In this document: positions 1 to 64,000 of the stretch, piece after piece
How positions within the stretch are numbered: position 1 is the first letter of the stretch
Layout: every line of letters begins with the position of its first letter
Virus genome (UHGV): UHGV-0171999
Source of the DNA: a virus
DNA: 64,000 nt
Strand: one strand, 5' to 3'
Made by a program: the position numbers and the translations under genes
Notes under the pieces: model-generated
Databases searched by the model: none
What the model was told of the DNA's origin: nothing
Seen by the model: the letters and a program-made list of their open reading frames with translations, nothing else

Positions 1-221
1 GTAACGGAGCCTCCAATTCCAGACATTGCTGCAGAAGTTATAGGTTGAATAACTGACATCCATGGTAATTTATCAGTTGGAATACCCATTACGTCGCCTT
101 GTGCTCTTTGAGGTGGATGCAGACCAACTACACGAACACGAACACGACCTAATTTTAATGGGTCCATTCTATCTTCAACAACACCAACAAACCAATTAAG
201 GTTATTACTTATCATTTCCAT
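1..221 (-). CDS. 5: baseplate hub/tail lysozyme gp5, N-terminal part; gene continues past window start
   Basis: Reverse complement of 1-221 translates MEMISNNLNWFVG...SVIQPITSAAMSGIGGSV, matching remembered T4 gp5 N-terminus; start codon at 219-221; overlaps gene 53 stop. Confidence 0.85.
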   Translation of the reverse strand, partial: MEMISNNLNWFVGVVEDRMDPLKLGRVRVRVVGLHPPQRAQGDVMGIPTDKLPWMSVIQPITSAAMSGIGGSV

Positions 222-795
222 AAGATTTCTCCATTATACGTATAAGGTCGTTCATAAATGAATTGATGTCTGATTTTGCTATTATTTTTATTTGACGAAG
301 TTTTTCATTTTCAAGAACAGCAGCTTCATACGTATCGACTGCAGCAAGTGCTCCTTCATATTGAGGATATTTTCTAGCTTTATCGCCTTTGTCATACCAA
401 ACATATGGATTATCATCATATGATACTAAATTATAAAATTTTTCACCGTTCTCGTTCACATGATATACTATTTGGTCTCCACCTACGTTTTTGTATTTTT
501 GTATAGATGCTTGATAAGCAGCTTCTTGCGAAGTAATCCATCCATAATACGGATCATAATTATCATTACACATCAATAAAACCCAATACAACTGCGGATT
601 TCCATATATAGCATTTGCTAATTCTTCCGGGCGTGGTGAACCTTTAATATAATAAGTACGTAAACGGTATCCCGCAAGAGCACGTTTGAAATAGTCTTTA
701 TAGTTTCTAAAAATATCTGTCATAGGAATAGTCGGCGCGTTTTTATTCACCGTTTTGGCCGCATATTCAATCGGATCAAAAAATGTAAAGAGCAT
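205..795 (-). CDS. 53: baseplate wedge protein gp53
   Basis: 196-aa ORF, size and position upstream of gene 5 as in T4; late promoter upstream. Confidence 0.85.
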   Translation of the reverse strand: MLFTFFDPIEYAAKTVNKNAPTIPMTDIFRNYKDYFKRALAGYRLRTYYIKGSPRPEELANAIYGNPQLYWVLLMCNDNYDPYYGWITSQEAAYQASIQKYKNVGGDQIVYHVNENGEKFYNLVSYDDNPYVWYDKGDKARKYPQYEGALAAVDTYEAAVLENEKLRQIKIIAKSDINSFMNDLIRIMEKSYGNDK

Positions 796-808
796 GGGCC
801 CTCCTGTT

Positions 809-816
809 TATAAATA
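809..816 (+). promoter_or_regulatory. T4 late promoter TATAAATA, upstream of gene 4
   Basis: Exact TATAAATA about 27 nt before the ATG at 843. Confidence 0.6.
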
Positions 817-823
817 TATTATC

Positions 824-831
824 TATTTATA
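824..831 (-). promoter_or_regulatory. T4 late promoter TATAAATA on minus strand, upstream of gene 53
   Basis: + strand TATTTATA is the reverse complement of TATAAATA; divergent arrangement with gene 4. Confidence 0.6.
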
Positions 832-842
832 AGGAGAATCCA

Positions 843-1295
843 ATGGCATATTCTGGAAAATGGGTTCCTAAAAATATATCAAAATATAGAGGTGACCCTA
901 AAAAAATTACGTATAGATCAAATTGGGAAAAATTCTTTTTTGAATGGTTAGATAAAAATCCAGAAATTATTGCATGGGGTAGTGAAACAGCAGTAATTCC
1001 TTATTTTTGTAATGCAGAAGGGAAAAAACGTAGATACTTCATGGATATTTGGATGAAAGATTCTTCTGGGCAAGAATTTTTTATTGAAATAAAACCTAAA
1101 AAAGAAACACAACCACCAGTTAAACCAGCACATCTAACAACTGCAGCGAAGAAAAGATTTATGAATGAAATTTATACATATTCCGTTAATACTGACAAAT
1201 GGAAAGCAGCGCAAGCTTTAGCTGAAAAGCGCGGAATAAAATTTAGAATTCTAACAGAAGATGGATTACGAGCTCTTGGCTTTAAGGGGGCATAA
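843..1295 (+). CDS. 4: head completion protein gp4
   Basis: 150-aa ORF, size and synteny as T4 gp4. Confidence 0.8.
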
Positions 1296-2119
1296 TGGCT
1301 ATTTTTCAAATAATTAATGAAAGCACTCCCCAAGTTCCAAAGGTTAAGCAATCATTAAACGAAAAGAAATGGATTCAGATAGGTCTTGAATACAAAAAGG
1401 CCAAAGCAAAAGGAATGACAGGAAAGCAATTTGCCGAAGAAAGAGGAATCAAATACTCTACGTTTACTTCAGCAATGTCAAAATATGCTTCAGGAATTAA
1501 AACGGCTGAAAAGATTCAAAAGCTTGAATCAAAACCAATGAATAAACTCAATAAGCAAGAAAGACAACTGCTTATGATAAATTCATTCAGGCAAACATTG
1601 CGTGATAAAATTCGTAATGAAGGCGCAGCAATTAATAATAAAACCAGAAAGTGGTTTGCTGAAACTATTAAGCAAGTAAAAGGACATAAAGTTGTTCGCC
1701 CGCAGCCGGGACGAATATATGCTTTTGCTTATGATGCTAAACACAAAGAAACTCTTCCTTACTGGGATAAATTTCCTTTGATAATTTATCTTGGTTTAGG
1801 TAAACATAATTTAATGTACGGATTGAACTTGCACTATATTCCACCTAAAGCTCGTCAGCAATTTTTAGAAGAGCTTTTAAAGCAATATTCAAATACACCT
1901 ACTATTACTAATAAAACGAAATTAAAAATTGATTGGAGTCAAGTGAAAGGATTTAGGGGTGCAGACCAAATGATTAAGGCATATATACCAGGTAATATTA
2001 TGGGTAGCCTTGTTGAAATCGCCCCGAAAGACTGGGCGAACGTTGTGTTAATGCCACTTCAGCAGTTCGTTTCAAAAGGAAAACGTTTCTCTGCAAACAA
2101 AGTCTGGTCAAATATCTAA
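1295..2119 (+). CDS. 2: DNA end protector protein gp2
   Basis: 274-aa ORF, size and synteny as T4 gp2; start overlaps gene 4 stop. Confidence 0.8.
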
Positions 2120-2225
2120 TTCTATTATCTTCCATTCTTTTCTATTGTTTGTTCTAATTGGAATTGAATGGAAGGGACTTAGATCCATTATACCACCAAC
2201 ATTTATAAAGCATTATGAGGAATAT

Positions 2226-2756
2226 ATGTCGCAAGCACTACAACAAATTTTTAACCAAGCAAATACAACTAACTTTGTAGTATCAATACCACATAGTAAT
2301 ACTACATCTGCTTTTACTTTAAATGCTCAGTCAGTTCCTATTCCAGGAATTAGGATACCTGTTACTGATACCGTGACTGGGCCATTTGGACTGGGTCGAG
2401 CACAGCGTCCAGGAGTTACATTTGAGTACGATCCACTCATCGTGAGATTTATAGTTGATGAAGAGCTTAAGTCGTGGATAGGAATGTATGAATGGATGCT
2501 AGGAACTAGTAACTATCTTACAGGCGAAAATACTGCCCCAAAAACAGGTCCTGAATACATTACGCTTTACATTTTAGATAATAGTAAAACTGAAATCGTG
2601 ATGTCAATAAATTTTTATAAGCCTTGGGTTTCTGACCTGTCTGAAGTAGAATTTAGCTACACGGAAGATTCAGACCCGGCTTTAGTATGTACAGCAACGA
2701 TTCCTTATACGTATTTTCAAGTAGAAAAAGATGGTAAAATTATAGCAGAAGTTTAA
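2226..2756 (+). CDS. 3: tail completion/sheath stabilizer gp3
   Basis: Internal ATG of ORF 2145..2756 with GAGGA Shine-Dalgarno gives 176 aa (T4 gp3 size). Confidence 0.75.
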   Translation: MSQALQQIFNQANTTNFVVSIPHSNTTSAFTLNAQSVPIPGIRIPVTDTVTGPFGLGRAQRPGVTFEYDPLIVRFIVDEELKSWIGMYEWMLGTSNYLTGENTAPKTGPEYITLYILDNSKTEIVMSINFYKPWVSDLSEVEFSYTEDSDPALVCTATIPYTYFQVEKDGKIIAEV

Positions 2757-2805
2757 TGCTTCAGTTTCATGTGTTATAATCTTAACTAAATTTGAGGAGA
2801 AACAT

Positions 2806-3518
2806 ATGAAACTAATCTTTTTAAGCGGTGTAAAGCGTAGTGGAAAAGATACCACTGCTGATTTTATTATGAATAATTATTTTGCAGTTAAATATCAACT
2901 TGCTGGTCCGATTAAAGATGCACTAGCCTATGCGTGGGGTGTATTTGCATCAAACACCGTTCATCCTTGCTTAACTCGTAAAGAGTTTGAAGGAATTGAC
3001 TATGATCGTGAAACTAATTTAAATCTGACTAAATTAGAAGTAATTACGATTATGGAACAAGCATTTTGCTATCTTAATAATAAAAGCCCAATTAAAGGTG
3101 TGTTTGTTTTTGATGACGCAGTTAATTTCGTAGCATTTAACAAGATTGCTGACGTTATAAATAATATTGAAGATCAATGGTCAGTCCGTCGTCTGATGCA
3201 AGCCCTAGGTACGGATTTGATTGTTAATAACTTCGACCGCATGTATTGGGTAAAATTATTTGCTTTAGATTATCTTGATAAATTTAACTCAGGTTATGAT
3301 TATTATATCGTTCCTGATACTCGTCAAGATCATGAAATGGATGCGGCTAGGGCGATGGGTGCTACAGTAATTCATGTAGTTCGTCCTGGTCAAAAATCCA
3401 ATGATACTCATATTACAGAAGCTGGATTGCCAATTCGTGATGGCGATTTAGTAATTACAAACGATGGTTCTCTTGAAGAACTTTTTTCTAAAATTAAAAA
3501 TACACTAAAGGTACTATA

Positions 3519-3519
<1 letters not shown>
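2806..3519 (+). CDS. 1: deoxynucleoside monophosphate kinase gp1
   Basis: N-terminus MKLIFLSGVKRSGKDTTADF (P-loop) and length match remembered T4 gp1. Confidence 0.9.
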
Positions 3520-4216
<697 letters not shown>

Positions 4217-4228
4217 TTTCACAAAGTT

Positions 4229-4258
4229 GTTTACACGTTGATGAGGTAGTGATACTAT
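4229..4258 (+). promoter_or_regulatory. T4 early promoter
   Basis: GTTTAC, 18-nt spacer, TACTAT; upstream of ORF 4289. Confidence 0.6.
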
Positions 4259-4288
4259 TATCTCATCAAAATTAATTAGGAAAATAAA

Positions 4289-4603
4289 ATGAAAACTTTC
4301 AAAGAATTTACTTCTACAACTACCCCGGTTTCTACTATTACTGAAGCTACTCTTACTTCTGAAGTTATTAAAGCAAATAAAGGACGAGAAGGTAAACCAA
4401 TGATTAGTTTGGTTGATGGTGAAGAAATCAAAGGTACTGTTTACCTAGGCGATGGATGGTCTGCTAAAAGGATGGTGCTACAATCGTTATCTCTCCTGCT
4501 GAAGAAACTGCGTTGTTTAAAGCTAAACACATTTCTGCGGCACATCTCAAGATTATTGCTAAAAATCTTTTGTAATAAATATTTCACAAAGTTGTTTACA
4601 TAG
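4289..4603 (+). CDS. ipI-locus internal-protein-like gene with capsid-targeting-like leader; apparent frameshift near 4466
   Basis: N-terminus MKTFKEFT...ITEA resembles IP capsid-targeting leader; after about residue 60 the frame runs into junk through the next promoter, while another frame reads DGATIVISPAEETALFKAKHISAAHLKIIAKNLL to a stop near 4575. Confidence 0.5.
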   Translation: MKTFKEFTSTTTPVSTITEATLTSEVIKANKGREGKPMISLVDGEEIKGTVYLGDGWSAKRMVLQSLSLLLKKLRCLKLNTFLRHISRLLLKIFCNKYFTKLFT

Positions 4604-4623
4604 GGTTTTAGTTGTGATACTAT
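4594..4623 (+). promoter_or_regulatory. T4 early promoter
   Basis: TTTCACAAAGTTGTTTACA...TACTAT consensus. Confidence 0.6.
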
Positions 4624-4651
4624 TACCCTATCAACTACCGAGGAGAATAAA

Positions 4652-4837
4652 ATGAAACGTTGTGAATTAATTCGAAATGTTGCTATTGCAATTTCTGCTT
4701 CTGCTTTTAGTTTTTCAATGTTTGTTGGATTTATATGCGGATTATTAACTACAGCAGAAAACGTTTTTTCACTTGTAGTAGCATTTTTAATTGGTTTAAT
4801 TGCTATCGTTATGGATAAAATTTCTAAAGGTGAATAG
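4652..4837 (+). CDS. small hydrophobic membrane protein
   Basis: 61-aa ORF with GAGGAG Shine-Dalgarno; predicted transmembrane segments. Confidence 0.55.
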   Translation: MKRCELIRNVAIAISASAFSFSMFVGFICGLLTTAENVFSLVVAFLIGLIAIVMDKISKGE

Positions 4838-4838
4838 A

Positions 4839-5219
4839 ATGTACAAAGTGTATGCGGATTATCAGGCTAATCCATCTGAAAAGCCAGGTTGTCAAATTGG
4901 ATGGGCTCATGATACTTTGCTTGAAGCAGTAGATGCTGCTCAAAAATTGGGATATAAATATGTAGAGATTGTTCAACCGTCAGGAAAAGTTATTACTCTT
5001 GAAGAGTTCAATAACATTAAACCAAACTTTTTACTTTTTGCAGGTGATAATTATTATCCTCGTGGTGGATATGCTGATTTAATAGCGAAAGCCGCTACCG
5101 AAGATGAACTCCGTGACATTATCAAAGAAAATGAAAACAAACCAGATTATGGTTCTAATCGCTTTGATTGGTGGCAAATTGTAAATGCCAATACGCACAC
5201 TATTGTTGATGAAGGTTGA
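4839..5219 (+). CDS. hypothetical protein
   Basis: ATG MYKVYADYQ... with AAAGGTGA Shine-Dalgarno; 126 aa. Confidence 0.55.
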   Translation: MYKVYADYQANPSEKPGCQIGWAHDTLLEAVDAAQKLGYKYVEIVQPSGKVITLEEFNNIKPNFLLFAGDNYYPRGGYADLIAKAATEDELRDIIKENENKPDYGSNRFDWWQIVNANTHTIVDEG

Positions 5220-5221
5220 TA

Positions 5222-5509
5222 ATGATTCTTTATGCGAAAGTATCGTCCGTTGAAAATGGATATAAATATGATCAAGAAGCAGCTAAAGCCTTGATTGATG
5301 ATTATGGCATTTTAACATATTTTGAAGTTGAAAAGGTTTACATTGACCGTTCATCTTCTCAAGTTAAATTAGTGAAGGAAGACCGTAAATTTAACACAGT
5401 AAATTTTGATTTCTTTATTGAAACAGAAAAAGGTCCTCTTGAATATGATATTTTCAAGAATCCTTTGGGTCTTGAATGCATCGTAAATATGTATTATCAT
5501 AAATGGTAA
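5222..5509 (+). CDS. hypothetical protein
   Basis: ATG MILYAKVSS... after GAAGG; 95 aa. Confidence 0.5.
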   Translation: MILYAKVSSVENGYKYDQEAAKALIDDYGILTYFEVEKVYIDRSSSQVKLVKEDRKFNTVNFDFFIETEKGPLEYDIFKNPLGLECIVNMYYHKW

Positions 5510-5606
5510 ATATGCTTTAAGAATTATTTGTTATTATTAACTCATATCGCACTGATTAATACCCTCTATCATCAAGGGTTCTTGCTTGAGAGCCTTTGTT
5601 AATAAT

Positions 5607-5679
5607 TGGGAATTAGCCAAGTTGGTAAGGCACTGGATTTTGATTCCAGGATGCAAAGGTTCGAGTCCTTTATTCCCAG
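5607..5679 (+). tRNA. tRNA-Gln (anticodon UUG)
   Basis: Manual cloverleaf: acceptor TGGGAAT/ATTCCCA, anticodon loop TTTTGAT, T-loop TTCGAGT. Confidence 0.8.
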
Positions 5680-5680
5680 C

Positions 5681-5767
5681 GCGAGAATGGTCAAATTGGT
5701 AAAGGCACAGCACTTAAAATGCTGCGGAATGATTTCCTTGTGGGTTCGAGTCCCACTTCTCGCACCA
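5681..5767 (+). tRNA. tRNA-Leu (anticodon UAA), long variable arm, encoded CCA
   Basis: Acceptor GCGAGAA/TTCTCGC, anticodon loop CTTAAAA, long extra arm. Confidence 0.8.
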
Positions 5768-5772
5768 AATTT

Positions 5773-5846
<74 letters not shown>

Positions 5847-5856
5847 ATTTAATTTA

Positions 5857-5931
5857 CTCCGTGTAGCTCAATGGCAGAGCGATCGCCTGTTAAGCGATTG
5901 GTTATAGGTTCGAATCCTATCACGTCCGCCA
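5857..5931 (+). tRNA. tRNA-like gene, anticodon GUU (Asn-type), acceptor stem mismatched as read; possible pseudo or chimeric tRNA
   Basis: Clean D-arm, anticodon arm (loop CTGTTAA) and T-arm (GGTTCGAATCC), but 5' CTCCGTG vs 3' CACGTCC leaves top three acceptor pairs unpaired. Confidence 0.45.
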
Positions 5932-5935
5932 AATC

Positions 5936-6011
5936 CGAGGCATAGCTCAGAAGGAAGAGCAAGGACCTTCTAAGTCCTAGGTCGTAGGTTCGATCCCTAC
6001 TGCCTCGACCA
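5936..6011 (+). tRNA. tRNA-Arg (anticodon UCU), encoded CCA
   Basis: Acceptor CGAGGCA/TGCCTCG, anticodon loop CTTCTAA, T-loop TTCGATC. Confidence 0.8.
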
Positions 6012-6027
6012 ATTAAGTGAGGAAAAT

Positions 6028-6378
6028 ATGAAAGGTAATGTTTATTTAGTAGTTCATGATTTAACGTTCTATTTTAATCACAATGACACTGTTATTTCTG
6101 AACGTGTAATTAATTTGCTTTATCAGCATGCAGATTATGTTTATGTCGAAAACGAATATGGTCATTGGCAATTTCTCAAAAATCGTTCATTTGGTTTAGA
6201 TGGTTACGAATACTTTGAACGTAAAGACCTTTTAGATAAAATTCCGTTATCTACACAATATCAAAATCATAAGTCTTTATATAAATGCCGTCCAATTCGA
6301 AATGCTGAATCCGCGTATGAAGCAATTGATTTATGGCGTAAACGCCGTGAACAGATTGATTCTTTAAAAGAATATTAA
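6028..6378 (+). CDS. hypothetical protein
   Basis: 116-aa ORF with GTGAGGAAAA Shine-Dalgarno immediately after tRNA-Arg. Confidence 0.6.
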   Translation: MKGNVYLVVHDLTFYFNHNDTVISERVINLLYQHADYVYVENEYGHWQFLKNRSFGLDGYEYFERKDLLDKIPLSTQYQNHKSLYKCRPIRNAESAYEAIDLWRKRREQIDSLKEY

Positions 6379-6382
6379 GAAA

Positions 6383-6716
6383 CCGGGTCGCTACCGGTAA
6401 GTCGTCGGACTGATGTTCCCTGCGTAAGGACTGGCATTAACAAATCTTTACGATCTGTTAATGTCCCCTTACATCACAGCAGAAACGGCGCACAGAATTA
6501 TCGATTCGAGGAAATATCTTTGCCGTAAGCCGAGTAGCGTTTTTGACGGAACGTTCGGATATGGTCGAGATATGGCCTTTTAAAAATATTGAGTAGCGTC
6601 AACTGCTTAATAACCGGGTTCGAATCCCGGCGTTTCGTACAAACACTTGCCTTAGCAGGTGGAACCCCGACAAGGTTGCCGCAAGGCTTAGCCCCGACCA
6701 AAAGGTTGGGGCTTTT
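6383..6716 (+). ncRNA. candidate structured stable RNA(s), possibly like T4 species 1/2 RNAs (rnaC/rnaD)
   Basis: About 330 nt with no supported ORF, higher GC, long hairpin around 6420-6470, tRNA-like T-arm CCGGGTTCGAATCCCGG, ends in an intrinsic terminator. Confidence 0.4.
6690..6716 (+). terminator. intrinsic terminator hairpin with T-run
   Basis: GCCCCGACC-AAAA-GGTTGGGGC followed by TTTTT. Confidence 0.6.
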
Positions 6717-6850
6717 TGGTATCTAGGCCTTTCTGGACCTCTCTAGGCATCATTTAGTTTCTACCCTTTATAATATATTATCCTATCCTTTAATTGCCCC
6801 TTTCATCCCTAGAATTCCCTAAAACTTTTTAAAAAATTTTTCACAAAACT

Positions 6851-6880
6851 GTTTACACCCCTGTTCTTCCATGGTACTAT
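6851..6880 (+). promoter_or_regulatory. T4 early promoter, member of a repeated promoter-leader cassette
   Basis: GTTTAC...TGGTACTAT; near-identical to cassettes near 22594, 24033 and 48545. Confidence 0.65.
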
Positions 6881-6911
6881 ACAACTATCAACTACTGATA
6901 CAGAAAACAAC

Positions 6912-7187
6912 TTGGAGAATGAAATGGATAATTACGGCGAACTGTTCAACTTCTTTATGAAATGCGTTTCAGAAGATTTCGGTCGTACAGTGAATGATAT
7001 TAAAGTTATCGGTCCTGACCATCCGATGTTTGAAACTTACGCAGTAATGGGTAATGAAGATGGTCAGTGGTATACTGTAAAGGTTGTGATTAACATGTTC
7101 ACTGCTGAAGGTTATGTTAAACTGTCTTCTAAAGTTTACCATGATAACGACGAAATCGCAGAAGAATATTTCAATAATATGAAATAA
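6912..7187 (+). CDS. hypothetical protein
   Basis: 91-aa ORF after early promoter and GGAGAA Shine-Dalgarno. Confidence 0.6.
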   Translation: MENEMDNYGELFNFFMKCVSEDFGRTVNDIKVIGPDHPMFETYAVMGNEDGQWYTVKVVINMFTAEGYVKLSSKVYHDNDEIAEEYFNNMK

Positions 7188-7291
7188 GTTTACATAGGCT
7201 CATGATTGAGATATTATGAGCCTATAACTTGATGATAGAGTATAATACTACTTTTACGGATTTTAAATCTTAATCAACCTAAGGAAATACT

Positions 7292-7885
7292 ATGAACACA
7301 CTGAAGAAAATTGTTGAGTTTATTCGCACTAAACTTGGTTCTGCTATGGCTAAAAATTTATCTGTTGAAGAACAGTATACTGCTGCAGCAGCAAAACTAC
7401 TTGATAAAATTAAAGACCTAAAAACTGCTTCTGTTAAATCTATTAATGAAGAAAAACGTATTCGTGAACTTATTGTCGAAAAGAATCGACAGGCCGAATC
7501 AAAAGAGCGTGAAATTCGCAAGCTTCTTTCCGAAGGTCAAGATGTAACAATGCATGCTAAACTCGGCTTGCTATATCGTCGAACAGCTGAGCAGTTGACT
7601 ACTAAAGCTGATGGTTATGCTGAAATGCGAATTGAAATCGCCAAGAAAGTAGTTGAATTGGATGATGCTCGCCAAGAACTTGCAGTTAAATTGGAATATA
7701 TCCGTGAAACTCGTGCAGCAAATGCCCTTGGAATTAGTACTGCTGATGATGTAGTTGAAATTGCAGCGCTGACTAAGGTTGATATTGAAGATACTCTTGC
7801 TCGAGTTGAAACCTTTAATGGCAATATTTCTGGGGTTGAAACTACCTCTGCCGATGTTCAGGAATATATTAATTCTTTGAAATAA
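7292..7885 (+). CDS. hypothetical coiled-coil protein
   Basis: 197-aa ORF rich in heptad-like charged repeats; AAGGAAA Shine-Dalgarno. Confidence 0.6.
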
Positions 7886-7890
7886 TGATA

Positions 7891-7906
7891 AGGGGCTTCG
7901 GCCCCT
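7891..7906 (+). terminator. UUCG-tetraloop hairpin
   Basis: AGGGGCTTCGGCCCCT. Confidence 0.55.
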
Positions 7907-7926
7907 ATTACTTGGAGTAAATAGGA

Positions 7927-8532
7927 ATGAAAATGCAAAGTGATTTTAATTCAATGTTTGAAGAGTTCCAAAGACAGGTTGATGTTCCAGACCAATTACT
8001 AAATGCTCTTAAACGCATGGCAGAAGGACGTAATTACTATTGGGGTTCTTCATATGAAACTGATGAAAGTCTTTCTGGAAGATTTTCTAGAGGTAAAAAG
8101 TCTTTAATACGTCCTGGAATACTTATTAACAGTATTGAATCAATTCATTTATTAACATGCGATTTTGATGTTGAATTTACTGATTTCATTTCTCCTGAAT
8201 GGACGGTCTGTTATTTAAATGACGATTATGATTATCTTGGCGTTTATAGTTTAAGTGACGCATGGTTTAAACGTAATTTACAAAAGTCAAATTTATTTTA
8301 TATTGATACTACAGTAAAATTTCAGGGAAAGAAATATTTCTTTACTCTTATAGTTGACTCTGAAACAAAATATGAAAATAAGCGTATTCTTAGTAAAAAG
8401 AATATCTTGACTATTGTTGATGATCTTTTTGATAAATTCGTAGAAAATCCTAATTTTGAAAGCGATTTATTAGAAAAATTTGTTAAGGAATGCAGAGAAT
8501 ATGTCAAAGCCATCACTATACCTTCCAAGTAA
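7927..8532 (+). CDS. hypothetical protein, first of four consecutive genes sharing a conserved 3' junction motif
   Basis: 201-aa ORF; C-terminal LEKFVKECREY motif shared with the next three ORFs. Confidence 0.55.
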   Translation: MKMQSDFNSMFEEFQRQVDVPDQLLNALKRMAEGRNYYWGSSYETDESLSGRFSRGKKSLIRPGILINSIESIHLLTCDFDVEFTDFISPEWTVCYLNDDYDYLGVYSLSDAWFKRNLQKSNLFYIDTTVKFQGKKYFFTLIVDSETKYENKRILSKKNILTIVDDLFDKFVENPNFESDLLEKFVKECREYVKAITIPSK

Positions 8533-8893
8533 ACCTTTGAAGTATGAATTAAAGCGCCAGATAATTTCTACCGATGTATTAATGGGTCCTGTGGTAGCTG
8601 TATCATTTGTGATTCTGCTGATTGCTGGAATGGTTATAGACGTTATGACTGATATTGAATCTGGTGTAATATTTGGAGCAACGCTAATTCTTCCATTAAT
8701 AATTCCGCTTTTATTAGTACCTGTAAATTTGGTAGGATACTGGTATCAAGGAAGACATTATCGTAAACGCGTACGTGATTGGAAAGCACAGTGTAAAAAG
8801 ATTAAAAAGGAACACCAGCTTAAACTAGATATGTATGAATTTAATGAAATTATGAAATTTGTTAAGGAATCACGATGCAAAAGCCAAAACTAA
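8501..8893 (+). CDS. small membrane protein, paralog family
   Basis: Start chosen by analogy with paralog junctions (AAGGA...ATG); hydrophobic segments; C-terminal MKFVKESRCK. Confidence 0.5.
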   Translation: MSKPSLYLPSKPLKYELKRQIISTDVLMGPVVAVSFVILLIAGMVIDVMTDIESGVIFGATLILPLIIPLLLVPVNLVGYWYQGRHYRKRVRDWKAQCKKIKKEHQLKLDMYEFNEIMKFVKESRCKSQN

Positions 8894-9237
8894 ATAAAGT
8901 CAAATATTCGTTTCCTGAGGCACTATTAATTCTTGCTGTGTCAGTATTTGCAGCTCTTGCAGGTAGTTTTATTGGATTAATGATTGACTGTATTATTTTA
9001 AACATCGATGGTTCAGCGATTATAACAGAGGTTTGGAGTGAACTTCGTTTTACTATAGCGATTACATTATTTTCATTCTTTGGCACCATGTTATATTTTC
9101 ATTATGATAATTTTAAAATAAATTGGCAAAGAAAAAAGGATTACAAAATACAATTAAAAGAATATAATAGCTATATGTCTTATATTGAAAATGAATCAAT
9201 GAAAGAGTTTGTGAGTGATTGTAGGAAAATCGGATGA
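8875..9237 (+). CDS. small membrane protein, paralog family
   Basis: 120 aa; two hydrophobic segments; C-terminal KEFVSDCRKIG; AAGGA Shine-Dalgarno inside preceding gene's 3' end. Confidence 0.55.
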   Translation: MQKPKLNKVKYSFPEALLILAVSVFAALAGSFIGLMIDCIILNIDGSAIITEVWSELRFTIAITLFSFFGTMLYFHYDNFKINWQRKKDYKIQLKEYNSYMSYIENESMKEFVSDCRKIG

Positions 9238-9722
9238 TTTTAAAAACTCGCTGGTATGATTTAGATGATGGGGATGATGGCATTCCAGTTGATAGAGTTG
9301 ACTGGAATGGCTGTTCCGAAGATATGAAAAATTTGTTGATTAGGGAGTTTAGAATGGGATATCAACCAGTTAAGCCATCTACTATAACAGATGATAAATT
9401 CGTGTGTATTCAAAATGGCCGCGCTAAGTTAACGAATGCTGATTGGTTTACAAATAAGATTATGATTCTGTGGTATATCATTAGTCTTCCTGTGACATCA
9501 TTTGTATTTTGCTTCTTTGGAGAAAGTCCAGTAGGCAGAATGGGAGATTGGATTCTTTTAATCATACTTGTTAATATTTTGACAGCAGCAATACTATCAG
9601 GAATATGGTGTGTGTTCATCGAAATGCCATGGCGGTTACGTAAGCAGCAAAAGATTTTTGATGAAAAGAAATATACTCAAAATTTAAATAACTTTATCAC
9701 TGAATGCAGGAAATTAAAATGA
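9234..9722 (+). CDS. small membrane protein, paralog family
   Basis: 162 aa; hydrophobic segments; C-terminal NNFITECRKLK. Confidence 0.55.
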   Translation: MILKTRWYDLDDGDDGIPVDRVDWNGCSEDMKNLLIREFRMGYQPVKPSTITDDKFVCIQNGRAKLTNADWFTNKIMILWYIISLPVTSFVFCFFGESPVGRMGDWILLIILVNILTAAILSGIWCVFIEMPWRLRKQQKIFDEKKYTQNLNNFITECRKLK

Positions 9723-10159
9723 AAACACTATCAGCTGGTATTATCTTTATGACAGAAGATAAAGATTTATTTATGGGACGAGTTACTGGTTCTCGTAAAC
9801 ATGGAATGATGGCACATCGCTGGGATATTCCAAAGGGCCGCGTAGAAAATTCTGATTTAAACGCGCTAGATGCAGCACGAAGAGAATGCTTAGAAGAGAC
9901 CGGTTTTAGCAATTATAATCCAGACCTTCTAGAAGACCTAGGTGTATTTAAATATTCTAGTAATAAAGACTTACAGTTATTTTATTATACGATTCCAGTA
10001 GAGCATGAGATGTTTAGAAATTGCCATTGCGAGTCTTATTTTGAAAATAAAGATGGAGTTATGATTCCAGAGATGGATGCTTTTGCTCTTATTCCTCGTA
10101 CTCAGTGGCAATATGTGATGGGTCCTTCACTTTACCGAATAATGAACAGCCTCTTTTAA
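9719..10159 (+). CDS. nudE: Nudix hydrolase NudE (e.1)
   Basis: MKTLSAGIIFMTEDKDLFMGRVTG... and Nudix box RRECLEETG match remembered T4 NudE. Confidence 0.85.
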   Translation: MKTLSAGIIFMTEDKDLFMGRVTGSRKHGMMAHRWDIPKGRVENSDLNALDAARRECLEETGFSNYNPDLLEDLGVFKYSSNKDLQLFYYTIPVEHEMFRNCHCESYFENKDGVMIPEMDAFALIPRTQWQYVMGPSLYRIMNSLF

Positions 10160-10962
<803 letters not shown>

Positions 10963-10963
10963 T

Positions 10964-10993
10964 GTTTACTTCCTCCAAGGACTTTGATACTAT
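10964..10993 (+). promoter_or_regulatory. T4 early promoter upstream of denV
   Basis: GTTTAC, 18-nt spacer, TACTAT. Confidence 0.6.
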
Positions 10994-11020
10994 ACATTCA
11001 TCAACTACTTGGAGGAAATT

Positions 11021-11434
11021 ATGACTCGTATCAATTTAACACTTGTTTCTGAATTGACCGACCAACATCTTATGGCTGAGTATCGTGAATTACCACGCGT
11101 ATTTGGTGTAGTTCGTAAACATGTTCAAAACGGTAAACGTGTAAAGGATTTTAAAATCTCTCCAACATTTATCTTAGGCACAGGTCACGTAACATTCTTT
11201 TACGACAAACTCGAATTTTTACGTTTACGTCAAATCGAGCTAATCACTGAATGCTTGAAACGTGGTTTCAAAATCAAGGACACGACTGTCCAGGATATTT
11301 CCGACATCCCTGCCGAATTTCGTAATAATTATGTCCCGTCCGAAGCGTCCATTGCGATAAGTCAAGCACGCTTAGATGAAAAAATTGCTCAACGTCCTAC
11401 TTGGTACAAATACTATGGTAAATCAATCTACTAA
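11021..11434 (+). CDS. denV: endonuclease V (pyrimidine dimer DNA glycosylase)
   Basis: [29 protein letters not shown]... matches remembered T4 endo V; 137 aa. Confidence 0.95.
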
Positions 11435-11440
11435 GGAAAA

Positions 11441-11701
11441 ATGAAAATGTATCAAGAATTTATCATTGAAGCAGATGCCAAAGGTCCTAAATTTAAAGTT
11501 AAAGCTTTCATTGGTGATGCGGAAGACTTTGGCTCATTAAAACGTAATGGGTATTTTTTCTTAGGTGGCGATGGTAAAGAAATCAACACCTATGCAAAAC
11601 GTAGTGAAATTGCTTATGTTGTAGCAAGCCCTAAAGTAGATGTTGACGATATTGGATATGATTTTAACAACTTCGGAATTATTTCTGGCGGTAAAGCTTA
11701 A
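11441..11701 (+). CDS. ipII: internal protein II-like
   Basis: MKMYQEFIIEADAKG leader; size and position after denV. Confidence 0.6.
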   Translation: MKMYQEFIIEADAKGPKFKVKAFIGDAEDFGSLKRNGYFFLGGDGKEINTYAKRSEIAYVVASPKVDVDDIGYDFNNFGIISGGKA

Positions 11702-11704
11702 ATT

Positions 11705-11734
11705 GTTTACGCTTAAGTATTAATATGGTATAAT
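11705..11734 (+). promoter_or_regulatory. T4 early promoter
   Basis: GTTTAC, 18-nt spacer, TGGTATAAT. Confidence 0.65.
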
Positions 11735-11764
11735 TACTCTATCAAAACAAACAAGGAAACAAAA

Positions 11765-12343
11765 ATGAAAACGTATAAAGAATTTATCGCCGAGGCCTTT
11801 GCAGGAAAAGCTCAAGGTATTAATAAGGACGAGTGGACTTATCGTGGTGGAAACGGCTTTGACCCTAAAACTGCTCCACTTGAACGATATCTAGCCACAA
11901 AAGCTTCTGATTTTAAAGCCTTCGCTTGGGAAGGACTTCGCTGGCGTAACGATCTAAATATTGAAGTTGACGGACTTAAATTTGCTCATATTGAAGATGT
12001 TGTTGCTAGTAACTTAGACGCAGCTTTTGTTAAAGCCGACAGTGACCTTCGTCGCTGGAATTTAAAACTGTTCTCTAAACAAAAAGGCCCGAAGTTTGTG
12101 CCTAAAGCAGGTAAATGGGTTATTGATAATAAATTAGCTAAGGCTGTCAACTACGCCGGTCTTGAATTTGCCAAGCATAAATCATCATGGAAAGGTCTTG
12201 ATGCAATGGCTTTCCGTAAAGAATTTGCCGATGTTATGGCTAAAGGCGGCTTTAAGGCAGAAATAGATACCTCTAAAGGTACGTTTAAAGACGCTAATGT
12301 TCAGTACGCTTACGCCGTTGCTAATGCGGCCCGTGGTAATTAA
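11765..12343 (+). CDS. ipIII: internal protein III-like
   Basis: MKTYKEFIAEAFAGK leader; 192 aa close to T4 IPIII size. Confidence 0.65.
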   Translation: MKTYKEFIAEAFAGKAQGINKDEWTYRGGNGFDPKTAPLERYLATKASDFKAFAWEGLRWRNDLNIEVDGLKFAHIEDVVASNLDAAFVKADSDLRRWNLKLFSKQKGPKFVPKAGKWVIDNKLAKAVNYAGLEFAKHKSSWKGLDAMAFRKEFADVMAKGGFKAEIDTSKGTFKDANVQYAYAVANAARGN

Positions 12344-12523
12344 TAAGGCCTATACTTAGGCCTATTTACATTCAAATAACATGGGAACAAGCTGGACTTC
12401 ATGATTCTGTGAGGGATTCCCGCCAACCTATAATAAGGTCGAGCCCAAGTGCGGTAATGGGTAAATACAGAAATGGACAATTCATGCGCCATGGAATGGC
12501 CCAAATTTAGAGAGAATAAAATG

Positions 12524-13060
12524 AGAACATTTTTAACTGGTCCTTATCTATCCCTGATGAATGCTTTTACACACCATTCTGATGCTAGAGTAGAAGAAAT
12601 TTGTAAAAACGATTATATCCCACCATTTGAAGACTTACTTAAGCAGTATTGCACACTTCGACTAGATGGTGGACGTCAATCTGGTAAATCAACTGCAGTA
12701 ACTAATTTTGCCGCTAATTGGTTGTATGACGGTGGAACAGTTATTGTTCTTTCTAATACTTCAGCTTACGCTAAAATTTCTGCGGGCCACATTAAAAAAG
12801 AATTTTCTCGTTATTCTAGCGATGATATTCGATTCCGTTTATTTACTGATTCTGTCCGTAGTTTTGTTGGTAATAGAGGTAGCAAGTTCAGAGGTTTATC
12901 GCTTTCTCGAATTTTGTATATAATCGATGAGCCTGTTAAAGCTCCTGATATGGATAAAATTTACGATATTCATATTGAAACTGTGCAACACTGTTGCAAT
13001 AGTAAATGCTGCATTGGTGGTATTACTCGTCCACAGTTTTTCGTAATTGGGATGCAATGA
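12524..13060 (+). CDS. hypothetical P-loop NTPase-like protein
   Basis: Walker A-like GGRQSGKST and hhhhDE (LYIIDEP); start uncertain (ORF opens at 12473). Confidence 0.5.
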   Translation, partial: RTFLTGPYLSLMNAFTHHSDARVEEICKNDYIPPFEDLLKQYCTLRLDGGRQSGKSTAVTNFAANWLYDGGTVIVLSNTSAYAKISAGHIKKEFSRYSSDDIRFRLFTDSVRSFVGNRGSKFRGLSLSRILYIIDEPVKAPDMDKIYDIHIETVQHCCNSKCCIGGITRPQFFVIGMQ

Positions 13061-13386
13061 TGACAGATACGCAACTTTTCGAATATCTTTATTTTTCGCC
13101 AAAAACTATTAAAAATAAATTGGTGAATCATTTTGAAATTTTGGCAAATAACAACGTCTTGAGCGAATTTTATCCTAAGCAATACAAATTACAAAAAGGT
13201 GTATTCAAAGGATGCAGAGTGTTGTGCACCGCTCCTAATGCAAAGTTAATGAATAAAATTCCATATTTTACCATGGAATTTATTGATGGGCCTTTTAAAG
13301 GACTAATTACCCAAAGTTTAATGGCATATGATTCTGAGCCATTTTTAATTAAAGAACAATCTTGGATAAATTTATTTTCTAATTGA
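13057..13386 (+). CDS. hypothetical protein
   Basis: ATGATG overlapping preceding stop; 109 aa. Confidence 0.5.
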
Positions 13387-13394
13387 GAGGTTAT

Positions 13395-13757
13395 ATGAAA
13401 GCATATCAAATTCTTGAAGGCACGCATAAAGGTACTATTTATTTTGAAGACGGTATTCAAGCACGAATTATTGTATCTAAAACCTTTAAAGAGGACTCTT
13501 TTGTAGACCCAGAAATTTTCTACGGTTTGCATGCCCGTGAAATTGAAATTGAAACACAACCTACAGTTAAAATTGAGGGTGGTCAACACCTGAACGTTAA
13601 CGTTCTGCGTCGCGAAACTCTGGAAGATGCAGTTAAGCATCCGGAAAAATATCCGCAGCTGACCATCCGTGTATCCGGTTATGCAGTTCGCTTTAACTCT
13701 CTGACTCCGGAACAGCAGCGCGACGTTATTGCTCGTACCTTTACCGAGAGTTTGTAA
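13395..13757 (+). CDS. autonomous glycyl-radical cofactor protein (GrcA/YfiD-like)
   Basis: C-terminal glycyl-radical motif [15 protein letters not shown]; GAGAGG Shine-Dalgarno. Confidence 0.7.
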
Positions 13758-13978
13758 TGGCAAAGATAATTATTGAAGGTTCTGAAGATGTGTTAAATGC
13801 TTTCGCCGAATGGTTTAGTAATTCAGGCGAACAACAATTTAACGAAGCGTGGAACATGGGTGATATTAATGGAATTTATCCTACGACAGAAATTTCTGTT
13901 CAAGGATATGGCATTCATGAGCCTATTCGTTTAGTTGAATATGATTTGGGAACAGGTGAGGAAGTAAAATATGATTGA
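13757..13978 (+). CDS. hypothetical protein
   Basis: 73-aa ORF translationally coupled to neighbours. Confidence 0.5.
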   Translation: MAKIIIEGSEDVLNAFAEWFSNSGEQQFNEAWNMGDINGIYPTTEISVQGYGIHEPIRLVEYDLGTGEEVKYD

Positions 13979-14237
13979 AGATATTAAAGGCTATAAGCCA
14001 CATACTGACGATAAAATCAGTAAAGTGAATGCAATCAAAGACGCTGAAGTTCGTTTAGGACTTATCTTTGATGCTTTATATGATGAATTCTGGGAAGCGC
14101 TAGATAATTGTGAAGACTGTGAATTTGCGAAGAATTATGCTGAAAGTCTTGATCAGTTAACTATTGCTAAAACGAAACTCAAAGAAGCTAGTATGTGGGC
14201 TTGTCGCGCAGTGTTCCAACCAGAGGAAAAATATTAA
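13971..14237 (+). CDS. hypothetical protein, vs-region; candidate Acb2-like by position only
   Basis: 88-aa ORF, second ORF upstream of regB (position of T4 vs.4 by recall). Confidence 0.4.
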
Positions 14238-14515
14238 TGGCTCAATTAAGCGCAGGGTTTGGTTATGAGTATTATACCGCCCCTCGTCGTGTATCTGTTG
14301 CTCCTAAGAAAATTCAAAGTCTTGATGACTTCCAGGAAGTAGTCCGTAAAGCTTTCCAGGACTATGCACGTTATCTTAAAGAAGATTCACAGGACTGTCT
14401 CGAAGAAGATGAAATTGCTTACTATGAGCAACGTCTTGAACAGCTCAAAAACCTACATGAGGTTCGTGCAGAAGTTACAAAGTCTATGAATAAATTGATT
14501 AGATTTAAAGAATAA
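14237..14515 (+). CDS. hypothetical protein, vs-region
   Basis: ATG overlapping preceding stop; 92 aa. Confidence 0.5.
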
Positions 14516-14519
14516 CTGT

Positions 14520-14549
14520 TTACTTTTCCTCTTGACTGTGGTATAATTT
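14520..14549 (+). promoter_or_regulatory. T4 early promoter upstream of regB
   Basis: GTTTAC, 18-nt spacer, TGGTATAAT. Confidence 0.65.
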
Positions 14550-14574
14550 TTCTATCAGTTAAGAGGAGAATAAC

Positions 14575-15036
14575 ATGACTATCAACACAGAAGTTTTTAT
14601 CCGTCGAAATAAGCTCCGTCGTCACTTTGAGTCGGAGTTTCGTCAAATTAACAATGAGATTCGTGAGGCATCAAAAGCAGCAGGGGTCTCATCGTTTCAT
14701 CTAAAATATTCTCAACATCTTCTTGATCGTGCAATTCAACGGGAGATTGATGAGACATATGTTTTTGAATTATTCCATAAAATAAAAGACCATGTTTTAG
14801 AAGTTAATGAATTCCTGAGTATGCCTCCGCGTCCTGACATTGACGAGGATTTTATCGATGGGGTTGAATATCGTCCTGGGCGTTTAGAAATCACAGATGG
14901 AAATCTTTGGCTTGGATTTACAGTTTGTAAACCTAACGCGAAGTTCAAAGACCCGTCACTTCAATGTAGGATGGCCATTATCAACAGCCGTCGTTTACCA
15001 GGAAAGGCTTCTAAAGCAGTAATTAAAACTCAATGA
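14575..15036 (+). CDS. regB: endoribonuclease RegB
   Basis: MTINTEVFIRRNKLRRHFESEFRQ...; 153 aa as T4 RegB. Confidence 0.85.
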   Translation: MTINTEVFIRRNKLRRHFESEFRQINNEIREASKAAGVSSFHLKYSQHLLDRAIQREIDETYVFELFHKIKDHVLEVNEFLSMPPRPDIDEDFIDGVEYRPGRLEITDGNLWLGFTVCKPNAKFKDPSLQCRMAIINSRRLPGKASKAVIKTQ

Positions 15037-15043
15037 GGTAAGC

Positions 15044-15589
15044 ATGAGAAAAGCACTACTCGCTGGTCTATTGGCCATTTCAATGATGGCACATAGCTCC
15101 GAGCATACTTTCAGTAATGTCCAACTCGATAACATGCGTTACGCGTATCAATTCGGGGAACAATTTTCTAAGGATGGAAAATATAAAACACACAAAAATA
15201 TCCATAAAAGCGGATTAGGTCATATAATGGCTGCTATTTTATGGCAAGAAAGCTCTGCCGGAGTTAATTTAAAATCTAAACCGAAGCATCATGCCTACGG
15301 AATGTTCCAAAACTATTTGCCGACCATGCGTGCAAGAGTTAAGGAACTTGGTTATAATATGACCGATGCCGAAATAAAAAGAATGTTGAATAAACGGTCC
15401 AATTCAGCTTCCTGGGCGTACATTGAACTTTCTTATTGGTTAAATATACATAAGGGTGATATAAGAAAGGCAATATCCTCTTATAATTCGGGATGGAATG
15501 TTAAAGCAGGTTCTAAATATGCTTCTGAAGTCCTAGAAAAGGCTAACTACTTTAAAAATAATAAACTACTGGAAATAGTAAATGACTAA
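15044..15589 (+). CDS. secreted hypothetical protein (vs.1-like)
   Basis: 181 aa with N-terminal signal peptide MRKALLAGLLAISMMAHS. Confidence 0.6.
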   Translation: MRKALLAGLLAISMMAHSSEHTFSNVQLDNMRYAYQFGEQFSKDGKYKTHKNIHKSGLGHIMAAILWQESSAGVNLKSKPKHHAYGMFQNYLPTMRARVKELGYNMTDAEIKRMLNKRSNSASWAYIELSYWLNIHKGDIRKAISSYNSGWNVKAGSKYASEVLEKANYFKNNKLLEIVND

Positions 15590-15929
15590 AATTTTGGTTT
15601 TATGTATAGGATTAATTTCATTTTCTGCTTATGCGTCAGCAGATATATCATATTCTGAAGTTAGAGAGTATGTAAACCGTACTGCCGCGGATTATTGTGG
15701 GAAAAATAAAGCATGCCAAGCTGAATTTGCACAGAAATTAATATATGCATATAAAGACGGAGAAAGAGATAAATCAAGCAGATACAAAAACGATACATTA
15801 TTAAAACGATATGCTAAAAAGTGGAATACCTTAGAATGTTCAGTTGCGGAGGAGAAAGATAAAGCCGCTTGTCATTCAATGGTTGACCGTTTGGTAGATT
15901 CTTATAATCGAGGATTGAGTACTAGATGA
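15582..15929 (+). CDS. vs: valyl-tRNA synthetase modifier-like protein
   Basis: 115 aa with signal-like N-terminus; size and position between regB and tk as T4 vs. Confidence 0.55.
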   Translation: MTKILVLCIGLISFSAYASADISYSEVREYVNRTAADYCGKNKACQAEFAQKLIYAYKDGERDKSSRYKNDTLLKRYAKKWNTLECSVAEEKDKAACHSMVDRLVDSYNRGLSTR

Positions 15930-16405
15930 TTGTAAAATATATCAAGGGCGATATTGTCGCCCTATTTCTTCAAGGTAATATTATTGCGCACGGGTGCAAT
16001 TGCTTCCACACAATGGGCTCTGGTGTAGCTGGTCAATTAGCAAGAGCCTATCCCAAAATTTTAGAAATAGATAAGACCACAACTGAATATGGTTCGCGTG
16101 AAAAACTCGGTGATATGTCTATTGTTTTTAGACATAAACCTAATGGTTTTGGTATATGCTATAACCTGTATACACAATACGAACCAGGTCCTAATCTTGA
16201 TTATGGTGCTTTAGTAAACTGCATGATAGAATTAAATCTACAGGCAGAAACCCTTTTGTTTAAACCAGTAATTTACATTCCACGCATAGGTTGTGGTATT
16301 GCTGGCGGTGATTGGGATAAGGTTTCTAAATTAATCGACATGTTTACTCCTGATATTGATTTAATAGTGGTGGATTATGAAAGTACATTACCCACATCCG
16401 TTTGA
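15926..16405 (+). CDS. macro domain protein (ADP-ribose binding/hydrolase fold)
   Basis: Motifs IIAHGCNCFHTMGSGVAGQL and IYIPRIGCGIAGGD resemble macro-domain signatures. Confidence 0.55.
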   Translation: MIVKYIKGDIVALFLQGNIIAHGCNCFHTMGSGVAGQLARAYPKILEIDKTTTEYGSREKLGDMSIVFRHKPNGFGICYNLYTQYEPGPNLDYGALVNCMIELNLQAETLLFKPVIYIPRIGCGIAGGDWDKVSKLIDMFTPDIDLIVVDYESTLPTSV

Positions 16406-16589
16406 TCCTAAAAACAAAGCAGAAATTATTCGTCAATGGGAACGCATTTGCCGTACTAAATGCCCAATTAATAGTCCTCATGATGTAGATAAAGACTATA
16501 TTGGAACATTCGTTGAATATACCTTCATTGATAGGAAAGGTCGTAAACAACATGTAGAAGAATATTGCTTAAAGGTTACATGGTTATGA
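16377..16589 (+). CDS. hypothetical protein
   Basis: 70-aa ORF overlapping the 3' end of the macro-domain gene; GGTGG Shine-Dalgarno. Confidence 0.4.
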   Translation: MKVHYPHPFDPKNKAEIIRQWERICRTKCPINSPHDVDKDYIGTFVEYTFIDRKGRKQHVEEYCLKVTWL

Positions 16590-16792
16590 GCCAAACTAGT
16601 ATTCTTAAAAATGCCCATTGTGAAAAGTGTAAATGGCCTGTTGTTTTTGCTTTATGTAATGATGAAATGGCCTGTGATTTCGACTATTGGTGCTATTGTT
16701 CTAATAAAGGATGCATCAATCATAAAGGTGAAGGATTTTATTCAGGATTTTATCCTTATCCTGATTTCGTTAAAGAAGGTAAACCAAAATGA
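16586..16792 (+). CDS. small Cys-rich protein
   Basis: ATGA overlap start; CEKCKW...CNDEMACDFDYWCYCSNKGC. Confidence 0.5.
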   Translation: MSQTSILKNAHCEKCKWPVVFALCNDEMACDFDYWCYCSNKGCINHKGEGFYSGFYPYPDFVKEGKPK

Positions 16793-16962
16793 ATAATTTT
16801 GAGTTACAATATGAAGTGTTACGTGAGCTTGATAATTTAATTGAACTCGCTGTTAATAAAGGTTTTGCCATTGGAATCGGTCAAAAAGATACTGACCATT
16901 TAACTACGGAAATATTTAAGCAAAAGCGAATTATTTTAAAACTCCTGGAAATTAATATATGA
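16789..16962 (+). CDS. small hypothetical protein
   Basis: 57-aa ORF (below the 60-aa track threshold) coupled by ATGA overlaps on both sides. Confidence 0.4.
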   Translation: MNNFELQYEVLRELDNLIELAVNKGFAIGIGQKDTDHLTTEIFKQKRIILKLLEINI

Positions 16963-17144
16963 GTCTAAGTAAAGAACAAAAAGATAAATTGTTTGAGCTT
17001 ATCCATGAACTTCTAGATGAGCATGCAGAAGCAAACACCTTTTATGATGAATACGGCCCGCTATCTCCCGAACAACAAGAAGAATTTGCTGACCGGTTTG
17101 ATAAGAAAGAAAACGAATTAATAGCTTATGTGAATACGCTTTAA
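16959..17144 (+). CDS. small acidic hypothetical protein
   Basis: 61-aa ORF just upstream of tk. Confidence 0.5.
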   Translation: MSLSKEQKDKLFELIHELLDEHAEANTFYDEYGPLSPEQQEEFADRFDKKENELIAYVNTL

Positions 17145-17153
17145 GAAGGTGAT

Positions 17154-17735
17154 ATGGCGAGTTTAATTTTTACTTATGCAGCAATGAATGCTGGAAAATC
17201 TGCTTCTCTTTTGACTGCCGCACATAATTATAAAGAACGTGGGATGAGTGTATTAGTTCTTAAGCCTGCTATTGATACTCGCGATTCTGTCTGTGAAGTC
17301 GTTTCTCGCATTGGAATTAAGCAGGAAGCGAATATTATTACGGATGATATGGATATTTTTGAGTTCTATAAATGGGCTGAAGCACAAAAAGATATTCATT
17401 GCGTATTTGTAGATGAAGCTCAATTTTTAAAAACTGAACAGGTGCATCAATTAAGCCGAATTGTTGATACATATAATGTTCCTGTTATGGCTTATGGTCT
17501 AAGGACTGATTTCGCTGGAAAATTATTTGAAGGTTCTAAAGAACTTTTGGCGATTGCAGATAAACTTATTGAACTGAAGGCAGTTTGTCATTGCGGCAAA
17601 AAAGCGATTATGACAGCTCGATTAATGGAAGATGGAACACCAGTTAAAGAAGGTAATCAAATCTGTATTGGTGATGAAATTTATGTTTCTTTGTGTAGAA
17701 AACATTGGAACGAATTAACTAAAAAGCTCGGTTAG
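17154..17735 (+). CDS. tk: thymidine kinase
   Basis: P-loop YAAMNAGKS, C-terminal Cys motifs; 193 aa as T4 Tk. Confidence 0.9.
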   Translation: MASLIFTYAAMNAGKSASLLTAAHNYKERGMSVLVLKPAIDTRDSVCEVVSRIGIKQEANIITDDMDIFEFYKWAEAQKDIHCVFVDEAQFLKTEQVHQLSRIVDTYNVPVMAYGLRTDFAGKLFEGSKELLAIADKLIELKAVCHCGKKAIMTARLMEDGTPVKEGNQICIGDEIYVSLCRKHWNELTKKLG

Positions 17736-17744
17736 TGCAAAAGT

Positions 17745-17752
17745 TATAAATA
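17745..17752 (+). promoter_or_regulatory. T4 late promoter TATAAATA
   Basis: Exact TATAAATA about 25 nt before ORF 17778. Confidence 0.5.
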
Positions 17753-17777
17753 GGTTTATCTAACTAAAGGGGTATAT

Positions 17778-17990
17778 ATGCTACAATTAACTGAAAAGCA
17801 ACTTCGCAATCTTACTGTTCTTCAATTAGATGAAATTCGTAGGGAAGTTGGAAATATCATTTCAGCTTTGCGTCGAGAAGTATCACTCAACCAATCTCCA
17901 GCAGACTATACTAGATTGCGAAATTTTGAAAAATACCTTGATAAAGTTAAGGCCGTGCACCGGCACAAAGTAAATACAGGACAAAAATGA
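17778..17990 (+). CDS. hypothetical protein
   Basis: 70-aa ORF with AAAGGGG Shine-Dalgarno. Confidence 0.55.
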
Positions 17991-18002
17991 TAGGAGGCCT
18001 TT

Positions 18003-18296
18003 ATGGCCTTAAAAGCAGCGGCACTATTCGCCATGCTAGGATTAGCGTTTGTTTTATCTCCACCGATTGAAGCGAACGTCGATCCTCATTTTGATAAATT
18101 TATGGAATCTGGTATTAGACATGTTTATATGCTTTTTGAAAATAAAAGCGTAGAATCATCTGAACAGTTCTATAGTTTTATGCGAACGACTTATAAAAAT
18201 GACCCGTGCTCTTCCGATTTTGAATGTATAGAGCGAGGCGCGGAGATGGCACAATCATACGCTAGAATTATGAACATTAAATTGGAGACTGAATGA
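18003..18296 (+). CDS. rI: lysis inhibition regulator rI
   Basis: MALKAAALFAMLGLAFVLSPPIEANVDPHFDKFMESGIRHVYMLFENKS... near-identical to remembered T4 RI. Confidence 0.9.
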   Translation: MALKAAALFAMLGLAFVLSPPIEANVDPHFDKFMESGIRHVYMLFENKSVESSEQFYSFMRTTYKNDPCSSDFECIERGAEMAQSYARIMNIKLETE

Positions 18297-18679
18297 AATT
18301 CAGCGACTTTTCACAAAGTGGAAAACCTTCAAAGGCAGATGAATACTTAGGTTTATTAATGGCTGCACAAGCTTATTTTCATTCTGCGCATTTTGAAACT
18401 AAAAGTTATGCTAGACACAAAGCATACGATTTTATTTTCTCTGAGTTGCCAGATTTGATTGATAAATTTGGTGAGCAATATTTGGGGTATTCTGGTAGAA
18501 AATACACACCTTCAATTCCAGATGCCAGTAAACTTCCTACCGACACAATTAAAATGATTGATCGTATACTAGACCAATCTAACAGCATTTATAAAGAAAT
18601 GCCTCCAGCCATTCAAAGCACGATAGATGATATTACTGGAATGTTTTACCAGAGTAAGTATCTTCTTTCCCTCGAATAA
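18293..18679 (+). CDS. hypothetical protein (rI.1-like)
   Basis: 128-aa ORF coupled to rI. Confidence 0.6.
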
Positions 18680-18683
18680 CATT

Positions 18684-18706
18684 AGTCTCCTTCGGGAGAC
18701 TTTTTT
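18684..18706 (+). terminator. intrinsic terminator, UUCG-tetraloop hairpin plus T-run
   Basis: AGTCTCCTTCGGGAGACTTTTTT. Confidence 0.7.
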
Positions 18707-18716
18707 CATTTTACCG

Positions 18717-18746
18717 GTTTACTTTCCATTTGAGCTGTGATACTAT
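18717..18746 (+). promoter_or_regulatory. T4 early promoter
   Basis: GTTTAC, 18-nt spacer, TACTAT. Confidence 0.6.
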
Positions 18747-18774
18747 ACAACCATCGGATAAAGAGGAGAACATC

Positions 18775-18963
18775 ATGAAAATTGAAGCACTTAATCAAGA
18801 AGGAAATATCTACGTCATCATTAATGGTGATTTTTTCGTCGACATGGATGAAGTTACTAGTGAAGAACTTGTAGAACTTCTTAAGAAACGTTATGATATG
18901 TGTGATGAAGCTGCAACTCACATGGCGTGTGCAATATTCTCTCTTTCATATGTGGTGGAATAA
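18775..18963 (+). CDS. hypothetical protein
   Basis: ATG after AAGAGGAG Shine-Dalgarno; 62 aa. Confidence 0.55.
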
Positions 18964-19166
18964 TGATTAGTATCGAACAAGCAGATAAAATTAAAGAATT
19001 GGTAGCTTTAATTCGCAAAGCAGATGAGGAACTTAGTGACTTTGCTTGGTTTTCGGCAGGCATTGCAAATAAAGGCGCTGAAGAACTTGAAGCTAAAGTT
19101 GATAATGCTGTAGAAGCTTTAGATATGTTTCTTGATGAAATTATCGATCATAATACGAGAGTTTAA
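18963..19166 (+). CDS. hypothetical protein
   Basis: ATGA-coupled; 67 aa. Confidence 0.5.
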   Translation: MISIEQADKIKELVALIRKADEELSDFAWFSAGIANKGAEELEAKVDNAVEALDMFLDEIIDHNTRV

Positions 19167-19168
19167 GT

Positions 19169-19516
19169 ATGCTGACACGCGAACAGTTTGAAAAAATCAT
19201 TAAATTAGTACGTGATGTTGAAATAGATTCATATCAATTAGCAGTTGAGCATTGTGAAGGATACTCATACGATGGTATAGAAGCAGCTAAAAAGGATTTG
19301 GATAAATCCAAAGCTAAGTTAGTTCAATATCTTGAAATGATTAGGTGGACTGAAAAGCAGATGTTTTTAATGAAGCTAATTGAAGAATATGCTAATGCAG
19401 TTTCTGACTATGAGTATTCTGCTCGAGAAAGAGGTACAGCTTTCGCAAAGGAAGAAATGAAAATCATGGTTGATGCTCACACAAAGCTTCAGAATTTTAT
19501 TGAAAACGTCATTTAA
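19169..19516 (+). CDS. hypothetical protein
   Basis: 115-aa ORF. Confidence 0.55.
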   Translation: MLTREQFEKIIKLVRDVEIDSYQLAVEHCEGYSYDGIEAAKKDLDKSKAKLVQYLEMIRWTEKQMFLMKLIEEYANAVSDYEYSARERGTAFAKEEMKIMVDAHTKLQNFIENVI

Positions 19517-19518
19517 TG

Positions 19519-19548
19519 GTTTACAAGTTGGCAAGGTTATGGTATAGT
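19519..19548 (+). promoter_or_regulatory. T4 early promoter
   Basis: GTTTAC, 18-nt spacer, TATAGT. Confidence 0.55.
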
Positions 19549-19741
19549 AATCTTGTCAACTGCCAAGGAGAAGAGAATGAAAGTTTTGTTTGTTGTGTAT
19601 GTGATGATTCAATATTATCACCCGATGTTTACTTATAATCTGGTGAACAACATTATTGATATTATTCAAAGGAGTATGTAATGACAAATGAACAAGCTTT
19701 TAAGTTAAGAGAATTAATTGAAACTTTAATTGGTGAATAAT

Positions 19742-20008
19742 GTGAGCTTTCCGAAATTAGAAGTAGGTGATTTAGTCTTAACAAAATTGTGGAATGATAC
19801 TCAATCAGTAGAAATCTGCCAATATCGTGGAGCAACAGGTAATTTGATGTACACGATTTATAATCCAGAAATTTTGTTAGAGTGTCATTTGGAACGCTTT
19901 ATAAAAGATACTGATAGTATGCCTTATAGTGTATCGATTGTACGTAAATCTAATACGAAGGAATACTCTAAAATTTTAGAACAAATTCATGCCAATAAAA
20001 AGGATTAA
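19742..20008 (+). CDS. hypothetical protein (start uncertain, possibly GTG)
   Basis: Track ORF 19730..20008; in-frame GTG after GGTGA. Confidence 0.4.
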   Translation: MSFPKLEVGDLVLTKLWNDTQSVEICQYRGATGNLMYTIYNPEILLECHLERFIKDTDSMPYSVSIVRKSNTKEYSKILEQIHANKKD

Positions 20009-20009
20009 T

Positions 20010-20540
20010 ATGAAACGATTAGTATTAGAAGTTAGTCCGCTTTTTGGTGAATTGGCTATAGAAAAAGTAAATAACATGTATCGTTTGACGCAAGAAGACG
20101 ATATGCTATATTTTACGCCTAGTGAAATCATTCATTTAACCCAAATTGAATATCCTTATACCGATAAAATAGTAAGCATTAATGATGAGCATAAAATTCA
20201 TTTTTATTCTTCATGTCCAGGATTTAATATTAAAAGTGAGTCGATGTGTTTATCAGTTATCCATTGGGATAGTTTTATAGATAAGATTAAATATTTTTAT
20301 TATTCTAATGAAAGAAAACATAATTTAAAATGGTTTAAAAATTGCAATGCTATTATTACTAACGCTTGTAATCAAAATTATGAAACTGTTTTAGATGTAT
20401 CAAAATGCTATGAAGAGGGAGATGTCATAACTATTCGTCAATCGGTAAATGATGTTAATGTTGTTGTATTAAACAAAGAAGAAGCTGTTTTATTAAAGAC
20501 TTATCTTGATTCTGTCATTCCAACTATGGTTTCAAAGTGA
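20010..20540 (+). CDS. hypothetical protein, tandem paralog A
   Basis: AAGGA Shine-Dalgarno; C-terminus LKTYLDSVIPTMVSK similar to the next ORF. Confidence 0.55.
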   Translation: MKRLVLEVSPLFGELAIEKVNNMYRLTQEDDMLYFTPSEIIHLTQIEYPYTDKIVSINDEHKIHFYSSCPGFNIKSESMCLSVIHWDSFIDKIKYFYYSNERKHNLKWFKNCNAIITNACNQNYETVLDVSKCYEEGDVITIRQSVNDVNVVVLNKEEAVLLKTYLDSVIPTMVSK

Positions 20541-20546
20541 GGAAAT

Positions 20547-21068
20547 ATGTTTATTTCAAGTGGAAGCGGTTTAATTCGTGTTGAATTTAAAAATGACATC
20601 TTCCTTATTCAAGGAGATGATATTATTAAAATGAGCTATGATGAAATCAAGAAAATTTGTCATGCTCTTGAAAGTCATGGAAAGGAAAATGCTACTATCG
20701 ATATAGGTGATTTATGGGTGACACTCTATGAAGTATCCGAAGGATTTAACATTGAAGATGAAAACAACATCTTAGCTATTGATAAAAGAAGCGATTTGTT
20801 TGACGTGTTAAAAGTTTATGAACAGTCAAACGATGGAAGAAAAGCTGCATTGATTTATCAAAAACCACATTCATGTGGAACTGCTTCAATCATTTCAGAT
20901 ATTGAAGATGAAACTGATACTTATATGTGTGTTTTAAAAGCTGGTGGTGACCGTCATCCGGATTTTATTTCTATTCGTCAAAACAATGGAGAAATTTCAT
21001 TATCAAAATCAGAAGCTGAAGCTATGATTAAGTATTTAACAACTGTTACACCTTCAATGAAAGGATAA
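20547..21068 (+). CDS. hypothetical protein, tandem paralog B
   Basis: 173 aa; C-terminus MIKYLTTVTPSMKG. Confidence 0.55.
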   Translation: MFISSGSGLIRVEFKNDIFLIQGDDIIKMSYDEIKKICHALESHGKENATIDIGDLWVTLYEVSEGFNIEDENNILAIDKRSDLFDVLKVYEQSNDGRKAALIYQKPHSCGTASIISDIEDETDTYMCVLKAGGDRHPDFISIRQNNGEISLSKSEAEAMIKYLTTVTPSMKG

Positions 21069-21070
21069 TT

Positions 21071-21532
21071 ATGATTATTAATGAAAGCTCTTGGCACTAT
21101 AAATTATTCAAAATGTTTAACGACGAATGGAAACGACCTAAGACACTGTGCGCGTATTTTTGGTCTATTGTTATCCCTACATTTTTCGTTTCTTTTTTCG
21201 GATGTACTATACTCGCAGGTCTAACTATCATCTGTGCAGAAATCATGCAGAAATGGCTTATTTTTGGTAGTTTATGGACTCTTATTCCAGCAGCATTTAT
21301 ACTTGCCATTTTGCTTGTTTTACTTATTATTGGTTCATTTGTTATTCCTGCACAACTACATGAAAAATATAAAGATTATAAATGGAAAAAGGATTATGCT
21401 TTACATGTAGAAAATATTGATAGGGCGTATAAAGGTTTACCTCCTATTCAACCCAAGAAATCTATTATCATCGAATTTTTAAAAGCGTGTAAAGCTAAAG
21501 TATGTCCTGTTATTGAATATAAGGCTGAATAA
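21071..21532 (+). CDS. membrane protein
   Basis: 153 aa with several hydrophobic segments. Confidence 0.55.
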   Translation: MIINESSWHYKLFKMFNDEWKRPKTLCAYFWSIVIPTFFVSFFGCTILAGLTIICAEIMQKWLIFGSLWTLIPAAFILAILLVLLIIGSFVIPAQLHEKYKDYKWKKDYALHVENIDRAYKGLPPIQPKKSIIIEFLKACKAKVCPVIEYKAE

Positions 21533-22542
21533 TGAAAACAGTAATGAAAAGTTATTTTGGTAGTCATCTTTATGGAACTTCTACCCCAGAATCTGATGTA
21601 GATTTTAAAGAAATTTTTGTTCCTCCTGCTCGTGATATTCTTATCGGAAATGTTAAAGAGCATATGAGTAAAAACACTAACAACACATCATCTAAAAACA
21701 CTAAAGATGATATTGACCATGAACTATATAGTCTTAAGTATTTCTTTAAATTAGCAGCAGATGGTGAAACTGTAGCATTAGATATGCTCCACACTCCACC
21801 TGCACTAGTGGTTAAATCTGATTTGCCTGATGTGTGGAAGTTTATTCAAGACAACCGTTCTCGTTTTTATACAACTAACATGAAATCCTATTTAGGATAT
21901 GTCCGTAAGCAAGCTTCTAAATATGGCGTTAAGGGTTCTCGTTTGGCTGCATTACGTGATGTATTGAAAGTAGTTAATCAAATCCCTGAGCAATGGGTTG
22001 ATTACCAAGAAGATGGTTCTATTAAACAGCGTCGCACTAAAGTTGAAGATATTAAGCATCGTCTTCCAGAGAACGAGTTCTGCGAATGGGTGTTCCATAA
22101 TCATGAGAAAACAGGTCCGCAAACGTTCTATACAGTGTTGGGTCGTAAATATCAGACAACGCTTTCTCTTATTGAGCTTAAGCAGTCACTGAACAAATTA
22201 GATGCTGAATACGGCGAACGTGCTCGTAAGGCCGAAGCTAATGAAGGTATTGACTGGAAAGCTCTGAGCCATGCTTGCCGTGGTGGACTCCAACTATTGG
22301 AAATTTACAAAACTGGTGACTTGGTTTATCCACTCCAAGATGCTCCATTTATTCTCGATGTGAAGTTGGGTAAACACCCATTTAAAACGGTCCAAGAGTT
22401 TTTGGAAGATGTGGTCGATCAAGTAGAAGCAGCATCTACTGAAGCTTCTAAGAACGGTATGCAGCAAAAAGTGGACATGGGTTTCTGGGATGACTTCCTT
22501 GAGAGGGTGTATCTCGAAAACCATCGAAGTTATTATAAATGA
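21532..22542 (+). CDS. nucleotidyltransferase-fold protein (Pol-beta superfamily motif)
   Basis: N-terminal GS-x10-DVD motif (FGSHLYGTSTPESDVDF); 336 aa. Confidence 0.55.
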   Translation: MKTVMKSYFGSHLYGTSTPESDVDFKEIFVPPARDILIGNVKEHMSKNTNNTSSKNTKDDIDHELYSLKYFFKLAADGETVALDMLHTPPALVVKSDLPDVWKFIQDNRSRFYTTNMKSYLGYVRKQASKYGVKGSRLAALRDVLKVVNQIPEQWVDYQEDGSIKQRRTKVEDIKHRLPENEFCEWVFHNHEKTGPQTFYTVLGRKYQTTLSLIELKQSLNKLDAEYGERARKAEANEGIDWKALSHACRGGLQLLEIYKTGDLVYPLQDAPFILDVKLGKHPFKTVQEFLEDVVDQVEAASTEASKNGMQQKVDMGFWDDFLERVYLENHRSYYK

Positions 22543-22544
22543 TA

Positions 22545-22568
22545 GGGAGCCTTCGGGCTCCCTTTTTT
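22545..22568 (+). terminator. intrinsic terminator, UUCG-tetraloop hairpin plus T-run
   Basis: GGGAGCCTTCGGGCTCCCTTTTTT. Confidence 0.7.
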
Positions 22569-22593
22569 ATTTCAAAATTTTTTTCACAAAACA

Positions 22594-22623
22594 GTTTACA
22601 AGCATAAAGCTTTATGGTACTAT
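22594..22623 (+). promoter_or_regulatory. T4 early promoter, repeated cassette
   Basis: TTTTTTTCACAAAACAGTTTACA...TGGTACTATACAACTATCAAC. Confidence 0.65.
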
Positions 22624-22657
22624 ACAACTATCAACTGATACGGATTTGGAGAATAAA

Positions 22658-23626
22658 ATGAAAACTGTAACTATCAATAAGGGTATCTACTTCGGTAAAG
22701 AAATCTCTGGAACTTTTGAGCTCTTAGGCGAATGGTTCCCAGATAATGCTCCGGTAGATGCACAAGGAGATGGTAAAGTTTTTGTTGAAATTGACGGTAA
22801 ACGTCGCGGTGTTTGGGTTTACAAATCAGATATTTCATATGATGGTGTAAAAGTTGAAGAAGTTAAAGAATCATATGAAGATATGAAAACCCGCATTAAT
22901 AAAAGATTTAATGTTATGGGAATGATGACGAATGGTATTATTAACGGAAACATTCGTTCATTAATTATCTCTGGCGCAGCAGGTATTGGTAAAACGTATT
23001 CTTTAGATAAAGCTTTAAATAAAGCAAATGATATTGGATACATTGAATATAAAAGCATTAATGGTAAAATCTCTGGTATTGGTCTTTATGAGCAGCTTTG
23101 GAATAATCGTGAAGAGAATTCTGTCCTTTTGATTGATGATGTGGATGTTTTTTCTGATATGGACATTCTTAATCTTCTAAAAGCCGCTCTGGACACCGGA
23201 GAGACCCGTAAAGTATGCTGGAGCACTGCATCTTCCTACTTAGAAGAAAAAGGTATTGACCGTGAGTTTGAATTTAAAGGAACGATTGTTTTTATCACAA
23301 ACGTTGACATTGACCGCGAATTAGACCGTGGTACTAAACTTGCTCCACACTTACAAGCATTAGTGTCCCGCTCAGTTTATTTGGATTTGGGTGTTCATAC
23401 TAATGAAGAAATTATGGTCAGGGTTGAAGATGTTATTCTTTCAACTGACATGATGCAAAAGCGCGGTCTTTCTGATGAAGAAACTTATAAAGCATTATCA
23501 TGGATGAAAGTTAATGTAAACCGTTTACGCAATGTTTCACTGCGTACTGCTCTTTATCTTGCTGACTTTATTATGACCGACAAAAACGGTTGGGAAGAAA
23601 TTGCTGAGGTTACTCTTCTGAAATAA
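22658..23626 (+). CDS. P-loop ATPase (AAA-like)
   Basis: Walker A SGAAGIGKT and Walker B LLIDDVD; ATG after GGAGAA; the track's upstream extension runs through the promoter and is not coding. Confidence 0.6.
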   Translation: MKTVTINKGIYFGKEISGTFELLGEWFPDNAPVDAQGDGKVFVEIDGKRRGVWVYKSDISYDGVKVEEVKESYEDMKTRINKRFNVMGMMTNGIINGNIRSLIISGAAGIGKTYSLDKALNKANDIGYIEYKSINGKISGIGLYEQLWNNREENSVLLIDDVDVFSDMDILNLLKAALDTGETRKVCWSTASSYLEEKGIDREFEFKGTIVFITNVDIDRELDRGTKLAPHLQALVSRSVYLDLGVHTNEEIMVRVEDVILSTDMMQKRGLSDEETYKALSWMKVNVNRLRNVSLRTALYLADFIMTDKNGWEEIAEVTLLK

Positions 23627-23727
23627 TTCATAAGAGGACTTCTATGACAAAAAGGCAGTTCAGAAATAGATTATATGGACTGCCATTAAAAAGATGACTA
23701 GAATTAAACTGGTGAATGGAGGTAGTG

Positions 23728-24030
23728 ATGTTATACTCAAAGGCTCGTGAAATTTACGAAACTAAAATTAAAGAAGCAGTATTTCAGTTCGCAACGACAA
23801 TGCGATGGACAAATGATTGGGAGTATTCAAAAAATCATAAGAAGCCCATGGTGACAAGAAAGGCTCATATGTTAGTGTTAATAGACCGTGAGCAGATTAA
23901 AGCCCGAGAAGCCCTCCAGAATCATAAAAAGGCTGCCTTTGAATGGTTTATGGACCACACTGCTCCTGAGACTAAGAAAGCAGTGAGCGCCTGGTTCAGT
24001 GGAAAAAATTGTGAAAGAAGTTTCTTTTAG
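23728..24030 (+). CDS. hypothetical protein
   Basis: ATG after GGAGG; 100 aa. Confidence 0.5.
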   Translation: MLYSKAREIYETKIKEAVFQFATTMRWTNDWEYSKNHKKPMVTRKAHMLVLIDREQIKAREALQNHKKAAFEWFMDHTAPETKKAVSAWFSGKNCERSFF

Positions 24031-24032
24031 TG

Positions 24033-24062
24033 GTTTACAAGACTGTTCCTCTGTGGTACTAT
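24033..24062 (+). promoter_or_regulatory. T4 early promoter, repeated cassette
   Basis: GTTTAC...TGGTACTATACAACTATCAACTACGGAGGAACA. Confidence 0.65.
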
Positions 24063-24090
24063 ACAACTATCAACTACGGAGGAACAGAAA

Positions 24091-24618
24091 ATGAACGCTA
24101 AAGATATTTTCAACTTGGTAAATTACAACGATGGTAAATTTAAATCTGAAGCACAAAGCAAGTTCTTTAATGACATCTCAATCGGAGGTGAAATCACTGT
24201 TGATGGAGGACAAATTTACAAATCACGTTGGAATTGGATCGTTATTATCGATGAGATTGGTATTGTAGAAATTTACAAGAATACGAATAAAAATCGTACA
24301 TTACACTGGTCTCGTGATACTAACGAACAGTATAAAAAGGATAAAGCATCTAAATTATCTCGTGTAACTCAAGAAGATATTGAGTTCATCAAGAAAGATA
24401 TTTTAATGTATGATAACTTAATTGCTGAAGAGCAAGCTGTTATTGATAAATTTGATGAGATTAAAGCTTCTCGTGAAATTCCTGATTTTATGAAAGAATC
24501 AGTAAATGAACGATACACTCTCATTTCAGAGCGTATTGAAACTTACAAAAAGCAAAGAGCTGAACGCCAAAATACTCTTCGGAAGTTTGAAGAACGGTTA
24601 AAGACGGTACTCGCATAA
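24091..24618 (+). CDS. hypothetical protein
   Basis: 175-aa ORF after promoter cassette and GGAGGAACA Shine-Dalgarno. Confidence 0.6.
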   Translation: MNAKDIFNLVNYNDGKFKSEAQSKFFNDISIGGEITVDGGQIYKSRWNWIVIIDEIGIVEIYKNTNKNRTLHWSRDTNEQYKKDKASKLSRVTQEDIEFIKKDILMYDNLIAEEQAVIDKFDEIKASREIPDFMKESVNERYTLISERIETYKKQRAERQNTLRKFEERLKTVLA

Positions 24619-24673
24619 CCGCTTTATACCAAGGATGGTATAATGGTTCTAAGCCCTTTTAATTGAGATTATT

Positions 24674-25081
24674 ATGAAACAGTTGATAATTAAAAGATTG
24701 AATTTATTGATATGTTGTTTATGTGTAGTAGTTGCATATGGTTATTACGCAATTAATGATTATATGCACTATAAAGATTATGATGTTACTGTAGTTAATA
24801 CTATTACAGGAACACAAGGAAAGGGGTCTAGTTTATCGTTTATTGCCGTATATGAACTTAAAGACGATTATAGATTTAGTGAATATATTTCCCCAGAGAT
24901 GTATTCTTCAATAGAAAAAGGTGATAATATTACTGTAAGTTTACGTCCTTTCGACGTAAAACAGACACTGTTTGATAATATTGTTTGGTTCTTTGGAATG
25001 GTATTAGTTCAATCCGTATGTGGCGCTTATGTAGTCTGTTCCATCTTGTTCTGTATATTTAGTAAAATTGAAATTGAGTGA
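24674..25081 (+). CDS. membrane protein
   Basis: 135 aa with hydrophobic N- and C-terminal segments. Confidence 0.55.
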   Translation: MKQLIIKRLNLLICCLCVVVAYGYYAINDYMHYKDYDVTVVNTITGTQGKGSSLSFIAVYELKDDYRFSEYISPEMYSSIEKGDNITVSLRPFDVKQTLFDNIVWFFGMVLVQSVCGAYVVCSILFCIFSKIEIE

Positions 25082-25144
25082 GGAAAATATGTCAGTAGTA
25101 ATTAATAATGTCAATGCAGTAATTAAATCTTTAGTTAATAAAAA

Positions 25145-25978
25145 ATGATGAATGAATGGACTGTATTTCGTCGTGGAGAGCCAGATAAATTTTTTCATAG
25201 ATTTAACTCAACTTTGGATTTGAATGTTATCGACAGAGATGTTCATGCAGAAATTTTAGATAAGTTTAAAGTTGATATTGGATTTGGATTAGAAAAACAT
25301 TTGCAGCGAACAAATGGGTCTGGAATGAGTTTATCTAATCGCATTATGAAAGCCCTTAATAAAATTGGAGCGTTGTCTCGTATTAACGCGAGTGAAATCC
25401 TTCGTAATTATAATAAAGGATATGACCTTTATGGTCGACTAATGCCGAAGTTATCATTTGACCAAATGATTGCAGATTTGTGGGAAAATCAACGACGATT
25501 ATTAGCATTAGGTGCTCGATTAGCTAAAGGTCTAGATAAACAAATGATTTTTAAGACCAATAATACAGAAGACCTTAAATGCTTTAAATTTAGTATTCGT
25601 GGCGATGATTATTACATCAGAGCTCGCTCTACAGATTATGTTAATATGGGTCATCATCTCTGTTTAGCCTTTGAAGTTTTAAAAGAAGCTGGAACACTAG
25701 AATATTCATCTGGTGCAAAATGCCCTATTGGCTCAAGTTGTATTTTAATTTATCGCCCGAATGAATCCAGTTCAACTACATTGCCTACGAAACCTGTACC
25801 AGTTCGTAGTAACGAAAAACATTCTGAACAAATTGATTATTTTAATAAGCAAATTGAAGAGCTGAATATTTCTATTCAACAATATGATGATGAAATTTTC
25901 AGACTATCTGGACTGAGTAGTAAAGCTAAATCTGAGCGTGAAAAGTTAATTAAAATTGTTGATTTACTTAAATCTTAA
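25145..25978 (+). CDS. hypothetical protein with C-terminal coiled coil
   Basis: 277-aa ORF. Confidence 0.55.
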   Translation: MMNEWTVFRRGEPDKFFHRFNSTLDLNVIDRDVHAEILDKFKVDIGFGLEKHLQRTNGSGMSLSNRIMKALNKIGALSRINASEILRNYNKGYDLYGRLMPKLSFDQMIADLWENQRRLLALGARLAKGLDKQMIFKTNNTEDLKCFKFSIRGDDYYIRARSTDYVNMGHHLCLAFEVLKEAGTLEYSSGAKCPIGSSCILIYRPNESSSTTLPTKPVPVRSNEKHSEQIDYFNKQIEELNISIQQYDDEIFRLSGLSSKAKSEREKLIKIVDLLKS

Positions 25979-25986
25979 GGAACACC

Positions 25987-26334
25987 ATGAAAACTCGTTC
26001 TCAAATTGAAGATATGGTTCGTAATGCCAGCTATACTCGTGATGTTATGACATTTTTGTGTCAAAATAATTTAGACCCTGATAAAGTTAATCGTGATATT
26101 CACTTTAAATATATGAATAGCAGTGAATGGTTACGTCATTTTAGTAAAGCGGGGTATATTACACAAATGACTGCTCGTGAGCAGCTCACCGATTTCTGTA
26201 AAACTATTGATTATAAAAATCCTCTATTTGTTCAGGCGTTGGTCAGAGTAAGGTTGATTTATCATCTGGATTTTTTAATCCAAATCATTATCGTATTGAA
26301 TGGAGATTTATTGCTCTATTCCGTAAACAATTAA
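25987..26334 (+). CDS. 5' portion of an apparently frameshifted gene
   Basis: Protein-like to about residue 95, then junk (LDFLIQIIIVLNGDLLLYSVNN); shift near a T-run around 26271. Confidence 0.45.
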   Translation: MKTRSQIEDMVRNASYTRDVMTFLCQNNLDPDKVNRDIHFKYMNSSEWLRHFSKAGYITQMTAREQLTDFCKTIDYKNPLFVQALVRVRLIYHLDFLIQIIIVLNGDLLLYSVNN

Positions 26335-26417
26335 AGCAAATTTTATCAACTGCGAGTCGATTAAAAGGTTCTGATATTAACTTAAAGAACCTGAAATTTG
26401 ATGGTTATACTCTTCAG

Positions 26418-27317
26418 ATGGAAGTAAGACCATTAAAAGAAAATAATAGAACTGCACGAATTAGCTTTAAACCTAATACAAAAAATTCTCTTTCAATTTG
26501 CGAATGCCTTAAATCGCAGTTGACAGAAGCATTTAAGTATATGGATGTTGTTGCCGCTGTTCAGTCTAAGATTTTACCTCGTTTTGAGCGATTTAAATTA
26601 GACACAACAACATATGAACTTGATATGATCGTTTCATTTAAATACGATTTTTTGAGAAAGGATGAAGTCCCGCAAGAGAAAAAGCAGGAAGTGCAAGATA
26701 ACTTAAATTTAAATTTATCTAATTACTCATCAAACGATCCTAAATTTTGGATGTATAGTTCAGGTAATGAGGATGCATGGAAATTCAATAAAGTGAATAT
26801 GCTTTTTAAGCATGCTCGCAAATTATTTACCGCGGGTGATGACCGTACAAATACAGTTCATGTTAAGGACTGGGTTATTGCTGATGAAGTAACACATAAG
26901 CCAGGTGGTTCATCAGTGTTAATTAATATCCAGGTTCCTTATTATTACTCACGTAATCTCGGCACCATGAACTCTAGAGAAATTAATAAGCACAACAAAA
27001 CTATTCGTTCGTTGTCTTATAAACTCCGCATGATGTTAAAAATCATGGACGTAGTGGAAATGTATGACGAAACCGAAGATAATGGTTCAATGTTATACAG
27101 CTCACGCATTCTAATTAAACTGAAGAACCCTAATACATACAAGCCAGTTGTAAAAGAACCTAAAGTAGAAAAGGTTGATAACCTGAGCGAAGAACGCGAA
27201 TATCTTAATGCTCGCTTAATTGAAGTTGAAAAACAGATTGAAGAGCATACTAAAGTTCTTAAAGATTTAACTGCCAAAGCAAATGGTTTACGTAATGCTA
27301 TTGAGGTATTAAAATGA
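26418..27317 (+). CDS. 3' portion of an apparently frameshifted gene, C-terminal coiled coil
   Basis: Frame is open and protein-like from about 26217 with no start codon or Shine-Dalgarno until the ATG at 26418. Confidence 0.45.
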   Translation: MEVRPLKENNRTARISFKPNTKNSLSICECLKSQLTEAFKYMDVVAAVQSKILPRFERFKLDTTTYELDMIVSFKYDFLRKDEVPQEKKQEVQDNLNLNLSNYSSNDPKFWMYSSGNEDAWKFNKVNMLFKHARKLFTAGDDRTNTVHVKDWVIADEVTHKPGGSSVLINIQVPYYYSRNLGTMNSREINKHNKTIRSLSYKLRMMLKIMDVVEMYDETEDNGSMLYSSRILIKLKNPNTYKPVVKEPKVEKVDNLSEEREYLNARLIEVEKQIEEHTKVLKDLTAKANGLRNAIEVLK

Positions 27318-27631
27318 AAAAGCGTCTATTAGAAGATATTGCAGCTTCAAGTAATTCCAGTCTAATTAAAATTATTATGGCTGGTGAAGAAGACGATCTA
27401 GAAATGCGTGGAAAGATTCATGGTTGTGACGATCTAGACTTTAAACCTCCTGCTTGGGATGCCATTATGGTTATGGTTGAACGCCGCGAAAGGGCTTCTA
27501 AGAATGTTCCAAACTGTCCAAAGTGTGGTACTGAACAGGTACAATTAGTTCATTGGCAGACTAGTAATCTTCGTTATAAATGTCGTTATTGCAAACACCG
27601 ATTTAACCGAGAAGAAAATGACCAAGCGTAA
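27314..27631 (+). CDS. Zn-ribbon protein
   Basis: CPKCGTEQ...CRYCKHRF; 105 aa. Confidence 0.55.
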
Positions 27632-27869
27632 AGAATATATGAAGACTGCTGAAATGGCAGTCCGCGAATTAGCAATAGCTTATTATTATGAACATGGTAA
27701 ATTTCCTGATAGATACAGCGTGCTTAAATCTGCTTTAACTCGTTCATATAAAAATATGCTATCAGAAGTAAGTGATATTATATACAAACATAAAGAACAA
27801 ACGGGCCAAAGTCTTGATTATGACGAGACTTTTAAACAAGTACTAGGAATTAAGGAATATTATGTTTAA
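27618..27869 (+). CDS. hypothetical protein
   Basis: 83-aa ORF. Confidence 0.5.
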
Positions 27870-28125
27870 GGTATATGGTTATGATAGCAGCATCCATAAA
27901 TGTGTGTATTGCGATAATGCAAAACGTCTTTTGACTGTAAAGAAACAGCCGTTTGAATTTATCAACATTATGCCGGAAAAAGGTGTTTTTGATGATGAGA
28001 AAATCGCTGAGCTTCTGACGAAACTAGGTCGTGATACTCAAATTGGTTTGACGATGCCACAAGTATTTGCTCCTGATGGAAGTCATATTGGTGGATTTGA
28101 CCAATTGCGGGAATACTTTAAATGA
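27862..28125 (+). CDS. nrdC: glutaredoxin/thioredoxin NrdC
   Basis: [24 protein letters not shown]... CxxC; 87 aa as T4 NrdC. Confidence 0.9.
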
Positions 28126-28337
28126 TGCTCGAAGGAACTGATTATATCCATGACTACCGCGGAAGCGCGGTATATGTAGGTGATGAGGTTGCAGTTTATT
28201 ATGGATATGGAACTTTGATGACAGCAAAGGTTATTCAAATTAAAAATAATCGTGCTAAACTCGAAGTTTATTATTCTAACGGTGAAAAGTCTATTTCTAA
28301 ATGGAAATATGGCGATTGCATGGTCAAACTGGGGTAA
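28122..28337 (+). CDS. hypothetical protein
   Basis: 71-aa ORF coupled to nrdC. Confidence 0.5.
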   Translation: MMLEGTDYIHDYRGSAVYVGDEVAVYYGYGTLMTAKVIQIKNNRAKLEVYYSNGEKSISKWKYGDCMVKLG

Positions 28338-28339
28338 AT

Positions 28340-28510
28340 ATGATTTACGATATTAGTGCATCAAGAACTCCGTCAATGGTTACTATTCCTGCTGAAGAAT
28401 TAGATCGTCTTCAGAAAATTGAAGAACTTCTTTGGGAAATTGAATCTGATTTGCCATCAGGATTAGAATCCTGGATTGATTATGAAGAACTTAATAAATT
28501 GCGAAATTAA
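28340..28510 (+). CDS. small hypothetical protein
   Basis: ATG after preceding stop; 56 aa. Confidence 0.4.
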   Translation: MIYDISASRTPSMVTIPAEELDRLQKIEELLWEIESDLPSGLESWIDYEELNKLRN

Positions 28511-28520
28511 TTGGTGAAAA

Positions 28521-28841
28521 ATGAATATTGAAAATAAATTAGATATTGATGCAGTTCTGAGTGAAATCATCGAAGACCATGATGCATTTTCAGAAAATTA
28601 TGATTTCGATTTTTCGGATTATCTTAAACCTATCGAAATAGAAGACTGGGTACAAGATGGCAAATGCCAATATCGCCAGTGTGTTTATTTTAGTCCAAAA
28701 CACAATGTACATGTTTCCGTAAATGAATGCCGTTCAGGTTCTTACCATTCTGACTGGTATTATGCAGTTCCGACTGTTGAACTAGTCGAGCCCCGTGAAC
28801 GTGTAGTAACTCAGACAGTACGAGAATGGATTACGCTATAA
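28521..28841 (+). CDS. hypothetical protein
   Basis: 106-aa ORF from the track. Confidence 0.5.
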   Translation: MNIENKLDIDAVLSEIIEDHDAFSENYDFDFSDYLKPIEIEDWVQDGKCQYRQCVYFSPKHNVHVSVNECRSGSYHSDWYYAVPTVELVEPRERVVTQTVREWITL

Positions 28842-28964
28842 AACCTTGGTGGGCGGCTAGATGGGAAACAGTAGAGCCAGAGCCGGAAGAACCGGTTTAC
28901 ACTGATGAAGAAACAGTATATAATGAACCAACGATAAATGACTTAATTGATATGGAGATGGGAC

Positions 28965-29411
28965 ATGATTACAGTAGATAAGTGGTTTAGAATTAATCGT
29001 GCTGATACAGGGCTGTGTAATTACTGGCCGGAACTTAGTGCAGGTACTGTCTTTAAAGTTCGTGAACTTGTAAAAGAATGTGAAGATGATATAGAACCTG
29101 ATACTGGAATTATTGAAATTGAACTTTCTGATGGAAAGATTATTAACATCTACGATAAGCCAATTACGTATTGGTGCTTATGGAATACTGAATCAGTAGA
29201 AAATGGCGAAATTGAAGAAGTTGTAGAACGAACTAGTCAAGATGTTCAAATACCTAAAGCCGCTTTTCAAGGTGAACGTATTTCATATGCATTAGCTAAA
29301 GTGTCATTAAAAAAGGATATTGATGATTATGAAGGAAATTTAATGCAAGCCGCGGCAGAATATATTGAATGGCTTGAAACTCAAATTTCTTTTTCTGACC
29401 GAGCGTTTTAA
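28965..29411 (+). CDS. hypothetical protein, possibly protease inhibitor Pin by position
   Basis: ATG after GGAGA; located immediately upstream of gene 49. Confidence 0.4.
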   Translation: MITVDKWFRINRADTGLCNYWPELSAGTVFKVRELVKECEDDIEPDTGIIEIELSDGKIINIYDKPITYWCLWNTESVENGEIEEVVERTSQDVQIPKAAFQGERISYALAKVSLKKDIDDYEGNLMQAAAEYIEWLETQISFSDRAF

Positions 29412-29459
29412 TACTTGAAATAATAAATACCCTTATCTATTCAAGGTAAGGGTTTTATT

Positions 29460-29933
29460 ATGTTATTGACTGGCAAATTATACAAAGAAGAAAAACAAAA
29501 ATTTTATGATGCACAAAACGGTAAATGCTTAATTTGCCAACGGGAACTAAATCCTGATGTTCAAGCTAATCACCTTGACCATGACCATGAATTAAATGGA
29601 CCGAAAGCTGGAAAGGTGCGTGGATTGCTTTGTAATCTGTGTAATGCTGCGGAAGGTCAAATGAAGCATAAATTTAATCGTTCTGGCTTAAAGGGACAAG
29701 GTGTTGATTATCTTGAATGGCTAGAAAATTTACTTGCTTATTTAAAATCCGATTACACCCAAAATAATATTCACCCTAACTTTGTTGGAGATAAATCAAA
29801 GGAATTTTCTCGTTTAGGAAAAGAGGAAATGATGGCTGAGATGCTTCAAAGAGGATTTGAATATAATGAATCTGACACTAAAACACAATTAATAGCTTCA
29901 TTTAAGAAGCAGCTTAGAAAGAGTTTAAAATGA
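29460..29933 (+). CDS. 49: endonuclease VII (Holliday junction resolvase)
   Basis: MLLTGKLYKEEKQKFYDAQNGKCLICQRELNPD... matches remembered T4 gp49; 157 aa. Confidence 0.9.
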   Translation: MLLTGKLYKEEKQKFYDAQNGKCLICQRELNPDVQANHLDHDHELNGPKAGKVRGLLCNLCNAAEGQMKHKFNRSGLKGQGVDYLEWLENLLAYLKSDYTQNNIHPNFVGDKSKEFSRLGKEEMMAEMLQRGFEYNESDTKTQLIASFKKQLRKSLK

Positions 29934-31747
29934 CAATTGAAAAAGAAATTGAAGGATTGATTCATAAAACTAATAAAGACCTTTTAAACGAGAATGCTAA
30001 TAAAGATTCTCGTGTTTTTCCAACTCAACGGGACCTTATGGCTGGTATTGTGTCTAAACACATTGCCAAAAATATGGTCCCGTCTTTTATTATGAAAGCG
30101 CATGAAAGCGGAATTATCCATTTCCATGATATTGATTATTCCCCTGCTCTTCCATTTACTAATTGCTGTTTAGTAGATTTAAAAGGAATGCTTGAGAACG
30201 GGTTTAAGCTCGGTAATGCACAGATTGAAACTCCTAAATCAATCGGCGTTGCTACTGCAATTATGGCACAAATTACTGCACAGGTTGCTTCCCATCAATA
30301 CGGTGGAACGACTTTTGCGAATGTAGATAAAGTACTTTCTCCTTATGTTAAACGCACCTATGCAAAACATATTGAGGATGCAGAAAAATGGCAAATCGCT
30401 GATGCGTTGAATTATGCCCAATCTAAAACAGAAAAAGACGTATACGATGCATTCCAAGCTTATGAATATGAAGTAAATACTCTCTTTAGTTCAAACGGAC
30501 AGACTCCTTTTGTAACAATTACATTTGGTACGGGAACTGACTGGACTGAACGAATGATTCAGAAAGCAATTCTGAAAAATCGCATTAAAGGTCTCGGTCG
30601 TGATGGGATAACTCCTATTTTTCCTAAGCTCGTTATGTTCGTTGAAGAAGGTGTTAATCTTTATAAAGACGATCCGAACTATGATATTAAGCAGCTTGCT
30701 CTAGAGTGTGCAAGCAAAAGAATGTATCCTGATATTATTTCAGCTAAGAACAATAAAGCTATCACCGGCTCATCTATTCCTGTTTCTCCAATGGGTTGTC
30801 GTAGTTTCTTGAGCGTATGGAAAGATTCGACTGGTAATGAAATTCTTGATGGACGTAATAATCTTGGTGTTGTAACACTGAATCTTCCTCGTATTGCGTT
30901 AGATTCTTATATTGGAACACAATTCAATGAACAGAAATTTGTTGAGCTATTTAATGAACGAATGGATCTGTGTTTTGAAGCATTGATGTGCAGAATTAGT
31001 TCCTTAAAAGGAGTTAAAGCGACTGTTGCTCCTATTCTTTACCAAGAAGGTGCATTCGGGGTTCGTCTTAAACCTGATGACGACATAATTGAGTTATTTA
31101 AAAACGGTAGAAGTTCAGTGTCCCTAGGATACATTGGTATTCACGAATTGAATATTCTTGTCGGTCGTGATATTGGACAGGAAATTTTAACTAAAATGAA
31201 TGCTCGTCTTAAGCAGTGGACTGAAAGAACCGGTTTTGCTTTTAGCTTGTATTCTACTCCTGCTGAAAACCTTTGTTATCGCTTCTGTAAACTTGATACT
31301 GAAAAATATGGAAGCGTAAAAGATGTTACTGATAAAGGTTGGTACACTAATAGTTTCCATGTTTCAGTAGAAGAAAATATTACTCCGTTTGAAAAGATTT
31401 CTCGCGAAGCCCCATATCATTTCATTGCAACAGGTGGTCACATTTCTTATGTTGAACTTCCTGATATGAAAAATAACTTAAAAGGTCTTGAGGCTGTATG
31501 GGATTATGCTGCACAACATTTAGATTATTTTGGCGTTAACATGCCAGTAGATAAATGTTTTACATGCGGAAGCACCCATGAAATGACTCCAACCGAGAAC
31601 GGATTTGTTTGTTCTATTTGTGGAGAAACTGATCCTAAAAAGATGAATACCATAAGAAGAACATGCGGATATCTTGGAACTCCTAGCGTTGTTCCATGGA
31701 ATTTAGGTAAAATGAAAGAAATGGTAAAACGAGTAAAACATGCATAG
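29930..31747 (+). CDS. nrdD: anaerobic ribonucleoside-triphosphate reductase NrdD, uninterrupted
   Basis: 605-aa continuous ORF; C-terminal glycyl-radical motif RRTCGYLG and Cys cluster. Confidence 0.9.
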   Translation: MTIEKEIEGLIHKTNKDLLNENANKDSRVFPTQRDLMAGIVSKHIAKNMVPSFIMKAHESGIIHFHDIDYSPALPFTNCCLVDLKGMLENGFKLGNAQIETPKSIGVATAIMAQITAQVASHQYGGTTFANVDKVLSPYVKRTYAKHIEDAEKWQIADALNYAQSKTEKDVYDAFQAYEYEVNTLFSSNGQTPFVTITFGTGTDWTERMIQKAILKNRIKGLGRDGITPIFPKLVMFVEEGVNLYKDDPNYDIKQLALECASKRMYPDIISAKNNKAITGSSIPVSPMGCRSFLSVWKDSTGNEILDGRNNLGVVTLNLPRIALDSYIGTQFNEQKFVELFNERMDLCFEALMCRISSLKGVKATVAPILYQEGAFGVRLKPDDDIIELFKNGRSSVSLGYIGIHELNILVGRDIGQEILTKMNARLKQWTERTGFAFSLYSTPAENLCYRFCKLDTEKYGSVKDVTDKGWYTNSFHVSVEENITPFEKISREAPYHFIATGGHISYVELPDMKNNLKGLEAVWDYAAQHLDYFGVNMPVDKCFTCGSTHEMTPTENGFVCSICGETDPKKMNTIRRTCGYLGTPSVVPWNLGKMKEMVKRVKHA

Positions 31748-32570
31748 GTATTATATAATTTATAAAATAACAAATATAATTAATTCAAAGGAATATATCG
31801 GTGCGCATAGCACCGATAACATAAATGATGGTTATATGGGGTCAGGAACATTGATTCGTGCCGCTTTATTAAAATATGGTAGAAAAAATTTTAATAAAGA
31901 AATTTTACATGTTTTTGATAATGAAAAACAAATGTATGATAAAGAAGCTGAACTTGTAACCGAAGAGTATTGTCTAAAAGAAAATACATATAATATTAAA
32001 CCCGGTGGAAAAGGTGGAACTGCGTATGAACAGACACTTGAACATCGCCGCAAAAATAGTTTAGCAAATAAAGGTAAAAAGAGAACAGAAGAAACTAAAA
32101 TAGCTATTTCACGTGCTTTAAAGAAATATAAACGTACGCCAGAGCATCAAGCAAATTTAAATAAAGCCGTAAGCATAGCTATGAAGCGAAAAGATGTTAG
32201 AAGTAAATTAGCTGGAGAGCGGTCTGAGAAAGATAAATTATCTATATCAAACGGTGTTAAAAAATATTACAATTCTTTGAGTGAAGAAGAACGCGAACTT
32301 CATCGCAAGCGAATTATTGAAGGTAAAAAGAATTCTCCCATGTCATTGGAATCTAGACAAAAGCTTTCAAAAGCTTTAAAAGGACTTCAAGTTGGTTCAA
32401 AAAATCCAATGTATGGAAAAATTTCTCCAACTAGCAAAACCGTTTCAGTTGACGGTATTAAATATGATTCAATTAAAAAGTGCTCAAATGCAATAAAAGT
32501 TTCTAGACATCTTATACTAAAACGCTGTAATTCTACTGATGAAGCTTGGAAAAATTGGATATTATTATGA
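31740..32570 (+). mobile_element. free-standing GIY-YIG homing endonuclease gene (Seg-like)
   Basis: 276-aa ORF with GIY-YIG motifs (YIIYKITN...KEYIG...GSG) and basic repeat C-terminal DNA-binding region; overlaps nrdD stop and nrdG start. Confidence 0.75.
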
Positions 32571-33037
32571 ATTATGATAGATTTTATCCCTGCGATTTTG
32601 TGAATGGCCCTGGATGCAGGGTTGTTCTTTTCGTTACGGGGTGTTTGCATAAATGCGAAGGGTGTTATAATAAATCAACGTGGAATGCTAGAAATGGCGT
32701 TCCATTCACTGGTGAAACACTAGAACAATTAATTGAATGTTTGAATAATGATTATATAGAAGGATTAACTATAACCGGAGGTGACCCTCTTTATCCTGAT
32801 AACAGAGACGTGATTCACTCTGTGGTTCAAACTATTAAAAATCTTTATCCAAATAAAAGCATTTGGTTGTGGACAGGATATAAGTTTGAAGATATTAAAC
32901 AACTAGAAATGCTTAAATATGTTGATGTTATTATTGATGGGAAGTATGAGAAAAATCTTCCGACCAAAAAGCTGTGGCGAGGATCAGATAATCAGCGACT
33001 TTGGTCAAATACCGATGGGGTGTGGAAACATGATTAA
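32567..33037 (+). CDS. nrdG: anaerobic RNR activating protein NrdG
   Basis: MNYDRFYPCDFVNGPGCRVVLFVTGCLHKCEGC radical-SAM motif; 156 aa from internal ATG. Confidence 0.9.
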   Translation: MNYDRFYPCDFVNGPGCRVVLFVTGCLHKCEGCYNKSTWNARNGVPFTGETLEQLIECLNNDYIEGLTITGGDPLYPDNRDVIHSVVQTIKNLYPNKSIWLWTGYKFEDIKQLEMLKYVDVIIDGKYEKNLPTKKLWRGSDNQRLWSNTDGVWKHD

Positions 33038-33151
33038 ATTGAATTATATTATGGACACTATAAATGATATGATTTTTCATTTTGGTCCAGAATTTTATTC
33101 GCAATATAGTTTAGTGCTTATCAATGCTTGGTTAATCAATTAAGGGTAAAT

Positions 33152-33364
33152 ATGTATAAATTTCGTAAAGGTTTAGCTGATTTTCTTACAACCGTAACAT
33201 TCTTTTTGTTTATGGCAGTTGGAGCTATTTTCCTTATTCCTTTTATTGCTATATTTTTCGTGATTAGTTTGATTTCTCCAGAAAAAGGACTATCTTCTAG
33301 TGAGTTCAATGAGCGTCTGGATAAAATTACTAACAAGCTGAATGCTGCTCTTAGTAAGGAATAG
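33152..33364 (+). CDS. small membrane protein
   Basis: 70 aa, hydrophobic core. Confidence 0.5.
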   Translation: MYKFRKGLADFLTTVTFFLFMAVGAIFLIPFIAIFFVISLISPEKGLSSSEFNERLDKITNKLNAALSKE

Positions 33365-33366
33365 TT

Positions 33367-33675
33367 GTGAAACAAAACAAGATTGAAGTCTATGGAATTC
33401 CAGATGAAGTAGGTCGTTGTCCTGGATGTCAATCAGTTACAAAACTTCTAAAGGAGCTCAATGCTCCTTTTACTTTCTATAAAGTTCTTACAAATAATGG
33501 TAAGATTGAGTATGATCGTCCACTGATTGTATCTCTTGCTAAACGAGCTGGATTCACATCTCTTAACATTCGTTATCCAGTCATTTTCATTAATGATTCT
33601 AGACAAAAGAACATTAAACACTTCAAAGAAACTCTCATTTCACTTGGATATGATAGAGATATCATAGAAGACTAA
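33367..33675 (+). CDS. nrdH: glutaredoxin-like protein NrdH
   Basis: CPGC motif; 102 aa; apparent GTG start. Confidence 0.75.
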   Translation: MKQNKIEVYGIPDEVGRCPGCQSVTKLLKELNAPFTFYKVLTNNGKIEYDRPLIVSLAKRAGFTSLNIRYPVIFINDSRQKNIKHFKETLISLGYDRDIIED

Positions 33676-33677
33676 GA

Positions 33678-33700
33678 CGGGCCCTCTGGGCCTTTCTTTC
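33678..33700 (+). terminator. hairpin followed by T-rich tract
   Basis: GGGCCCTCTGGGCC then TTTCTTTC. Confidence 0.4.
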
Positions 33701-33771
33701 TAACATTCTGTATATTACCATTCTAACTATCGTTCCCTTCTTATCATTCCCTAAAATAATTTCACAAAGTT

Positions 33772-33801
33772 GTTTACAAGAAGTTCAAACTGTGGTATTA
33801 T
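33772..33801 (+). promoter_or_regulatory. T4 early promoter
   Basis: GTTTAC, 18-nt spacer, TGGTATTAT. Confidence 0.6.
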
Positions 33802-33831
33802 TAACATATGAATTGCCTTTGAGGATTTGAT

Positions 33832-34008
33832 ATGGTTGATAAAGAGATTAAAAAGGATCAGTATTATCGTGTTAACGGACATATTGTTATTGTTACAACA
33901 GTAGATGATTTAGATGTTCATTATACTGTACTTAAATGGAATAAACATATGATTTGTGATCGTGCTGTATTTAGTTCAGTTGCTAAGGAAATTAAACTTC
34001 ATGGGTAA
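33832..34008 (+). CDS. small hypothetical protein
   Basis: 58-aa ORF after GAGGA (below track threshold). Confidence 0.45.
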   Translation: MVDKEIKKDQYYRVNGHIVIVTTVDDLDVHYTVLKWNKHMICDRAVFSSVAKEIKLHG

Positions 34009-34294
34009 AACGTATCGTCGTAAAGACTTAAAAGTGCGTGATTATGACTATTTCGGAAAGCGTAAAGCTCCTGATGGTGTAAGTCATAAAGATATGGTTG
34101 AAAACATTTTTCGCTCTGATAAATGGCGTAGAATGAAAGGCATTGATTCAGAAGTTAAAGATGAGTTAAATCGTCAATTACGTGGTGAAGTAAGAAAGTT
34201 GAAAAAATCAGTTTACATTGACGATGATTTTGATTACAATACTTCTCAACGAGTTGCTAAGCGTAAATCAAACGAGTGCTATCGTTACAGCTGA
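34001..34294 (+). CDS. basic hypothetical protein
   Basis: Internal ATG (MGKTYRRK...) of track ORF 33956..34294. Confidence 0.5.
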   Translation: MGKTYRRKDLKVRDYDYFGKRKAPDGVSHKDMVENIFRSDKWRRMKGIDSEVKDELNRQLRGEVRKLKKSVYIDDDFDYNTSQRVAKRKSNECYRYS

Positions 34295-34301
34295 GGAAAA
34301 T

Positions 34302-34433
34302 ATGAATATCAAACGCATGCTTTTTAAACAAGGATTATACACTTTAAATGTTGCTCCAAAGGGCGATACGACCAAGTGGTCAGTAAATGACTGGATTAAA
34401 TTTATTGATGAAAACGGTAACTGGAAAATTTAA
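34302..34433 (+). CDS. small hypothetical protein
   Basis: 43-aa ORF after GAGGAAAA. Confidence 0.35.
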   Translation: MNIKRMLFKQGLYTLNVAPKGDTTKWSVNDWIKFIDENGNWKI

Positions 34434-34634
34434 ATGAATCCTGAATCTAAATTATCGCAACGAATTGCTGAAGCTCGTCGTCAGTTCTTTGAAAATATGA
34501 TAGCCCAAGGTATTGATGACGAAGTTTTTCTAAACTGGTTTTGGAATCACAAATATTCAAGTTGCTCAGGAGCAATATTAATATCAGCCGCAATGATGTA
34601 CGAAGGCTGGAAGGGTGCCAAACAGTTTAGCTAA
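34434..34634 (+). CDS. hypothetical protein
   Basis: 66-aa ORF followed by terminator. Confidence 0.5.
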   Translation: MNPESKLSQRIAEARRQFFENMIAQGIDDEVFLNWFWNHKYSSCSGAILISAAMMYEGWKGAKQFS

Positions 34635-34652
34635 GGGCTTCGGCCCTTTTTT
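34634..34652 (+). terminator. intrinsic terminator, UUCG-tetraloop hairpin plus T-run
   Basis: AGGGCTTCGGCCCTTTTTT. Confidence 0.7.
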
Positions 34653-34687
34653 GGATAATAAAATTTTAATGCAATTGAGGATAATGT

Positions 34688-35014
34688 ATGACTATTCAAA
34701 TTAAAAACGCCATCAATTCTTACGCATATGATAAAGTAGTTTCTTTGCTAGAAAAAGGCGATATTGTAACTCCTCAAATTTTGGATAAATGGGAAAAAGA
34801 GCTTCATCAGACGATGAAACAGAATGATCAGAAAATTGGACGCAATACTGTCCGCGAATTGTTGGTTCAATATATCTTGTCAGAATTTGATGTTAAAGCT
34901 TTTGGTGTAGAATCTAAAGCTTATCAAAAGCATGAAATTTCCGATAAGACTATTCGTCGCATGAAAAATCAACGTAAGAAAAAATTTGCAGACCTGAAAA
35001 TTACTAAGGTATGA
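34688..35014 (+). CDS. hypothetical protein
   Basis: 108-aa ORF. Confidence 0.55.
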   Translation: MTIQIKNAINSYAYDKVVSLLEKGDIVTPQILDKWEKELHQTMKQNDQKIGRNTVRELLVQYILSEFDVKAFGVESKAYQKHEISDKTIRRMKNQRKKKFADLKITKV

Positions 35015-35232
35015 ATATGAACGAAGCTCTTATTAACGATTTGCGTCTTGCTGGATATGAAGTAAATACAAATGACATTGGTTTAACTCAAATTGAAGGA
35101 AACGGATTCATCCTTGAGTATGAATTTAGCCAATGGTGGTTATATGCCAATTACGGCGAATTGATTGAATACGTTGACCAATTTGATTCACTAGATGCAG
35201 CTCTTGGAGCGGCTAAGTTGATGAATGTATGA
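35011..35232 (+). CDS. hypothetical protein
   Basis: 73-aa ORF. Confidence 0.5.
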   Translation: MNMNEALINDLRLAGYEVNTNDIGLTQIEGNGFILEYEFSQWWLYANYGELIEYVDQFDSLDAALGAAKLMNV

Positions 35233-35498
35233 AATTTATTAATATTTCTATTACTATTGAAAATTATGGAATTTTCTATGTTGACCAATATATGAAAATT
35301 TCATTTTTCCCAAATAAGACTGGTGTTGGATATTGGGAAAGCCATGTTTCTGAATTAAATGAAAGTGAATATGTTAGTACACATGAAAAGTTTTTAGACT
35401 TTTTATATCATGCTGATTTAACTAGTCATTACATAGATATTCATGAATTTAAAAAGATGATGGAGAAAGTGTTCCAAGCATACTGCTTACTTAGATAA
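35229..35498 (+). CDS. hypothetical protein
   Basis: 89-aa ORF. Confidence 0.5.
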   Translation: MKFINISITIENYGIFYVDQYMKISFFPNKTGVGYWESHVSELNESEYVSTHEKFLDFLYHADLTSHYIDIHEFKKMMEKVFQAYCLLR

Positions 35499-35576
35499 CT
35501 GATATCCTCTATGCTTTAAGATAGATCTTCAAATATTATGATATAATAGATCTATGAATTGAGCTAAGAGGTGAAA

Positions 35577-36134
35577 ATGTCAGAAACTAAGCCTAAATAT
35601 AATTACGTAAACAATAAAGAGCTTTTACAAGCTATTATTGATTGGAAAACAGAATTAGCAAATAATAAAGACCCAAATAAAGTAGTTCGTCAGAATGATA
35701 CTATCGGATTAGCCATTATGCTTATTGCAGAAGGCTTATCTAAACGTTTCAACTTTTCAGGATACACCCAATCCTGGAAACAAGAAATGATTGCAGATGG
35801 CATAGAAGCTTCTATTAAGGGGCTTCATAATTTTGATGAAACGAAATATAAAAACCCACATGCATATATAACTCAAGCTTGTTTTAATGCATTCGTCCAA
35901 CGTATTAAAAAAGAACGTAAGGAAGTTGCAAAGAAATATAGTTACTTCGTTCACAATGTCTATGACAGTCGTGACGACGATATGGTTGCGTTAGTAGATG
36001 AAACTTTTATTCAAGACATTTACGATAAAATGACGCATTACGAAGAATCAACCTATAGAACACCAGGGGCTGAAAAGAAAAGTGTTGTAGACGATTCTCC
36101 TAGTTTGGATTTTTTATATGAGGCTAACGATTAA
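35577..36134 (+). CDS. 55: late transcription sigma factor gp55
   Basis: [33 protein letters not shown]... matches remembered T4 gp55; 185 aa. Confidence 0.9.
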
Positions 36135-36336
36135 CCTCTCCGGATTCTTGGAAGAAATACCTGAAGTTGAAGCTATTCCCTATTTACTTAAAATGTATCT
36201 CAGGGAAGTTTTAGCTCTTGACATTGATATTGATCCAGAAAATCCGTATGATACCGCTTTTAAATCTAATGGTGTAGAATTAAACTATCGGTATCATTTA
36301 ACAGATGATGATTTTTATTTTATATTAGAGAAATAA
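36118..36336 (+). CDS. hypothetical protein
   Basis: 72-aa ORF overlapping gene 55 3' end. Confidence 0.45.
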
Positions 36337-36337
36337 T

Positions 36338-36655
36338 ATGACTGATAAACCCGAAATTAATGATGAAGTGGAAAAGCTTATTTCTTCTATTGAAGAAAAG
36401 AACCGTCTTGAAGCAGAAAGAAAAGCAAATAAGTTATTGTCTAAAAATAAACGTGAACTGAACCGTCTTTATAAGCACGCTCAGATTGCAGCTGAAAACA
36501 ATAATTTTGCTCAATACGAATATGCTATCAAGAAAAGTCGGGATATTCTAAAACAGCCATATAACGATGAACTTATTAGTATTCTTTGGAAGACTACTAG
36601 ATCGCAGATTGAGGATATGATTGATGCTTACACACGTAAAATTCAAGCGTCTTAA
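36338..36655 (+). CDS. hypothetical protein
   Basis: 105-aa ORF. Confidence 0.5.
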   Translation: MTDKPEINDEVEKLISSIEEKNRLEAERKANKLLSKNKRELNRLYKHAQIAAENNNFAQYEYAIKKSRDILKQPYNDELISILWKTTRSQIEDMIDAYTRKIQAS

Positions 36656-36827
36656 AATTAATGCAGGATTTACTGAATCTTTGAATGGTCATCTTTGCGT
36701 GAAAATTTCTGAAAAAGAATACCATGATAGTTCAATCAAAGAAGTTAATCCTCCTATTGTAAGAGCAGACCCTAATATGAAAGTGTGGGTTGATTCTTAT
36801 CAAGTCAAAAAATGGTGGCAGTTATGA
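36621..36827 (+). CDS. hypothetical protein
   Basis: 68-aa ORF. Confidence 0.45.
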   Translation: MMLTHVKFKRLKINAGFTESLNGHLCVKISEKEYHDSSIKEVNPPIVRADPNMKVWVDSYQVKKWWQL

Positions 36828-36830
36828 AAG

Positions 36831-37004
36831 ATGAACACCCAGACTTCTGAAATAGATTATAACAAAATTCGTTCCTCTAAAGTAGAAATGATGAGACGCT
36901 TTAAAGAGGCTCACGATAAAGCTAAAGCAGAAGGAACTATAACATATAAGCGTATAAAATTTAGAAGCTCTAATGAGCCTCTGTATGGTGTATTATGTGG
37001 ATAG
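36831..37004 (+). CDS. small hypothetical protein
   Basis: 57-aa ORF (below track threshold) ending at terminator hairpin. Confidence 0.4.
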   Translation: MNTQTSEIDYNKIRSSKVEMMRRFKEAHDKAKAEGTITYKRIKFRSSNEPLYGVLCG

Positions 37005-37019
37005 GAGCTTCGGCTCCTA
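37002..37019 (+). terminator. UUCG-tetraloop hairpin
   Basis: TAGGAGCTTCGGCTCCTA. Confidence 0.55.
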
Positions 37020-37020
37020 T

Positions 37021-37046
37021 ATTGCTTTATAAATTTTTGGTAAAAT
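37021..37046 (+). promoter_or_regulatory. candidate T4 middle promoter (MotA box) for a-gt
   Basis: TTGCTTTAT, about 11 nt, TAAAAT. Confidence 0.4.
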
Positions 37047-37070
37047 AAACCAAAACAATGAGGATATTAA

Positions 37071-38285
37071 ATGAAAGTATGTATTTTTATGGCTCGAGGT
37101 CTTGAAGGTTGCGGTGTAACTAAATTTTCTCTTGAGCAGCGTGATTGGTTTATTAAAAATGGTCATGAAGTAACTTTGGTTTATGCTAAAGATAAATCAT
37201 TTACCCGTAATTGCGCGCATGATTATAAATCATTTTCAATTCCGGTTTTATTGGCAAAAGAATACGATAAAACGCTTAAGTTGGTAAATGATTGTGATAT
37301 TCTAATTATCAATTCAGTTCCTGCTACTTCAGTCGAAGAAGACACAATTAATAACTATAAAAAAATTATTGATAACATTAAACCTTCGGTTCGTGTTGTA
37401 GTTTATCAACATGACCATTCTTCTCTTTCTTTGCGCCGAAATTTGGGATTAGAAGAAACTGTTCGTCGAGCTGATGTTATTTTTAGTCATTCTGACAATG
37501 GTGACTTTAATAAAGTTTTAATGAAAGAATGGTATCCGGAAACTGTTTCTCTGTTTGATGATATTGAAGAAGCACCGACTGTATATAACTTCCAGCCTCC
37601 TATGGATATTGCGAAGGTTCGATCAACCTACTGGAAAGATGTTTCTGAAATTAACATGAATATCAACCGTTGGATTGGTCGTACGACTACATGGAAAGGT
37701 TTTTATCAGATGTTTGATTTTCACGAAAAACATCTTAAACCTGCAGGACTAAGTACTATTATGGAAGGTTTGGAACGTTCTCCAGCGTTCATTCCTATTA
37801 AAGAAAAAGGAATTCCAAAAGGAATTCCATACGAGTATTATCGTCTTCATCAAGTAGACCAAATTAAAATTGCTCCTAATTTGCCGACGCAAATTCTCGA
37901 CCGTTATGTAAATAGCGAAATGCTTGAACGCATGAGTAAATCCGGATTTGGTTATCAGCTGAGTAAGTTGGACAAAAAATATCTACAGCGTTCTTTAGAA
38001 TACACTCATCTCGAGCTTGGTGCATGCGGAACAATTCCAGTATTTTGGAAATCTACTGGTGAAAATTTAAAATTCCGTGTTGATAATACTCCATTAATTT
38101 CTCATGATAGCGGTATCGTTTGGTTTGATGAAAATGACATGGAATCAACATTTGAGCGTATTAAAGAACTGTCATCTGACCGAGCTCTTTATGACCGTGA
38201 ACGTGAAAAAGCTTATGAATTTTTGTATCAGCATCAAGATTCAAGCTTCTGTTTTAAAGAACAGTTTGACATTATTACAAAATAA
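37071..38285 (+). CDS. agt: DNA alpha-glucosyltransferase
   Basis: MKVCIFMARGLEGCGVTKFSLEQRDWFIKNGHEVTLVYAKD... matches remembered T4 alpha-gt; 404 aa. Confidence 0.9.
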   Translation: MKVCIFMARGLEGCGVTKFSLEQRDWFIKNGHEVTLVYAKDKSFTRNCAHDYKSFSIPVLLAKEYDKTLKLVNDCDILIINSVPATSVEEDTINNYKKIIDNIKPSVRVVVYQHDHSSLSLRRNLGLEETVRRADVIFSHSDNGDFNKVLMKEWYPETVSLFDDIEEAPTVYNFQPPMDIAKVRSTYWKDVSEINMNINRWIGRTTTWKGFYQMFDFHEKHLKPAGLSTIMEGLERSPAFIPIKEKGIPKGIPYEYYRLHQVDQIKIAPNLPTQILDRYVNSEMLERMSKSGFGYQLSKLDKKYLQRSLEYTHLELGACGTIPVFWKSTGENLKFRVDNTPLISHDSGIVWFDENDMESTFERIKELSSDRALYDREREKAYEFLYQHQDSSFCFKEQFDIITK

Positions 38286-38301
38286 AGGGCTTCGGCCCTT
38301 T
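38284..38301 (+). terminator. UUCG-tetraloop hairpin
   Basis: AAAGGGCTTCGGCCCTTT. Confidence 0.6.
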
Positions 38302-38324
38302 AGCTTTATACGGAGTTTGATATA

Positions 38325-38465
38325 ATGATATTTCTTGGATATGTGATACTTTTTCTGGCGTTTTATTTGTTCACCAGAGCATGTTGGATTGGGTTCTTTA
38401 GTACTCCAGATGGATTTATTTCAATAATTTTATTTTGCATTTCAATGACGGTTCTTGATATATGA
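38325..38465 (+). CDS. small hydrophobic membrane protein (47.1-like)
   Basis: 46-aa ORF, stop overlaps gene 47 ATG. Confidence 0.4.
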   Translation: MIFLGYVILFLAFYLFTRACWIGFFSTPDGFISIILFCISMTVLDI

Positions 38466-39481
38466 AAATTTTAAATTTAGGTGATTGGCATTTAGGCGTT
38501 AAAGCCGATGATGAGTGGATTCGCGGTATTCAAATTGATGGAATTAAACAAGCAATAGAATATTCTAAGAAAAATGGAATTACTACCTGGATTCAATACG
38601 GTGATATTTTTGATGTGCGAAAAGCGATCACACATAAAACTATGGAGTTTGCCCGTGAAATAGTTCAAATGCTTGATGATGCTGGAATTACATTACACAC
38701 TATTGTAGGAAATCACGATCTCCACTATAAAAATGTAATGCATCCAAATGCCTCTACCGAGCTTTTGGCTAAATATCCTAATGTTAAAGTATATGATAAG
38801 CCTACTACAGTAGATTTTGACGGATGTTTGATTGATTTAATTCCTTGGATGTGTGAAGAAAATACTGGTGAAATTCTTGAACACATCAAAACTTCATCTG
38901 CTTCTTTTTGTGTTGGTCACTGGGAACTGAATGGATTTTATTTTTATAAAGGAATGAAATCTCACGGTCTTGAACCTGATTTCCTTAAGACTTATAAAGA
39001 GGTATGGTCTGGTCACTTCCATACTATCTCTGAGGCTGCTAACGTCAGATATATTGGGACACCATGGACACTAACTGCAGGTGACGAGAATGACCCTCGT
39101 GGGTTCTGGATGTTTGATACAGAAACAGAACGAATGGAATTTATTCCAAACAACACTACCTGGCATCGTCGAATTCAATATCCATTTAAGGGAAAAATTG
39201 ACTATAAAGATTTTACAAATCTATCAGTACGTGTTATAGTAACTGAGGTAGACAAAAATCTGACGAAGTTCGAATCTGAACTAGAAAAAGTTGTGCATTC
39301 ATTACGAGTTGTGTCAAAGATTGATAACTCTGTCGAGTCAGATGATAGTGAAGAAGTTGAAGTTCAATCTCTTCAGACGTTGATGGAAGAATACATTAAT
39401 GCAATTCCAGACATCACTGATTCTGACCGCGAAGCACTTATTCAATATGCAAATCAGTTATATGTAGAGGCAACACAATGA
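38462..39481 (+). CDS. 47: recombination endonuclease subunit gp47 (Mre11-like)
   Basis: Phosphoesterase motifs (LGDWHLG, GNHD, GHWE); 339 aa. Confidence 0.9.
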   Translation: MKILNLGDWHLGVKADDEWIRGIQIDGIKQAIEYSKKNGITTWIQYGDIFDVRKAITHKTMEFAREIVQMLDDAGITLHTIVGNHDLHYKNVMHPNASTELLAKYPNVKVYDKPTTVDFDGCLIDLIPWMCEENTGEILEHIKTSSASFCVGHWELNGFYFYKGMKSHGLEPDFLKTYKEVWSGHFHTISEAANVRYIGTPWTLTAGDENDPRGFWMFDTETERMEFIPNNTTWHRRIQYPFKGKIDYKDFTNLSVRVIVTEVDKNLTKFESELEKVVHSLRVVSKIDNSVESDDSEEVEVQSLQTLMEEYINAIPDITDSDREALIQYANQLYVEATQ

Positions 39482-39741
39482 CTTTTGATGAATTTAAAAA
39501 TGTTATGATGAGTCAGCATTTTGAATGCGAAGTAAAAGATGATATTGGGCATAAAGAAATTATTGAATATTGGTTTGAACCACTAGAGGTTGAAGATAAT
39601 TGTATTAAAAAGGTCACGGTCTGCACTGACTGGGCTGTATCTTTTAACTTCAACATTTTAGATAATGACACACCTAAATCATTACAAGATATGGCTGTAT
39701 CTTGTATTAAGGATGCATACTGTGAAGTTTTCGACATTTGA
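39478..39741 (+). CDS. hypothetical protein (46.1-like)
   Basis: 87-aa ORF coupled to gene 47. Confidence 0.5.
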   Translation: MTFDEFKNVMMSQHFECEVKDDIGHKEIIEYWFEPLEVEDNCIKKVTVCTDWAVSFNFNILDNDTPKSLQDMAVSCIKDAYCEVFDI

Positions 39742-39928
39742 CATTAATGATGAATTCATAGCAAACATTGATTATACCGAAGAAGATTCTAGATATGTTG
39801 GAATAATTTATATCACATCAAAAGCAGCGCAAGGTGTTGTTTGCATGGCTGAATTTGATGAATACTTTTTAGATTATGATGATATGATAGAATGGTCTAA
39901 AAGATACATTAAAAGGAATCTTTTGTGA
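39713..39928 (+). CDS. hypothetical protein (start uncertain)
   Basis: Track ORF 39665..39928; N-terminal part overlaps the preceding gene. Confidence 0.35.
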   Translation: MHTVKFSTFDINDEFIANIDYTEEDSRYVGIIYITSKAAQGVVCMAEFDEYFLDYDDMIEWSKRYIKRNLL

Positions 39929-41613
39929 AGAATTTTAAACTTAATAGAGTAAAATATAAAAATATAATGTCAGTTGGTCAAAATGGGATTGACATTCAAT
40001 TAGATAAGGTTCAAAAAACTCTTATTACTGGACGAAATGGCGGTGGTAAGTCTACTATGTTAGAAGCCATCACATTCGGGCTTTTTGGCAAGCCATTCCG
40101 TGATGTAAAGAAAGGTCAATTAATAAACAGCACAAATAAGAAAGAACTTTTAGTTGAACTGTGGATGGAATATGATGAGAAAAAGTACTATATCAAAAGA
40201 GGACAAAAACCAAATGTTTTCGAAATCACCGTTAACGGTACACGTCTTAATGAATCTGCCAGCAGTAAAGATTTCCAAGCAGAATTTGAACAGCTTATCG
40301 GAATGTCATATGCCAGTTTCAAACAGATCGTCGTACTCGGCACGGCTGGATATACCCCTTTTATGGGCCTATCCACTCCTGCAAGAAGAAAGCTTGTCGA
40401 AGACCTGCTCGAGGTAGGAACATTAGCTGAAATGGATAAGCTTAATAAAGCACTAATACGTGAATTAAATTCACAGAACCAAGTGCTTGATGTTAAAAAA
40501 GATAGTATTATCCAACAAATTAAAATATATAATGATAACGTTGAACGCCAGAAAAAATTAACTGGTGATAACCTTACTCGTCTACAGAATATGTATGATG
40601 ATTTGGCAAAAGAAGCCAGAACGTTAAAATCGGAAATAGAAGAAGCTAATGAAAGATTAGTTAATATTGTTTTGGATGAAGACCCGACTGATGCATTTAA
40701 TAAAATCGGTCAAGAAGCATTTTTAATTAAATCAAAAATTGACTCGTATAATAAAGTCATTAATATGTATCACGAAGGTGGATTATGTCCAACCTGTTTG
40801 TCACAATTAAGTTCCGGCGATAAAGTTGTTTCTAAAATTAAAGATAAAGTTTCTGAATGCACGCATTCGTTTGAACAGCTTTCAACACATCGTGATAATT
40901 TAAAAGTTCTTGTTGATGAATACCGAGATAATATTAAAACCCAGCAGACGTTGGCGAATGATATTCGCAATAAAAAGCAATCTCTAATCACGACGGTAGA
41001 TAAAGCTAAAAAAGTTAAAGCAGCTATAGAAAAGGCATCATCTGAGTTTATTGACCATGCTGATGAAATAGCACTGCTTCAAGAAGAACTTGATAAAATT
41101 GTTAAGACAAAAACTAATTTAGTAATGGAAAAATACCACAGAGGAATTTTGACTGACATGCTCAAAGATTCTGGTATTAAAGGTGCTATTATTAAAAAGT
41201 ACATTCCATTATTTAATAAGCAGATTAACCATTATCTTAAAATAATGGAAGCGGATTATGTGTTTACATTAGATGAAGAATTTAATGAGACAATTAAATC
41301 CCGTGGTCGTGAAGATTTTAGTTATGCTTCATTTAGTCAAGGTGAAAAAGCACGAATTGATATTGCTCTTTTATTTACTTGGCGTGATATTGCTGAAAAA
41401 GTTTCAGGTGTTAAAATAAGTTGTTTATTTCTTGATGAAGTGTATGACGGTGCATTTGATGCTGAAGGTATTAAAAATGTGGCTAAAATTTTAGATGGTT
41501 TGAAGAATACCAACTTCTTCATAATTTCGCATAAAGACCATGACCCACAGGAATATGGTCAGCACATTCAAATGGAAAAAGTTGGTAGATTTAGTTTAGC
41601 TAAGATTAGTTAG
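39925..41613 (+). CDS. 46: recombination endonuclease subunit gp46 (Rad50/SbcC-like ATPase)
   Basis: Walker A GRNGGGKST, coiled coil with CPTC hook, C-terminal FLDEVYDG; apparent GTG start; 562 aa. Confidence 0.9.
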   Translation: MKNFKLNRVKYKNIMSVGQNGIDIQLDKVQKTLITGRNGGGKSTMLEAITFGLFGKPFRDVKKGQLINSTNKKELLVELWMEYDEKKYYIKRGQKPNVFEITVNGTRLNESASSKDFQAEFEQLIGMSYASFKQIVVLGTAGYTPFMGLSTPARRKLVEDLLEVGTLAEMDKLNKALIRELNSQNQVLDVKKDSIIQQIKIYNDNVERQKKLTGDNLTRLQNMYDDLAKEARTLKSEIEEANERLVNIVLDEDPTDAFNKIGQEAFLIKSKIDSYNKVINMYHEGGLCPTCLSQLSSGDKVVSKIKDKVSECTHSFEQLSTHRDNLKVLVDEYRDNIKTQQTLANDIRNKKQSLITTVDKAKKVKAAIEKASSEFIDHADEIALLQEELDKIVKTKTNLVMEKYHRGILTDMLKDSGIKGAIIKKYIPLFNKQINHYLKIMEADYVFTLDEEFNETIKSRGREDFSYASFSQGEKARIDIALLFTWRDIAEKVSGVKISCLFLDEVYDGAFDAEGIKNVAKILDGLKNTNFFIISHKDHDPQEYGQHIQMEKVGRFSLAKIS

Positions 41614-42322
41614 GTTTATATTTACAATTATCATTATGCCATCTTGATAAATTTCCGAAAGTGGTAACTTTACCACAATGGACGCAAGTACCAGTCTTTT
41701 CAGTTTTCTTGCGTCCATTTGGATTTTTCTTGCAGAAATTTCTATGCGCTGCGATAACGCATTTCTTGCCTATCATTCCGCAGAATTCGCAGGATGTTTC
41801 TTCAAGAACGATTGCTTTAAGCCCGTTTGAGATATTATTTCTGTGTTCTTTAGACATTGGCGGTCTAACTTTAGGATTGGGGTGATTTGGGCAGTTATCA
41901 AAATGCCATCGATTCATATTCCCGCTTAATCCAGACTTACCGCAATGTGGACAAGTTAGTCTTGCTTTATTAGCTACTGCATCGGACATTTTCTTTCGTG
42001 TCTCTTGGGAGAACTCTTTATTCTTTTCTATTTCCCAGAGTTTACGACGAATCCAGCCGAAAGTTTTATTGTTGCGTTTAGCGTATTTCGTAGAAACTGT
42101 CATCATGTTAGCAGCATAGACTAATTTTGGTTCAGAAGGATAAATTTTTACTAAAAGTTGATGAGCTACATAGTGCTCTTCTGGTGTTAAATCTACTAAG
42201 TTTGAAGCATCATCGCTACCATTTAAACAGCGTGGTATAATGTGATGAGATTCAGTATAGCAATCAAGTTTTCGAGATTTAGCATTAGAGATTAACTTTT
42301 CGTAAATTAGTTTATAATTCAT
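41606..42322 (-). mobile_element. free-standing HNH homing endonuclease gene (mob-like), antisense to early genes
   Basis: HNH motif ESHHIIPRCLNGSDDASNLVDLTPEEH plus repeated CPHCG/CEFCG/CVHCG zinc-finger-like modules; convergent 8-nt overlap with gene 46. Confidence 0.75.
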
Positions 42323-42355
42323 AACATATCCTTTTGATACAGCGAGTGATAAACA

Positions 42356-42363
42356 TATTTATA
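42356..42363 (-). promoter_or_regulatory. T4 late promoter TATAAATA on minus strand, upstream of the HNH gene
   Basis: + strand TATTTATA about 34 nt upstream of the HNH start codon. Confidence 0.55.
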
Positions 42364-42373
42364 CGGAGGAACT

Positions 42374-42565
42374 GTGGCAGAATATTCAACTGGACAGCAT
42401 CTATTAACTATTCCTGAAATAAAACGATATATTCTGAGAAATAATTTTTCTAATGAAGAGCATATAGTTACTGAATCTATGCTTAAGAATGCATTTAAAG
42501 CAGAATATACGAAAATAATGTCCAACAGAAATGAAGCTTGGACTGTTACTGATTATTATGACTAA
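42374..42565 (+). CDS. hypothetical protein (45.2-like)
   Basis: 63-aa ORF, GTG start after GGAGGA. Confidence 0.55.
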   Translation: MAEYSTGQHLLTIPEIKRYILRNNFSNEEHIVTESMLKNAFKAEYTKIMSNRNEAWTVTDYYD

Positions 42566-42574
42566 AGGTGTATT

Positions 42575-42964
42575 ATGACTAAAATTACCGTGAATTATAC
42601 TGTTGATGTAAAAGATATTCAGCCAAAACACGTGCGTTCTGAATCAAATCCGCAAAACCAAAATAAAATTCGTCGAGCATGGGTTTTGTCTCTTTCTGAT
42701 AACGCAATGGAAGTTATTCAGAATAAAATTAAATCTGCACCTGCTCGTCATGCGTATTATGAAGCTATCGATCGTGAAGTGAGTGATAAATGGATTGAAC
42801 TGATGCGCAAACATACGGCAGAATCTCTAAACGCTGGTGCCAAATTTATTATGACTTCATGTGGTGAACGCCTTGAAGATGATTATTGCGGTAATGCAGA
42901 TGAACGTCTAATTGTTGCTGCTCAAATTGTTGCTGAAACAATTGCTGCTGATTTTAATCGTTAA
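42575..42964 (+). CDS. rpbA: RNA polymerase binding protein RpbA
   Basis: [23 protein letters not shown]...; 129 aa as T4 RpbA. Confidence 0.85.
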
Positions 42965-42988
42965 TTGCTTTATTAAATTAGTTATAAA
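42964..42988 (+). promoter_or_regulatory. candidate T4 middle promoter (MotA box) for gene 45
   Basis: TTGCTTTAT, about 10 nt, TATAAA. Confidence 0.45.
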
Positions 42989-43019
42989 ATTAAATCTCAT
43001 TTGAATTGAAGGAAATTAC

Positions 43020-43706
43020 ATGAAACTGTCTAAAGATACTACTGCTCTGCTTAAAAATTTCGCTACTATTAACTCCGGTATTATGCTTAAATCTGGTCAA
43101 TTTATTATGACTCGCGCGGTTAATGGTACAACTTATGCGGAAGCAAATATTTCTGACACTATTGATTTTGATGTAGCGATTTACGATTTGAACGGTTTTC
43201 TCGGTATTCTGTCCCTAGTTAATGACGATGCAGAAATTTCCCAGTCAGAAGATGGAAATATTAAAATTGCTGATGCTCGTTCAACAATTTTTTGGCCAGC
43301 AGCCGATCCGAGTACAGTAGTTGCTCCTAATAAACCAATTCCATTCCCAGTAGCATCTGTTGTTACCGAAATTAAAGCTGAAGACCTTCAACAGCTGTTG
43401 CGTGTATCTCGTGGTCTGCAGATTGATACAATTGCTATCACAGTAAAAGAAGGTAAAATCGTAATTAACGGTTTTAATAAAGTAGAAGATTCTGCTTTGA
43501 CCCGTGTTAAATATTCTTTGACTCTTGGTGATTATGATGGTGAAAATACATTTAATTTCATTATCAATATGGCAAATATGAAAATGCAACCAGGAAATTA
43601 TAAACTTCTGCTCTGGGCAAAAGGTAAACAAGGCGCTGCTAAATTTGAAGGTGAACACGCGAATTATGTAGTAGCTCTTGAAGCTGATTCTACTCACGAT
43701 TTTTAA
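43020..43706 (+). CDS. 45: sliding clamp gp45
   Basis: MKLSKDTTALLKNFATINSGIMLKSGQFIMTRAVNGTTYAEANISD... matches remembered T4 gp45; 228 aa. Confidence 0.95.
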   Translation: MKLSKDTTALLKNFATINSGIMLKSGQFIMTRAVNGTTYAEANISDTIDFDVAIYDLNGFLGILSLVNDDAEISQSEDGNIKIADARSTIFWPAADPSTVVAPNKPIPFPVASVVTEIKAEDLQQLLRVSRGLQIDTIAITVKEGKIVINGFNKVEDSALTRVKYSLTLGDYDGENTFNFIINMANMKMQPGNYKLLLWAKGKQGAAKFEGEHANYVVALEADSTHDF

Positions 43707-43708
43707 TA

Positions 43709-43725
43709 GAGGGCTTCGGCCCTTT
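43709..43725 (+). terminator. UUCG-tetraloop hairpin
   Basis: GAGGGCTTCGGCCCTTT. Confidence 0.55.
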
Positions 43726-43757
43726 ATAATTTACACTAAAACTTGAATGAGGAAATT

Positions 43758-44717
43758 ATGATTACTGTAAATGAAAAAGAACACATTCTTGAACAGAAAT
43801 ATCGTCCATCTACTATCGATGAATGTATTCTTCCCGCCTTTGATAAAGAAACCTTTAAATCTATTACAAGTAAAGGTAAGATTCCGCATATTATTCTTCA
43901 TTCTCCTTCTCCAGGAACAGGTAAAACAACTGTAGCAAAAGCATTGTGTCATGATGTAAATGCTGATATGATGTTTGTGAATGGGTCAGATTGTAAAATT
44001 GATTTCGTTCGTGGTCCTTTGACTAATTTTGCTAGTGCAGCTTCATTTGATGGTCGTCAAAAAGTAATCGTTATTGATGAATTTGACCGCTCAGGGTTAG
44101 CAGAGTCTCAGCGACATCTTCGTTCCTTTATGGAAGCTTATAGTTCAAACTGTAGTATTATTATTACTGCTAACAATATTGATGGTATTATTAAACCACT
44201 TCAGTCACGCTGTCGCGTTATTACATTCGGTCAACCGACCGATGAAGATAAAATTGAAATGATGAAGCAGATGATTCGTCGATTGACTGAAATCTGTAAG
44301 CATGAAGGAATTGCTATAGCTGATATGAAAGTTGTAGCAGCTTTGGTTAAAAAGAATTTTCCTGATTTTCGTAAAACTATTGGTGAGCTCGATAGTTATT
44401 CATCTAAAGGTGTTTTGGATGCTGGTATTTTATCACTGGTTACTAACGATCGTGGTGCTATTGATGATGTTCTTGAATCTCTCAAAAATAAAGATGTTAA
44501 ACAGCTCAGAGCTTTAGCACCAAAATATGCGGCTGATTATTCGTGGTTCGTTGGTAAACTTGCCGAAGAAATCTATACACGCGTAACTCCGCAAAGTATT
44601 ATTCGTATGTATGAAATTGTTGGTGAAAATAACCAGTATCATGGAATTGCGGCTAATACGGAATTACATTTAGCATATCTTTTCATTCAATTAGCATGCG
44701 AAATGCAGTGGAAGTGA
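43758..44717 (+). CDS. 44: clamp loader ATPase subunit gp44
   Basis: Walker [11 protein letters not shown]; 319 aa from internal ATG after GAGGAAA. Confidence 0.9.
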
Positions 44718-44718
44718 T

Positions 44719-45282
44719 ATGAGCTTATTTGAAGATGATATTCAATTAAACGAGCATCAAGTTGCTTGGTATTCAAAAGATTGGACAGCTGTCCAATCTG
44801 CTGCTGATTCTTTTAAGGAAAAAGCTGAAAATGAATTTTTTGAAATAATTGGAGCTATTAATAATAAAACTAAATGCTCTATTGCTCAAAAAGATTATTC
44901 AAAATACATGGTTGAGAATGCATTATCACAATTTCCTGAATGCATGCCAGCTGTATATGCAATGAATTTAATCGGTTCTGGATTAAGTGATGAAGCCCAT
45001 TTTAATTATCTGATGGCTGCTGTTCCTCGTGGTAAAAGATATGGTAAATGGGCAAAATTGGTCGAAGATTCTACTGAAGTATTGATTATTAAGTTACTTG
45101 CTAAGCGGTATCAAGTTAATACAAATGATGCAATTAACTATAAATCAATTCTTACTAAAAATGGAAAACTTCCTTTAGTATTAAAAGAACTAAAAGGTTT
45201 AGTCACGGATGATTTTTTGAAAGAAGTGACTAAGAATGTAAAAGAACAGAAACAACTCAAAAAACTAGCATTGGAATGGTAA
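44719..45282 (+). CDS. 62: clamp loader subunit gp62
   Basis: 187 aa, coupled to gene 44. Confidence 0.85.
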
Positions 45283-45283
45283 A

Positions 45284-45652
45284 ATGATTGAAATTACTCT
45301 TAAAAAACCTGAAGATTTTCTGAAAGTAAAAGAAACTTTGACTCGTATGGGAATTGCTAATAATAAAGATAAAGTTCTGTATCAATCCTGTCATATTCTC
45401 CAGAAAAAAGGACTATACTATATCGTTCATTTTAAAGAAATGCTTCGTATGGATGGCCGTCAGGTTGAAATGACAGAAGAAGATGAAGTTCGTCGTGATT
45501 CGATTGCATGGCTGTTAGAAGATTGGGGACTGATTGAAATCGTTCCTGGTCAAAGAACTTTTATGAAAGATTTAACCAATAACTTCCGAGTTATTTCTTT
45601 TAAACAAAAACATGAATGGAAACTCGTTCCTAAATATACGATTGGTAATTAA
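45284..45652 (+). CDS. regA: translational repressor RegA
   Basis: 122 aa, position between 62 and 43. Confidence 0.85.
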   Translation: MIEITLKKPEDFLKVKETLTRMGIANNKDKVLYQSCHILQKKGLYYIVHFKEMLRMDGRQVEMTEEDEVRRDSIAWLLEDWGLIEIVPGQRTFMKDLTNNFRVISFKQKHEWKLVPKYTIGN

Positions 45653-45654
45653 GC

Positions 45655-45672
45655 AAGGGGCTTCGGCCCCTT
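45655..45672 (+). terminator. UUCG-tetraloop hairpin
   Basis: AAGGGGCTTCGGCCCCTT. Confidence 0.6.
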
Positions 45673-45730
45673 ATTTGGAGTATAATATATCAAGAGCCTA
45701 ATAACTCGGGCTATAAACTAAGGAATATCT

Positions 45731-48427
45731 ATGAAAGAATTTTATATCTCTATCGAAACAGTCGGAAATAATATTGTTGAGCGTTATATTGATGAAAACG
45801 GAAAGGAACGTACTCGTGAAGTAGAATATCTTCCGACTATGTTTAGGCACTGTAAGGAAGAGTCAAAATACAAAGACATTTATGGTAAAAATTGCGCTCC
45901 TCAAAAATTTCCATCTATGAAAGATGCACGAGACTGGATGAAACGAATGGAAGACATCGGTCTCGAAGCTCTCGGTATGAACGATTTTAAACTCGCTTAC
46001 ATCAGTGATACATATGGTTCAGAAATTGTTTATGACCGAAAATTTGTTCGTGTAGCTAACTGTGACATTGAGGTTACTGGTGATAAATTTCCTGACCCAA
46101 TGAAAGCAGAATATGAAATTGATGCTATCACTCATTATGATTCAATTGACGACCGTTTTTACGTCTTTGATTTGTTGAATTCAATGTACGGTTCAGTATC
46201 AAAATGGGATGCAAAGTTAGCTGCTAAGCTTGACTGTGAAGGTGGTGATGAAGTTCCTCAAGAAATTCTTGACCGAGTAATTTATATGCCATTCGATAAT
46301 GAGCGTGATATGCTCATGGAATATATTAATCTCTGGGAACAGAAACGACCTGCTATTTTTACCGGTTGGAATATTGAGGGATTTGACGTTCCGTATATCA
46401 TGAACCGTGTTAAAATGGTTCTCGGTGAACGCAGTATGAAACGCTTCTCTCCAATCGGTCGAGTAAAATCTAAACTAATTCAAAATATGTACGGTAGCAA
46501 AGAAATTTATTCTATTGATGGCGTATCTATTCTTGATTATTTAGATTTGTACAAGAAATTCGCATTTACTAATTTGCCGTCATTCTCTTTGGAATCAGTT
46601 GCTCAGCACGAAACCAAAAAAGGTAAATTACCATATGATGGTCCTATTAATAAACTTCGCGAGACTAATCATCAACGATACATTAGTTATAACATCATTG
46701 ACGTAGAATCAGTTCAAGCAATTGATAAAATTCGTGGGTTTATCGATCTAGTTTTAAGTATGTCTTATTACGCTAAAATGCCTTTTTCTGGTGTAATGAG
46801 TCCTATTAAAACTTGGGATGCTATTATTTTTAACTCACTGAAAGGTGAACATAAGGTTATTCCTCAACAAGGTTCGCACGTTAAACAGAGTTTTCCAGGT
46901 GCATTTGTGTTTGAACCTAAACCGATTGCTCGTCGATACATTATGAGTTTTGACTTGACGTCTCTGTATCCTAGCATTATTCGTCAGGTTAACATTAGTC
47001 CTGAGACTATTCGCGGGCAGTTTAAAGTTCATCCAATTCATGAATATATCGCAGGAACAGCTCCTAAGCCAAGTGATGAATATTCTTGCTCTCCGAATGG
47101 ATGGATGTATGATAAGCACCAAGAAGGTATCATTCCAAAGGAAATCGCTAAAGTATTTTTCCAGCGTAAAGACTGGAAAAAGAAAATGTTCGCTGAAGAA
47201 ATGAATGCCGAAGCTATTAAAAAGATTATTATGAAAGGTGCAGGGTCTTGTTCAACTAAACCAGAAGTTGAACGATATGTTAAGTTCAATGATGATTTCT
47301 TAAATGAACTATCGAATTACACCGAATCTATTCTCAATAGTCTGATTGAAGAATGTGAAAAAGCAGCTACACTTGCTAATACAAATCAGCTGAACCGTAA
47401 AATTCTTATTAACAGTCTTTATGGTGCTCTTGGTAATATTCATTTCCGCTACTATGATTTGCGAAATGCTACTGCTATCACAATTTTCGGTCAAGTTGGT
47501 ATTCAGTGGATTGCTCGCAAAATTAATGAATATCTGAATAAAGTATGTGGAACTAATGGTGAAGATTTCATCGCAGCAGGTGATACTGATTCTGTATATG
47601 TTTGTGTAGATAAAGTAATTGAAAAAGTAGGTCTTGACCGCTTTAAAGAACAAAATGATTTAGTTGAATTCATGAATCAGTTTGGTAAGAAAAAGATGGA
47701 ACCTATGATTGATGTTGCATATCGTGAGTTATGTGATTATATGAATAACCGCGAGCATCTGATGCATATGGACCGTGAAGCTATTTCTTGCCCTCCACTT
47801 GGTTCAAAGGGTGTTGGTGGATTTTGGAAAGCGAAAAAACGTTATGCTCTGAACGTTTATGATATGGAAGATAAGCGATTTGCTGAACCGCATCTAAAAA
47901 TCATGGGTATGGAAACTCAGCAGAGTTCAACACCAAAAGCAGTACAAGAAGCTCTCGAAGAAAGTATTCGTCGTATTCTTCAGGAAGGTGAAGAGTCTGT
48001 CCAAGAATACTACAAGAACTTTGAGAAAGAATATCGTCAACTTGACTATAAAGTTATTGCTGAAGTAAAAACTGCGAACGATATAGCGAAATATGATGAT
48101 AAAGGTTGGCCAGGATTTAAATGTCCGTTCCATATTCGTGGTGTGCTAACTTATCGTCGAGCTGTTAGTGGTTTAGGTGTAGCTCCAATTTTGGATGGAA
48201 ATAAGGTAATGGTTCTTCCATTACGTGAAGGAAATCCATTTGGTGACAAGTGCATTGCTTGGCCGTCGGGTACGGAACTTCCAAAAGAAATTCGTTCTGA
48301 CGTACTGTCTTGGATTGACTACTCAACTTTGTTCCAAAAATCGTTTGTTAAACCGCTTGCGGGCATGTGTGAATCGGCGGGTATGGACTATGAAGAAAAA
48401 GCTTCGTTAGACTTCCTGTTTGGCTGA
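45731..48427 (+). CDS. 43: DNA polymerase gp43 (family B)
   Basis: 898 aa; exonuclease and polymerase motifs (DIE, SLYPSII, YGDTDS). Confidence 0.95.
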   Translation: MKEFYISIETVGNNIVERYIDENGKERTREVEYLPTMFRHCKEESKYKDIYGKNCAPQKFPSMKDARDWMKRMEDIGLEALGMNDFKLAYISDTYGSEIVYDRKFVRVANCDIEVTGDKFPDPMKAEYEIDAITHYDSIDDRFYVFDLLNSMYGSVSKWDAKLAAKLDCEGGDEVPQEILDRVIYMPFDNERDMLMEYINLWEQKRPAIFTGWNIEGFDVPYIMNRVKMVLGERSMKRFSPIGRVKSKLIQNMYGSKEIYSIDGVSILDYLDLYKKFAFTNLPSFSLESVAQHETKKGKLPYDGPINKLRETNHQRYISYNIIDVESVQAIDKIRGFIDLVLSMSYYAKMPFSGVMSPIKTWDAIIFNSLKGEHKVIPQQGSHVKQSFPGAFVFEPKPIARRYIMSFDLTSLYPSIIRQVNISPETIRGQFKVHPIHEYIAGTAPKPSDEYSCSPNGWMYDKHQEGIIPKEIAKVFFQRKDWKKKMFAEEMNAEAIKKIIMKGAGSCSTKPEVERYVKFNDDFLNELSNYTESILNSLIEECEKAATLANTNQLNRKILINSLYGALGNIHFRYYDLRNATAITIFGQVGIQWIARKINEYLNKVCGTNGEDFIAAGDTDSVYVCVDKVIEKVGLDRFKEQNDLVEFMNQFGKKKMEPMIDVAYRELCDYMNNREHLMHMDREAISCPPLGSKGVGGFWKAKKRYALNVYDMEDKRFAEPHLKIMGMETQQSSTPKAVQEALEESIRRILQEGEESVQEYYKNFEKEYRQLDYKVIAEVKTANDIAKYDDKGWPGFKCPFHIRGVLTYRRAVSGLGVAPILDGNKVMVLPLREGNPFGDKCIAWPSGTELPKEIRSDVLSWIDYSTLFQKSFVKPLAGMCESAGMDYEEKASLDFLFG

Positions 48428-48439
48428 TAGAATAAATCT

Positions 48440-48461
48440 AGGGACCTCCGGGTCCCTTTTT
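48440..48461 (+). terminator. intrinsic terminator, tetraloop-type hairpin plus T-run
   Basis: AGGGACCTCCGGGTCCCTTTTT. Confidence 0.7.
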
Positions 48462-48544
48462 CATACAAGTAATATAAATCTATACTTAGGAAAAATAGAT
48501 GATTCTAGGTCCTGTAAATTCATTAAAATTTTTTTCACAAAACT

Positions 48545-48574
48545 GTTTACATCCCTGTTCTTCCATGGTACTAT
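48545..48574 (+). promoter_or_regulatory. T4 early promoter, repeated cassette
   Basis: Near-identical to the 6851 cassette: TTCACAAAACTGTTTACA...TGGTACTATACAACTATCAACTACGGAGGAACA. Confidence 0.65.
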
Positions 48575-48602
48575 ACAACTATCAACTACGGAGGAACACA
48601 AA

Positions 48603-48854
48603 ATGAAAAATATTCAAACTAATTTTATTCAAAATTTAAAAGTTGTTAATGCAGAAAAAGCTAATAAACTCTTTAAAGTTAAAGAATTCGAAAATGAAGG
48701 TAATACTTATGGTATTATAGAACAAAATGGAATGGTGACTGGATTAGAAATTTATATTGGCAAAGGAAAATTTCAGTCACAGCCAATTTCTGTTATGGGT
48801 GTAAGAAAAGGAATTAAAATTGAAGATGCTTTAAAATTATTTGCTAAGTTTTAA
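48603..48854 (+). CDS. hypothetical protein
   Basis: ATG after GGAGGAACA; the track's upstream extension runs through promoter and terminator; 83 aa. Confidence 0.55.
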   Translation: MKNIQTNFIQNLKVVNAEKANKLFKVKEFENEGNTYGIIEQNGMVTGLEIYIGKGKFQSQPISVMGVRKGIKIEDALKLFAKF

Positions 48855-48866
48855 GAGGAAATTGTT

Positions 48867-49247
48867 ATGAAAATCGCTATTTTGGTTATTGCATTAGGTC
48901 TTACTGGTTGTGTAGCTCAAGGACCGGTAGTGAATCAGTCTGATGTAGGAAAAATTGTAAACTGTTCAAGCAAATTTTATAATCCTAATGTCAAGTGTTA
49001 TAAAGAAGCTCCAAAGCAGACAGTAGAACAAATGCAGGCGAATTTTGACGAAGCTATTCGTCCAGATGAATCTGCTCAAGCATATCGTAATTCAGATGTG
49101 ATTACACGTGAAGAAAAAATTGAAAACTACTGCGCCGAACTTTGGGTTAATTGGGCTAATAATTACCAATGGCGTACTGGTAAAAATGCTCCAATGGAGT
49201 ATGTAGTGAATTCTTATAATTCATGCGTAAAAAATTTGACTAAGTGA
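48867..49247 (+). CDS. lipoprotein
   Basis: Lipobox MKIAILVIALGLTGC; 126 aa. Confidence 0.6.
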   Translation: MKIAILVIALGLTGCVAQGPVVNQSDVGKIVNCSSKFYNPNVKCYKEAPKQTVEQMQANFDEAIRPDESAQAYRNSDVITREEKIENYCAELWVNWANNYQWRTGKNAPMEYVVNSYNSCVKNLTK

Positions 49248-49254
49248 GGAAAAA

Positions 49255-49506
49255 ATGGAAACTTTAGTAGCAGGTTCAATTTTTATGGTTTTAGTTTCAG
49301 GCGTGTTGGCTATTATTATATACATGCTTCCGTGGTTCATCGCCTTGATGCGTGGGTCAAAATCGACAGTAGGAATCTTTTTCACATCTTTACTGTTTAA
49401 CTGGTCAATTATTGGTTGGTTTATTACATTTATTTGGTCAATTGCGGGTGAAACTAAAAAATCTGTGCAGCAAAATCAAGTAATTATCATCAGAGAGAAG
49501 GAATGA
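49255..49506 (+). CDS. imm: superinfection immunity membrane protein Imm
   Basis: 83-aa two-helix membrane protein immediately upstream of gene 42. Confidence 0.75.
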   Translation: METLVAGSIFMVLVSGVLAIIIYMLPWFIALMRGSKSTVGIFFTSLLFNWSIIGWFITFIWSIAGETKKSVQQNQVIIIREKE

Positions 49507-49652
49507 AAAGCAAATTTTTAGCAGTATTGCTTTTAATCTTGATGATTATAATAAGTATATACTATAGCGTAACGGTTCCTTGTATGATTCCGACACTTAT
49601 TATAGGTTGGGGTTTATTACTGTTACAAGTTAAATATGAATGTATCAATTGA
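49503..49652 (+). CDS. small membrane protein
   Basis: 49-aa hydrophobic ORF, ATGA-coupled to imm. Confidence 0.4.
   Translation: MKSKFLAVLLLILMIIISIYYSVTVPCMIPTLIIGWGLLLLQVKYECIN
49526..49552 (+). promoter_or_regulatory. candidate T4 middle promoter (MotA box) for gene 42
   Basis: TTGCTTTTA, about 11 nt, TATAAT. Confidence 0.35.
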
Positions 49653-49659
49653 GGTTTAA

Positions 49660-50400
49660 ATGATTAATGACTCTTTGACAGTTGAAGAAATCCGTCTTCA
49701 TTTGGGAATTGCGTTAAAGGAAAAAGATTTCGTAATTGATAAAACTGGCGTTAAAACTATTGAAATTATTGGTGCATCATTTGTAGCAGATGAACCTTTT
49801 ATTTTTGGCGCTCTTAATGATGAATACATTCAACGTGAACTTGAATGGTACAAGTCTCAAAGTCTGTTTGTTAAAGATATTCCAGGTGAAACACCAAAGA
49901 TTTGGCAACAGGTAGCATCTTCTAAAGGCGAAATTAACTCGAATTATGGTTGGGCCATCTGGTCAGAAGATAACTATGCCCAGTATGATATGTGTTTAGC
50001 TGAACTTGGTCAAAATCCTGATTCTCGACGTGGTATCATGATTTATACTCGTCCATCCATGCAGTTTGACTACAACAAAGATGGTATGTCAGATTTCATG
50101 TGTACTAATACAGTACAGTACCTGATTCGTGATAAGAAAGTCAATGCAGTAGTAAGCATGCGCTCAAATGACGTGGTCTTCGGATTCCGTAATGATTATG
50201 CATGGCAAAAATACGTATTAGATAAATTAGTATCTGATTTGAATGCAGGCGATTCAACTCGTCAGTATAAAGCAGGTTCTATTATATGGAATGTTGGAAG
50301 TCTTCATGTATATTCTCGTCATTTTTACTTGGTTGATCATTGGTGGAATACTGGCGAAACTCATATTGTGAAAAAAGACTATAAAGGTGAGTGGAAATGA
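49660..50400 (+). CDS. 42: dCMP hydroxymethylase gp42
   Basis: MINDSLTVEEIRLHLGIALKEKDFVIDKTGVKTIEIIGASFVADEPFIFG... matches remembered T4 gp42; 246 aa. Confidence 0.95.
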   Translation: MINDSLTVEEIRLHLGIALKEKDFVIDKTGVKTIEIIGASFVADEPFIFGALNDEYIQRELEWYKSQSLFVKDIPGETPKIWQQVASSKGEINSNYGWAIWSEDNYAQYDMCLAELGQNPDSRRGIMIYTRPSMQFDYNKDGMSDFMCTNTVQYLIRDKKVNAVVSMRSNDVVFGFRNDYAWQKYVLDKLVSDLNAGDSTRQYKAGSIIWNVGSLHVYSRHFYLVDHWWNTGETHIVKKDYKGEWK

Positions 50401-51239
50401 TTCAATTCGTAATTCCAAGTTATCAGCGTGTCGGGGCAGTTTCTGCCCTTGATATGTTTCCGACTGATTATGAACCCCATATTGTAGTGCGTGAACATGA
50501 AGAAAAAGCTTATTATGACGCTTACGGGTCTAGAGCTAAAATTGTAGTTATTCCCGATGATGTAAATGGAATTGCTGGAACTCGTAAAGCAATTACTGAT
50601 ATGTATGCAGGCCAACGAATTTGGATGATTGATGATGATACTACTATTCGTATGAGTTCAATGCGAAAGAAAGATGATCGTCGCTGCGTAGATAAAATTA
50701 ATCAATTAACTCGTGAACAGTTCTATGAATTGATTCAATACGTGGAAGATGCAATGGATTGCGGGTATTATCATGGTCATGCTCGTCTACCTATTTTTAA
50801 AATTACTTCATCTTGGGGTAATTATCGTGAAAATTCATATGGATTCACGAATACCTGGTATGACCTCGGAAAACTTACAACAGAACAAATTGGGTATGGA
50901 AAAATTGATTTATGCGAAGATATGTATGCATTTCTCAATTTAATTAATCAAGGTTATCCGCATTTGGCCTTGTTCAAATATCTGGTTGTATCTGGAAAAG
51001 CACAGGCTCCTGGCGGATGTAGTTCAATTCGTAGTAATTCAAAACATAATAGAGCGCTCGAGCAAATCAATAGAGAATTTCCAGAGCAAGCTCGTTGGAA
51101 AACATCGAATATTGAAAATAGAAAATCGTTGGGTGAAGAAGACGAGCCATTAAAAGTTCTTCGCATGTGTGTTTCACGTAAAGAAAAATCAGAAGCATTT
51201 CATAAGTTTAATGCTATTCATCCAATAGCAGTTGATTAA
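50397..51239 (+). CDS. putative DNA-modifying glycosyltransferase with DxD motif (GT-A-like), at the position of T4 beta-gt
   Basis: 280 aa; RIWMIDDDTTIR DxD motif; sits between 42 and uvsX and is unlike remembered T4 beta-gt. Confidence 0.55.
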   Translation: MIQFVIPSYQRVGAVSALDMFPTDYEPHIVVREHEEKAYYDAYGSRAKIVVIPDDVNGIAGTRKAITDMYAGQRIWMIDDDTTIRMSSMRKKDDRRCVDKINQLTREQFYELIQYVEDAMDCGYYHGHARLPIFKITSSWGNYRENSYGFTNTWYDLGKLTTEQIGYGKIDLCEDMYAFLNLINQGYPHLALFKYLVVSGKAQAPGGCSSIRSNSKHNRALEQINREFPEQARWKTSNIENRKSLGEEDEPLKVLRMCVSRKEKSEAFHKFNAIHPIAVD

Positions 51240-51316
51240 TGCCTAAATTTATTGTGTTATAATTACTCTATCTTTAACCAGTGAGGAAAATATAATGATG
51301 CCTATGGAAAAAATGA

Positions 51317-52498
51317 ATGTCTATTGCAGATTTAAAATCCCGTTTGATTAAAGCTTCCACTTCTAAAATGACTGCTGAACTGACTACATCTAAATTCTTT
51401 AATGAAAAGGATGTAATCCGTACAAAAATTCCAATGCTTAATATCGCTATTTCTGGTGCGATTGATGGCGGCATGCAGTCTGGTTTAACTATTTTCGCAG
51501 GGCCTTCTAAACACTTTAAATCAAATATGTCTTTGACTATGGTTGCGGCATATTTGAACAAATATCCTGACGCGGTTTGTCTATTCTATGATAGCGAATT
51601 TGGTATTACTCCAGCTTATTTGCGATCCATGGGAGTTGACCCGGAACGAGTAATTCATACGCCGATTCAGTCAGTTGAACAGCTGAAAATTGATATGGTG
51701 AATCAGCTTGAAGCTATTGAGCGCGGTGAAAAGGTTATTGTATTCATCGACTCAATCGGTAATATGGCTTCTAAGAAAGAAACGGAAGATGCCTTGAATG
51801 AAAAATCTGTGGCAGATATGACTCGTGCTAAATCACTGAAGTCATTATTCCGTATTGTTACTCCTTATTTTAGTATTAAAAACATTCCATGTGTTGCGGT
51901 TAACCATACAATTGAAACAATTGAAATGTTTAGTAAAACCGTGATGACAGGTGGTACAGGCGTAATGTATTCGGCTGATACTGTATTCATTATCGGTAAG
52001 CGCCAGATTAAAGATGGATCTGATCTTCAGGGGTATCAATTTGTTCTAAATGTAGAAAAATCTCGTACCGTCAAAGAAAAAAGTAAATTCTTTATTGATG
52101 TTAAATTTGACGGTGGTATCGATCCTTATTCTGGATTGTTAGATATGGCTCTTGAATTAGGATTTGTGGTAAAACCTAAAAATGGCTGGTATGCTCGTGA
52201 ATTTCTTGACGAAGAAACCGGCGAGATGATTCGCGAAGAAAAATCTTGGCGTGCAAAAGATACCAATTGCACTACATTCTGGGGTCCTTTATTTAAGCAT
52301 CAACCATTCCGAGATGCTATTAAACGTGCTTATCAGTTAGGTGCTATTGATAGTAATGAAATTGTTGAAGCTGAAGTTGATGAATTGATTAACTCAAAGG
52401 TTGAAAAATTTAAATCTCCAGAAAGTAAAAGTAAATCAGCAGCTGATTTAGAAACTGACCTAGATCAGTTAAGTGATATGGAAGAATTTAATGAATAA
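51317..52498 (+). CDS. uvsX: recombinase UvsX (RecA-like)
   Basis: 393 aa; sequence matches remembered T4 UvsX along its length. Confidence 0.95.
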   Translation: MSIADLKSRLIKASTSKMTAELTTSKFFNEKDVIRTKIPMLNIAISGAIDGGMQSGLTIFAGPSKHFKSNMSLTMVAAYLNKYPDAVCLFYDSEFGITPAYLRSMGVDPERVIHTPIQSVEQLKIDMVNQLEAIERGEKVIVFIDSIGNMASKKETEDALNEKSVADMTRAKSLKSLFRIVTPYFSIKNIPCVAVNHTIETIEMFSKTVMTGGTGVMYSADTVFIIGKRQIKDGSDLQGYQFVLNVEKSRTVKEKSKFFIDVKFDGGIDPYSGLLDMALELGFVVKPKNGWYAREFLDEETGEMIREEKSWRAKDTNCTTFWGPLFKHQPFRDAIKRAYQLGAIDSNEIVEAEVDELINSKVEKFKSPESKSKSAADLETDLDQLSDMEEFNE

Positions 52499-52841
52499 AG
52501 ATGATTTAGATTTAGATTTAGATCTAGAAATTATCGACGAATCCCCCTCTTCGGAGGGGGAAGAAGAAAGAAAAGAACGTCTTTTTAATGAATCTCTTAA
52601 GATAATTAAATCTGCCATGGAAAATGTTATCCAGGAGATTGTCATTAAACTAGAAGATGGTTCTACACACATTGTGTATGTGACAAAATTAGATTGGGTT
52701 GATGGAAAAGTCGTAATGGACTTTGCTGTTCTTGACCAAGAAAGAAAAGCTGAGTTAGCTCCTCATGTAGAAAAATGTATTACAATGCAACTACAAGATG
52801 CATTTAATAAAAGGTCAAAGAAAAAATTTAAATTCTTTTAA
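52491..52841 (+). CDS. 40: head vertex assembly chaperone gp40
   Basis: Acidic DLDLDLDLE N-terminus; position between uvsX and 41. Confidence 0.7.
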   Translation: MNKDDLDLDLDLEIIDESPSSEGEEERKERLFNESLKIIKSAMENVIQEIVIKLEDGSTHIVYVTKLDWVDGKVVMDFAVLDQERKAELAPHVEKCITMQLQDAFNKRSKKKFKFF

Positions 52842-52850
52842 GGAGTAAGT

Positions 52851-54278
52851 GTGGTAGAAATTATTCTTTCTCATCTCATATTTGATCAAGCTTATTTTTC
52901 AAAAGTTTGGCCATATATGGATTCAGAATATTTTGAAAGTGGTCCAGCTAAAAATACATTCAAATTAATTAAATCTCATGTTAATGAGTACCATAGCGTT
53001 CCATCTATTAATGCGTTAAATGTTGCATTAGAAAATAGTTCATTTACTGAAACAGAATATTCTGGTGTAAAAACACTTATTTCGAAACTAACCGATTCTC
53101 CAGAAGACCACAGCTGGTTAGTAAAAGAAACAGAAAAATATGTTCAGCAAAGGGCGATGTTTAATGCTACGTCTAAAATAATTGAAATTCAAACTAATGC
53201 TGAGCTTCCTCCAGAAAAACGAAATAAGAAAATGCCAGATGTAGGTGCTATTCCTGACATCATGCGCCAAGCATTATCAATTTCATTTGATAGTTACGTT
53301 GGTCATGATTGGATGGATGACTACGAAGCACGTTGGCTATCTTATATGAATAAAGCTCGTAAGGTTCCATTTAAACTCAAAATTCTAAATAAAATTACTA
53401 AAGGCGGAGCTGAAACTGGAACACTGAACGTTTTAATGGCCGGTGTTAACGTTGGTAAGTCATTAGGTCTGTGTTCATTGGCAGCAGATTATTTACAGCT
53501 CGGTCATAATGTTCTTTACATTTCAATGGAAATGGCAGAAGAAGTCTGTGCTAAGCGTATTGACGCTAACATGCTCGATGTTTCTCTTGATGACATTGAT
53601 GATGGGCATATTTCTTACGCTGAATATAAAGGAAAAATGGAAAAATGGCGTGAGAAATCTACTCTCGGTCGTTTAATTGTTAAACAATATCCTACTGGTG
53701 GAGCAGACGCTAATACATTTAGATCGCTTTTAAACGAATTAAAACTCAAGAAGAATTTTGTTCCAACAATCATTATTGTTGACTATCTAGGTATTTGTAA
53801 ATCTTGTCGCATCAGAGTTTACTCAGAAAATAGTTACACAACTGTTAAAGCTATCGCAGAGGAATTGCGTGCTCTGGCTGTTGAAACCGAAACCGTTCTT
53901 TGGACTGCAGCACAGGTTGGTAAGCAAGCTTGGGATTCTTCTGATGTTAACATGAGCGATATTGCAGAATCTGCCGGTCTTCCAGCAACAGCCGATTTTA
54001 TGCTTGCGGTCATTGAAACCGAGGAGTTAGCAGCTGCTGAACAACAACTCATTAAGCAAATCAAATCACGATATGGTGATAAGAATAAATGGAATAAGTT
54101 TTTGATGGGTGTTCAAAAAGGAAATCAGAAATGGGTAGAAATTGAACAAGATTCTACTCCAACCGAAGTGAACGAAGTAGCAGGTTCGCAGCAGATTCAG
54201 GCTGAGCAGAATCGCTATCAAAGAAACGAATCCGCTCGAGCTCAGTTAGATGCTTTGGCAAATGAATTAAAATTTTAG
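52851..54278 (+). CDS. 41: replicative DNA helicase gp41
   Basis: MVEIILSHLIFDQAYFSKVWPYMDSEYFESGPAKNTFKLIKSHVNEYH... matches remembered T4 gp41; 475 aa; GTG start. Confidence 0.95.
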   Translation: MVEIILSHLIFDQAYFSKVWPYMDSEYFESGPAKNTFKLIKSHVNEYHSVPSINALNVALENSSFTETEYSGVKTLISKLTDSPEDHSWLVKETEKYVQQRAMFNATSKIIEIQTNAELPPEKRNKKMPDVGAIPDIMRQALSISFDSYVGHDWMDDYEARWLSYMNKARKVPFKLKILNKITKGGAETGTLNVLMAGVNVGKSLGLCSLAADYLQLGHNVLYISMEMAEEVCAKRIDANMLDVSLDDIDDGHISYAEYKGKMEKWREKSTLGRLIVKQYPTGGADANTFRSLLNELKLKKNFVPTIIIVDYLGICKSCRIRVYSENSYTTVKAIAEELRALAVETETVLWTAAQVGKQAWDSSDVNMSDIAESAGLPATADFMLAVIETEELAAAEQQLIKQIKSRYGDKNKWNKFLMGVQKGNQKWVEIEQDSTPTEVNEVAGSQQIQAEQNRYQRNESARAQLDALANELKF

Positions 54279-54334
54279 TTTACAAGCCGACAAGACTATG
54301 GTAAGTAGTCTTGTTGGTTAAATGAGGAGATGTT

Positions 54335-54517
54335 ATGGAATTAGTAAAGGTAGTTTTTATGGGGTGGTTTAAGAATGAAAGCATGTTTACTAAAGAAATC
54401 ACAATGATGAAAGATGACGTTCAATGGGCTACTACTCAATATGCTGAAGTTAATAAAGCGCTAGTTAAAGCTTTCATTGATGACAAGAAAGTATGCGAAG
54501 TTGATTGCCGAGGATAA
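54335..54517 (+). CDS. dmd: Dmd, inhibitor of host RnlA/LsoA toxins
   Basis: MELVKVVFMGWFKNESMFTKEITMMKDDVQWATTQYAEVNKALVKAFIDDKKVCEVDCRG matches remembered T4 Dmd; 60 aa. Confidence 0.9.
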   Translation: MELVKVVFMGWFKNESMFTKEITMMKDDVQWATTQYAEVNKALVKAFIDDKKVCEVDCRG

Positions 54518-54518
54518 T

Positions 54519-54761
54519 ATGCATATTGTTTTATTTAAACCTACTCCGTATAACGTCAGGAAAAATACGCAATTCAAAGCACTTGTTGCAGATACGTGGG
54601 AATTGGTGTTAGATATTCCAGCAGAAGAAAGTCCTCCATTTGGTCGAGTGGAATTTATTAAGTTTGCTGTTCGCCCTACGAAGCGACAGATTCGTCAATG
54701 CAAAAGATACTTTCGTAAAATCGTCAAGTTAGAGAAACGGTTATTGATGCTAGTAAAATAG
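54519..54761 (+). CDS. hypothetical protein (61.4-like)
   Basis: ATG after GAGGA; 80 aa. Confidence 0.5.
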   Translation: MHIVLFKPTPYNVRKNTQFKALVADTWELVLDIPAEESPPFGRVEFIKFAVRPTKRQIRQCKRYFRKIVKLEKRLLMLVK

Positions 54762-54763
54762 TA

Positions 54764-54793
54764 GTTTACAAGCTGATAGAGTTGTGTTATAGT
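54764..54793 (+). promoter_or_regulatory. T4 early promoter
   Basis: GTTTAC, 18-nt spacer, TATAGT. Confidence 0.55.
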
Positions 54794-54824
54794 AATTCTA
54801 TCAGCTAATCGCGGAGAAAAGAAA

Positions 54825-55079
54825 ATGATGCTAGTTAATAGAGAATATCAGTTTAAATCAGAAGAAGATTTGGAAAAATTCGCAAGTGGTTGTGAACTGA
54901 ATAGACGCACAGCTAAAGTCATAGGATTAAAACCCTTTACAGTTCTAGATTGTGAAGTTTCTAAATTCCGCAGAGGGTGTTCTATTAGCGGTCATGCTCT
55001 GGTTGATGGGAATACATTTTTCTTTGTTTTTAGCGTCAGAGAACTTTTATTGATTAACGAACTTGAGGAAATAAAATAG
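54825..55079 (+). CDS. hypothetical protein
   Basis: 84-aa ORF after GGAGAAAAG. Confidence 0.55.
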   Translation: MMLVNREYQFKSEEDLEKFASGCELNRRTAKVIGLKPFTVLDCEVSKFRRGCSISGHALVDGNTFFFVFSVRELLLINELEEIK

Positions 55080-55108
55080 TTTACTTTTGTTTTAAACATG
55101 TTATTATA
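55079..55108 (+). promoter_or_regulatory. T4 early promoter
   Basis: GTTTAC, 18-nt spacer, TATTAT. Confidence 0.5.
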
Positions 55109-55131
55109 GACCTATCAAAACAAACGAGTAA

Positions 55132-55326
55132 ATGGAGAACAAAATGTCTAAAGTATCAGGTTATCAATTATTAACACAAGAACAACGTTCAGAGATGGAT
55201 TCTTTACAAGAACGGTGTCAGCATAGAAATAACGCACTTGATTCATTTTTATTAGTTGAATATGAAAACTTGTGCTCTAGACTTGAAAAAGAATATGTTC
55301 ATCAACATGAAGGAGGAGAAGAATGA
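55132..55326 (+). CDS. small acidic hypothetical protein
   Basis: 64-aa ORF. Confidence 0.5.
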   Translation: MENKMSKVSGYQLLTQEQRSEMDSLQERCQHRNNALDSFLLVEYENLCSRLEKEYVHQHEGGEE

Positions 55327-55429
55327 AACTGAAATCACCAATTATTGCAATTTGTCTGTTTGCTTCTACTGGTGTTTACTTTTGTTGAAAATTGAGATAT
55401 TATAAACATAAACTACTGAGGAGATTATC

Positions 55430-55723
55430 ATGAAAAAATTTATCTTTGCTGCAATTTTTGCTTTATCTTCTTGCGCTGCCCAGCCTGCCATGGCAGGTTA
55501 TGACAAAGATTTATGTGAATGGTCTATGACTGCAGATCAGACTGAGGTTGAAACTCAAATTGAAGCAGATATTATGAATATCGTTGAGCGTGATCGCCCT
55601 GAAATGAAAGCTGAAGTGCAAAAACAGCTTAAATCTGGCGGGGTAATGCAGTATAATTACGTTCTGTATTGCGATAAAAACTTCAATAATAAAAATATCA
55701 TCGCTGAAGTGGTAGGTGAATAA
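55430..55723 (+). CDS. sp: periplasmic spackle protein Sp
   Basis: 97 aa with signal peptide MKKFIFAAIFALSSCAAQPAMA; size and position as T4 Sp. Confidence 0.75.
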   Translation: MKKFIFAAIFALSSCAAQPAMAGYDKDLCEWSMTADQTEVETQIEADIMNIVERDRPEMKAEVQKQLKSGGVMQYNYVLYCDKNFNNKNIIAEVVGE

Positions 55724-56349
55724 TGCTTTATCAAATGCACAAGTGCAAAGATACATACAAATATAAAGGTGCCCAGTGTTATATCATTAATCGTGAAAAC
55801 GCGGGTCCAGGTCATTCGCATCAATCACGGTTTGTATTCGTTAAAAACAATGAAATTATAGCAGTTGCTAATTACATGCTTGTGACTAATGATGTTAATC
55901 CGGTGCCTTTTACATATTATAATCTAATGGATTTGGCGTACGATTATAATTGGTTTAATCATGACACTTTGGCTCATATTGAAGGCGTAGGATTTGACAT
56001 CTCTTATTCTAGTTACTCGTTGTGTCCTATGAGCCGAGCTCATAGAGAGCCTGAATATTTTTCATTTCGTCGGCGTGTAGACTTTAAACGCAGTACAGAG
56101 TATGTCGGTGGAATCTTTGTTAAAGATAATCGAATTACTCGCATTATTTATCCTTTGGGTTGTGGTCAAAAAGATATTGATGTTGATTTAGACTTTACTG
56201 AAAACGTCATTAATCATATTGCTTCTGTGTATTTTGATATTGATCACAAAATTGTAATATGTGGATATGAATTACCATCAGAAAAACAGTCTAAAATAGA
56301 TGTTTCTATTGATGACCAAATTTTTAATGCTTTTATGAATAGAGGTTAA
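55723..56349 (+). CDS. hypothetical protein
   Basis: 208-aa ORF coupled to sp. Confidence 0.55.
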   Translation: MLYQMHKCKDTYKYKGAQCYIINRENAGPGHSHQSRFVFVKNNEIIAVANYMLVTNDVNPVPFTYYNLMDLAYDYNWFNHDTLAHIEGVGFDISYSSYSLCPMSRAHREPEYFSFRRRVDFKRSTEYVGGIFVKDNRITRIIYPLGCGQKDIDVDLDFTENVINHIASVYFDIDHKIVICGYELPSEKQSKIDVSIDDQIFNAFMNRG

Positions 56350-56350
56350 T

Positions 56351-56515
56351 ATGAAAACATATAAAGAATTTATTAAAGAAGATATGGTTGCTGGAGATTC
56401 AGGTGGTAATCCTGAAAATATCTCTACTGGAACAACATCAGGTGCTGTAGTAAATAAAGGTCCTGAACAGATTCCTAAAAAGAAAAAAGAGGAATCTAAA
56501 GAAAAAGAAGAGTAA
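56351..56515 (+). CDS. small protein with internal-protein-like N-terminal leader
   Basis: 54 aa; N-terminus MKTYKEFIKED; Gly/Ser-rich then Lys/Glu-rich tail. Confidence 0.45.
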   Translation: MKTYKEFIKEDMVAGDSGGNPENISTGTTSGAVVNKGPEQIPKKKKEESKEKEE

Positions 56516-56517
56516 AA

Positions 56518-57546
56518 ATGTCATCAATACCTTGGATTGATAATGAGTTTGCATACCGTGCATTAGCTCATTTACCTAAATTCGCACAAGTAAATAATAG
56601 TTCAACTTTTAAATTACGGTTTAGATGCCCTGTTTGTGGAGATTCAAAAACCGACCAAAATAAAGCCCGTGGATGGTATTATGGTGATAATAATGAAGGA
56701 AATATTCATTGTTATAACTGTAACTATCATGCACCAATCGAAATATATTTAAAGGAGTTTGAACCTGATTTATATCGTGAGTATATCTTTGAAATAAGAA
56801 AAGAAAAAGGTAAAAGTCGTCCAGTAGAAAAACCTAAAGAACTTCCTAAACAGCCTGAGAAGAAAATAATTAAATCTCTTCCGTCATGCGTTAGATTAGA
56901 TAAATTGGCGGAAGACCACCCAATTATAAAATATGTAAAAGCTCGTTGTATTCCAAAGGATAAATGGAAATATCTTTGGTTTACAACTGAATGGCCTAAA
57001 TTAGTTAATAGTATAGCGCCAGGAACATATAAAAAGGAAATACCTGAGCCTCGTCTTGTTATTCCAATTTATAATGCTAACGGAAAAGCTGAGTCTTTTC
57101 AAGGACGTGCATTAAAGAAAGATGCTCCTCAAAAATATATCACTATCAAAGCTTATCCTGAGGCAACAAAAATCTATGGAGTCGAGCGAGTTAAAGATGG
57201 TGATGTATATGTTCTAGAAGGACCTATCGATTCACTTTTTATTGAAAACGGTATAGCTATTACGGGTGGTCAATTAGACCTAGAAATTGTTCCATTTAAA
57301 GATAGACGTGTATGGGTTTTAGATAATGAACCTCGTCACCCTGACACTATTAAACGAATGACTAAATTGGTTGATGCAGGAGAAAGGGTTATGTTTTGGG
57401 ACAAATCTCCCTGGAAATCAAAAGATGTTAATGATATGATTAGAAAGGAAGGTGCAACCCCTAAACAAATTATGGAATATATGAAAAATAATATTGCCCA
57501 GGGGTTGATGGCTAAAATGCGGCTATCTAAATATGCTAAGATTTAA
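56518..57546 (+). CDS. 61: DNA primase gp61
   Basis: Zn-binding CPVCGDSK...CYNCNYH and TOPRIM-like region; 342 aa. Confidence 0.9.
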   Translation: MSSIPWIDNEFAYRALAHLPKFAQVNNSSTFKLRFRCPVCGDSKTDQNKARGWYYGDNNEGNIHCYNCNYHAPIEIYLKEFEPDLYREYIFEIRKEKGKSRPVEKPKELPKQPEKKIIKSLPSCVRLDKLAEDHPIIKYVKARCIPKDKWKYLWFTTEWPKLVNSIAPGTYKKEIPEPRLVIPIYNANGKAESFQGRALKKDAPQKYITIKAYPEATKIYGVERVKDGDVYVLEGPIDSLFIENGIAITGGQLDLEIVPFKDRRVWVLDNEPRHPDTIKRMTKLVDAGERVMFWDKSPWKSKDVNDMIRKEGATPKQIMEYMKNNIAQGLMAKMRLSKYAKI

Positions 57547-57743
57547 ATTAACCCAACTAAAGCAAATGCTAAATCTACGAATGTATCAAGAGTAATTACT
57601 GGAATATTAACGCCATGAGCAATAGCAACTGGCGATAAAACAAAATTCCAAAGTAAAATTCCTACCATAGCAGAAATAGTAAAAGCTATACGTTTTTTAT
57701 TACCTTTGATGGCATTAACAAGTGCCATTAATTTTTGTACCAT
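57543..57743 (-). CDS. small hydrophobic membrane protein on minus strand
   Basis: 66-aa ORF with strong minus-strand Shine-Dalgarno AAGGAGGA; near-consensus late promoter upstream. Confidence 0.5.
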   Translation of the reverse strand: MVQKLMALVNAIKGNKKRIAFTISAMVGILLWNFVLSPVAIAHGVNIPVITLDTFVDLAFALVGLI

Positions 57744-57791
57744 GTGTCGTCCTCCTTTAAATTAATATTTATTGCAAATTTTACAAAATTT

Positions 57792-57821
57792 GTTTACTTT
57801 CTCAGCTTGTTATGGTATTAT
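57792..57821 (+). promoter_or_regulatory. T4 early promoter
   Basis: GTTTAC, 18-nt spacer, TGGTATTAT. Confidence 0.55.
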
Positions 57822-57846
57822 AAAATAAACTGCTGAGGATAATATA

Positions 57847-59185
<1,339 letters not shown>

Positions 59186-59186
<1 letters not shown>

Positions 59187-59212
59187 TTGCTTATATACTT
59201 AAATGATATAAT
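59186..59212 (+). promoter_or_regulatory. candidate T4 middle promoter (MotA box) for gene 56
   Basis: TTGCTTAT, about 12 nt, TATAAT. Confidence 0.4.
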
Positions 59213-59246
59213 TATTTAACTTATTAATGAATTGAAAGGAAAAATA

Positions 59247-59765
59247 ATGGCATATTTCAACGAATGTAGTCAACTGATCGAAGGCGCTGATAAAGCTCAA
59301 AATGAATACTGGGATATTCTCGGTGATGAAAAAGACCCGCTGCAGGTCATGCTTGATATGCAGAAATCTCTGCAGGTTCGTTTAGCTAAAGATAAACCCG
59401 AATATAACCGTCATCCTGATGATTTGGCTACTGCAGGTGAAGTTGTTGATTGGCTGCGTAATCAGAAAGATTATATTGATGATGAATTCCGCGAACTTCT
59501 GACTTCTCTTGGTGGTATGAGCAATGGCGAAAAAGATGCATCTGCTGTATGGAAGCCATGGAAAGCTCAACATGGTGAACGTCGTGAAACTCTGATTACT
59601 GATTTGTCTCCACAAGACCAGTTGGAAATTAAATTCGAAATGATTGATATTCTTCATTTCGTTTTGAACATGTTCCAAGGTCTCGGTCTTACGGCTGAAG
59701 AAATCTTTAAACTTTATTATCTGAAGAATGCAGAAAATTTCGCTCGTCAAGACCGAGGTTATTAA
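59247..59765 (+). CDS. 56: dCTPase/dUTPase gp56
   Basis: Internal ATG MAYFNEC... after AAAGGA; 172 aa as T4 gp56. Confidence 0.8.
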   Translation: MAYFNECSQLIEGADKAQNEYWDILGDEKDPLQVMLDMQKSLQVRLAKDKPEYNRHPDDLATAGEVVDWLRNQKDYIDDEFRELLTSLGGMSNGEKDASAVWKPWKAQHGERRETLITDLSPQDQLEIKFEMIDILHFVLNMFQGLGLTAEEIFKLYYLKNAENFARQDRGY

Positions 59766-59965
59766 TGGCTCGTTTAAATAAACGCCAGCTTAAGAAAGCC
59801 CACAAGAAACGTATTGACCAGCTATTTAAAAATTATGACAAGGAGCTCACATACGAGCTCTTATCTAATCAGCTCCGCAAAGCTCACACAATTAAAACTG
59901 GACATATACCAGGTAAGTGGTTGCATGAAGAATCCTTAAAATTAATTATAGAGCATTCAAAATGA
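59765..59965 (+). CDS. small basic hypothetical protein
   Basis: 66-aa ORF in the 56-soc interval. Confidence 0.5.
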   Translation: MARLNKRQLKKAHKKRIDQLFKNYDKELTYELLSNQLRKAHTIKTGHIPGKWLHEESLKLIIEHSK

Positions 59966-60171
59966 AATTTGATTTTTATGCATGGCAAAAAGCCGGTAGA
60001 CCTGCTAGTCGAGCATTTGGTTCTGATGGATATAATATTAGAGCCCATTGGAAGTTTAATGCTCCAGACGATTATTCTCCGGTAGTTATTAACGGTGATG
60101 TTGTTATATTAACTAAAATTGGGTATTTTAACGTTCCGCAAGAATTTATTATAAATAGTCATGTAATTTAA
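59962..60171 (+). CDS. small hypothetical protein
   Basis: 69-aa ORF in the 56-soc interval. Confidence 0.5.
   Translation: MKFDFYAWQKAGRPASRAFGSDGYNIRAHWKFNAPDDYSPVVINGDVVILTKIGYFNVPQEFIINSHVI
60150..60157 (+). promoter_or_regulatory. T4 late promoter TATAAATA upstream of soc
   Basis: Exact TATAAATA about 30 nt before the soc ATG. Confidence 0.6.
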
Positions 60172-60187
60172 ATAAAAGGAGAATTAC

Positions 60188-60433
60188 ATGGCTAGTACTC
60201 GCGGTTATGTTAATATCAAAACGTTTGAGCAGAAATTAGATGGAAATAAGAAAATTGAAGGAAAGGAAATTTCTGTAGCTTTCCCTCTTTATTCTGACGT
60301 TCACAAAATTTCTGGCGCTCATTACCAGACATTCCCTTCAGAAAAAGCAGCATATTCTACAGTATATGAAGAAAATCAACGTACTGAATGGATTACTGCA
60401 AACGAAGATTTGTGGAAAGTAACTGGTGAATAA
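60188..60433 (+). CDS. soc: small outer capsid protein Soc
   Basis: MASTRGYVNIKTFEQKLDGNKKIEGKEISVAFPLYSDVHKISGAHYQTFPSEKAAYSTVYEENQRTEWI... matches remembered T4 Soc. Confidence 0.95.
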   Translation: MASTRGYVNIKTFEQKLDGNKKIEGKEISVAFPLYSDVHKISGAHYQTFPSEKAAYSTVYEENQRTEWITANEDLWKVTGE

Positions 60434-60437
60434 ATTC

Positions 60438-60465
60438 AAGGACTCCTCCGGGAGTCCTTTTTCAT
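60438..60465 (+). terminator. intrinsic terminator, hairpin plus T-run
   Basis: AAGGACTCCTCCGGGAGTCCTTTTT. Confidence 0.7.
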
Positions 60466-60472
60466 TTTACCG

Positions 60473-60502
60473 GTTTACTTTCCAAAATGAGTATGGTATA
60501 AT
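60473..60502 (+). promoter_or_regulatory. T4 early promoter
   Basis: GTTTAC, 18-nt spacer, TGGTATAAT. Confidence 0.65.
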
Positions 60503-60528
60503 AGAATTATCTTATAGAGGAGAGTACT

Positions 60529-60735
60529 ATGTTAAATCGCTGGATTAAACCAAATGAAGATTTAGATATTATCATTTCACGGCATGTAATGAAGAAATAT
60601 GAACTACAGCCATGGTCTACAGAAGTTGTTGTGCATTCATTTATGATGTATGCAGATGGTTCTGTCGAATTTAATGCAGAGATTCGATATGATTATGGCG
60701 AAAAGCAAGTCGAATTCAAAAGAGGCTTTTTGTAA
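60529..60735 (+). CDS. hypothetical protein
   Basis: 68-aa ORF after GGAGAG. Confidence 0.5.
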   Translation: MLNRWIKPNEDLDIIISRHVMKKYELQPWSTEVVVHSFMMYADGSVEFNAEIRYDYGEKQVEFKRGFL

Positions 60736-61076
60736 TGTTTATCTTTAATTGGTTTAAAAGTTTCTTTACGGATTTTTTCTCTACAACTCCCGGAGAAGGT
60801 GTAGTTCCTATTTCAAATGACTACCTTCCTTTAACTGTAGTTGAATATGTTTATATGGGAGATGGAACAGTAGAAGCAGTCACTATGACTTATGAAGAAG
60901 CCCAGGAATACTATAAAAATCCTTGGCGCTGGTCAACACCTACTACATCATCTAATACGCAGAATACACAGTCTAGTTCTGATTCATATGATACTAATGT
61001 TCCTGTTCATGTGTGGACGGGCGATTCATGTGGAAGTTCTTGTGATTCTAGTTGTTCATCTACATCTTGTGATTGA
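60735..61076 (+). CDS. hypothetical protein with Ser/Thr-rich linker and Cys-rich C-terminal tail
   Basis: 113 aa ending [17 protein letters not shown]. Confidence 0.5.
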
Positions 61077-61084
61077 GGAAAATT

Positions 61085-61570
61085 ATGGAAGCGATTTTGT
61101 TTGAAATGTATATTAGCAGTAATAGCATGTCATTTGCTAAAGATGTTCCAATTACCGTAGCAGTAATGATTGATAAGGGTTATTGCGACCCAATGTATCT
61201 CGTAGAAAATTTCGTTTCAATGCCAGTTCCAGAAGATGCTGAAATAAAACTTAAAAAGATTGGTATTATTGAAACTGTGCCAAATATTCCATTTAGAGCA
61301 ATTGAAGCATTTACTAAATCAGAATACATTAATGTTAACACAGAAAAATATAATGATGAACCTTTATCTTTTTATTCATATGATTCAGCATATAGTTGGG
61401 AAATAGATAAAGGAAATAAGTTTATAATTGTGGACGAAGATGCTTTATCATATTTTATTGCTTCTTTATGGAATAATTTAAATCCAAATTTGCTAAAAAT
61501 TCATGAATTTGATGATTCTCCTACTATTGTTTTAGGTAAAACAAATGAAAGTTCTGAAGAAAATGTTTGA
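61085..61570 (+). CDS. hypothetical protein
   Basis: ATG after GAGGAAAA; 161 aa. Confidence 0.5.
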
Positions 61571-61748
61571 ATGGTTCAGTAGACCAAACTCAATGTACAT
61601 TGACGATGGTTGGGTTGAACAGGCAAATAAAGAAATGCAGAACGAATCAGAAGAATGGATGAAATCAATGATTAGCGTTGAGAAAGAAAAGAAATTAGAA
61701 CGCTCAGCGCTTAAATTGATGAGAGACATCTATGGGGATAAATCATGA
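61545..61748 (+). CDS. hypothetical protein
   Basis: 67-aa ORF overlapping the preceding gene. Confidence 0.4.
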
Positions 61749-61909
61749 ACAGGAATATGACGTTAGAAGAAGCTAAGGCTAAAGCAAATGAAGCATTGGA
61801 TTTGCTTCTTAAAATTGGCAGTAAAATGATGGAAGAAAATGAGAAATATATCCAGGAAAACAAAATTCCTGACGGCCCATTAGTAGGCAAGAGGAAATCA
61901 CATGATTGA
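61745..61909 (+). CDS. small hypothetical protein
   Basis: 54-aa ORF, ATGA-coupled; below track threshold. Confidence 0.35.
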
Positions 61910-62372
61910 AGTAGCAAAACATTATTCAATAGAATTTATGTCTAAAGAAGGTAAATCGGTAAATACACTTGATAAAAAGTGCTCATTAATTATTCCTTTA
62001 GCAGAAAATCCGGATATTTTAATTAAAGATATAAAAGAAAGAAAATATCCAGAAAATGTTATTCTAATTATAAAGCATACTGAAGATATTTTGCAGAATA
62101 CTGATTCACCATTTTCTTCTTCTGAAGCTTTAACTATTAAAGGCTATAAAAGAGCTCATGAATATGGTCTTTTTGACTTGTTTGAAGATGATAAAGTTAA
62201 ATTAGTGAGTCAGCCTTCTAAAAGTAAAACATTCATTATTGAAGATATTAAAGATATAAATGCATTTGTTAAGATGGTCTGGGCTCATTTTGATGTTGGA
62301 CTACGCTGGAGAATGTCCGAAGAAGAAAGAAAGATTATTGAAGCTAATCGTCAATTTGGTTTTTATCGCTAG
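61902..62372 (+). CDS. hypothetical protein
   Basis: 156-aa ORF. Confidence 0.55.
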
Positions 62373-62380
62373 GAATTAAT

Positions 62381-62563
62381 ATGGATTTATTTGAGATGTT
62401 AGAAGATAATCATTCTACGAATATCCAGAATGATTCTAGTGATTATAAGAAAGAGTACCGTATAGTATTACAGAATTATGGAATTGAAGCCCCAGATGCT
62501 CTTCTAGAAGAACTAGCTTCATACCATCTTGACCCTCCGCCCTGGGCTCCCTGGGCAAAATAA
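62381..62563 (+). CDS. small acidic hypothetical protein
   Basis: 60-aa ORF. Confidence 0.45.
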   Translation: MDLFEMLEDNHSTNIQNDSSDYKKEYRIVLQNYGIEAPDALLEELASYHLDPPPWAPWAK

Positions 62564-62574
62564 TTCAAAAAGTT

Positions 62575-62604
62575 GTTTACTTTCCTTCCTAACAATGATA
62601 TGAT
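62575..62604 (+). promoter_or_regulatory. T4 early promoter
   Basis: GTTTAC, 18-nt spacer, TATGAT. Confidence 0.55.
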
Positions 62605-62630
62605 AGCTTCTGAAGTATATGGAGGCTATC

Positions 62631-63254
62631 ATGATTATTAATCTTGCAGATGTTGAACAGTTATCTATAAAAGCTGAAAGTGTCGATTTTCAATATGATA
62701 TGTATAAAAAGGTCTGTGAAAAATTTACTGACTTTGAGCAGTCAGTTCTTTGGCAATGTATGGAAGCCAAAAAGAATGAAGCTCTTCATCGGCAGTTGAA
62801 TAAAATCGTTAAAAAGCATTTAACTAAATCACCTTATCAGCTATATCGTGGTATATCAAAATCGACAAAAGAACTCATTAAAGATTTACAAGTCGGAGAA
62901 GTGTTTTCAACGAACAGAGTAGATTCATTTACTACTAGTTTGCACACAGCGTGCGGTTTTTCTTATGTTGAATATTCCACTGAAATAATATTTCGCTTAA
63001 AAACTGATAAAGCTTTTAATTACTCTGACCATATCAGCGATATTATACTTTCTTCTCCTAATACTGAGTTTAAGTATACATATGAAGATACCGATGGATT
63101 AGATTCAGAACGTACTGATAACTTAATGATGATTGTACGTGAACAAGAATGGATGATTCCAATTGGAAAGTATAAAATAACTTCTATTTCAAAAGAAAAA
63201 TTACACGATTCATTTGGAACATTTAAAGTGTATGATATTGAGGTAGTTGAATGA
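62631..63254 (+). CDS. modB: ADP-ribosyltransferase ModB
   Basis: R (LYRG), S-T-S (FTTS) and ExE (EQEWMIP) motifs; 207 aa from internal ATG. Confidence 0.8.
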   Translation: MIINLADVEQLSIKAESVDFQYDMYKKVCEKFTDFEQSVLWQCMEAKKNEALHRQLNKIVKKHLTKSPYQLYRGISKSTKELIKDLQVGEVFSTNRVDSFTTSLHTACGFSYVEYSTEIIFRLKTDKAFNYSDHISDIILSSPNTEFKYTYEDTDGLDSERTDNLMMIVREQEWMIPIGKYKITSISKEKLHDSFGTFKVYDIEVVE

Positions 63255-63853
63255 AATATTCAGCAATGCAATTAAAAGATTTTAAAATCAAATCAATGGA
63301 TGCATCGGTGCGTGCTTCTATTCGTGAAGAATTACTTTCTGAAGGATTTAATTTATCCGAAATTGAACTTTTAATTCATTGTATTACTAATAAGCCAGAC
63401 GATCATTCTTGGTTAAATGAAATAATCAAATCTCGTTTGGTTCCAAACGATAAACCTCTTTGGAGAGGTGTTCCAGTTGAGACTAAGCAGGTGTTAAATC
63501 AAGGAATTGATATTATTACATTTGATAAAGTAGTATCAGCTTCATATGATAAAAATATAGCTCTACATTTTGCTTCTGGATTAGAATACAACACGCAAGT
63601 TATTTTTGAATTCAAAGCTCCTATGGTGTTTAATTTCCAGGAGTATGCTATAAAAGCTCTACGTTGTAAAGAATATAGTCCGAGTTTTAAATTTCCGGAT
63701 AGCCATCGTTATCGTAATATGGAATTAGTTTCAGATGAACAAGAAGTAATGATACCAGCTGGAAGTGTATTTAGAATTGCGGATAGATATGAGTATAAAA
63801 AGTATTCAACATACACTATCTATACTCTTGATTTTGAAGGATTTAATCTATAA
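63251..63853 (+). CDS. modA: ADP-ribosyltransferase ModA
   Basis: LWRG, SAS, EQEVMIP motifs; 200 aa as T4 ModA. Confidence 0.8.
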   Translation: MKYSAMQLKDFKIKSMDASVRASIREELLSEGFNLSEIELLIHCITNKPDDHSWLNEIIKSRLVPNDKPLWRGVPVETKQVLNQGIDIITFDKVVSASYDKNIALHFASGLEYNTQVIFEFKAPMVFNFQEYAIKALRCKEYSPSFKFPDSHRYRNMELVSDEQEVMIPAGSVFRIADRYEYKKYSTYTIYTLDFEGFNL

Positions 63854-63855
63854 TG
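63792..63855 (+). repeat. direct repeat copy 1 (3' end of modA)
   Basis: 55 nt identical to 63946-64000, about 64 nt with two mismatches. Confidence 0.7.
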
Positions 63856-63909
63856 GAAGGACTTAGATTCATTATACCATGAAAGTTTTAAAGCATTTTT
63901 CATAAAGTT

Positions 63910-63939
63910 GTTTACAAGCTGAAGTAAAAATGTTATAGT
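63910..63939 (+). promoter_or_regulatory. T4 early promoter between the two repeat copies
   Basis: CATAAAGTTGTTTACA, about 18-nt spacer, TATAGT. Confidence 0.55.
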
Positions 63940-64000
63940 ATAAGTAGTATTCAACATACACTATCTATACTCTTGATTTTGAAGGATTTAATCTATAATG
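63937..64000 (+). repeat. direct repeat copy 2 (duplicate of modA 3' end; window ends here)
   Basis: Identical to 63801-63855. Confidence 0.7.

Follow-up and report, generated by a model that had tools for sequence, protein, structure and literature searches.

Why does an intergenic sequence of some 46 nucleotides from the spacer between genes 2 and 3 of a T4-like phage recur just downstream of modA, at a distant locus of the same genome, and what might it do at both places? The window analysed here is a stretch of 64,000 nucleotides of the virus genome UHGV-0171999. It derives from a T4-like Tequatrovirus, being 97-99% identical to many isolates, and its plus strand corresponds to the strand complementary to that deposited for T4 in GenBank.

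The repeated element and its genomic context

The two copies of the element lie next to the following genes:

843-1295: gene 4
1295-2119: gene 2
2226-2756: gene 3
62619-63254: modB
63251-63853: modA, with its stop codon at 63851-63853

These mapped positions confirm the gene names used in the original prediction (gene 2, gene 3 and modA). The resemblance that it had noticed, between 2168-2215 and 63852-63897 at about 37 of 47 positions, was also borne out. Gapped local alignment of 2167-2214 (copy 1) with 63852-63897 (copy 2) gave 41 identical columns out of 48, with 5 mismatches and 2 one-base gaps. The score of this alignment, 57, is far above that of 2000 shuffles (13.6 ± 2.3, maximum 26), showing that the similarity is better than first stated. 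Apart from the element itself, the only comparable tiles in the window belong to a third copy at 24610-24662, located on the strand opposite to copies 1 and 2. A mismatch-tolerant scan for the 19-nt core ACTTAGATYCATTATACCA, allowing up to 3 mismatches, resulted in three occurrences in the window as compared to 0.09 expected:

2177-2195, plus strand: core in copy 1
63861-63879, plus strand: core in copy 2
24636-24654, minus strand: core in the third copy

T4 itself (AF158101) has copies 1 and 2 with one or two substitutions, and both were found in about 500 Tequatrovirus genomes. In another part of the window, at 5607-6008, Rfam identified five tRNA genes; the corresponding region of T4 holds eight tRNAs and segB.

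A predicted middle promoter on the minus strand

The reverse complement of each copy has the layout AATGCTTTA-N12/13-TGGTATAAT-G(G/A)ATCTAAGTCC(C)TTCCATT, with copy 1 reading AATGCTTTA-N13-TGGTATAAT-GGATCTAAGTCCCTTCCATT and copy 2 reading AATGCTTTA-N12-TGGTATAAT-GAATCTAAGTCCTTCCATT. In T4 middle promoters the MotA box has the consensus (a/t)(a/t)TGCTT(t/c)a, with the -10 element at a distance of 12 ± 1 bp (PMC2988021). The box is centred near -30, a -35 hexamer is lacking, and roughly half of these promoters carry a TGn extension of the -10 element (TAnnnT). Pattern scans revealed that the box AATGCTTTA fits this consensus exactly in both copies, that TATAAT is preceded by TGG in both, and that the spacing is 13 bp in copy 1 and 12 bp in copy 2. 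The elements are positioned as follows, the predicted starts being placed by homology to the mapped starts of PnrdC.7 and PuvsY, i.e. at the first A, 7 nt after TATAAT:

2206..2214, minus strand: copy 1, MotA box AATGCTTTA, 13 bp upstream of the -10 element
2187..2195, minus strand: copy 1, extended -10 element TGGTATAAT, with TATAAT running from 2192 to 2187 and TG from 2195 to 2194
2160..2180, minus strand: copy 1, predicted start at A 2180 and conserved initial transcribed region AAGTCCCTTCCATTCAATTCC
63889..63897, minus strand: copy 2, MotA box AATGCTTTA, 12 bp upstream of the -10 element
63871..63879, minus strand: copy 2, extended -10 element TGGTATAAT, from pattern scans
63845..63864, minus strand: copy 2, predicted start at A 63864 and conserved initial transcribed region AAGTCCTTCCATTATAG

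No -35 hexamer and no minus-strand sigma-70 promoter was detected at either copy in a scan for sigma-70 -35/-10 pairs. The pattern TGCTTYA-N11-13-TATAAT occurs four times in the window, where 0.12 matches are expected; two of these are copies 1 and 2 on the minus strand, and the two on the plus strand include the mapped promoter P1 (T4 start 75393). Judged by sequence, both copies agree with a MotA-dependent middle promoter in every respect, from which we infer promoter activity. The module would consist of the MotA box AATGCTTTA, a free spacer of 12-13 bp, TGGTATAAT, and an initial region of about 20 nt, G[G/A]NTCT|AAGTCC(C)TTCCATT, where the bar precedes the predicted start. Taken together, we consider it likely, with a probability of roughly 0.7, that the shared element, read in reverse complement, constitutes a complete, backward-facing T4 middle-promoter module at which MotA/AsiA polymerase initiates.

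Both copies are oriented against every flanking gene. The RNA predicted for copy 1 would be antisense through gene 2 (1295-2119) and gene 4, and that predicted for copy 2, starting 11 nt past the modA stop codon and reaching modA at +12, would be antisense to modA and modB. Scanning the minus-strand antisense path revealed no convincing intrinsic terminator, sigma-70 promoter or conserved ORF that would define a product. Copy 2 in addition has a divergent promoter at its back:

63911..63939, plus strand: srd early promoter, TTTACA-17-TATAGT with TG, back-to-back with copy 2

This promoter is located outside the shared element, the MotA box of copy 2 being about 15 bp from its -35 element, where an UP element would sit, and the same arrangement is present in T4, ECP2301, Mosigvirus, Dhakavirus and Kanagawavirus. 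An association of the element with promoter cassettes, suggested as a check along with the original prediction, therefore holds for copy 2, which adjoins this early promoter, but not for copy 1, which has none beside it.

Neither copy is among the 58 mapped T4 middle promoters (table in PMC2988021), and all of the 58 starts tabulated in that 2010 review are on the early/middle strand. A literature search, made outside the primary promoter-mapping papers and the T4 genome review, yielded no description of either antisense site; earlier work may already have recorded the copies as predicted or inactive promoters. A T4 dRNA-seq study reports 22 antisense starts (bioRxiv 10.1101/2024.04.04.588121).

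Relation to mapped T4 middle promoters

We compared the region from -45 to +30 of all 58 mapped T4 middle promoters (Hinton's table, PMC2988021) with the element, using T4 assembled from four pieces. The third copy corresponds to a mapped promoter, PnrdC.7, and occupies the spacer before the nrdC.7 homologue (ORF 24674-25081), reading ACCGCTTTA-N12-TGGTATAAT-GGTTCTAAGCCC on the plus strand:

24618..24672, plus strand: third copy (PnrdC.7), with MotA box ACCGCTTTA at 24618-24626, extended -10 element TGGTATAAT at 24636-24644 and start A at 24651

The mapped start of T4 PnrdC.7, 53325 (PMC2988021, Table 1), is the first A of CTAAG, 7 nt after TATAAT. PnrdC.7 shares the extended -10 element with copies 1 and 2 and has the start region GGTTCT|AAGCCC. 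It differs from them in its sense orientation directly before the nrdC.7 ribosome-binding site, in its weaker MotA box ACCGCTTTA, and in lacking the TTCCATT tail.

The second relative is PuvsY, the promoter of oriF/ori(uvsY) (T4 start 115371), which reads GTGGTATAATGAATCT|AAGTCCATCCAAT and matches copy 2 at every one of the 21 positions that run from TGGTATAAT to AAGTCC. Among the 58 mapped promoters, exact TGGTATAATGAATCTAAGTCC is common to PuvsY/oriF and copy 2. PuvsY and the two copies are alike in the MotA box, the spacing of 12-13 bp, TGGTATAAT and the start region GAATCT|AAGTCC.TCCA.T. However, PuvsY runs in the same direction as uvsY, and the R-loop of the origin is known to arise from its transcript, whereas copies 1 and 2 are predicted promoters that face against all neighbouring genes. 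In RB69 the PuvsY and gene 2-3 copies carry a common variant, GGTTTTAGGTC. P34i (oriG) and PnrdD resemble the region downstream of the -10 element more loosely.

Genome-wide pattern scans of T4 gave the same picture. The pattern TATAATG[AG][ATG]T[CT][TC] has five occurrences on both strands of the whole T4 genome, each behind a MotA box, namely the two antisense copies, PuvsY, PnrdC.7 and PnrdD. The antisense copies are found at these T4 positions:

11885, T4 plus strand: -10 element of one antisense copy
75988, T4 plus strand: -10 element of the other antisense copy

For GCTT-N13-16-TATAAT, T4 has 17 matches on the early/middle strand and three on the other strand, two of the three being the antisense copies. 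The third, at about 150427 on the T4 plus strand, is antisense inside rnh, has neither a TG extension nor the start region of the family, and is possibly a chance match. PnrdD (T4 start 46440), located at 29842-29867 on the plus strand of the window, has a perfect TGCTTCA-N13-TATAAT and a related start region, GAATCTGACACC, and is a looser member of the subfamily.

Finally, we trained a position weight matrix solely on the 16 nt after the -10 element of the antisense sites from non-T4 genera and then applied it to T4, where the 99.9th percentile of the null is 9.8. The scores were:

anti-gene 2 (copy 1): 17.6, the highest in T4
PnrdC.7: 13.6
anti-modA (copy 2): 12.9
PuvsY/oriF: 10.4
P34i/oriG: 3.7, not significant alone, third among the 58 mapped promoters
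all other mapped promoters: at most 2.1

By these comparisons, copies 1 and 2 are paralogous copies of one module, of which PnrdC.7 and PuvsY are further copies, and the two predicted promoters belong to this small PuvsY/PnrdC.7 subfamily, in an unusual orientation.

Two observations on other members of this group may be added. The RefSeq uvsY coding sequence of RB69 (117104-117598) runs across a PuvsY-type middle promoter, TAATGCTTCA-N-TGTATAAT-GGTTTTAGGTCC, and its annotated start is probably too far upstream. Start regions are also more alike within a genome than across genomes, the T4 copies all having TCT|AAG and those of RB69, VR5 and Roth67 mostly |AGG, which suggests either that the copies convert one another or that they co-evolve with a factor recognising this sequence.

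Conservation across genera

In the gene 2-3 spacer, an antisense GCTT(T)-N13-TATAATG is kept in RB69 (Mosigvirus), Melville (Gelderlandvirus), fGh-Ecl01 (Karamvirus) and VR5 (Dhakavirus). The start region of all four is related (GGTTTTAGGTCTCTTCC and similar), and the intervening approximately 13 bases and the remaining spacer have diverged. The Jiaodavirus examined has no gene 2-3 spacer because genes 2 and 3 overlap, and in JSE (Krischvirus), where the gene 2-3 region is arranged differently, no such element was found. The same antisense module also follows the modA homologue in five further phages, from Mosigvirus, Dhakavirus, Gelderlandvirus and Kanagawavirus plus the Klebsiella phage Roth67, with Mod proteins that are 25-33% identical to ModA of the window. 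Anchored alignment of 14 sequences revealed that TATAAT (14/14), the following G (14/14) and the GCTT core at a fixed distance are conserved, and little else. MotA has been reported for RB69 among the relatives that retain the module.

An exact-pattern scan of IMG/VR gave 18 matches. Among them are PuvsY sites with same-strand ORFs around them; at the two antisense loci every match is surrounded by opposite-strand ORFs alone. The scan also returned one Jiaodavirus-type anti-mod site and one seemingly unrelated match, an exact GTATAATGAGTCTAAGTCC at 3130-3148 of IMGVR_UViG_3300020700_000013 that lacks an upstream MotA box. For gp3, the relatives present in IMG/VR were too few or too distant to be of use. 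From the alignments, we take the retention of box, spacing, -10 element, position and antisense orientation in at least five to six genera as purifying conservation.

The flanking genes are the same ones in all genera examined, apart from endonuclease insertions at copy 1 in a few phages and a repeat at the window end. In phage BW-1 a homing-endonuclease gene (1344-2003 of the BW-1 locus) is inserted between gene 2 and the spacer, corresponding to about position 2117 of the window. Spacer and element are retained downstream of it, so that the antisense transcript would cross the endonuclease gene. In a few other Tequatroviruses the match is lost at the same point, which may reflect the same insertion. 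At its end, the window holds an exact 55-nt repeat of 63801-63855 at 63946-64000 (period 145), the 3' end of modA recurring after the srd early promoter and the repeat being cut off by the window end. In T4, ECP2301 and the 40 best database matches srd follows directly, without this repeat, which represents either a tandem duplication of the unit of modA end, antisense promoter and early promoter (with the junction microhomology AGT) or an assembly artefact.

An oriF-like origin as the main alternative

The main alternative for both sites is that they could have an R-loop or primer role like that of oriF. According to this explanation copies 1 and 2 are additional oriF-type initiation sites, giving MotA-dependent, untranslated clockwise transcripts whose R-loops prime the leading strand. 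It is supported by the near-identity with the oriF promoter, by the precedent of P34i and by G-free transcript starts. The upstream half of a minimal origin (a middle-mode promoter, in an origin of about 100 bp) is present in sequence, as a close paralogue of the oriF promoter. P34i, the promoter of oriG/ori(34) (T4 start 153011), is, like the two copies, a middle promoter in antisense orientation, in this case in the late region (gene 34), and its transcript is the presumed primer; a 'backward' middle promoter whose role is non-coding thus has a precedent. Unlike copies 1 and 2, which are located in spacers, it lies inside a coding sequence, and its sequence similarity is weak (score 3.7). 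The G-free start of the transcript extends over 27 nt at oriF, compared with 23 nt for anti-gene 2 and 20 nt for anti-modA. Under the null, runs of at least 23 nt have a probability of 0.05, and run length is only weakly suggestive.

Measures of DNA unwinding elements did not help to decide. The AT content from +1 to +50 is 0.66 for anti-gene 2, 0.72 for anti-modA, 0.70 for oriF and 0.60 for oriG, the genome averaging 0.65. Neither AT content nor G count nor nearest-neighbour stability separated oriF and oriG from other promoters, and these measures are non-discriminating because the two origins are themselves not outliers. As to location, oriA, oriE, oriF and oriG are all annotated with '(-) strand direction', and copies 1 and 2 face the plus direction. 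The annotated oriE (79355) and oriA (16763) are 3.4 kb and 4.9 kb away from the antisense sites, and we rejected an identity of the sites with oriA or oriE because of this distance of 3-5 kb. According to a review, no middle promoter is known near oriE (PMC3016281). Kreuzer and Alberts found that two fragments, containing oriF and oriG, drive plasmid replication during T4 infection (PMC3016281), and copies 1 and 2 are not among them.

Altogether, we regard additional origins as unlikely. If they existed, their priming would run counter to that of the four annotated T4 origins, some of the activity now attributed to oriE and oriA might be theirs, and the start region in common with PuvsY would be a sequence determinant of R-loop formation.

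Silent look-alikes, mobile cassettes and sense-strand signals

Consensus matches in T4 need not be active. Stoskiene et al. reportedly found in 2007 that some good matches give no transcript, either in vivo or in vitro. The two copies might be silent look-alikes that are unused in vivo and persist by descent or by gene conversion from PuvsY or PnrdC.7. Their absence from the 58 mapped promoters would be in line with this, inactive consensus matches such as GATT boxes are known in T4 (PMC2988021), and the within-genome likeness of the start regions (AAG in T4, mostly AGG in RB69, VR5 and Roth67) is compatible with conversion. Blocks, spacing, position and orientation are, however, kept in five to six genera despite diverged surroundings and a ModA with 25-33% identity, and neutral sequence would not survive in this way. 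Silence of both sites is thus quite unlikely.

The presence of a module of some 50 bp, with a promoter in it, at four loci of T4 also recalls the PeSL/PmSL cassettes (PMC2839356, PMC4122927), short repeated intergenic modules of which the PmSLs, described in vibriophage nt-1 (PMC4122927), combine a Mot-box promoter (Mot box and -10 element) with a stem-loop. The element could then be a mobile or recombinogenic cassette of this type, serving mainly as a site for homologous recombination that shuffles modules. The early promoter next to copy 2, the repeat with a period of 145 bp at exactly this locus in the window, and the homing-endonuclease gene beside copy 1 in some phages would fit. However, PeSLs consist of a stem-loop and an early promoter and flank variable genes, whereas a significant stem-loop is missing from the shared element, no early promoter accompanies copy 1, and both loci are positionally stable across genera in a conserved core or near-core context instead of flanking variable genes. 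We therefore did not assign the element to the PeSLs, as it has neither their stem-loop and early promoter nor their location at variable genes or breakpoints, and consider a mobile cassette very unlikely.

A function on the sense strand would make the element an RNA signal in the 3'-UTR of gene 2 and modA, such as a hairpin, a processing or decay site, or an attenuator. Both copies begin less than 50 nt from a stop codon, and the gene 2-3 spacer contains an inverted repeat that is specific for this locus and connects the end of gene 2 with the conserved start region:

2129-2137: CTTCCATTC, first arm of the inverted repeat
2166-2174: GAATGGAAG, second arm of the inverted repeat

The resulting hairpin, in which TTCCATTC from the start region is paired to GAATGGAAG shortly after the stop codon of gene 2, has a fold z of -3.2 on the minus strand and -3.1 on the plus, i.e. 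sense, strand. Folding also predicts comparable hairpins, whose arms differ in sequence, in three other genera (RB69, Melville and fGh-Ecl01), and none in VR5. RNAalifold gave no consensus structure for six gene 2-3 spacers because the loops do not align, so that the hairpin, derived from single-sequence folds, is tentative; part of the conservation of the gene 2-3 spacer could serve it. For the shared 46 nt, by contrast, the sense-strand fold suggested as a check is no better than shuffles (z = -0.7). Rfam yielded no family at gathering threshold over the whole window other than the five tRNAs, and none with E<=1 over 2050-2300, and scans detected no terminator-like site at either copy. A late promoter TATAAATA in the spacer was discarded, being absent in T4 and RB69. 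In addition, the same sequence is a mapped promoter at PnrdC.7 and PuvsY, in the opposite orientation, and two blocks at fixed spacing with free bases between them form the conservation pattern of a promoter. We thus judge a sense-strand RNA signal to be highly unlikely. A tRNA-like reading of ...CTTAGA...ACCA was dropped because cloverleaf partners are absent.

Of the two explanations offered in the original prediction, relics of the same gene start or a shared element at distant loci, the second stands and the first is hardly credible: both copies do begin with ATG-GAA-GG (ATGGAAGG on the plus strand) and reach a stop within a few codons, but the mini-frames (MEGT* and MEGLRFIIP*) are out of register because of a 1-nt indel, diverging after 2 codons to give 4 and 9 codons, CCG stands in place of the ATG (CCGGAAG) in Gelderlandvirus (Melville) and Karamvirus (fGh-Ecl01), BLASTN against roughly 500-690 related genomes returned no intact parent gene, and the conserved blocks, GCTTT, 12-13 unconserved bases and TATAATG on the opposite strand, are the footprint of a promoter and not of a coding sequence.

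A possible role in the shut-off of modA and modB

Returning to the backward-facing middle promoter as the preferred reading, we propose that polymerase carrying AsiA and MotA would start clockwise transcripts on the minus strand at 2180 and 63864 from about 1-2 min after infection onwards; in T4 coordinates the predicted starts are at about 76,000 (copy 1) and 11,897 (copy 2). The transcript from copy 1 would fire into gene 2 and gene 4, and that from copy 2 into modA and modB, convergent with them. At the latter locus, the toxic early ADP-ribosyltransferase genes modA and modB would be shut off by convergent transcription, with collision of polymerases, and by antisense pairing, and the complex at copy 2 would simultaneously occlude the upstream region of the srd early promoter. 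We regard such a shut-off of modA and modB as the most likely consequence at this locus; it would fit a switch from early to middle transcription.

Even if silent, the sites would still serve as a helpful negative control in asking what MotA promoters need for activity. The conserved antisense middle-promoter modules point to an unmapped regulatory layer in T4, the reference for sigma appropriation and for replication primed by R-loops, whose middle promoters have been catalogued over decades; this may mean a timed antisense shut-off of toxic ModA and ModB or extra R-loop sites. The four-member promoter subfamily with its common start region provides a concrete sequence that can be mutated.

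Follow-up and report, generated by a model that had tools for sequence, protein, structure and literature searches.

The internal protein IpI of bacteriophage T4 is packaged into the phage head at approximately 360 copies by means of an N-terminal propeptide (PMC3012670, PMC9026906, PMC12373910), the role of which in capsid targeting has been described (PMC9026906). The prohead protease trims IpI, and the mature form, IPI*, is injected together with the DNA and inhibits GmrS/GmrD (GmrSD), a type IV restriction enzyme of Escherichia coli CT596 (PMC3012670, PMC9026906, PMC12373910). Mature IPI* consists of 76 residues in a compact fold, with two beta sheets flanked by N- and C-terminal helices, and this compact fold was reported as required for inhibitor activity (PMC3012670). 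The GmrSD variant that is blocked differs among T4 Ip1, Ip2, and Ip3 (PMC12373910), and ipI is dispensable except on hosts carrying the GmrSD of CT596 (PMC9026906, PMC12373910). Laboratory ipI-null mutants of T4 (Black and Abremski 1974; the IP0 triple amber phage) were viable on ordinary hosts and restricted on CT596 with GmrS/GmrD (PMC9026906, PMC12373910). For IPIII, ca. 10 N-terminal residues were enough for packaging, and foreign sequences joined behind such propeptides were packaged as well (PMC9026906).

The open reading frame (ORF) examined in our study lies in a 64,000-nt stretch of the virus genome UHGV-0171999 (the window, meaning that whole stretch), a T4-like (Tequatrovirus) segment in the opposite orientation to the standard T4 map. 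The ORF occupies positions 4289-4603, following the genes for dNMP kinase (gene 1; 2806-3519), 57A (3519-3761), and 57B (3761-4216) and preceding a tRNA.4 homologue (4652-4837). The order dNMP kinase, 57A, 57B/Acb1, ipI, tRNA.4 is that of T4-like records, and the ORF was confirmed to lie where ipI does, behind 57A/57B and ahead of tRNA.4 and the tRNA cluster, and to have an early promoter of its own. The early-promoter cassette 5' of ipI (4216-4259, plus strand) combines a 20-nt repeat (ATTTCACAAAGTTGTTTACA, 4216-4235) with an extended -10 element (GTGATACTATT, 4249-4259), with a promoter-like match at 4230-4258. A second cassette on the same strand (4581-4624) serves the tRNA.4 homologue and has the 20-nt repeat at 4581-4600 and GTGATACTATT at 4614-4624; its promoter-like site, at 4595-4623, reads TTTACA-17-TACTAT with a TG extension. 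In phage SA21RB, the annotation places T4-type early promoters at the positions homologous to both cassettes. The two cassettes are near-identical and bracket ipI, and similar CA(C/T)AAAGTTGTT motifs were also observed near 33763 and 63901, in intergenic regions rich in indels. It has been proposed that genes at the hypervariable ip locus are shuffled through repeated promoter cassettes of this kind. The neighboring 57B ORF gave a Pfam match (203 bits) to Acb1, an anti-CBASS cyclic-nucleotide phosphodiesterase; in RefSeq relatives, this gene is called "RNA ligase" or "hypothetical protein".

The coordinates of the 104-aa ORF, from the ATG at 4289 to the TAG at 4601-4603, were confirmed from the sequence. 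A Shine-Dalgarno-like AGGA (4278-4281; plus strand, as are all features of the ORF given below) was read 7 nt 5' of the ATG and is the same in phages Kha5h and SA21RB. Codons 1-19 (4289-4345) encode MKTFKEFTSTTTPVSTITE, a capsid-targeting propeptide identical to that of the T4 IpI precursor, which ends at the prohead-protease site ITE/A and is followed in the ORF product by ATLTSEV. The chain of PDB entry 2JUB starts at residue 20 with ATLTSE, in agreement with the initial annotation, which had recognized an internal-protein type of leader (MKTFKEFT...ITEA). Codons 20-60 (4346-4468) encode residues 1-41 of mature IPI* in frame, identical to residues 1-41 of 2JUB. The last in-frame codon is codon 60 (AAA, 4466-4468), and it begins a run of four A (A4; 4466-4469) that was identified as the site of a one-base deletion by alignments with relatives, in which the run has five (A5). 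The frame break had been placed near codon 60, at the A-run at 4466-4469, and an A4 run was found at exactly those coordinates.

Beyond the run, the ORF was translated as an out-of-frame tail (4469-4603) of 44 aa followed by TAG, RMVLQSLSLLLKKLRCLKLNTFLRHISRLLLKIFCNKYFTKLFT, which contains 13 Leu and 10 Lys/Arg and overruns the original stop. The frameshift product is predicted to read GDGWSAK-R-MVLQSLSLLLK at the junction. This Leu/Lys-rich tail, which had been described as low-complexity sequence reaching to 4603 through the next early promoter, enters the -35 element of the promoter-like site at 4595-4623, and its TAG falls inside that element. The original frame, from K61 to L95 and its TAA, is stranded at 4468-4575, where the adjacent frame codes KDGATIVISPAEETALFKAKHISAAHLKIIAKNLL (K-DGATIVISPAEETALFKAKHISAAHLKIIAKNLL when read from 4468) and terminates at 4573-4575, ahead of that promoter-like site; the stop near 4575 had likewise been noted. 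This alternative frame is not a chance reading, because it is identical (100%) to the C-terminal 35 residues of T4 IPI*, residues 42-76. Internal restart within the stranded frame, which would make a C-terminal fragment, was also considered and rejected. The stranded frame is closed on its upstream side by a TAA at 4465-4467 and is without ATG or GTG, and its sole candidate start, the TTG of Leu75, had no Shine-Dalgarno-like sequence seen before it.

Adding one A to the run turned the ORF into a 95-aa protein with 100% identity to the T4 IpI precursor (X03016.1, KJ477684.1), and residues 20-95 of this repaired protein correspond to mature IPI* (PDB 2JUB) with 100% identity. The Pfam family IPI_T4 (PF11634) matched the repaired protein over all of its profile (positions 1-76 of 76, 180 bits) and the ORF as it stands over positions 1-42 of 76 only (94 bits). 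The locus was thereby identified as ipI by descent, while the test for a whole 76-residue domain failed, and an intact member of the family is not encoded. A megablast search with positions 4200-4660 matched 542 phage records, the best of which aligned 461 query bases with 462 record bases, and alignment with Kha5h, SA21RB, IME339, and UFV13 placed the sole indel in the gene at one missing A, A5 to A4. Judged by protein identity and gene order, the ORF is the orthologue of phage T4 ipI.

These results supported the earlier view that an internal-protein gene occupies the ipI locus, since the repaired protein is the T4 IpI precursor and the synteny agrees. The alignment that the initial annotation had proposed, of the corrected protein to internal proteins of T-even phages, returned identity with T4 IpI, and its suggestion of a new internal-protein gene was contradicted by the 100% identity over all 95 residues; the gene is canonical ipI itself rather than merely similar to an internal-protein gene. 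The expectation that one extra A would yield a clean protein of about 94 aa was borne out for the frame and corrected for the size, which is 95 aa. Compared with T4 IpI/IPI*, the locus between 57B and tRNA.4, the flanking early promoters, the propeptide, and the cleavage site are common to both. The gene differs from T4 ipI by 8 synonymous nucleotide changes and by the A lost from codons 60-61, through which residues 42-76 of IPI* are replaced by 44 unrelated residues.

The A4 allele was an outlier among the relatives. A 66-nt probe centered on the run matched 105 phage records, none at 99% identity, and all 30 of the full-length matches listed from these 105 records span 67 record bases, corresponding to A5; A5 was present in all phage relatives examined. 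An ipI homologue was found in 291 records; in 282 of these, at least 80% of the query is covered at one place. From the nine partial records, two tblastn matches were inspected: IME339 has a leader variant and MRostami-2023e a run of Ns, with no frameshift in either. Scans for the exact A4 pattern returned no match in IMG/VR (32-nt and 22-nt patterns), in the JGI metagenomes, or in the GTDB genomes, and the only contigs found to encode the exact 104-aa product are identical to the window. Against Kha5h the repaired gene shows 3 nucleotide differences and against SA21RB 4, and all of these, like the 8 from T4, are synonymous; in the 106 nt after the run there are no differences from T4, Kha5h, or SA21RB. 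This pattern indicates that ipI was under purifying selection until the frameshift. Because the stranded C-terminal frame shows no decay, the loss appears to be very recent, although an artefact would leave the downstream frame just as undecayed as a very recent event would. Also encountered was a partial but intact IpI of the T4 type (68 aa; WP_411429804.1, MFP9035268.1), which is not the frameshift form; its 2.4-kb contig carries the label Enterococcus faecalis at NCBI, probably through T4-like phage contamination of the assembly.

The identical A4 sequence was present in three assemblies: ENA ERZ28629209 (PASO19-1_SAMN09781698 scaffold_6, 167,058 bp), ENA ERZ1035044 (NODE_3_length_167000_cov_45.6, 167,000 bp, labelled cov 45.6), and Logan SRR7658682_312 (51 kb). 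They agree base for base and may share one read set. The label "PASO19", read together with Pasolli et al. 2019 (Illumina NexteraXT, Madagascar cohort), may point to the human gut as the origin of the phage and to an Illumina platform. The whole window was audited against phage UFV13, which is ca. 96% identical. A total of 401 homopolymer runs could be aligned (343 of 5, 56 of 6, and 2 of 7 bases), and a length change was found in one of the 343 runs of 5, the ipI A5, and in none of the 58 runs of 6-7. Among the 151 UFV13 ORFs with matches, only ipI and the nrdC.5 homologue were split by frame, and no stop-codon interruption of a real gene was found in the window in comparison with these 151 ORFs. 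No frameshifted essential gene was found in the 64-kb window. The other indels that are not multiples of three, judged from sequence context, adjoin stop codons, ribosome-binding sites, or promoters, or fall in a divergent stretch (5018-5881) that reaches the tRNA cluster.

The nrdC.5 homologue carries a one-base deletion (TTCAAGG to TTCAGG) in an AA dinucleotide at approximately 26234, and its locus (25987-27317) is split into ORFs at 25987-26334 and 26418-27317. The extra base was present in 488 of 488 matched phage records, the deletion is unique to the window, and it was reproduced in the Logan assembly. In addition, a deletion of approximately 1.7 kb (junction at about 26782-26804) joins nrdC.5 to the nrdC.3 homologue and removes nrdC.4; the fusion junction was absent from all 492 matched records. 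Frame-breaking indels in conserved ORFs of the 64 kb were confined to ipI and nrdC.5, both of which are counter-defence genes.

The initial annotation had left a choice among a sequencing error, a recent pseudogene, and a slippage-dependent gene, of which the recent pseudogene became the best supported. If one A had been dropped in the reads or in consensus calling, the phage would truly be A5 with an intact ipI, and much of what was observed would follow from this: A4 is unique among all relatives, the change sits in a homopolymer, the classic site of indel errors, and a perfect repaired gene with zero downstream decay is exactly what an error would look like. The three assemblies may also stem from one sample, in which case a read error would have propagated to all of them. 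However, the assemblies are identical, with one labelled cov 45.6, and their concordance makes an assembler artefact unlikely. Homopolymer-prone chemistry would fail first on the longest runs and would strike essential genes, that for DNA polymerase among them; the audit found neither, and systematic homopolymer error is therefore unlikely. Furthermore, the nrdC.5 base was lost from a dinucleotide, beside a unique 1.7-kb deletion that is impossible as a base-calling error, and these unique nrdC.5 deletions indicated that genes of this class do carry real lesions private to the phage. The case for a sequencing error was weakened by the concordant assemblies and the clean audit and is now a rather small one, and a real one-base deletion is, on the sequence evidence, likely. 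Of the explanations considered, the best, and probably the correct one, is that a dispensable counter-defence gene has recently turned into a null allele.

A real A4 run could still be compatible with an active gene if authentic IpI were made by recoding. Either tRNA-Lys would slip by -1 at U AAA AGG while the rare AGG occupies the A site, or RNA polymerase would add an A at the run. If the frame moved by -1 after AAA, the next codons would be AAG GAU and the product exactly the wild-type protein; the junction peptide SAKKDGATIVISPAEETALFK is predicted in this recoded product, and the downstream frame is perfectly kept. Transfer RNA-Lys is prone to shifting, and AGG is a rare codon in E. coli. 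Programmed -1 sites of the dnaX type (A AAA AAG with a downstream stem-loop) have in common with the ipI junction an A-run decoded by tRNA-Lys at the point where the frames meet, but the ipI junction is without the heptameric slippery motif, the downstream structure, and the conservation of such sites. The site U AAA AGG does not conform to the X XXY YYZ heptamer: slipping by -1 would leave the P-site tRNA-Lys on UAA, mismatched at the first position, and the AGG-reading tRNA on AAG, whereas an easier +1 slip onto AAA would lead into a dead frame, KGWCYNRYLSC followed by a stop. No stimulatory RNA structure was detected in the fold of 4455-4580 (-22.4 kcal/mol; mean of the shuffles, -20.55; z = -0.62), the 110 nt downstream being no more stably folded than their shuffles, and the arrangement is not conserved, as the relatives examined all have A5 in frame. 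AGG starvation is relieved by the tRNA-Arg(UCU) that T4-type phages themselves encode. For appreciable slippage, bacterial RNA polymerase needs runs of ca. 8-9 or more A or T, and the run here, with only 4 bases (4466-4469), is far below that length. With no slippery heptamer, downstream structure, or conservation, and with so short a run, the proposal of a slippage-dependent gene did not hold, and recoding is highly improbable. A selected new injected effector, made up of the propeptide, half of IPI*, and the Leu/Lys-rich amphipathic tail in a 104-aa protein, was another way in which the frameshift could be functional. The capsid-targeting propeptide and cleavage site are intact, foreign sequences behind such propeptides are packaged (PMC9026906), and the tail is basic, as in other internal proteins. 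On the other hand, the tail is what results when a sequence shared, nucleotide for nucleotide, with the intact ipI genes of other phages is read out of frame, so that nothing in it was shaped by selection; the allele occurs in one phage population only, and the ORF ends only on running into promoter sequence. Such neofunctionalization accordingly seemed a very faint prospect. An allele that is leaky rather than null, in which an occasional -1 slip gives a little IpI while half-IPI* with the basic amphipathic tail is packaged and injected, is very unlikely. If it were true, the hypervariable ip locus would offer a natural case of dose tuning or of a newly emerging injected protein.

Under the preferred reading of a recent null allele, a wild, metagenome-assembled Tequatrovirus would have lost one A from the A5 in codons 60-61 of ipI. 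Translation from the normal start would then yield the propeptide, IPI* residues 1-41, and 44 unrelated residues, and the second half of the compact IPI* fold, including the C-terminal helix, would be lost. The truncated product would probably still be targeted to the capsid, because the propeptide and cleavage site are kept and ca. 10 N-terminal residues suffice for IPIII. It is predicted to be inactive as a GmrSD inhibitor, because IPI* residues 42-76 are missing and the compact fold was reported as required (PMC3012670). The A4 allele would thus be null or nearly null, and the loss of ipI would be tolerated because the gene is needed only on hosts with a matching GmrSD; the loss may well have been neutral. 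Growth of the A4 phage is predicted to be normal on most E. coli strains, with restriction in hosts that carry a CT596-type GmrSD. The same phenotype as in the laboratory ipI-null mutants would be expected, but those carry amber or selected mutations, whereas a spontaneous frameshift in an uncultured metagenome phage is at issue here. Nothing about the gene, the product, the structure, or the target is new, and there is nothing unusual in a dispensable gene losing one base; a real, very recent, and ordinary loss of a dispensable gene is most likely what the window records. For annotation, the 104-aa "protein" on these contigs is better flagged as a disrupted ipI.

T4 nrdC.5 was reported to counter the Dsr1 defence system (PMC9391042). 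Srikant, Guegler and Laub (2022, eLife; PMC9391042) showed that dispensable anti-defence genes (ipIII, nrdC.5, and rII) are readily lost from T4 without selection and that the host range narrows. Dispensable anti-defence genes were lost there, and the lesions here affect ipI and nrdC.5. Their losses were large deletions that compensated for gene amplification in the laboratory, whereas point deletions and one 1.7-kb deletion in a natural population were found in our study. By carrying unique lesions in ipI (anti-GmrSD) and nrdC.5 while the other conserved ORFs of the 64 kb, replication and structural ones included, are intact, the phage fits a fast turnover of anti-defence genes according to the hosts that were recently met, a fit that was drawn post hoc from two events.

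The two ENA assemblies (167,058 bp and 167,000 bp) are linear contigs that are permuted differently, as expected for the circularly permuted, terminally redundant genome of a T4-type phage. The ends of scaffold_6 map near window position 13,600, with a discrepancy of ca. 42 bp. In two further metagenome contigs, ERZ724095 NODE_1 (353 kb) and ERZ27239000 k119_54599, the ung, trmJ-like, and grcA region of E. coli abuts T4-like vs.6 (GrcA-like) and downstream phage genes; both contigs are probably assembly chimeras formed via grcA homology.

Follow-up and report, generated by a model that had tools for sequence, protein, structure and literature searches.

Acceptor stem of the element between tRNA-Gly and tRNA-Arg

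Between the genes of tRNA-Gly and tRNA-Arg the phage genome analyzed here carries a 75-nt element with the anticodon GUU, whose acceptor stem cannot be closed at its top, and the question raised by this locus is whether the element is an unusual tRNA, a pseudo-tRNA or the product of a rearrangement of the tRNA cluster. The window, which means the whole stretch of 64,000 nucleotides that was analyzed, comes from a T-even-type phage, as its positions 1-12000 are about 96% identical to many genomes of the T4-like genus Tequatrovirus. Over this part of the window the identity to deposited phage genomes does not exceed about 96%, and each full-coverage match is split into at least four pieces. The source phage seems to represent a distinct Tequatrovirus missing from the INPHARED release of August 2025. 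The tRNA cluster is composed as follows:

5607-5680, plus strand: intact tRNA-Gln(UUG) (ARAGORN, Rfam)
5681-5767, plus strand: intact tRNA-Leu(UAA) (ARAGORN, Rfam)
5773-5846, plus strand: intact tRNA-Gly(UCC) (ARAGORN, Rfam)
5857-5931, plus strand: tRNA-like gene with anticodon GUU, 75 nt, a Pro/Asn hybrid as described below (sequence, local Rfam tRNA match)
5936-6011, plus strand: intact tRNA-Arg(UCU), 4 nt after the CCA of the hybrid (ARAGORN, Rfam)

In the letters of the element (CTCCGTGTAGCTCAATGGCAGAGCGATCGCCTGTTAAGCGATTGGTTATAGGTTCGAATCCTATCACGTCCGCCA) the 5' acceptor strand CTCCGTG is opposed to the 3' strand CACGTCC. Both strands pair at positions 4-7, and the combinations C1/C72, U2/C71 and C3/U70 at the top are unpairable, so that the 7-bp stem expected from positions 1-7 with 66-72 is not formed. 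The initial annotation of this locus had pointed to exactly these unpaired positions, and a re-reading of the letters revealed no error in the bases. It had also described the D-arm, the anticodon arm and the T-arm as canonical, which is confirmed by the sequence and by the Rfam alignment: all three arms are present, the anticodon loop reads CTGTTAA in the DNA (CUGUUAA in the RNA) with GUU as anticodon, and G73 together with the CCA end is encoded at 5928-5931.

The element scores 59.6 bits (E = 1.5e-11) with the Rfam tRNA model RF00005, which is far above the gathering score of 29 bits and speaks against a match by chance. A local alignment was obtained, which covers model positions 4-67 at window 5860-5924; the neighboring Gln, Leu, Gly and Arg genes are aligned end to end over model positions 1-71. 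Across all 64 kb the calls of ARAGORN are limited to Gln(UUG), Leu(UAA), Gly(UCC) and Arg(UCU) and do not include the element, and the Rfam scan of the window detected no tRNA beyond these four and the element itself, which agrees with the composition of the cluster given in the initial annotation. An upstream GGA able to rebuild the acceptor stem is absent from the leader ATTTAATTTA, and folding of the element together with its flanks gave no alternative tRNA-like structure.

Two further Rfam matches within the cluster were rejected. They correspond to the Plastid-ycf2 5'UTR RNA, are located on the minus strand at 5936-6009 (antisense to Arg) and 5681-5765 (antisense to Leu), and reach 26.3 and 22.1 bits compared to a gathering score of 65.7 bits, which makes them almost certainly antisense-tRNA-like noise. 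Directly 3' of tRNA-Arg the window contains a 116-aa ORF (6028-6378, plus strand) that it shares with ECO07P1 and 235Ecol030PP. In RB3, rnaD (species II RNA) is located immediately after Arg, and the rnaD/rnaC region aligns to the window only from position 6377 on (6377-7061, 95.8% identity). A strong terminator-like hairpin is found at window 6690-6713.

Origin of the element from tRNA-Pro and tRNA-Asn

A comparison with related phages points to the origin of the element. According to the annotation, the clusters of ECO07P1 and RB3 contain ten tRNAs in the order Gln-Leu-Gly-Pro-Ser-Thr-Met(CAU)-Tyr-Asn-Arg. In the best-matching records the region corresponding to the 431-bp cluster of the window spans about 854 bp and aligns in two pieces, both with 100% identity. 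The left run, counted from the start of Gly, comprises 98 nt identical to ECO07P1 and ends at window 5870, which is base 14 of tRNA-Pro (locus position 881). The right run, counted leftward from the start of Arg, comprises 76 nt identical to ECO07P1 and ends at window 5861, which is base 5 of tRNA-Asn (locus position 1299). Both runs overlap by the 10 nt GTGTAGCTCA at 5861-5870. Compared to ECO07P1 exactly 427 bp are missing, namely the rest of Pro, the whole of Ser, Thr, Met and Tyr, and nucleotides 1-4 of Asn, and no copies of the Ser, Thr, Met and Tyr tRNAs were found elsewhere in the window by ARAGORN or Rfam. In the intact cluster the tRNA-Tyr (ECO07P1 locus 1206-1285), which is called by ARAGORN-style annotation, is itself an unusually divergent long-arm tRNA and reaches an Rfam score of only 30.2 bits with a threshold of 29 bits.

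The 5' end of tRNA-Pro reads CTCCGTGTAGCTCAG... (CTCC-GTGTAGCTCA-GTTTGG...) and that of tRNA-Asn GGATGTGTAGCTCAA... (GGAT-GTGTAGCTCA-ATGGCA...). Window 5857-5870 is 100% identical to nucleotides 1-14 of the ECO07P1 tRNA-Pro and window 5861-5931 is 100% identical to nucleotides 5-75 of its tRNA-Asn. The tRNA-Asn of many Tequatroviruses also matches the window with 100% identity, but only from 5861 on. As judged from this base-by-base alignment with its relatives, the element is shown to consist of nucleotides 1-4 of Pro (CTCC) joined in register to nucleotides 5-75 of Asn, and this is just what the initial annotation had offered as one possibility, a chimera resulting from the loss of sequence between tRNA genes. 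The exchange of GGAT for CTCC accounts for the three terminal acceptor mismatches and, in addition, replaces the wobble U4-G69 by a C-G pair. The element and its surroundings can be divided into the following parts:

5847-5856, plus strand: spacer between Gly and Pro, ATTTAATTTA, which is by origin the 5' leader of tRNA-Pro and now precedes the hybrid (within the 98-nt identity to ECO07P1)
5857-5860, plus strand: CTCC, nucleotides 1-4 of tRNA-Pro and the sole Pro-specific bases left (comparison with ECO07P1)
5861-5870, plus strand: crossover microhomology GTGTAGCTCA, tRNA positions 5-14 in both parents (overlap of the two identity runs)
5871-5931, plus strand: Asn-specific body with the remaining D arm, the anticodon arm, the T arm, CACGTCC, G73 and CCA (identity to the ECO07P1 tRNA-Asn)
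5907-5933, plus strand: putative 27-bp SegB preferred site GGTTCGAATCCTATCACGTCCGCCAAA (fit to the published site; same 27-mer in RB3)
Sequence across the junction of the hybrid (probe stretch): CTCCGTGTAGCTCAATGG

The initial annotation had proposed the clusters of T4, T2 and T6 as references for finding a deletion junction. A T4-type relative with eight tRNAs and segB at this locus does exist, and the alignment of relatives indeed located the junction, but the ancestor is of the RB3/ECO07P1 type with ten tRNAs and not of the segB-bearing type with eight tRNAs known from T4. It was a Tequatrovirus with GTGTAGCTCA at positions 5-14 of both Pro and Asn, and the 427 bp were removed between these two copies, either by unequal recombination or by single-strand annealing or replication slippage. 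The intact cluster holds four direct repeats of at least 10 nt, and GTGTAGCTCA is one of them. The deletion junction is located somewhere inside 5861-5870, and recombination, annealing and slippage are indistinguishable from the sequence as routes to this product. Taken together, we consider it highly probable that the element represents a hybrid tRNA gene, which arose by a 427-bp deletion within the cluster and is now a pseudo-tRNA.

SegB as a possible trigger of the deletion

As a variant of this mechanism, the deletion may have been triggered by the endonuclease SegB during co-infection with a segB-carrying phage, with a cut at a secondary site in Pro, Ser, Met or Tyr followed by annealing of the flanking 10-mers. 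In T2L, SegB cuts the tRNA genes Gln, Leu, Gly, Pro, Ser, Met, Tyr and Arg, less efficiently than Asn (PMC2330249), and the secondary sites in Pro, Ser, Met and Tyr fall between the two copies of GTGTAGCTCA. Furthermore, a SegB-initiated and microhomology-mediated rearrangement has been reported for the tRNA region of T6 (PMC13096335). On the other hand, a search for segB in the window gave a single match, to a GIY-YIG gene other than segB at about 31.8 kb, and the preferred SegB site in Asn is intact, although a break at this site should usually result in segB homing and not in a deletion. The sequence does not separate the SegB route from a spontaneous deletion between short repeats, and we regard the involvement of SegB as rather unlikely.

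The preferred site of SegB in tRNA-Asn comprises 27 bp (GGTTCRANTCC...CCAR) with the distinguishing positions G6, A16, G18, A26 and A27 (PMC2330249). Window 5907-5933 fits all of these named positions in register, and the identical stretch is present in RB3. Going by this fit, the locus should still be cleavable and convertible by homing from segB-carrying phages. The GIY-YIG domain encoded at window 31800-32027 (plus strand) is 51% identical to residues 19-94 of SegB (tblastn, E = 2e-22), and its gene probably codes for another seg-type homing endonuclease and not for SegB itself.

Occurrence of the junction and of related hybrids

Using BLAST, the exact junction was not found in any of 50,697 phage records, and it was also absent from IMG/VR, the JGI metagenomes and the GTDB genomes. 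A gapped pattern, which accepted one element of tRNA size between Gly and Arg irrespective of its sequence, gave no match in IMG/VR, but the negative results with this collection carry little weight, since the intact Asn junction, which served as a control, was present on 2 contigs only. About 317 related records contain a normal paired tRNA-Asn and none of them has the hybrid form. The Pro/Asn hybrid appears to be unrecorded so far, while the kind of event is already known.

A second hybrid with a Pro 5' end is present in T6 (NC_054907.1, 66642-66717; positions 2285-2360 of the extracted locus). Directly after tRNA-Gly, this genome contains a 76-nt element that combines nucleotides 1-7 of Pro with the body of tRNA-Thr. 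It is labeled "tRNA-Thr" in RefSeq (KMB99_gt004), and in the expression test of a 2026 paper (PMC13096335) it was treated like a normal tRNA. The deletion amounts to 165 bp in comparison to the Yersinia phage PST, with the crossover in the 9-mer TAGCTCAGT at positions 8-16. The acceptor strands CTCCGTG and AATCAGC show no pairing, the Rfam match is restricted to a local one with 49.4 bits over model positions 8-63, and the element was left uncalled by ARAGORN. The Pro/Thr junction is found in MH550421, AP018814 and NC_054907, which represent two independent sequencings because NC_054907 is the RefSeq copy of AP018814, and also in CJY920. In the Pro/Thr element of CJY920 (about 924-999 of the extracted locus) the encoded CCA is mutated (TATCA), and this loss is consistent with the decay of a pseudogene. 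Judging from the two junctions, hybrids with a Pro 5' end arose at least two times independently, each by a crossover in the conserved region of positions 8-14.

These related hybrids also bear on the possibility that the deletion is not real in the phage and reflects an artefact of assembly or amplification, or a minority variant of the stock that was picked by the assembler. The junction is unique among all collections searched and rests on one assembly, assemblers can be misled by repeated tRNA-like sequence, and polymerases can switch templates at microhomologies. However, with 10 nt the repeat is below the k-mer length commonly used by assemblers and is too short to cause a collapse, and the two parents are joined cleanly and in register. 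Such deletions are viable, as the tRNA region of T4 is dispensable in laboratory hosts, and equivalent deletions are present in T6 genomes that were sequenced independently (MH550421, AP018814). An artefact or a minority variant is in our opinion improbable.

Predicted folding and fate of the hybrid RNA

In the intact tRNA-Asn the acceptor strands GGATGTG and CACGTCC face each other, the Rfam score is 74.1 bits over model positions 1-71, and the minimum-energy fold is a cloverleaf with -24.5 kcal/mol (z = -2.0). The minimum-energy fold of the hybrid is no cloverleaf and reaches -17.9 kcal/mol (z = -0.25), with the restriction that thermodynamic folding takes no account of tertiary contacts and base modifications. 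In the ensemble, the pair probability of the acceptor positions 1-3 of the hybrid is 0, and that of positions 4-7 is about 0.24 compared to more than 0.97 in Asn. The covariance model could have spoken against the initial annotation by scoring the element as a normal tRNA, but the match of the hybrid is local only (4-67, 59.6 bits) in contrast to the end-to-end match of Asn. Both this local match and the non-cloverleaf fold support the pseudo-tRNA that the initial annotation had listed as one option, and based on these predictions we assume that the hybrid is most likely a non-functional pseudo-tRNA.

The hybrid is located on the same strand as its neighbors, 10 nt past Gly and 4 nt ahead of Arg, and no terminator-like site was found between Gly and Arg. 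From this arrangement it is presumably contained in a polycistronic tRNA precursor and is probably still transcribed within it. Cleavage by RNase P depends on the integrity of the acceptor stem including positions +1, +2, 71 and 72 (PMC11143913). Due to the three mismatches at the acceptor top, the hybrid is expected to be a poor substrate of RNase P and a poor ligand of AsnRS and EF-Tu, and the RNA would misfold, mature poorly at its 5' end and be degraded. In the case of EF-Tu, poor binding is expected from general tRNA recognition. The GUU anticodon and G73, the identity elements of the E. coli tRNA-Asn, are both present in the hybrid, and with its perfect tRNA body some residual charging may occur.

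It seems very improbable that the hybrid RNA accumulates in spite of its broken acceptor end and, by means of its perfect Asn anticodon stem-loop, serves as an uncharged decoy for an anticodon nuclease of the host or for some other defence directed at tRNAs, or that the scar is kept for its SegB target, which would allow re-acquisition of the cluster by homing; the recurrence of the Pro 5' end in T6 and CJY920 would then be a result of selection and not just of a deletion hotspot. We give hardly any credit to the idea that the hybrid is a functional tRNA-Asn of unusual form, be it with an acceptor helix of 4 bp or with positions 1-3 re-synthesised in 3'-to-5' direction by a Thg1-like polymerase. 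The mismatches are limited to the first three 5' positions with the 3' strand, G73 and CCA intact, the same arrangement of a mismatched 5' top opposite an intact 3' strand occurs in 5'-edited mitochondrial tRNAs, and the body of the hybrid obtains the 59.6 bits in Rfam. On the other hand, the two-parent junction fully accounts for the mismatch with no change since the event, the roughly 317 relatives with a paired Asn and none with the hybrid form give no sign of a conserved edited state, and the predicted fold is not a cloverleaf. Furthermore, E. coli and T4-type phages are not known to encode Thg1-like enzymes. A conserved aberrant tRNA was rejected, as the relatives carry the normal gene.

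Implications for annotation and phage biology

If the element is a pseudogene left by a deletion between Pro and Asn, the cluster should be annotated with four working tRNAs and one hybrid pseudogene and not with five tRNAs, and Pro, Ser, Thr, Met(CAU), Tyr and Asn would be effectively lost. Phage tRNAs oppose tRNA-cleaving defences, and the tRNA-Tyr of T6 counters Septu (PMC13096335). Because of this role, the deletion should narrow the range of hosts that give good growth. At least two independent events begin in tRNA-Pro, and the "tRNA-Thr" of T6 in RefSeq is itself such a scar. A covariance-model match that is local only and lies between full-length tRNA matches can be reused as a signature of these scars. 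The formation of hybrid genes, which is reportedly known from laboratory mutants of T4, would thus operate in natural or stock lineages too.

Comparison with known systems

A natural analogue is the Pro/Thr element of T6, which shares with the Pro/Asn hybrid the position right after Gly, the Pro 5' end CTCCGTG, the crossover in the conserved D-arm region, the broken acceptor, the local-only Rfam match and the missing ARAGORN call. It differs in that the partner is Thr and not Asn, that 165 bp instead of 427 bp are deleted and that Pro contributes the complete 5' acceptor strand of seven bases. The intact tRNA-Asn(GUU) of RB3, RB14, T2 and phages of the ECO07P1 type is 100% identical to the hybrid from position 5 to the CCA including the SegB preferred site, whereas positions 1-4 read GGAT there and CTCC here, with the loss of three acceptor pairs. 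A resemblance to the 5'-edited mitochondrial tRNAs of Acanthamoeba, chytrids and Dictyostelium, which are repaired by Thg1-like enzymes, exists in the restriction of the mismatches to the first three 5' positions, but it is superficial, as the hybrid would be a one-off recombination product that is absent in relatives.

The closest known kind are the hybrid tRNA genes of McClain and Foss (Cell 1984;38:225, PMID 6380760), who reportedly described laboratory deletion mutants of T4 in which unequal recombination between short homologies of tRNA genes had produced in-register hybrid genes. The window matches the pattern reported for these mutant hybrids in its short homology, 10 nt that occupy positions 5-14 in either parent, and in the loss of the intervening genes. 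In contrast to the T4 mutants, which were obtained in the laboratory from a phage without tRNA-Asn, the hybrid combines Pro and Asn, belongs to another Tequatrovirus with a ten-tRNA ancestor and was recognized in a genome sequence.

What the first reader, a model, noticed from the sequence alone, without database searches (positions are those of the whole stretch)
6383..6716. Structured non-coding region with tRNA-like T-arm and terminator
About 330 nt after ORF 6028..6378 has no supported ORF, raised GC content, a long imperfect hairpin (about 6420-6470), a tRNA-like T-stem-loop (CCGGGTTCGAATCCCGG) and a strong terminator at 6690-6716. This is the position where T4 encodes its small stable RNAs of unknown function downstream of tRNA-Arg, so it may hold their homologs or a different structured RNA.
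Basis: partly seen in the sequence, partly recalled or inferred. Interest (0 to 1): 0.45.

Follow-up and report, generated by a model that had tools for sequence, protein, structure and literature searches.

The report
T4 stable RNA genes rnaD and rnaC
This stretch holds this T4-like phage's copies of two small stable RNAs, species 2 (rnaD) and the tRNA-like species 1 (rnaC), which were found in T4 in the 1970s and whose function is still unknown; the finding is real but already described.

Summary
Window 6375-6718 is the 3' end of the T-even tRNA operon. It holds rnaD (species 2 RNA, about 6375-6495), a 6-nt spacer, rnaC (species 1 RNA, 6502-6638), a conserved trailer (6639-6689) and the operon terminator (6690-6718).

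Over 342 nt it is 94% identical to T4, where these features are annotated. The layout (tRNA-Arg, 116-aa ORF, rnaD, rnaC) matches phage T2L. Neither RNA has an Rfam family.

Both folds are supported by compensatory changes. rnaC is tRNA-like: a 7-bp acceptor stem, a T-arm, a U discriminator and no encoded CCA. It has two non-tRNA arms whose loops (UUGACG and CGUCAA) are complementary. That 6-bp loop-loop pairing holds in all 29 distinct homologues, with double changes at two positions in two separate sets of sequences.

A covariance model built only from other genera finds 6502-6638 at 142 bits. This was its only hit at E <= 1 in the 64-kb window.

rnaD-like elements also occur in Vequintavirinae and Karamvirus, directly 3' of tRNAs. 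The papers I could read (2010, 2022, 2025) all call the function unknown. Verdict: already known, low interest as a finding.

The parts
5511..5537 (+). Context: homologue of the T4 putative promoter PM2, which lies upstream of the tRNA/stable-RNA operon
   Evidence: These bases are identical to the T4 positions annotated 'put. -35 region (PM2)' and 'put. -10 region (PM2)' in X03016.1.
6028..6378 (+). Context: 116-aa ORF inserted between tRNA-Arg (5936-6011) and rnaD. It is the homologue of the T2L 'trna.2' protein, and its function is unknown.
   Evidence: 96% identical to T2L CAI54242. It matches phrog_3355 (unknown function) and has no Pfam hit. T2L has the same layout.
6375..6495 (+). rnaD (species 2 RNA) homologue. 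It has a 5' hairpin P1 (6382-6398), P2 (6401-6407 with 6486-6493), P3 (6414-6417 with 6478-6481), P4 (6421-6422 with 6475-6476), P5 (6424-6428 with 6468-6472) and a variable distal hairpin (6433-6442 with 6456-6465).
   Evidence: Boundaries were mapped from the T4 and RB5 annotations. It is 88% identical to T4 and 99% to IME339. On 21 sequences, 92.5% of cells pair, 14 pairs show a change on both sides, and 0 of 500 shuffles reach this.
6496..6501 (+). Spacer AAUUAU between rnaD and rnaC. It would be the 5' leader removed from rnaC; RNase P cleavage at 6501/6502 is an inference.
   Evidence: The covariance-model match starts exactly at 6502.
6502..6638 (+). rnaC (species 1 RNA) homologue, a tRNA-like RNA. 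Parts: acceptor stem 6502-6508 with 6631-6637 (two U.U mismatches); arm I 6509-6578; linker 6579-6586; arm II 6587-6612; T-arm 6614-6630; discriminator U at 6638; no CCA encoded.
   Evidence: 98.7% identical to RefSeq T4 over 150 nt containing rnaC (annotation). Covariation on 29 sequences: 92.2% of cells pair, 32 pairs change on both sides, and 0 of 500 shuffles reach this. A model built only from other genera scores 141.9 bits, E = 2.6e-33, full length, and this is its only hit at E <= 1 in the window.
6543..6548 (+). Apical loop of rnaC arm I, UUGACG. Proposed partner of the loop at 6597-6602 in a 6-bp loop-loop (kissing) interaction.
   Evidence: All 6 pairs are standard in all 29 distinct sequences. 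A-U becomes G-C in 5 Marfa-like Klebsiella-phage sequences, and C-G becomes U-A in 2 Tegunavirus sequences. There are no one-sided changes. The loop is kept where the rest of arm I is replaced.
6597..6602 (+). Loop of rnaC arm II, CGUCAA, complementary to 6543-6548
   Evidence: The sequences are shown.
6639..6689 (+). Conserved 3' trailer with a hairpin (6644-6650 with 6655-6661) and the segment GGAACCCCGACAAGGUU
   Evidence: About 37 nt are almost invariant in 10 phages; the only differences are in the hairpin loop. This includes IME08-type phages, where the trailer follows rnaD directly. No covariation was seen, and its function was not established.
6690..6718 (+). Intrinsic terminator of the operon
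   Evidence: A 10-bp stem with 7 G-C pairs, a 4-nt loop and a T run. One compensatory pair, C-G to G-C. Annotated 'pot. terminator' in T4.

Best explanation
The region is the end of the tRNA operon of a Tequatrovirus and encodes two already described small stable RNAs, rnaD (species 2) and rnaC (species 1).

Shown here:
- Homology to the annotated T4, T2L and RB5 genes.
- The same gene order as T2L.
- Secondary structures for both RNAs supported by covariation.
- An intrinsic terminator at the end of the operon.

Inferred from the anatomy and from established T4 tRNA-processing knowledge:
- Both RNAs are co-transcribed with the tRNAs and the 116-aa ORF from the promoter upstream of tRNA-Gln, then cut out of the precursor.
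- The rnaC 5' end is made by RNase P at 6501/6502. It presents a 12-bp acceptor/T-arm stack with a U at position -1.
- The rnaC 3' end is trimmed back to the discriminator U at 6638, and CCA is then added. This would make 137 encoded nt into the 140-nt RNA that T2L annotates.
- The rnaD 3' end is what remains after that RNase P cut and trimming back to stem P2.

rnaC then folds as a four-way junction. Its two non-tRNA arms are tied together by a 6-bp loop-loop pairing, so it has a tRNA-like top half and no anticodon arm.

Function is not established. My best guess, at about 0.2, is that rnaC is a non-decoding tRNA mimic that occupies a tRNA-binding host or defence protein. rnaD would be an independent protein-binding module.
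For: Identity and synteny:
- 342 nt are 93.9-94.4% identical to T4 and 99.1% to IME339.
- The aligned T4 bases are annotated species 2 RNA, species 1 RNA, stem-loop and terminator.
- RefSeq T4, RB5 and T2L annotate rnaD and rnaC.
- T2L has the identical order: tRNA-Arg, a 351-nt ORF, rnaD, rnaC. The ORF product is 96% identical.

rnaC structure:
- 92-93% of cells pair; 26 pairs (19 sequences) and 32 pairs (29 sequences) show a change on both sides.
- 0 of 500 shuffles reach these values, and slid controls give 38-49%.
- The acceptor stem is a perfect 7 bp in Tegunavirus, and A3-U becomes G3-C in the other genera examined.
- A model trained without any Tequatrovirus sequence finds 6502-6638 at 141.9 bits.

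Loop-loop pairing: 6 of 6 pairs hold in 29 of 29 sequences, with double changes at two positions in two separate sets of sequences. The pseudoknot was not part of the model that made the alignment.

rnaD structure: 92.5% of cells pair, 14 pairs are compensatory, 0 of 500 shuffles reach this.

Genomic context fits tRNA-style processing:
- In six phages of other genera (Karamvirus, Gelderlandvirus, Moonvirus, the Erwinia phage), rnaC lies between two tRNAs with only a few nt of spacer; in four others it has a tRNA on one side or none adjacent.
- rnaD-like elements start 1-5 nt after a tRNA CCA end in T4, RB5, A5-4, W70 and Karamvirus.

Terminator.

Literature:
- RNAC and RNAD are detected as late RNAs in T4 infection, with a Northern blot using an RNAC probe (PMC9697503).
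- A single convergent SNP in rnaD arose in all three lines of a T4-like phage evolved on a semi-permissive host (PMC12685909).
Against: - There are no expression or end-mapping data for this phage. The RNA ends are transferred from T4 annotations, which differ among records by 1-3 nt (137, 139 or 140 nt for rnaC).
- In this window rnaD follows an ORF rather than a tRNA, so its 5'-end formation cannot be exactly as in T4.
- The RNase P, trimming and CCA-addition steps are inferred from structure and from my recollection of the 1970s-80s T4 literature, which I could not open.
- The loop-loop pairing rests on changes in only two sets of related sequences, and it could form between molecules rather than within one.
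- Nothing tested here bears directly on function. Reviews and papers from 2010, 2022 and 2025 all say it is unknown (PMC3014915, PMC9697503, PMC12685909).
Confidence: 0.93

Rival explanations
1. The region encodes small proteins (ORFs 6461-6583, 6589-6726 and 6498-6701 on the minus strand), as many GenBank records annotate it.
For: These ORFs exist mechanically. Many deposited genomes label the matching bases 'hypothetical protein', often twice.
Against: - Substitutions fall in compensating pairs across helices.
- The + strand ORF 6461-6583 runs across rnaD, the spacer and rnaC. rnaC is absent from IME08-type (Dhakavirus-like) phages, and the middle of rnaD is replaced in T2L.
- T4 RNAC from this locus was detected by Northern blot, and RNAC and RNAD were classed as late RNAs (PMC9697503).
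- Whether each ORF stays intact across phages was not tabulated.
Confidence: 0.02
2. rnaC is a genuine, if unusual, tRNA gene. The candidates are a class II tRNA or the 'tRNA-Lys(ttt)' that some records annotate on its 3' 94 nt.
For: - Phage G2133 annotates tRNA-Lys(ttt) over rnaC positions 45-138.
- Rfam tRNA-Sec gives a weak match at 6546-6638: 16.6 bits, E = 4.7.
- An alternative 7-bp acceptor (6546-6552 with 6632-6638) is perfect in this window and pairs in 85.7% of cells family-wide.
Against: - ARAGORN finds no tRNA or tmRNA here.
- Rfam tRNA does not reach 29 bits, and tRNA-Sec scores 16.6 against a gathering score of 47.
- The alternative acceptor has no compensatory change and scores below all 500 shuffles.
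- It also requires breaking arm I and the loop-loop pairing, both of which covary.
- No 7-nt anticodon loop is conserved.
Confidence: 0.03
3. The structures act only in cis, as processing and stability signals for the tRNA operon. The RNAs that accumulate would then be by-products with no function of their own.
For: - In Tequatrovirus the elements sit at the 3' end of the operon next to the terminator.
- rnaD-like elements start a few nt after a tRNA 3' end in most phages examined.
- The trailer is almost invariant without any covariation.
Against: - rnaC is at least 99% identical in 491 of 751 records, while the whole 342 nt reaches that in only 6 of 806.
- Its length stays at 136-140 nt even where arm I is replaced.
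- In other genera it sits in the middle of tRNA clusters, where a 3'-end protecting role makes no sense.
- A loop-loop tertiary contact and a tRNA-like top half are more than a processing signal needs.
- A convergent adaptive SNP in rnaD has been reported (PMC12685909).
Confidence: 0.15

Closest known systems
Bacteriophage T4 rnaC (species 1 RNA; NC_000866.4 70908-71046, X03016.1 4741-4877)
   Same: 98.7% identity over 150 nt containing rnaC. Same position after rnaD and before the operon terminator. Same acceptor stem, T-arm and arm II stem-loop.
   Different: Only a few base differences. For example, G at 6606 is A in T4, inside the arm II stem. This is a member of the family, not a variant.
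Bacteriophage T4 rnaD (species 2 RNA) and the T2L 'putative rnaD'
   Same: The 5' core (AAGUCGUCGGACUGA..UUCCCUG) and 3' core (UCACAG..GAAACGGCGCA) are identical. The 6-nt spacer to rnaC is the same.
   Different: The distal hairpin differs from T4 at several positions, mostly compensated. It is of the T4/RB5 type rather than the T2L type, although the upstream ORF is the T2L type, so the locus is a mosaic. In T4, rnaD starts 2 nt after the tRNA-Arg CCA. Here it follows an ORF stop codon.
tRNA-like domain of tmRNA, and other small RNAs matured by RNase P
   Same: An acceptor stem stacked on a T-arm with GGUUCGAAUCC, no anticodon arm, and a single-stranded 5' leader. It works like a tRNA top half.
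   Different: ARAGORN does not call a tmRNA. There is no tag reading frame and no G3.U70 pair (A3-U or G3-C instead). The discriminator is U, CCA is not encoded, and two arms joined by a loop-loop pairing replace the tmRNA pseudoknots.
Class II (long variable arm) tRNAs
   Same: Arm II sits one nucleotide before the T-arm, where a long variable arm would be. The 3' 93 nt can be drawn as a degenerate cloverleaf, and some tRNA finders call it one.
   Different: That alternative fold has no covariation support and conflicts with arm I. There is no conserved anticodon loop.

Membership tests
T4 rnaC / species 1 RNA | Sequence homology to the annotated T4 gene | tested here: met
   98.7% identity to NC_000866.4 over 150 nt. 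The aligned bases are annotated species 1 RNA / rnaC.
T4 rnaC / species 1 RNA | Position in the tRNA operon, after rnaD and before the operon terminator and e.8 | tested here: met
   The order rnaD, 6-nt spacer, rnaC, trailer, terminator is as in T4, RB5 and T2L. The downstream ORF 6924-7187 corresponds in position to the CDS annotated e.8 in T4, RB5 and T2L; it matches phrog_2678, unknown function.
T4 rnaC / species 1 RNA | Family fold: acceptor stem, arm I, arm II, T-arm | tested here: met
   A covariance model built from 11 non-Tequatrovirus homologues matches 6502-6638 end to end at 141.9 bits, E = 2.6e-33.
T4 rnaC / species 1 RNA | Accumulates as a stable RNA of about 140 nt in infected cells | not testable with these tools
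   Shown for T4 only, by a Northern blot with an RNAC probe (PMC9697503).
T4 rnaD / species 2 RNA | Sequence homology to the annotated T4 gene, including both conserved cores | tested here: met
   88% identity to T4 over 117 nt and 99% to IME339. 47 invariant columns are shared by 21 sequences.
T4 rnaD / species 2 RNA | Starts immediately 3' of tRNA-Arg | tested here: not met
   ORF 6028-6378 lies between tRNA-Arg (5936-6011) and rnaD. The annotated T2L rnaD has the same arrangement, so this is not a strict family requirement.
T4 rnaD / species 2 RNA | Conserved fold (P1-P5) | tested here: met
   92.5% of cells pair, 14 pairs change on both sides, 0 of 500 shuffles reach this, and slid controls give 31-47%. 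The minimum-energy alternative for the junction has less support.
Canonical tRNA | Cloverleaf with an anticodon arm, detected by ARAGORN or by Rfam RF00005 at 29 bits or more | tested here: not met
   No ARAGORN call in 6375-6720. No RF00005 match. The best clan member is tRNA-Sec at 16.6 bits against a gathering score of 47.
tmRNA | tRNA-like ends plus a tag reading frame, and a G3.U70 pair | tested here: not met
   ARAGORN reports no tmRNA. Pair 3-70 is A-U here and G-C elsewhere.
Intrinsic (Rho-independent) terminator | G+C-rich hairpin followed by a U run | tested here: met
   6690-6713 has 10 pairs, 7 of them G-C, followed by TTTTT. Conserved, with one compensatory pair.

The most novel reading that the evidence does not exclude
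rnaC would be a distinct class of phage tRNA mimic, conserved across at least eight genera of Tevenvirinae. A tRNA top half (acceptor stem plus T-arm, made by the tRNA-processing enzymes) is fused to two arms locked by a 6-bp loop-loop pairing. It would work as a non-decoding decoy or sponge for a tRNA-binding host factor or a tRNA-directed defence enzyme. rnaD would be a second, independent module that has also spread to Vequintavirinae and affects growth on particular hosts.
Probability: 0.2. Interest if true: 0.6.

Novelty: already known. Interest (0 to 1): 0.22.

Why it matters
As a finding it adds nothing new: these are the T4 species 1 and species 2 RNA genes, annotated in T4, T2L and several RB phages.

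What still matters is that their function has been unknown since the 1970s and neither RNA has an Rfam family. As a result, most deposited T4-like genomes either leave the region blank or annotate false proteins or a false tRNA-Lys over it.

The comparison made here gives testable material:
- A covariation-supported fold for each RNA.
- A loop-loop tertiary contact in rnaC, with double changes at two positions in two separate sets of sequences.
- The observation that the two RNAs are independent modules. rnaC occurs without rnaD inside the tRNA clusters of other genera. rnaD occurs without rnaC in IME08-type (Dhakavirus-like) phages and in Vequintavirinae.

Tried and rejected
- **Rfam.** I scanned at gathering and at permissive thresholds. 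Nothing matched either RNA except a chance-level tRNA-Sec match.
- **Alternative tRNA fold.** I tested the internal tRNA-like fold of rnaC that some genomes annotate as tRNA-Lys. It has no compensatory change and scores below every shuffle.
- **Alternative rnaD junction.** The minimum-energy pairing of the rnaD junction is less supported than the comparative one.
- **Known motifs in rnaD.** By eye I considered a hammerhead (CUGAUG...GAAA), a kink-turn, and a resemblance to the P4 region of RNase P RNA. The strand topology is wrong for a hammerhead. CUGANGA is not conserved: CUGAAGU and CUGAGAU occur, and the motif is absent in Karamvirus. No tool supported any of these.
- **Bacterial genomes.** I searched one genome for each of 185,579 species with an rnaD core pattern. 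It gave 35 hits, all chance matches that lack the 3' core ACGG.GC. rnaC was not searched in that collection.
- **Precursor pairing.** In the precursor fold, the 5' end of rnaD pairs with the 3' end of rnaC. I did not follow this up and treat it as incidental.
- **Primary literature.** I could not open the 1970s-2003 papers (Miller 2003; McClain 1972). Statements about RNase P, trimming and CCA addition for species 1 therefore rest on structure and memory, not on a source I read.
- **Full-text searches.** They found no paper assigning a function.

Full report
**What is in the window.** The window comes from a T4-like phage. ARAGORN and Rfam find a tRNA cluster at 5607-6011: Gln, Leu, Gly, a fourth tRNA seen by Rfam only, and Arg. 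ORF 6028-6378 follows, and then the flagged stretch.

- GC is 0.43-0.48 across 6300-6750, against about 0.30-0.36 on either side.
- A long hairpin lies within 6424-6471.
- CCGGGTTCGAATCCCGG lies at 6614-6630.
- A terminator hairpin with 10 pairs, 7 of them G-C, lies at 6690-6713 and is followed by TTTTT.
- Folding energies lie 3.2 to 5.1 standard deviations below dinucleotide shuffles.

**Identity.** BLAST of 6379-6720 against phage records finds 806 records. 680 of them cover at least 80% of the query. Identity is 99.1% to phage IME339 and 93.9-94.4% to T4.

In T4 record X03016.1 the aligned bases carry the features 'species 2 RNA', 'species 1 RNA', 'pot. stem-loop structure' and 'pot. terminator'. 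RB5, RefSeq T4 and T2L annotate them as rnaD and rnaC.

Mapping those annotations through a three-way alignment gives these window coordinates:

| Element | Window coordinates |
|---|---|
| rnaD | 6375-6495 |
| spacer | 6496-6501 |
| rnaC | 6502-6638 |
| T4 stem-loop | 6587-6612 |
| terminator | 6690-6713 |

**Layout.** In T4, rnaD begins two bases after the CCA end of tRNA-Arg. Here a 116-aa ORF lies between them, and its TAA stop codon (6376-6378) overlaps the first bases of rnaD.

T2L has exactly this arrangement: tRNA-Arg, a 351-nt 'trna.2' ORF, rnaD, rnaC. The two proteins are 96% identical. The protein matches phrog_3355, of unknown function, and has no Pfam hit.

The distal hairpin of rnaD, however, is of the T4/RB5 type and not the T2L type. 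The locus is therefore a mosaic.

Upstream of tRNA-Gln, the T4 putative promoter PM2 is conserved base for base at 5511-5537. According to PMC2330249, the T4 primary transcript is a common precursor of the eight tRNAs and of the species I and II RNAs, and it ends after species I.

**rnaC structure.** I collected homologues from annotated phage records, from IMG/VR and from metagenomes. They represent Tequatrovirus, Mosigvirus, Karamvirus, Moonvirus, Kanagawavirus, Gelderlandvirus, Tegunavirus and the Klebsiella Marfa-like phages. This gave 29 distinct sequences.

The fold is a four-way junction:
- a 7-bp acceptor stem (6502-6508 with 6631-6637);
- a long arm I (6509-6578);
- an 8-nt linker;
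- a 10-bp arm II (6587-6612);
- a 5-bp T-arm with loop UUCGAAU (6614-6630);
- a discriminator U (6638), followed in the genome by ACA rather than CCA.

On the 29 sequences, 92.2% of cells form standard pairs. 32 of 53 pairs show a change on both sides. None of 500 shuffles reaches the observed values, and sliding the partner columns gives 38-49% (the earlier 19-sequence count is).

The two U.U mismatches in the acceptor stem become U-A and C-G in Tegunavirus. A3-U becomes G3-C in the other genera examined.

As a test independent of this window, I built a covariance model from 11 non-Tequatrovirus sequences only. It matches 6502-6638 end to end at 141.9 bits, E = 2.6e-33. That is its only hit at E <= 1 in the 64-kb window.

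**A loop-loop contact in rnaC.** The apical loop of arm I is UUGACG (6543-6548). The loop of arm II is CGUCAA (6597-6602). They are perfectly complementary.

Across the 29 sequences all six pairs are always standard. There are no one-sided changes. Two positions change on both sides:
- A-U becomes G-C in the five Marfa-like sequences (UUGGCG with CGCCAA).
- C-G becomes U-A in the two Tegunavirus sequences (UUGAUG with CAUCAA).

The model that produced the alignment treated both loops as unpaired, so the alignment is not biased towards this pairing.

In Melville, fGh-Ecl01, PEi20, Kosakonia 305, Ursula and NM4.3, the body of arm I has a quite different sequence. The loop and the total length (136-140 nt) are still kept.

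I take this as good evidence for a tertiary kissing interaction. The caveat is that it rests on changes in two sets of related sequences and could form between molecules. None of the papers I could search describes it. I cannot exclude that the primary papers of the 1970s do.

**rnaD structure and spread.** A comparative fold is supported on 21 sequences. It has a small 5' hairpin P1 (6382-6398), a stem P2 that closes the molecule (6401-6407 with 6486-6493), helices P3 to P5, and a variable distal hairpin. 92.5% of cells pair, 14 pairs are compensatory, and 0 of 500 shuffles reach this. The minimum-energy alternative for the junction does worse.

The single-stranded junction sequences are invariant in these 21 sequences.

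rnaD-like elements are not confined to T4 relatives:
- Vequintavirinae phage A5-4 has two copies and W70 has one. Each starts just after the CCA end of tRNA-Met or tRNA-Tyr. One form lacks the long distal hairpin.
- Karamvirus has a more divergent copy after tRNA-Asn.
- IME08-type (Dhakavirus-like) phages keep rnaD but have lost rnaC, so rnaD joins the trailer directly.
- Conversely, in six phages of other genera (Karamvirus, Moonvirus, Gelderlandvirus and an Erwinia phage), rnaC sits between two tRNAs, typically tRNA-Trp or tRNA-Met and tRNA-Gly. rnaD is not next to it there.

The two RNAs are therefore separate modules. A pattern search of one genome for each of 185,579 bacterial and archaeal species found only chance matches to the rnaD core.

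**How it probably works.** Homology, fold and operon context are shown. The rest is inferred.
- rnaC presents a 12-bp acceptor/T-arm stack with a single-stranded leader ending in U. This is the minimal substrate of RNase P, so cleavage at 6501/6502 is the natural way to make its 5' end.
- Its 3' end would be trimmed to U at 6638 and extended with CCA, as for the T4 tRNAs that lack an encoded CCA. This step rests on my own knowledge of the T4 tRNA literature, which I could not read here. T2L annotates a 140-nt rnaC.
- The rnaD 5' end would come from the cut that releases the upstream tRNA or mRNA. Its 3' end would come from the RNase P cut, followed by trimming back to P2.

Function is unknown according to every source I could read:
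- PMC3014915 (2010): 'their biological roles are unknown'.
- PMC9697503 (2022): 'RNAs of yet unknown functions', classed as late RNAs, with a Northern blot using an RNAC probe.
- PMC12685909 (2025): unknown function, but one SNP in rnaD arose in all three lines of a T4-like phage evolved on a semi-permissive E. coli.

My preferred guess, at about 0.2, is a non-decoding tRNA mimic that occupies a tRNA-binding host or defence factor.

**Rivals.**
- Small proteins. The ORFs are mechanical, and two of the three span rnaC, which some phages lack.
- A real tRNA. Some records call the 3' 94 nt tRNA-Lys, and Rfam tRNA-Sec gives 16.6 bits against a gathering score of 47. The alternative acceptor needed for that fold has no compensatory change and scores below all shuffles. 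It also conflicts with arm I.
- Purely cis-acting processing signals. This cannot be excluded. It fits poorly with the extreme conservation of rnaC (at least 99% in 491 of 751 records, against 6 of 806 for the whole stretch), with its position in the middle of tRNA clusters in other genera, and with its tertiary contact.

**Verdict.** The feature is already known. Interest as a scan finding is low. The comparative structures are a modest by-product that makes an old open question easier to test.

Noticed in passing
window 5857-5932 (Rfam match 5860-5924): The fourth 'tRNA' is a chimera. Its first 7 nt (CTCCGTG) are the 5' acceptor strand of tRNA-Pro. The rest is tRNA-Asn (anticodon GUU). By eye only 4 of 7 acceptor pairs can form, and ARAGORN does not call it. 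Relative to T2L and RB5, the stretch from Pro to Tyr (Pro, Ser, the trna.1 ORF or Thr, Met, Tyr) has been deleted at a shared GTG. [quoted passage not shown]
   Followed up: partly
window 6028-6378: A 116-aa ORF of unknown function (phrog_3355, no Pfam hit) lies between tRNA-Arg and rnaD. It is 96% identical to T2L 'trna.2'. Its stop codon overlaps the first bases of rnaD, and homology to T4 begins exactly there, so the rnaD 5' boundary is a recombination junction.
   Followed up: partly
L036 604-704 and 1497-1617 (phage A5-4); L037 1493-1593 (phage W70); L010 325-430 (phage fGh-Ecl01): rnaD-like elements occur outside the T4 group. Vequintavirinae carry them directly after tRNA-Met and tRNA-Tyr. 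Karamvirus carries a divergent copy after tRNA-Asn. The short forms share the hairpin GAGUUCCCUCAACGAUAAC in place of the long distal hairpin.
   Followed up: partly
L011 1499-1702, L041, L044, L046 (IME08-type, Dhakavirus-like phages): These phages keep rnaD but lack rnaC. rnaD is joined directly to the conserved trailer and terminator.
   Followed up: partly
window 6642-6677: The trailer after rnaC (AACACUUGCCUUAGCAGGUGGAACCCCGACAAGGUU) is almost invariant in 10 phages of several genera and contains a 7-bp hairpin; the only differences are in the hairpin loop. It shows no covariation and has no known role. From memory, an RNase III processing site was described downstream of species 1 in T4, but I could not check this.
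   Followed up: partly
window 6546-6552 with 6632-6638: An alternative perfect 7-bp pairing exists between the 3' acceptor strand of rnaC and the 3' side of the arm I tip. It can form in 85.7% of cells across the family but shows no compensatory change. It may be chance, a relic of a tRNA ancestor, or a second conformation.
   Followed up: partly
L003 1507-1644 (phage Q7622), L015, L030, L032: In these Kanagawavirus-type rnaC copies the T-loop is UGCAUGC instead of UUCGAAU, while the T-stem and the rest of the fold are kept. A canonical T-loop is therefore not required everywhere.
   Followed up: no
public records matching window 6379-6720 (for example MK327928.1, MK327945.1, MZ234027.1): Most deposited T4-like genomes leave rnaC and rnaD unannotated. 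Others place 'hypothetical protein' CDSs or a 'tRNA-Lys' over them. Rfam 15 has no family for either RNA.
   Followed up: yes
window 6379-6390 with about 6625-6636: In the fold of the whole 348-nt precursor, the 5' end of rnaD (GAAACCGGG...) pairs with the 3' side of the rnaC T-arm and acceptor (CCCGGCGUUUC). Hairpin P1 of rnaD (ACCGGGUCGCUACCGGU) also resembles the rnaC T-arm sequence.
   Followed up: no
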